Assembly: GCA_000004985.1 (NCBI GenBank)
Contig: GG739326.1
Length of the DNA stretch: 1,789 nt
Reading direction: 5' to 3' (one strand)
Source: Naegleria gruberi
Taxonomy: Eukaryota
This document shows positions 1 through 1,789 of the stretch, piece after piece. The translations under genes were made by a program, and so were the position numbers. Position 1 is the stretch's first letter; the number at the start of each line of letters is the position of its first letter. The notes under the pieces were generated by a model that made no database searches, was not told where the DNA came from, and saw nothing but the letters and a program-made list of their open reading frames with translations.

Positions 1-15
1 ATGTAAAGATTCATT

Positions 16-294
16 TTATTCATCTGTTTGATATTTTCTCTTAAATTCTTCTTCCATTTGTTTCCATACAGCTTTATTCCATTCCTGCTGTGGTATTTCT
101 GGTTCCCTTGCTTTCACAGGGTCGTTTGTAATGGTGAGTTTTTCAGGGTTGTAATAGCTGTAGTATTTTCTTTTCTTATGATTCTTTGCCTTCCTAAATT
201 GCCTATTCATTAAATATCTAAACCAAATGAATATAGGTACAAATAGCATAAACGCAATACTACCAATAACTTGAATCCAAAATGCACCGAGCAT
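16..294 (-). CDS. Hypothetical small membrane protein (92 aa) with an N-terminal hydrophobic helix followed by a polybasic cluster and an acidic tail. Alternatively a detached C-terminal part of the upstream gene.
   Basis: 93-codon open frame, ATG at 292-294 and TAA at 16-18, which is long for ~33% GC DNA. Residues 3-25, GAFWIQVIGSIAFMLFVPIFIWF, are strongly hydrophobic and are followed immediately by RYLMNRQFRKAKNHKKRK, a positive-inside pattern. The C-terminus is acidic (QMEEEFKRKYQTDE). Codon usage matches ORF1. Weaknesses: the start lies only 26 nt after ORF1's stop, -3 is C, and there is no room for an independent promoter. The overlapping plus-strand ORF 28..213 is a poly-Phe shadow. 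Confidence 0.45.
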   Translation of the reverse strand: MLGAFWIQVIGSIAFMLFVPIFIWFRYLMNRQFRKAKNHKKRKYYSYYNPEKLTITNDPVKAREPEIPQQEWNKAVWKQMEEEFKRKYQTDE

Positions 295-320
295 GAGCTT
301 TACGTATTCAGTTGGATCTA

Positions 321-1409
321 TTAAATTATGGCTGTATTAAAACTGAGACCAATAGCAATATTCAAGATAATAGAAAAAAACGTAATCAATTTAAAAGTAA
401 CCTCGAGAACATTTGTGGTGGTATCACTGTTAATCAATATACTCTTATTGTTGATTGAATTTAGCATGGCATCCATAATTGTCAAAAAGGCTGCATATGC
501 TCCTGTTTTGAAAAAGCTTGAATTTAAAACATCTACTATTGCAGCCAATATCTTGCTATCTCTGAAATTTTGATTATGATCTGTATAGACAGTAGTGTCA
601 TTTCTACTATAGTAGGTTGGATAGATAGCAGTTGTATTTTGTTTGTCCATTCCTAACCCTGACAAAGTGTCGAAGGGAATGAGATCACTAAGAGTGGTCA
701 TAACGATTAACAAACTGATGGCAGAACCGAAAGCAACATTGTACCATGAAACAAGTGAAGTCTCTCTTTTTTGAACAAAGTCCTTCTTGTTTGTTTTGAT
801 ATCTTTCTCAAGAGTTTCGTATTTCTTTTCAACCTCTTTAATAGCTTTAAGCAGTGTTCTTTTTTCTTCCCAACCTTTTTGAGCAACTTGTGGATCAACA
901 TGCACATTCACCAACGCTTCAACATCTTCTACCAAAACATTTCCATCAATTTCCATAACACTATCATAAATCTTTTTGTAGGACTCGTCTAAATTAGCAG
1001 CACCTACTGTCCTACAAAAGTTTAGCCAAGTTGTTTCTCCATCCTCCCCAAAATAAAAATTGAAAAAAGGTGTTCTAGTAGTAACTGGAGGATCTGGTAA
1101 TTTGCTAATTACACTCTTCAATCCATAGTAGCTAGTCGCAATCAATTCAATTCTTTCTCCAACATAGGTAGTGGTGTCAATTCCTTCTAAATCACCCAAC
1201 TTATTGTCGTATTCTTCTATTTTCTTCTTATGTTCTGAAAAAAATTTCACACAGTTGTGGAAGGATGCAGAGGCAAATTTGATAAGTTTTCCTATCTTCT
1301 TCCACTTTTTGTAACGCCGAGCATAGTCGCTTGAGTTTCCTGTACGTGTCACAATACCACAACAACCTTTGTTGGTTTTCTTGCCTTTTGCTTTGTTCTG
1401 AGATGACAT
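321..1409 (-). CDS. Hypothetical membrane protein (362 aa). Cytosolic-type N-terminal region of ~218 aa with a coiled-coil segment, then two hydrophobic helices flanking a ~95-aa sequon-rich loop. Family not recognised.
   Basis: Uninterrupted 1089-nt frame in stop-codon-rich AT-rich DNA, ATG at 1407-1409 and TAA at 321-323. The context gagaATG has A at -3. Codon bias is consistent (AGA, TTG, GGT, CAA, GAA). Residues ~178-215, EEKRTLLKAIKEVEKKYETLEKDIKTNKKDF, are heptad-like and K/E-rich. Hydrophobic helix 1 spans residues ~219-245 (nt ~675-755), with core VAFGSAISLLIVMTTL. Hydrophobic helix 2 spans residues 339-362 (nt 324-395), FKLITFFSIILNIAIGLSFNTAII, and ends the protein. The antisense ORFs inside it are F/L/K-rich low-complexity shadows. 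Confidence 0.85.
   Translation of the reverse strand: MSSQNKAKGKKTNKGCCGIVTRTGNSSDYARRYKKWKKIGKLIKFASASFHNCVKFFSEHKKKIEEYDNKLGDLEGIDTTTYVGERIELIATSYYGLKSVISKLPDPPVTTRTPFFNFYFGEDGETTWLNFCRTVGAANLDESYKKIYDSVMEIDGNVLVEDVEALVNVHVDPQVAQKGWEEKRTLLKAIKEVEKKYETLEKDIKTNKKDFVQKRETSLVSWYNVAFGSAISLLIVMTTLSDLIPFDTLSGLGMDKQNTTAIYPTYYSRNDTTVYTDHNQNFRDSKILAAIVDVLNSSFFKTGAYAAFLTIMDAMLNSINNKSILINSDTTTNVLEVTFKLITFFSIILNIAIGLSFNTAII
396..674 (-). other. Inter-helix loop of ORF1 (residues ~246-338), enriched in N-x-S/T sequons and Ser/Thr/Asn.
   Basis: Four canonical sequons, N258-T-T, N270-D-T, N296-S-S and N321-K-S, fall within ~95 residues. The loop has no cysteines. It contains an amphipathic stretch, SKILAAIVDVLNSSFFKTGAYAAFLTIMDAML. 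This pattern is expected for a lumenal or extracellular loop in a eukaryotic membrane protein. Confidence 0.35.
765..878 (-). other. Predicted coiled-coil segment within ORF1 (residues ~178-215).
   Basis: K/E-rich heptad-like sequence KGWEEKRTLLKAIKEVEKKYETLEKDIKTNKKDFVQKRE with hydrophobic residues (L, I, V, Y, F) at roughly a/d spacing, immediately N-terminal to hydrophobic helix 1. Confidence 0.4.
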
Positions 1410-1445
1410 TCTCAGTCCTGTAACCTTGTGTTATTTTTTCTCGGC

Positions 1446-1461
1446 TATTAAAAGTATATTA
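1446..1461. promoter_or_regulatory. TATA-like elements (tattaaaag / tatatta).
   Basis: The plus strand reads TATTAAAAG at 1446-1454 and TATATTA at 1455-1461, each one mismatch from TATA(A/T)A(A/T)(A/G). They lie ~115-130 nt upstream of the ORF3 ATG. On the minus strand, TAATATA and TTTTAATA lie ~40-50 nt upstream of the ORF1 ATG. Such strings are common in AT-rich DNA, so this is suggestive only. Confidence 0.3.
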
Positions 1462-1547
1462 ACTTTTAAACAGAAAATAATACGGTGCGATTGAGCTCTT
1501 GAATGGTTTTGTCTGGTTGACCGTGAAACCTAATTCAATTTTTGGAT

Positions 1548-1555
1548 AAAAAAAA
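1548..1555 (+). promoter_or_regulatory. Poly(dA:dT) tract (A8) in the promoter-proximal region of ORF3.
   Basis: Eight consecutive A at 1548-1555, ~20 nt upstream of the ORF3 ATG. Poly(dA:dT) tracts are established nucleosome-excluding promoter elements in yeasts. A T6 run sits at 1434-1439 near ORF1's start. Confidence 0.3.
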
Positions 1556-1575
1556 TATTAAAGAGCACTTTCAGC

Positions 1576-1789
1576 ATGGTTAACATTCGTGATTTTGATA
1601 AACAGCCTGAAGCACGAAGTAAAGCAGCACGAAATGAAGCAACCCTAAAAGAAGAAGAGGACAACACCACACTTTATCAATGGTTCCTAGATCTTGGTAG
1701 AGCAATCCAAAATGCAGGTACAGAAGATAGTCCCTTGTCTAAATTGATGTTAGTTTCCAAAGAACAATGGTTTTTGGATGCCAAAGAAT
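1576..1789 (+). CDS. Hypothetical protein, N-terminal fragment of at least 71 codons. The ORF continues beyond the window end.
   Basis: ATG at 1576-1578 is the first ATG after an in-frame stop at 1531-1533. There is no stop through position 1788: MVNIRDFDKQPEARSKAARNEATLKEEEDNTTLYQWFLDLGRAIQNAGTEDSPLSKLMLVSKEQWFLDAKE. The context cagcATG has A at -3 and an A-rich leader. It diverges from ORF1 across a 166-bp intergenic region. Composition is hydrophilic with no hydrophobic helix. Not in the supplied ORF track, presumably because it lacks a stop within the window. Confidence 0.6.
   Translation, partial: MVNIRDFDKQPEARSKAARNEATLKEEEDNTTLYQWFLDLGRAIQNAGTEDSPLSKLMLVSKEQWFLDAKE

What the first reader, a model, noticed from the sequence alone, without database searches (positions are those of the whole stretch)
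16..1409. Two same-strand ORFs 26 nt apart, one ending and one beginning in a hydrophobic helix: split gene or ultra-compact pair?
ORF1 ends ...FKLITFFSIILNIAIGLSFNTAII-stop at nt 321. ORF2 begins 26 nt later with MLGAFWIQVIGSIAFMLFVPIFIWF followed by RYLMNRQFRKAKNHKKRK. If joined they would form a membrane hairpin (helix 2, short turn, helix 3) with a positive-inside cytosolic tail, which is a very natural topology. ORF2's frame is open back to nt 336 (stop at 337-339), so a single -1/+2 shift anywhere in 324-336 would fuse the two into a ~450-aa three-helix protein. For a eukaryote, a 26-nt gap leaves no room for a terminator plus promoter. If both are real independent genes this is an unusually compact or co-transcribed arrangement. 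There is no homopolymer at the junction, so a sequencing indel is not especially favoured. The ambiguity is genuine.
Basis: partly seen in the sequence, partly recalled or inferred. Interest (0 to 1): 0.55.

Follow-up and report, generated by a model that had tools for sequence, protein, structure and literature searches.

The report
One gene split by a missing base
The two neighbouring reading frames are the front and back of a single Naegleria gruberi membrane-protein gene whose frame is broken by one missing base, either a sequencing error on a tiny draft scaffold or a very young mutation, so the finding is ordinary.

Summary
Both ORFs lie on the minus strand: ORF1 at 1409..321 (362 aa) and ORF2 at 294..16 (92 aa), 26 nt apart, with ORF2's frame open back to nt 336. 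The window is a complete 1,789-nt scaffold of the Sanger draft genome of Naegleria gruberi NEG-M. ORF1 is annotated as NAEGRDRAFT_54957; ORF2 is not annotated.

The only relative found in about 1.8 billion representative proteins is a 497-aa N. gruberi paralogue, NAEGRDRAFT_53624. It reads straight through the junction (...SFNTAI|NLIAPNEYLKLMLGAFW...). In tblastn, paralogue residues 1-359 match window 1409..327 in one frame and residues 360-463 match 327..22 in the next frame. The two matches share nt 327, so exactly one base is missing. The "26-nt spacer" codes for conserved linker residues. Restoring the base gives a 464-aa protein with a helix, short turn, helix and basic tail.

Identity to the paralogue is the same before and after the break (78.4% and 78.3%), and the downstream frame still looks coding. 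The break is therefore a consensus error or a very recent mutation, and I cannot tell which. Two independent genes, programmed frameshifting and a mini-intron are not supported. Interest is low.

The parts
327..1409 (-). Codons 1-361 of the gene (ORF1 frame, Met1 to Ile361). This is annotated as NAEGRDRAFT_54957 / XP_002668099.1.
   Evidence: tblastn of the paralogue: residues 1-359 match 1409..327, frame -3, 283/361 identical.
327..327 (-). Frame break. This single A serves both as the third base of Ile361 (ATA, 329-327) and the first base of Asn362 (AAT, 327-325), so one base is missing compared with the paralogue's I359-N360.
   Evidence: The two tblastn matches abut in the paralogue (359|360) and overlap by exactly nt 327 in the window. 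The codons were read directly.
321..326 (-). Out-of-frame codon ATT (Ile) plus a premature TAA stop, both created by the frame break. This is the apparent end of ORF1.
   Evidence: The paralogue has no stop here.
295..327 (-). Linker codons N362-L372 (NLIDPTEYVKL) in ORF2's frame. This covers the supposed 26-nt intergenic spacer plus 7 nt overlapping the end of ORF1, and it is actually coding.
   Evidence: 8 of 11 residues are identical to the paralogue's NLIAPNEYLKL.
16..294 (-). ORF2, which is codons 373-464 plus the stop of the restored gene. Its Met corresponds to internal M371 of the paralogue.
   Evidence: Codon usage is coding-like only in this frame (+0.13 bits per codon against -0.35 and -0.36, with 0 stops against 6 and 10). 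The sequence is not present as a separate protein in any collection.
678..734 (-). Hydrophobic segment 1 (residues 226-244, AFGSAISLLIVMTTLSDLI), preceded by a basic flank.
   Evidence: Kyte-Doolittle 19-residue score 1.76. The flank has 5 K/R.
345..401 (-). Hydrophobic segment 2 (residues 337-355, VTFKLITFFSIILNIAIGL).
   Evidence: Kyte-Doolittle score 2.02. The AlphaFold secondary structure of the paralogue shows a helix at 326-362, though the model is low-confidence.
226..282 (-). Hydrophobic segment 3 (residues 377-395, FWIQVIGSIAFMLFVPIFI).
   Evidence: Kyte-Doolittle score 2.23. The paralogue model shows a helix at 366-422 after a break at 363-365.
163..225 (-). Basic juxtamembrane cluster (residues 396-416, WFRYLMNRQFRKAKNHKKRKY).
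   Evidence: 9 K/R and 0 D/E. It is nearly identical in the paralogue.

Best explanation
ORF1 and ORF2 are not two genes. They are the 5' and 3' parts of one 464-codon gene, a paralogue of N. gruberi NAEGRDRAFT_53624. Its reading frame in this sequence record is broken because one base is missing at nt 327, between the codons for Ile361 and Asn362. I put that part at about 0.93.

The intact product is a lineage-specific membrane protein. It has a roughly 220-residue basic, coiled-coil-rich N-terminal region and three strongly hydrophobic helices (possibly four). The last two helices form a hairpin joined by a short D-P-T-E-Y turn and are followed by a very basic tail.

Of the two ways a base can go missing, I think a base-calling or consensus error is somewhat more likely (about 0.5 overall). 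The record is a 1.8-kb orphan scaffold of a Sanger draft assembly. On this reading the organism carries an intact gene, and the annotated 362-aa model is a truncated artefact.

Shown: the homology, the exact position of the frame change, and the lack of decay downstream. Inferred: that the missing base is technical, and the membrane topology.
For: 1. Source. ORF1 is 100% identical to a predicted N. gruberi protein on a contig of exactly 1,789 nt. The NEG-M genome is a Sanger draft with 1,977 scaffolds and an N50 of 160 kb (PMC9928731 Table 1). This scaffold is therefore an orphan only about two read-lengths long, and the break lies 327 nt from its end.
2. The paralogue P0002 (497 aa) is continuous across the junction. 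tblastn gives residues 1-359 matching 1409..327 in frame -3, and residues 360-463 matching 327..22 in frame -2 (E = 1e-30). The matches abut in the query and share one nucleotide in the window.
3. The spacer translates to NLIDPTEYVKL against the paralogue's NLIAPNEYLKL, 8 of 11 identical.
4. There is no decay after the break. Identity is 283/361 upstream and 47/60 downstream (Fisher p = 1.0). The frame stays open for 103 codons and ends within a few residues of the paralogue's C-terminus. Codon usage is coding-like only in that frame.
5. There is only one lesion in 1.4 kb of coding sequence.
Against: No reads, quality values or independent assembly could be examined, so the technical origin is an inference from context. 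A very recent genuine frameshift predicts exactly the same sequence features. A scaffold can also be short because repeats flank it rather than because coverage is low, and in that case the consensus would be reliable. The last 44 residues of the restored protein align poorly with the paralogue's tail, with indels. This could reflect relaxed constraint, although it could equally be a fast-evolving disordered tail.
Confidence: 0.5

Rival explanations
1. The frameshift is genuine and recent. The base really is missing in the NEG-M genome, so this copy is a young pseudogene. At most it encodes a 362-aa protein truncated just after hydrophobic helix 2, lacking the last helix and the basic tail. 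ORF2 would be an untranslated relic.
For: The anatomy is the same as for the best explanation. The family has only two members and is specific to N. gruberi, and young, redundant duplicates of that kind often lose one copy. The C-terminal 44 residues are much more diverged from the paralogue than the rest.
Against: There is no second lesion. Identity is equal before and after the break (78.4% and 78.3%). The downstream frame is intact with coding-like codon usage. If real, the lesion must therefore be very young relative to the roughly 22% protein divergence of the duplicates. The sequence context, an orphan Sanger scaffold with the break near its end, favours an error.
Confidence: 0.42
2. Two independent or co-transcribed genes in an ultra-compact arrangement. 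ORF1 ends naturally at 321, and ORF2 is a separate 92-aa single-pass membrane protein started at ATG 294, for example by reinitiation.
For: ORF2 has its own ATG and an intact frame. The Met is conserved in the paralogue.
Against: In the paralogue that Met is internal (M371), and the 11 residues before it are encoded by the spacer in ORF2's frame. ORF2 is not annotated and has no stand-alone homologue. A 26-nt gap leaves no room for eukaryotic 3'-end and promoter signals, and reinitiation after a 362-codon ORF is inefficient (general knowledge).
Confidence: 0.03
3. The break is real but is bypassed during expression. This could happen by programmed -1/+2 ribosomal frameshifting in 324-336, or by splicing of a tiny GT...AG intron (343..318, 26 nt) that restores the frame and keeps the helix-turn-helix (...NIAIGL-N-PTEYVKLMLGAFW...).
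For: A GT...AG pair of length 26 (2 mod 3) does exist and would give an in-frame product that retains both helices.
Against: There is no X XXY YYZ slippery heptamer between the -1-frame stop (339-337) and the ORF1 stop. The downstream RNA has no unusual structure (z = 0.23, with 110 of 200 shuffles folding as well). 66 frame-restoring GT...AG pairs of 400 nt or less occur in this AT-rich sequence, and the three length classes are equally common (7, 6 and 7 for pairs up to about 200 nt long that span the stop), so the 26-nt pair is what chance predicts. The candidate intron would delete SFNTAINLID, which the paralogue translates. 26 nt is far below the median Naegleria intron of 80 bp reported for N. 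lovaniensis (PMC6125883).
Confidence: 0.03

Closest known systems
NAEGRDRAFT_53624 (XP_002670404.1, UniProt D2W003), a 497-aa predicted protein of Naegleria gruberi on a 245-kb contig
   Same: It is colinear over the whole length. Identity is 78% over residues 1-359 and 78% over the next 60 residues. It has the same N-terminus (MSSQNKAKGKKTNKGCCGIV), the same coiled-coil stretch (EVEKKYETLEKDIKTNKKDFVQKRETSLVSWYN), the same hydrophobic helices and the same basic cluster MNRQFRKAKN.KKRKYYSY.
   Different: It is one uninterrupted ORF. Its C-terminal tail is about 33 residues longer and aligns poorly after residue 419. No function, domain or further relatives are known for it.
Frameshift-split gene models in draft genomes (single-lesion pseudogenes or consensus indel errors)
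   Same: There are two adjacent same-strand ORFs in different frames. A homologue spans both, and its two alignment blocks abut in the protein and overlap by 1 nt in the DNA. The annotated model stops at the first in-frame stop.
   Different: Nothing distinguishes this case from the general kind. It is the textbook signature.
Programmed -1 ribosomal frameshift sites (for example retroviral gag-pol and coronavirus ORF1a/1b)
   Same: The downstream ORF is in the -1 frame and overlaps the end of the upstream ORF by a few codons.
   Different: There is no slippery heptamer, no stimulatory downstream structure, and a paralogue that needs no frameshift.

Membership tests
NAEGRDRAFT_53624/54957 orphan protein family (N. 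gruberi-specific) | Significant colinear sequence similarity over the full length, including the region downstream of the ORF1 stop | tested here: met
   phmmer E = 2e-178. tblastn blocks at 1-359 and 360-463 with E = 0 and 1e-30. The global alignment of the restored 464-aa protein is colinear.
Frameshift-split single gene | A homologue's alignment switches frame at one point with no loss of homologue residues, and the DNA overlap or gap is not a multiple of 3 | tested here: met
   The blocks abut at paralogue residues 359|360 and share nt 327 in the window, so there is 1 nt too few.
Old (decayed) pseudogene | Multiple disabling lesions, or higher divergence downstream of the first lesion | tested here: not met
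   There is a single lesion. Identity is 283/361 against 47/60, Fisher p = 1.0. There are 0 stops in 103 downstream codons. dN/dS could not be computed because the paralogue's DNA was not retrievable.
Sequencing or assembly artefact | The missing base is absent only from the low-coverage or low-quality consensus and is present in independent reads | not testable with these tools
   No reads or second assembly were available. Exact-protein look-ups of ORF1, ORF2 and the paralogue found no other contigs. The only evidence is contextual: a 1,789-nt orphan scaffold of a Sanger draft.
Programmed -1 ribosomal frameshift | Slippery heptamer X XXY YYZ in the overlap | tested here: not met
   The overlap 336-324 reads T ACA GCC ATA ATT, which contains no such heptamer. 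The TTTT upstream runs straight into the -1-frame stop at 339-337.
Programmed -1 ribosomal frameshift | Stable stimulatory RNA structure a few nucleotides downstream | tested here: not met
   MFE is -18.9 kcal/mol against a shuffle mean of -19.6, z = 0.23. No Rfam match at E of 1 or below.
Spliceosomal intron bridging the two ORFs | GT...AG boundaries with length 2 mod 3, at a length typical for the genus, removing sequence that homologues do not translate | tested here: not met
   GT...AG pairs exist, for example 343..318 at 26 nt, but 66 such pairs occur by chance. All of them delete residues the paralogue translates, and 26-32 nt is far below the 80-bp median.
Independent compact or polycistronic gene pair | ORF2 conserved as a stand-alone gene with its own start | tested here: not met
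   There is no stand-alone ORF2 protein in any collection. Its start is an internal Met of the paralogue, and homology extends 11 codons upstream of it.

The most novel reading that the evidence does not exclude
The frameshift is real, and N. gruberi still makes use of both halves. This could be as a full-length protein, through an unconventional -1/+2 recoding event or a 26-nt mini-intron (343..318) far shorter than typical Naegleria introns. Alternatively it could be a true gene fission, in which a 362-aa protein and a 92-aa single-pass protein are made from one transcript and reassemble their transmembrane hairpin.
Probability: 0.03. Interest if true: 0.6.

Novelty: new member of a known kind. 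Interest (0 to 1): 0.1.

Why it matters
It matters mainly for annotation hygiene. The public gene model NAEGRDRAFT_54957 (362 aa) is probably a truncated version of a 464-aa protein, and the region downstream of it is coding rather than intergenic. The case also illustrates that tiny orphan scaffolds of draft assemblies produce apparently ultra-compact gene pairs. The protein family itself has two copies, is found only in N. gruberi, and has no detectable relatives or domains. It is an orphan membrane-protein family of unknown role, which is mildly interesting for lineage-specific gene birth, but nothing here makes a broader question testable.

Tried and rejected
- **Domain searches.** Pfam and PHROGs scans of ORF1, ORF2 and ORF3 gave only sub-threshold coiled-coil noise, for example SKA2 at 15 bits against a cut-off of 30.
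- **Phage DNA.** blastn against phage records found nothing.
- **Remote homologues.** phmmer of the paralogue against 1.84 billion representatives returned only this window's ORF1. A metagenome scan with the two-sequence alignment gave 600 pattern matches, none confirmed.
- **Independent DNA copies.** Exact-protein look-ups of the paralogue, ORF1 and ORF2 all returned 'not on record'. The paralogue's DNA, and therefore dN/dS and the ancestral hexamer at the break, could not be obtained.
- **Word-index search with the ORF2-frame peptide (window 19-327).** It found nothing, not even the known paralogue, so that negative result is uninformative.
- **ORF3.** No homologue was found.
- **Structure.** The AlphaFold model of the paralogue from a single sequence had mean pLDDT 39.8 and pTM 0.24. 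I used only its secondary structure, with caution, and ran no fold search because the matches would be meaningless.
- **Third tblastn match.** Paralogue residues 461-489 matched window 170..69 in ORF1's frame at E = 0.28 with an internal stop. I rejected it as chance, because the same DNA already encodes RKYYSYYN, which is homologous to paralogue residues 411-419, in ORF2's frame.
- **Recoding and splicing.** Programmed frameshifting and intron rescue were considered and not supported.
- **Literature.** A search for the locus tags and accessions found no paper.

Full report
**1. What is in the window**

The window is AT-rich (about 34% G+C). It carries two ORFs on the minus strand:
- ORF1 runs 1409..321 (362 aa, stop TAA at 323-321).
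- ORF2 runs 294..16 (92 aa).

They are 26 nt apart (295-320). ORF2's frame is open upstream to nt 336, closed by a TAA at 339-337. The only omission is that everything lies on the minus strand. A third frame on the plus strand (ATG at 1576) runs off the end of the window.

**2. Where it comes from**

ORF1 is 100% identical to a predicted protein of Naegleria gruberi (NAEGRDRAFT_54957, XP_002668099.1, UniProt D2W6E7). The contig that carries it is 1,789 nt long, so the window is an entire scaffold. The N. gruberi NEG-M genome is a Sanger draft of 40.9 Mb at 35% G+C, in 1,977 scaffolds with an N50 of 160 kb (PMC9928731 Table 1). This is therefore one of its tiny orphan pieces. ORF2 is not present as a protein in any collection searched.

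**3. The decisive comparison**

Only one other relative exists in the 5.8-billion-cluster collection and in a full HMMER scan of 1.84 billion representatives. It is NAEGRDRAFT_53624 (XP_002670404.1), 497 aa, on a 245-kb N. gruberi contig. It is one continuous protein and reads ...NIAIGISFNTAINLIAPNEYLKLMLGAFWTQVVGS....

tblastn of this paralogue against the window gives two blocks:

| Paralogue residues | Window | Frame | Result |
|---|---|---|---|
| 1-359 | 1409..327 | -3 | 283/361 identical |
| 360-463 | 327..22 | -2 | E = 1e-30 |

The blocks abut in the protein with no residue lost, and they share a single nucleotide, 327, in the DNA. Ile361 is ATA (329-327) and Asn362 is AAT (327-325), so five bases stand where six are needed. 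That is the signature of one missing base.

The supposed 26-nt spacer plus the preceding 7 nt encode NLIDPTEYVKL. This matches the paralogue's NLIAPNEYLKL at 8 of 11 positions. ORF2's start codon is the paralogue's internal M371.

Restoring the base yields a 464-aa protein that is colinear with the paralogue through residue about 420. After that the tails diverge, and the paralogue carries about 33 extra residues. Both tails still end in a similar W..W...E....R.Y motif.

**4. What the protein looks like**

No Pfam or PHROG family matches. No relatives exist outside N. gruberi.

Hydropathy gives three strong helices, at residues 226-244, 337-355 and 377-395. The last two are joined by a short acidic turn (D-P-T-E-Y) and followed by a segment with 9 K/R and no acidic residues.

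The flank before helix 1 is also basic (5 K/R). If both basic flanks are cytosolic, an even number of membrane spans is needed. A weakly hydrophobic fourth segment at 287-305 (score 1.11) could supply it. This topology is an inference.

A single-sequence AlphaFold model of the paralogue is unreliable (pLDDT 39.8). Its secondary structure nevertheless shows helix 326-362, a break at 363-365 and helix 366-422, which fits a hairpin. I ran no fold search on it. The 362-aa ORF1 product would lack the last helix and the basic tail.

**5. Real mutation or error?**

There is no sign of decay downstream of the break:
- Identity to the paralogue is 78.4% before it and 78.3% (47/60) after it, Fisher p = 1.0.
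- The frame remains open for 103 codons.
- Codon usage trained on ORF1 is positive only in ORF2's frame (+0.13 bits per codon against -0.35 and -0.36).
- The other two frames contain 6 and 10 stops.

The lesion is therefore either not in the organism at all or is very young compared with the duplication. The context is a 1.8-kb orphan scaffold in a Sanger draft, about two read-lengths long, with the break 327 nt from its end. That tips me slightly towards a consensus error (about 0.5) over a genuine recent frameshift (about 0.4).

I could not examine reads, or the paralogue's DNA, or any independent assembly. This remains undecided.

**6. Alternatives**

- **Two independent genes.** This is contradicted by homology running through the spacer and by the lack of any stand-alone ORF2.
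- **Programmed -1 frameshifting.** There is no slippery heptamer, no stimulatory structure (z = 0.23) and no Rfam match.
- **A frame-restoring mini-intron.** A GT...AG pair at 343..318 (26 nt) would keep both helices. However, 66 frame-restoring GT...AG pairs occur in this AT-rich sequence. All of them remove residues the paralogue translates, and 26 nt is far below the 80-bp median Naegleria intron.

**7. Verdict**

This is an ordinary frameshift-split gene model in a draft genome, affecting one of two copies of an N. gruberi-specific orphan membrane protein. Interest is low. The practical outcome is a correction to the annotation of NAEGRDRAFT_54957.

Noticed in passing
window 1576-1789 (+), with intergenic region 1410-1575: A third open frame starts at ATG 1576 (MVNIRDFDKQPEARSKAARNEATLKEEEDNTTLYQWFLDLGRAIQNAGTEDSPLSKLMLVSKEQWFLDAKE...) and runs off the scaffold end. 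It is transcribed divergently from ORF1 across a 166-nt AT-rich spacer. It is not annotated and has no Pfam, PHROG or sequence homologue. It may be the 5' end of another orphan gene cut by the scaffold end.
   Followed up: partly
window 16-147 (-), compared with paralogue residues 420-497: The C-terminal tails of the two paralogues diverge sharply after ...KKRKYYSY(Y/H)N. The paralogue has about 33 extra residues, yet both end in a similar W..W...E....R.Y motif. This could be a fast-evolving disordered tail, an indel, or a gene-model problem such as a retained intron in the paralogue.
   Followed up: partly
whole window, with paralogue P0002: The family has only two detectable members, both in N. 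gruberi. No relative appears among 1.84 billion representative proteins, although genomes of N. fowleri and N. lovaniensis have been published (whether their proteins are in that library was not checked). It is a lineage-specific orphan with a strictly conserved N-terminus, MSSQNKAKGKKTNKGCCGIV, which contains a Cys-Cys pair that could be a lipidation site.
   Followed up: partly
window 1-15 and 1789: The scaffold ends only 15 nt after ORF2's stop and inside ORF3. No 3' UTR or neighbouring sequence is available, and there are no terminal repeats that would explain why the piece failed to join a larger scaffold. The repeat finder reported only two short, probably chance, pairs.
   Followed up: partly
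window 28-213, 328-573 and 771-992 (+): Several 60-85-codon ORFs lie antisense to the gene. They are hydrophobic or low-complexity shadow frames typical of AT-rich coding DNA and are not evidence of genes.
   Followed up: no

What the first reader, a model, noticed from the sequence alone, without database searches (positions are those of the whole stretch)
321..1409. ORF1: unrecognised architecture (acid-free basic N-terminus with Cys-Cys, coiled coil, helix, sequon-rich loop, terminal helix).
I could not assign this combination to a known family from sequence alone. The basic N-terminus, coiled coil and paired C-terminal helices enclosing a loop with four sequons resemble organelle-shaping or tethering proteins (ER, nuclear-envelope, mitochondrial inner-membrane coiled-coil proteins). 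No catalytic motifs are visible. The loop lacks cysteines, which argues against Brr6/Brl1-like nuclear-envelope proteins. The absence of a C-terminal HDEL or cytosolic tail argues against SNARE or Sec20-like proteins.
Basis: seen in the sequence. Interest (0 to 1): 0.5.

Follow-up and report, generated by a model that had tools for sequence, protein, structure and literature searches.

The report
Frameshift-truncated orphan membrane protein of Naegleria
The ORF is a real but uncharacterised membrane-protein gene found only in the amoeba Naegleria gruberi (two copies), and in this copy a one-base frameshift cuts it short, so the "terminal helix" is not the true end of the protein.

Summary
ORF1 lies on the minus strand at 321..1409 (362 aa). 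It is the annotated Naegleria gruberi "predicted protein" NAEGRDRAFT_54957, and the window is its whole 1789-bp scaffold.

- an acid-free basic N-terminus with Cys16-Cys17;
- about four heptads just before a hydrophobic helix;
- a Cys-free loop with four sequons;
- a second hydrophobic helix.

Two points need correction.
- **The ORF end is an artefact.** A 78%-identical paralogue of 497 aa reads straight through it. In the window the homologous sequence continues in another frame (327..19), so one base is missing at about 326-327. Restoring it gives a 464-aa protein with a third strong membrane helix, a +9 basic juxtamembrane stretch and a charged tail.
- **The sequon count is not above chance** (P about 0.14).

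No relative other than the paralogue was found in exhaustive protein searches, in Pfam, NCBIfam or PDB, or in the viral and metagenome scans. AlphaFold models were unreliable (pLDDT about 37).

My best reading is a lineage-restricted protein that crosses the membrane several times. It probably has four spans with both ends in the cytosol, and its N-terminus is probably lipid-anchored. Its function cannot be assigned. Interest is modest.

The parts
321..1409 (-). ORF1 as annotated: 362 aa, NAEGRDRAFT_54957 / XP_002668099.1 / D2W6E7. It is a truncated gene model.
1329..1409 (-). Residues 1-27. Acid-free polybasic N-terminus, MSSQNKAKGKKTNKGCCGIVTRTGNSS. Residues 1-20 are identical in the paralogue.
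1359..1364 (-). Cys16-Cys17. Candidate dual S-acylation site (inferred, not tested).
   Evidence: Sequence; conserved in the paralogue.
885..1328 (-). Residues 28-175. Predicted all-helical, soluble (cytosolic) domain. It begins with a basic amphipathic helix at 28-56. It is the least conserved part upstream of the distal tail (67% identity to the paralogue).
747..884 (-). Residues 176-221. Heptad-patterned stalk helix with a basic juxtamembrane end (KTNKKDFVQKRE). It is continuous with TM1.
672..746 (-). Residues 222-246. Hydrophobic segment TM1; 92% identical in the paralogue.
402..671 (-). Residues 247-336. Cys-free, N/T-rich region with sequons N258, N270, N296 and N321. It contains amphipathic helices at 286-299 and 304-321, which include the marginal fourth membrane segment at 294-312. 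87% identical in the paralogue.
327..401 (-). Residues 337-361.
321..329 (-). Frameshift site. The coding strand reads ATA ATT TAA. One extra A at about 326-327 (ATA AAT TTA ATA GAT) restores I-N-L-I-D, which matches the paralogue's I-N-L-I-A.
217..297 (-). Restored residues 372-398. The strongest hydrophobic segment, TM3, in the shifted frame.
151..216 (-). Restored residues 399-420. Polybasic juxtamembrane tail (YLMNRQFRKAKNHKKRKYYSYY). With R398, residues 398-420 have 9 Lys/Arg and no acid. 86% identical in the paralogue.
16..150 (-). Restored residues 421-464 plus the stop codon (16-18). Charged distal tail with a predicted helix at 445-460. It has diverged from the paralogue (30% identity).
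1410..1575 (.). 166-bp AT-rich spacer between ORF1 and a divergently oriented partial ORF. Presumed shared promoter region (inferred).

Best explanation
ORF1 is a genuine protein-coding gene of Naegleria gruberi. It belongs to a two-member family that was not detected in any other organism or metagenome searched.

**The gene model is truncated.** The annotated 362-aa protein stops early because one base is missing at about window 326-327. This is either a real, recent frameshift or a base-calling error on a 1.8-kb orphan scaffold. The intact protein is about 464 aa.

**Anatomy, in order:**
1. A polybasic, acid-free N-terminus with a conserved Cys-Cys. I infer that it is S-acylated and lies against the cytosolic face of a membrane.
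2. A helical cytosolic domain of about 150 residues, opening with a basic amphipathic helix.
3. A stalk helix of about four heptads that runs straight into TM1.
4. A conserved Cys-free region (247-336) containing amphipathic helices.
5. A TM2/short-loop/TM3 hairpin.
6. A +9 basic juxtamembrane stretch and a charged tail.

**Topology (inferred).** Both ends carry strong positive charge next to hydrophobic helices. The arrangement that best obeys the positive-inside rule has four spans with both termini in the cytosol. In it the marginal helix 286-312, with conserved D293 and K301, is the second span. Only residues 247-285 and 362-371 would then face outward.

**Function (inferred, low confidence).** It is a non-enzymatic membrane-resident scaffold or oligomeric membrane protein held to the bilayer at both ends. 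It would self-associate through the stalk and the conserved membrane core.

**Shown:** coding status, the frameshift, the hydrophobic segments, the charge distribution, and the absence of homologues.
**Inferred:** acylation, topology, oligomerisation and function.
For: **Identity.** 100% match to N. gruberi XP_002668099.1 on a 1789-bp contig.

**Coding status.** The paralogue XP_002670404.1 (497 aa) is 78% identical over all of ORF1. Conservation varies by region from 30% to 92%.

**Frameshift.**
- The paralogue reads ...SFNTAINLIAPNEYLKLMLGAFW....
- The window encodes NLIDPTEYVKLMLGAFW... in the adjacent frame.
- BLASTP of the restored 464-aa sequence aligns without a gap across the junction as far as residue 420.
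- The two open frames overlap only at 323-339. The tail frame has 104 sense codons, and 0 of 20,000 composition shuffles stayed open that long.

**Membrane segments.** Kyte-Doolittle and Hessa-scale minima fall at 219-246, 337-361 and 372-398, with a marginal one at 294-312. The same pattern appears in the paralogue.

**Charge.**
- Residues 1-60 have 15 Lys/Arg against 2 Asp/Glu.
- Residues 398-420 have 9 against 0.
- The regions after TM1 and between TM2 and TM3 are net negative.

**N-terminal motif.** Residues 1-20 are identical in the paralogue, against 67% identity for the following domain.

**Secondary structure.** All-helical prediction, with helix 181-243 continuous through the stalk and TM1.

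**Orphan status.** No Pfam, NCBIfam or PDB family matched, and Foldseek's best E-value was 0.73.
Against: - Function, localisation, acylation and topology are all inference. No dedicated TM, coiled-coil or palmitoylation predictor was available.
- AlphaFold confidence is very low (mean pLDDT 36.9 and 37.9), so no tertiary structure supports the model.
- The proposed fourth span (286-312) is only marginally hydrophobic (Hessa sum 6.2 against 0.3-2.3 for the others) and carries D293 and K301. A three-span protein or a re-entrant hairpin remains possible.
- I could not obtain the paralogue's DNA. The exact nature of the indel and the dN/dS ratio were therefore not determined.
- The window copy may be a dead pseudogene.
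- No expression evidence was available.
Confidence: 0.6

Rival explanations
1. The protein is a two-helix membrane protein whose helices enclose an N-glycosylated luminal loop. It would act as an organelle-shaping or tethering factor of the ER, nuclear envelope or mitochondrial inner membrane through its coiled coil.
For: - The basic N-terminus, heptad stretch, two hydrophobic helices and four sequons are present in ORF1.
- The flanking charges around TM1 fit an N-terminus-in orientation, which places at least residues 247-285 outside.
Against: - The two-helix picture depends on a truncated ORF. The restored protein has a third strong hydrophobic helix and a +9 basic tail.
- The sequon count is at chance level, and N258 is lost in the paralogue.
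- No similarity to any known shaping or tethering family was found.
- The coiled coil is only about four heptads long, which is short for a tether.
Confidence: 0.1
2. The window copy is a non-functional duplicate: a recently frameshifted pseudogene, or a low-quality or redundant assembly fragment. Only the 497-aa paralogue on the 245-kb scaffold would be the working gene.
For: - There is a stop after residue 362 where the paralogue continues.
- The scaffold is only 1789 bp and unplaced.
- The distal tail is only 30% identical to the paralogue.
Against: - Apart from the single shift, both frames are entirely free of stops.
- Conserved regions stay at 84-92% identity, so any inactivation would be very recent.
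- A sequencing error explains the data equally well.
- This rival concerns the state of this copy, not what the family does. It is compatible with the best explanation.
Confidence: 0.35
3. The protein is an oligomeric channel-like or transporter-like protein. In this reading a cytosolic helical domain and a long stalk helix feed into a small membrane helix bundle, followed by a C-terminal basic ring. That is analogous in layout to CorA/Mrs2, or to four-span channels with cytosolic coiled coils such as Orai.
For: - The stalk helix is continuous with a membrane helix.
- The TM2/10-residue loop/TM3 hairpin is followed by a polybasic stretch.
- Conserved charged residues D293 and K301 lie in the marginal membrane helix.
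- The membrane core is the best conserved part.
- CorA chains appear among the non-significant Foldseek hits (E 4.7-8).
Against: - There is no GMN motif. The corresponding position reads S-F-N.
- No hit to any Pfam family reached significance at E<=5, CorA included, and no PDB sequence hit to CorA appeared.
- The Foldseek hits come from a model with pLDDT 37 and are not significant.
- The layout analogy is from memory, not a test.
Confidence: 0.07
4. It is not a gene at all, only a chance open reading frame in AT-rich DNA.
For: No homologue exists outside N. gruberi, and no expression data were available.
Against: - A 362-codon ORF in 35% GC DNA is very unlikely by chance. The other two minus-strand frames carry 44 and 37 stops.
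- A second genomic copy conserves the protein at 78% identity, with region-specific constraint.
Confidence: 0.02

Closest known systems
NAEGRDRAFT_53624 (XP_002670404.1, D2W003), N. gruberi predicted protein of 497 aa
   Same: The only detectable relative. It is 78% identical over ORF1 and 73% over the restored 464 aa. It has the same N-terminal motif, stalk, hydrophobic segments and basic tail.
   Different: - Its frame is intact through TM3 and the tail.
- Its distal C-terminus is longer and divergent.
- It lacks sequons N25 and N258.
- It is also uncharacterised.
N-terminally dual-palmitoylated polybasic membrane anchors (GAP-43 type; from general knowledge)
   Same: A Cys-Cys pair sits within the first 20 residues in a basic, acid-free context. 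The motif is perfectly conserved between the paralogues.
   Different: - There is no sequence homology.
- Those proteins are peripheral, whereas this one also has integral membrane helices.
- Acylation was not tested.
Syntaxin-type SNAREs (N-terminal helical bundle, heptad motif and membrane anchor)
   Same: The order of elements is similar: a helical N-domain, then a heptad helix that runs directly into a hydrophobic helix with a basic juxtamembrane linker.
   Different: - There is no hit to the Pfam SNARE or Syntaxin models.
- The heptad stretch has about 4 heptads rather than about 8.
- About 220 more residues follow TM1, including two or more further hydrophobic helices.
Four-span N-in/C-in membrane proteins (tetraspanin, MARVEL, claudin or Orai-like layouts)
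   Same: If the four-span reading is right, the proteins share the number of spans, cytosolic termini and one larger outward loop.
   Different: - There is no Pfam hit.
- The C-C-G here lies in the cytosolic N-terminus, not in an extracellular loop as in tetraspanins.
- The outward loop has no cysteines.
- A 220-residue N-terminal domain is atypical.
CorA/Mrs2 magnesium channels
   Same: A long stalk helix enters the membrane, and a helix/short-loop/helix hairpin is followed by a basic C-terminus.
   Different: - There is no GMN motif and no sequence or profile match.
- There is an extra hydrophobic helix upstream.
- The resemblance concerns layout only and is untested.

Membership tests
SNARE / syntaxin (Pfam PF05739, PF00804) | A SNARE motif of about 53 residues (16 layers with a central Q/R) detectable by the Pfam models. 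| tested here: not met
   hmmscan of ORF1, the restored protein and the paralogue at E<=1-5 lists no SNARE or Syntaxin model. The heptad stretch has only about 4 heptads and is preceded by Pro172.
SNARE / syntaxin | Tail-anchored: a single C-terminal membrane helix with few residues beyond it. | tested here: not met
   About 220 residues and two or three more hydrophobic segments follow TM1 in the restored protein and in the paralogue.
Brr6/Brl1 nuclear-envelope proteins | Conserved cysteines in the luminal domain between two membrane helices. | tested here: not met
   The loop 247-336 contains no Cys. No Pfam hit.
CorA/Mrs2/Alr1 | A G-M-N motif at the end of the first of two C-terminal membrane helices, and a match to the Pfam CorA model. 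| tested here: not met
   TM2 ends in ...GLSFNTAI, with no GMN. No CorA model is listed and no CorA chain appears in the PDB sequence searches.
Tetraspanin | Four membrane helices with a C-C-G motif and further cysteines in the large extracellular loop. | tested here: not met
   C-C-G occurs only at residues 16-18 in the N-terminus. The loops are Cys-free. No Pfam hit.
Dual-palmitoylated polybasic N-terminal anchors (functional class, not a homology family) | Adjacent cysteines near the N-terminus in a basic, acid-free context. | tested here: met
   KGKKTNKGCCGIV. Residues 1-27 have 6 Lys/Arg and no Asp/Glu, and residues 1-20 are identical in the paralogue.
Dual-palmitoylated polybasic N-terminal anchors (functional class, not a homology family) | Actual thioester-linked acylation of the cysteines. 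| not testable with these tools
   This needs acyl-biotin exchange or metabolic labelling.
N. gruberi NAEGRDRAFT_53624/54957 pair (unnamed family) | Full-length collinear similarity that includes the N-terminal motif, stalk, hydrophobic segments and basic tail. | tested here: met
   BLASTP: 340/465 identities with 4 gap positions, after the frameshift is restored.
   The loop has 4 sequons against 2.2 expected (P=0.14). N258 is absent in the paralogue.

The most novel reading that the evidence does not exclude
The two N. gruberi genes found a previously undescribed family of lipid-anchored, four-span membrane proteins. These would assemble through the stalk helix and the conserved polar membrane core (D293, K301) into an oligomer, for example a channel or a membrane-domain organiser. 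The family would be specific to this amoeba lineage and have a fold not represented in PDB.
Probability: 0.15. Interest if true: 0.45.

Novelty: new variant of a known kind. Interest (0 to 1): 0.22.

Why it matters
**Practical point.** The deposited gene model XP_002668099.1 is truncated by a one-base frameshift. It should be merged with the downstream 92-codon ORF, or else flagged as a pseudogene. Any architecture or topology inferred from the 362-aa model is misleading.

**Biological point.** This is one of the many lineage-restricted Naegleria genes. About a fifth of N. fowleri ORFs have no BLASTp hit to N. gruberi genes (PMC4082629). The protein has no family, no usable structure prediction and no literature. 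It would become interesting only if experiments showed a specific role, such as a new channel or membrane-organiser family. Nothing found here points to a surprising mechanism or helps answer a long-standing open question.

Tried and rejected
**Family and homology searches**
- Pfam on ORF1, the tail ORF, the neighbouring ORF, the paralogue and the restored protein gave only sub-threshold matches to charged helices: SKA2, KxDL, DUF2231.
- NCBIfam gave only noise: Tsi2 and FliH, from coiled-coil composition.
- PDB sequence and profile searches had best E-values of 0.099-0.19, to ribosomal or LLP basic helices.
- Word-indexed searches of 5.8 billion proteins, one with ORF1 and one with the two-sequence profile at E<=10, returned only the two N. 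gruberi proteins.
- Exhaustive phmmer over 1.84 billion representatives returned only the query's own cluster.
- Scans of IMG/VR and of JGI metagenomes (two queries) confirmed no relative.

**Structure**
- AlphaFold2 on the restored full length and on the N-terminal domain gave pLDDT 36.9 and 37.9, too low for fold assignment.
- Foldseek against PDB gave no hit with E<=0.001, and I regard the listed hits as meaningless.
- The afdb50 library was not available.

**Other look-ups**
- I tried to fetch the genomic context and DNA of both proteins, but neither is on record in that index. The paralogue DNA, dN/dS and synteny could therefore not be examined.
- A search with the neighbouring partial ORF found nothing.
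- A literature search for all accession numbers and locus tags returned zero papers. Two general literature searches turned up nothing on this protein.
- Rfam and repeat scans of the window found nothing relevant.

**Considered and rejected**
- An intron instead of a frameshift: the alignment to the paralogue loses no residue at the junction.
- A mitochondrial presequence: the N-terminus is Lys- and Gly-rich and not obviously helical. This is only a judgement.
- A giant-virus origin: there were no viral hits, and the GC content is host-like at 34.7%.
Full report
**1. What is at the coordinates**

The window is 1789 bp with 34.7% GC. Its only long ORF runs on the minus strand from 1409 (ATG) to 321 (the last base of the TAA stop) and encodes 362 aa. 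The finding did not state the strand.

The translation is 100% identical to the Naegleria gruberi "predicted protein" EFC35355.1 / XP_002668099.1 / D2W6E7 / NAEGRDRAFT_54957. That protein's contig is 1789 bp long, so the window is the entire scaffold.

**2. Checking the listed features**

Present as described:
- Residues 1-27 (MSSQNKAKGKKTNKGCCGIVTRTGNSS) have 6 Lys/Arg and no Asp/Glu. The first acid is D28. Cys16-Cys17 are adjacent.
- Residues 180-217 have a heptad pattern. The a/d positions read K-L-I-V-Y-L-I-N-F-K, 70% hydrophobic against 14% at other positions.
- Hydrophobic segments lie at 219-246 and 337-361.
- The 90 residues between them have no Cys and carry four sequons, at N258, N270, N296 and N321.

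Needing correction:
- The sequon count is what the composition predicts. The loop has 4 against 2.2 expected (P=0.14). The maximum in any 90-aa window gives P=0.14. The whole ORF has 5 against 3.9 (P=0.35). The paralogue lacks N25 and N258.

**3. The ORF is truncated by a frameshift**

The only relative is a 497-aa N. gruberi protein, P0002 = XP_002670404.1 / NAEGRDRAFT_53624, on a 245-kb scaffold. It is 78% identical over the whole of ORF1.

Evidence for the shift:
- P0002 does not stop after ...SFNTAI. It continues NLIAPNEYLKLMLGAFWTQVVGSILFMLF...RILMNRQFRKAKNQKKRKYYSY....
- The window encodes the matching NLIDPTEYVKLMLGAFWIQVIGSIAFMLFVPIFIWFRYLMNRQFRKAKNHKKRKYYSYY... in the neighbouring minus-strand frame. 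Part of this was listed as a separate 92-aa ORF at 16..294.
- The ORF1 frame is open from 1433 to 323 and the tail frame from 339 to 18, so the shift must lie within 323-339.
- By alignment, the shift lies between codon I361 (329-327) and N362. The coding strand reads ATAATTTAATAGAT. ATAAATTTAATAGAT would give I-N-L-I-D.
- The restored 464-aa sequence aligns to the paralogue without a gap across the junction, and the two stay closely similar up to residue 420 (340/465 identities overall).
- The tail frame has 104 sense codons, and none of 20,000 composition-preserving shuffles stayed open that long.
- An intron is excluded as the explanation, because no residue is missing at the junction.

I cannot tell whether the missing base is a real recent mutation or an error on a tiny unplaced scaffold. 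The paralogue's DNA was not either, because neither protein is on record in the contig index.

**4. Anatomy of the restored protein**

| Residues | Feature | Identity to paralogue |
|---|---|---|
| 1-27 | Polybasic Cys-Cys motif; residues 1-20 identical | 89% |
| 28-175 | Predicted helices, opening with a basic amphipathic helix at 28-56 | 67% |
| 176-221 | Heptad stalk ending in KTNKKDFVQKRE | 85% |
| 222-246 | TM1 | 92% |
| 247-336 | N/T-rich, Cys-free region with helices 272-283, 286-299 and 304-321 | 87% |
| 337-361 | TM2 | 84% |
| 362-371 | Short acidic connector | 70% |
| 372-398 | TM3, the most hydrophobic segment | 74% |
| 399-420 | Basic tail; residues 398-420 have 9 Lys/Arg and no acid | 86% |
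| 421-464 | Charged distal tail with a helix at 445-460 | 30% |

The strongest constraint falls on the N-terminal motif and on the stalk-to-TM2 core, which suggests these are the functional parts (inference).

**5. Topology (inference)**

There is no N-terminal signal peptide. The charges flanking TM1 are net +2 before it and net -1 after it, which puts the N-terminal domain in the cytosol. The +9 stretch after TM3 should also be cytosolic under the positive-inside rule (established knowledge).

Three spans cannot satisfy both conditions. A four-span model can, if helix 286-312 is the second span. That helix has a Hessa-scale sum of 6.2, against 0.3-2.3 for the three clear segments, and carries conserved D293 and K301. 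In that model only N258 and N270 would be exposed to the glycosylation machinery.

I applied the Hessa and Kyte-Doolittle scales from memory in a simple sliding sum. No dedicated predictor was available, so the number of spans remains open.

**6. Search for relatives and folds**

Sequence and profile searches:
- No Pfam family matched at E<=1-5 apart from sub-threshold matches to charged helices.
- NCBIfam gave nothing real.
- PDB sequence and profile searches gave nothing below E=0.099.
- Exhaustive phmmer against 1.84 billion representatives of about 15 billion proteins returned only the query's own 50% cluster.
- The word-indexed profile search at E<=10 returned only the two N. gruberi proteins.
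- Scans of the viral and metagenome contig collections confirmed no relative.

Structure:
- AlphaFold2 with the two-sequence alignment gave pLDDT 36.9 for the full length and 37.9 for the N-domain. I used only the all-helical secondary structure.
- Foldseek against PDB had a best E-value of 0.73.
- The afdb50 library was unavailable.

Literature:
- No paper in the searchable library mentions any of the identifiers.

Context:
- N. gruberi has 15,727 predicted genes at 33.1% GC. Only 78.2% of N. fowleri ORFs have a BLASTp hit to N. gruberi genes (PMC4082629). A species-restricted gene is therefore not unusual in this genus.

**7. Most likely mechanism**

I commit to the following, with the steps marked.

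Shown:
- It is a real coding gene of a two-member, N. gruberi-only family.
- The gene model is truncated by a frameshift.
- It has three clear hydrophobic helices and one marginal one.
- Both termini are basic.
- No catalytic or known domain was detected.

Inferred:
- Cys16/17 are S-acylated. Together with the polybasic stretch and the basic amphipathic helix at 28-56, they would hold the N-terminus on the cytosolic leaflet.
- The protein spans the membrane four times, with both ends in the cytosol.
- The stalk and the conserved membrane core mediate self-association.
- The protein acts structurally, as a scaffold, organiser or possibly a channel-like oligomer, rather than enzymatically.

Confidence is high for the shown part and low for the functional part.

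**8. Comparison with known families**

- **SNARE/syntaxin:** the order of elements is similar, but membership fails. There is no Pfam match, the heptad stretch is too short, and the protein is not tail-anchored.
- **Brr6/Brl1:** fails because the loop has no cysteines.
- **CorA/Mrs2:** shares a stalk helix running into the membrane and a hairpin followed by a basic end. Membership fails because there is no GMN motif and no profile match.
- **Tetraspanins:** fail because the C-C-G is in the wrong compartment and the loops have no cysteines.
- **GAP-43-type anchors:** the N-terminal motif fits the sequence criteria of dual-palmitoylated polybasic anchors, but acylation itself is untestable here.

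**9. Verdict**

This is an uncharacterised, lineage-restricted membrane protein built from generic features. Its deposited gene model needs correction. Interest is modest (0.22), because nothing indicates a surprising mechanism and an orphan gene in Naegleria is common.

The most novel reading not excluded is a new oligomeric four-span family, which I give about 15% probability.

Noticed in passing
window 16-294 (-), extended to 19-327 in the same frame: A separately listed 92-aa ORF is in fact the C-terminal continuation (TM3 plus the basic tail) of ORF1 in a shifted frame. The protein searches returned no separate entry for it.
   Followed up: yes
window 1576-1789 (+): A divergently oriented ORF starts at ATG 1576 (MVNIRDFDKQPEARSKAARNEATLKEEEDNTT...) and runs open to the end of the scaffold, 71 codons. 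It has no Pfam hit, and no database protein shares words with it. It is separated from ORF1 by a 166-bp AT-rich spacer.
   Followed up: partly
window 1-18 and 1789: The scaffold ends 15 bp after the restored gene's stop codon and inside the neighbouring ORF. It is essentially a one-gene fragment that the assembler could not place, possibly because of the 78%-identical paralogue elsewhere in the genome.
   Followed up: no
window 1242-1328 (-), residues 28-56: DYARRYKKWKKIGKLIKFASASFHNCVKF is a strongly basic amphipathic helix rich in Trp, Phe and Tyr. It looks like an acidic-lipid-binding or calmodulin-binding segment. This is only a resemblance from memory and was not tested.
   Followed up: no
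window 19-150 (-), residues 421-464, against paralogue residues 419-497: Identity to the paralogue drops abruptly from about 86% to about 30% after the YYSY motif, and the paralogue is 33 residues longer. The cause could be real divergence of the tails or a gene-model problem in the paralogue, such as an unrecognised intron. It could not be checked without the paralogue's DNA.
   Followed up: no
window 531-533 and 507-509 (-), residues D293 and K301: Two charged residues inside the marginally hydrophobic helix 286-312 are invariant between the paralogues. If that helix spans the membrane, they would be buried polar positions, which could form an oligomer interface or a pore lining.
   Followed up: partly
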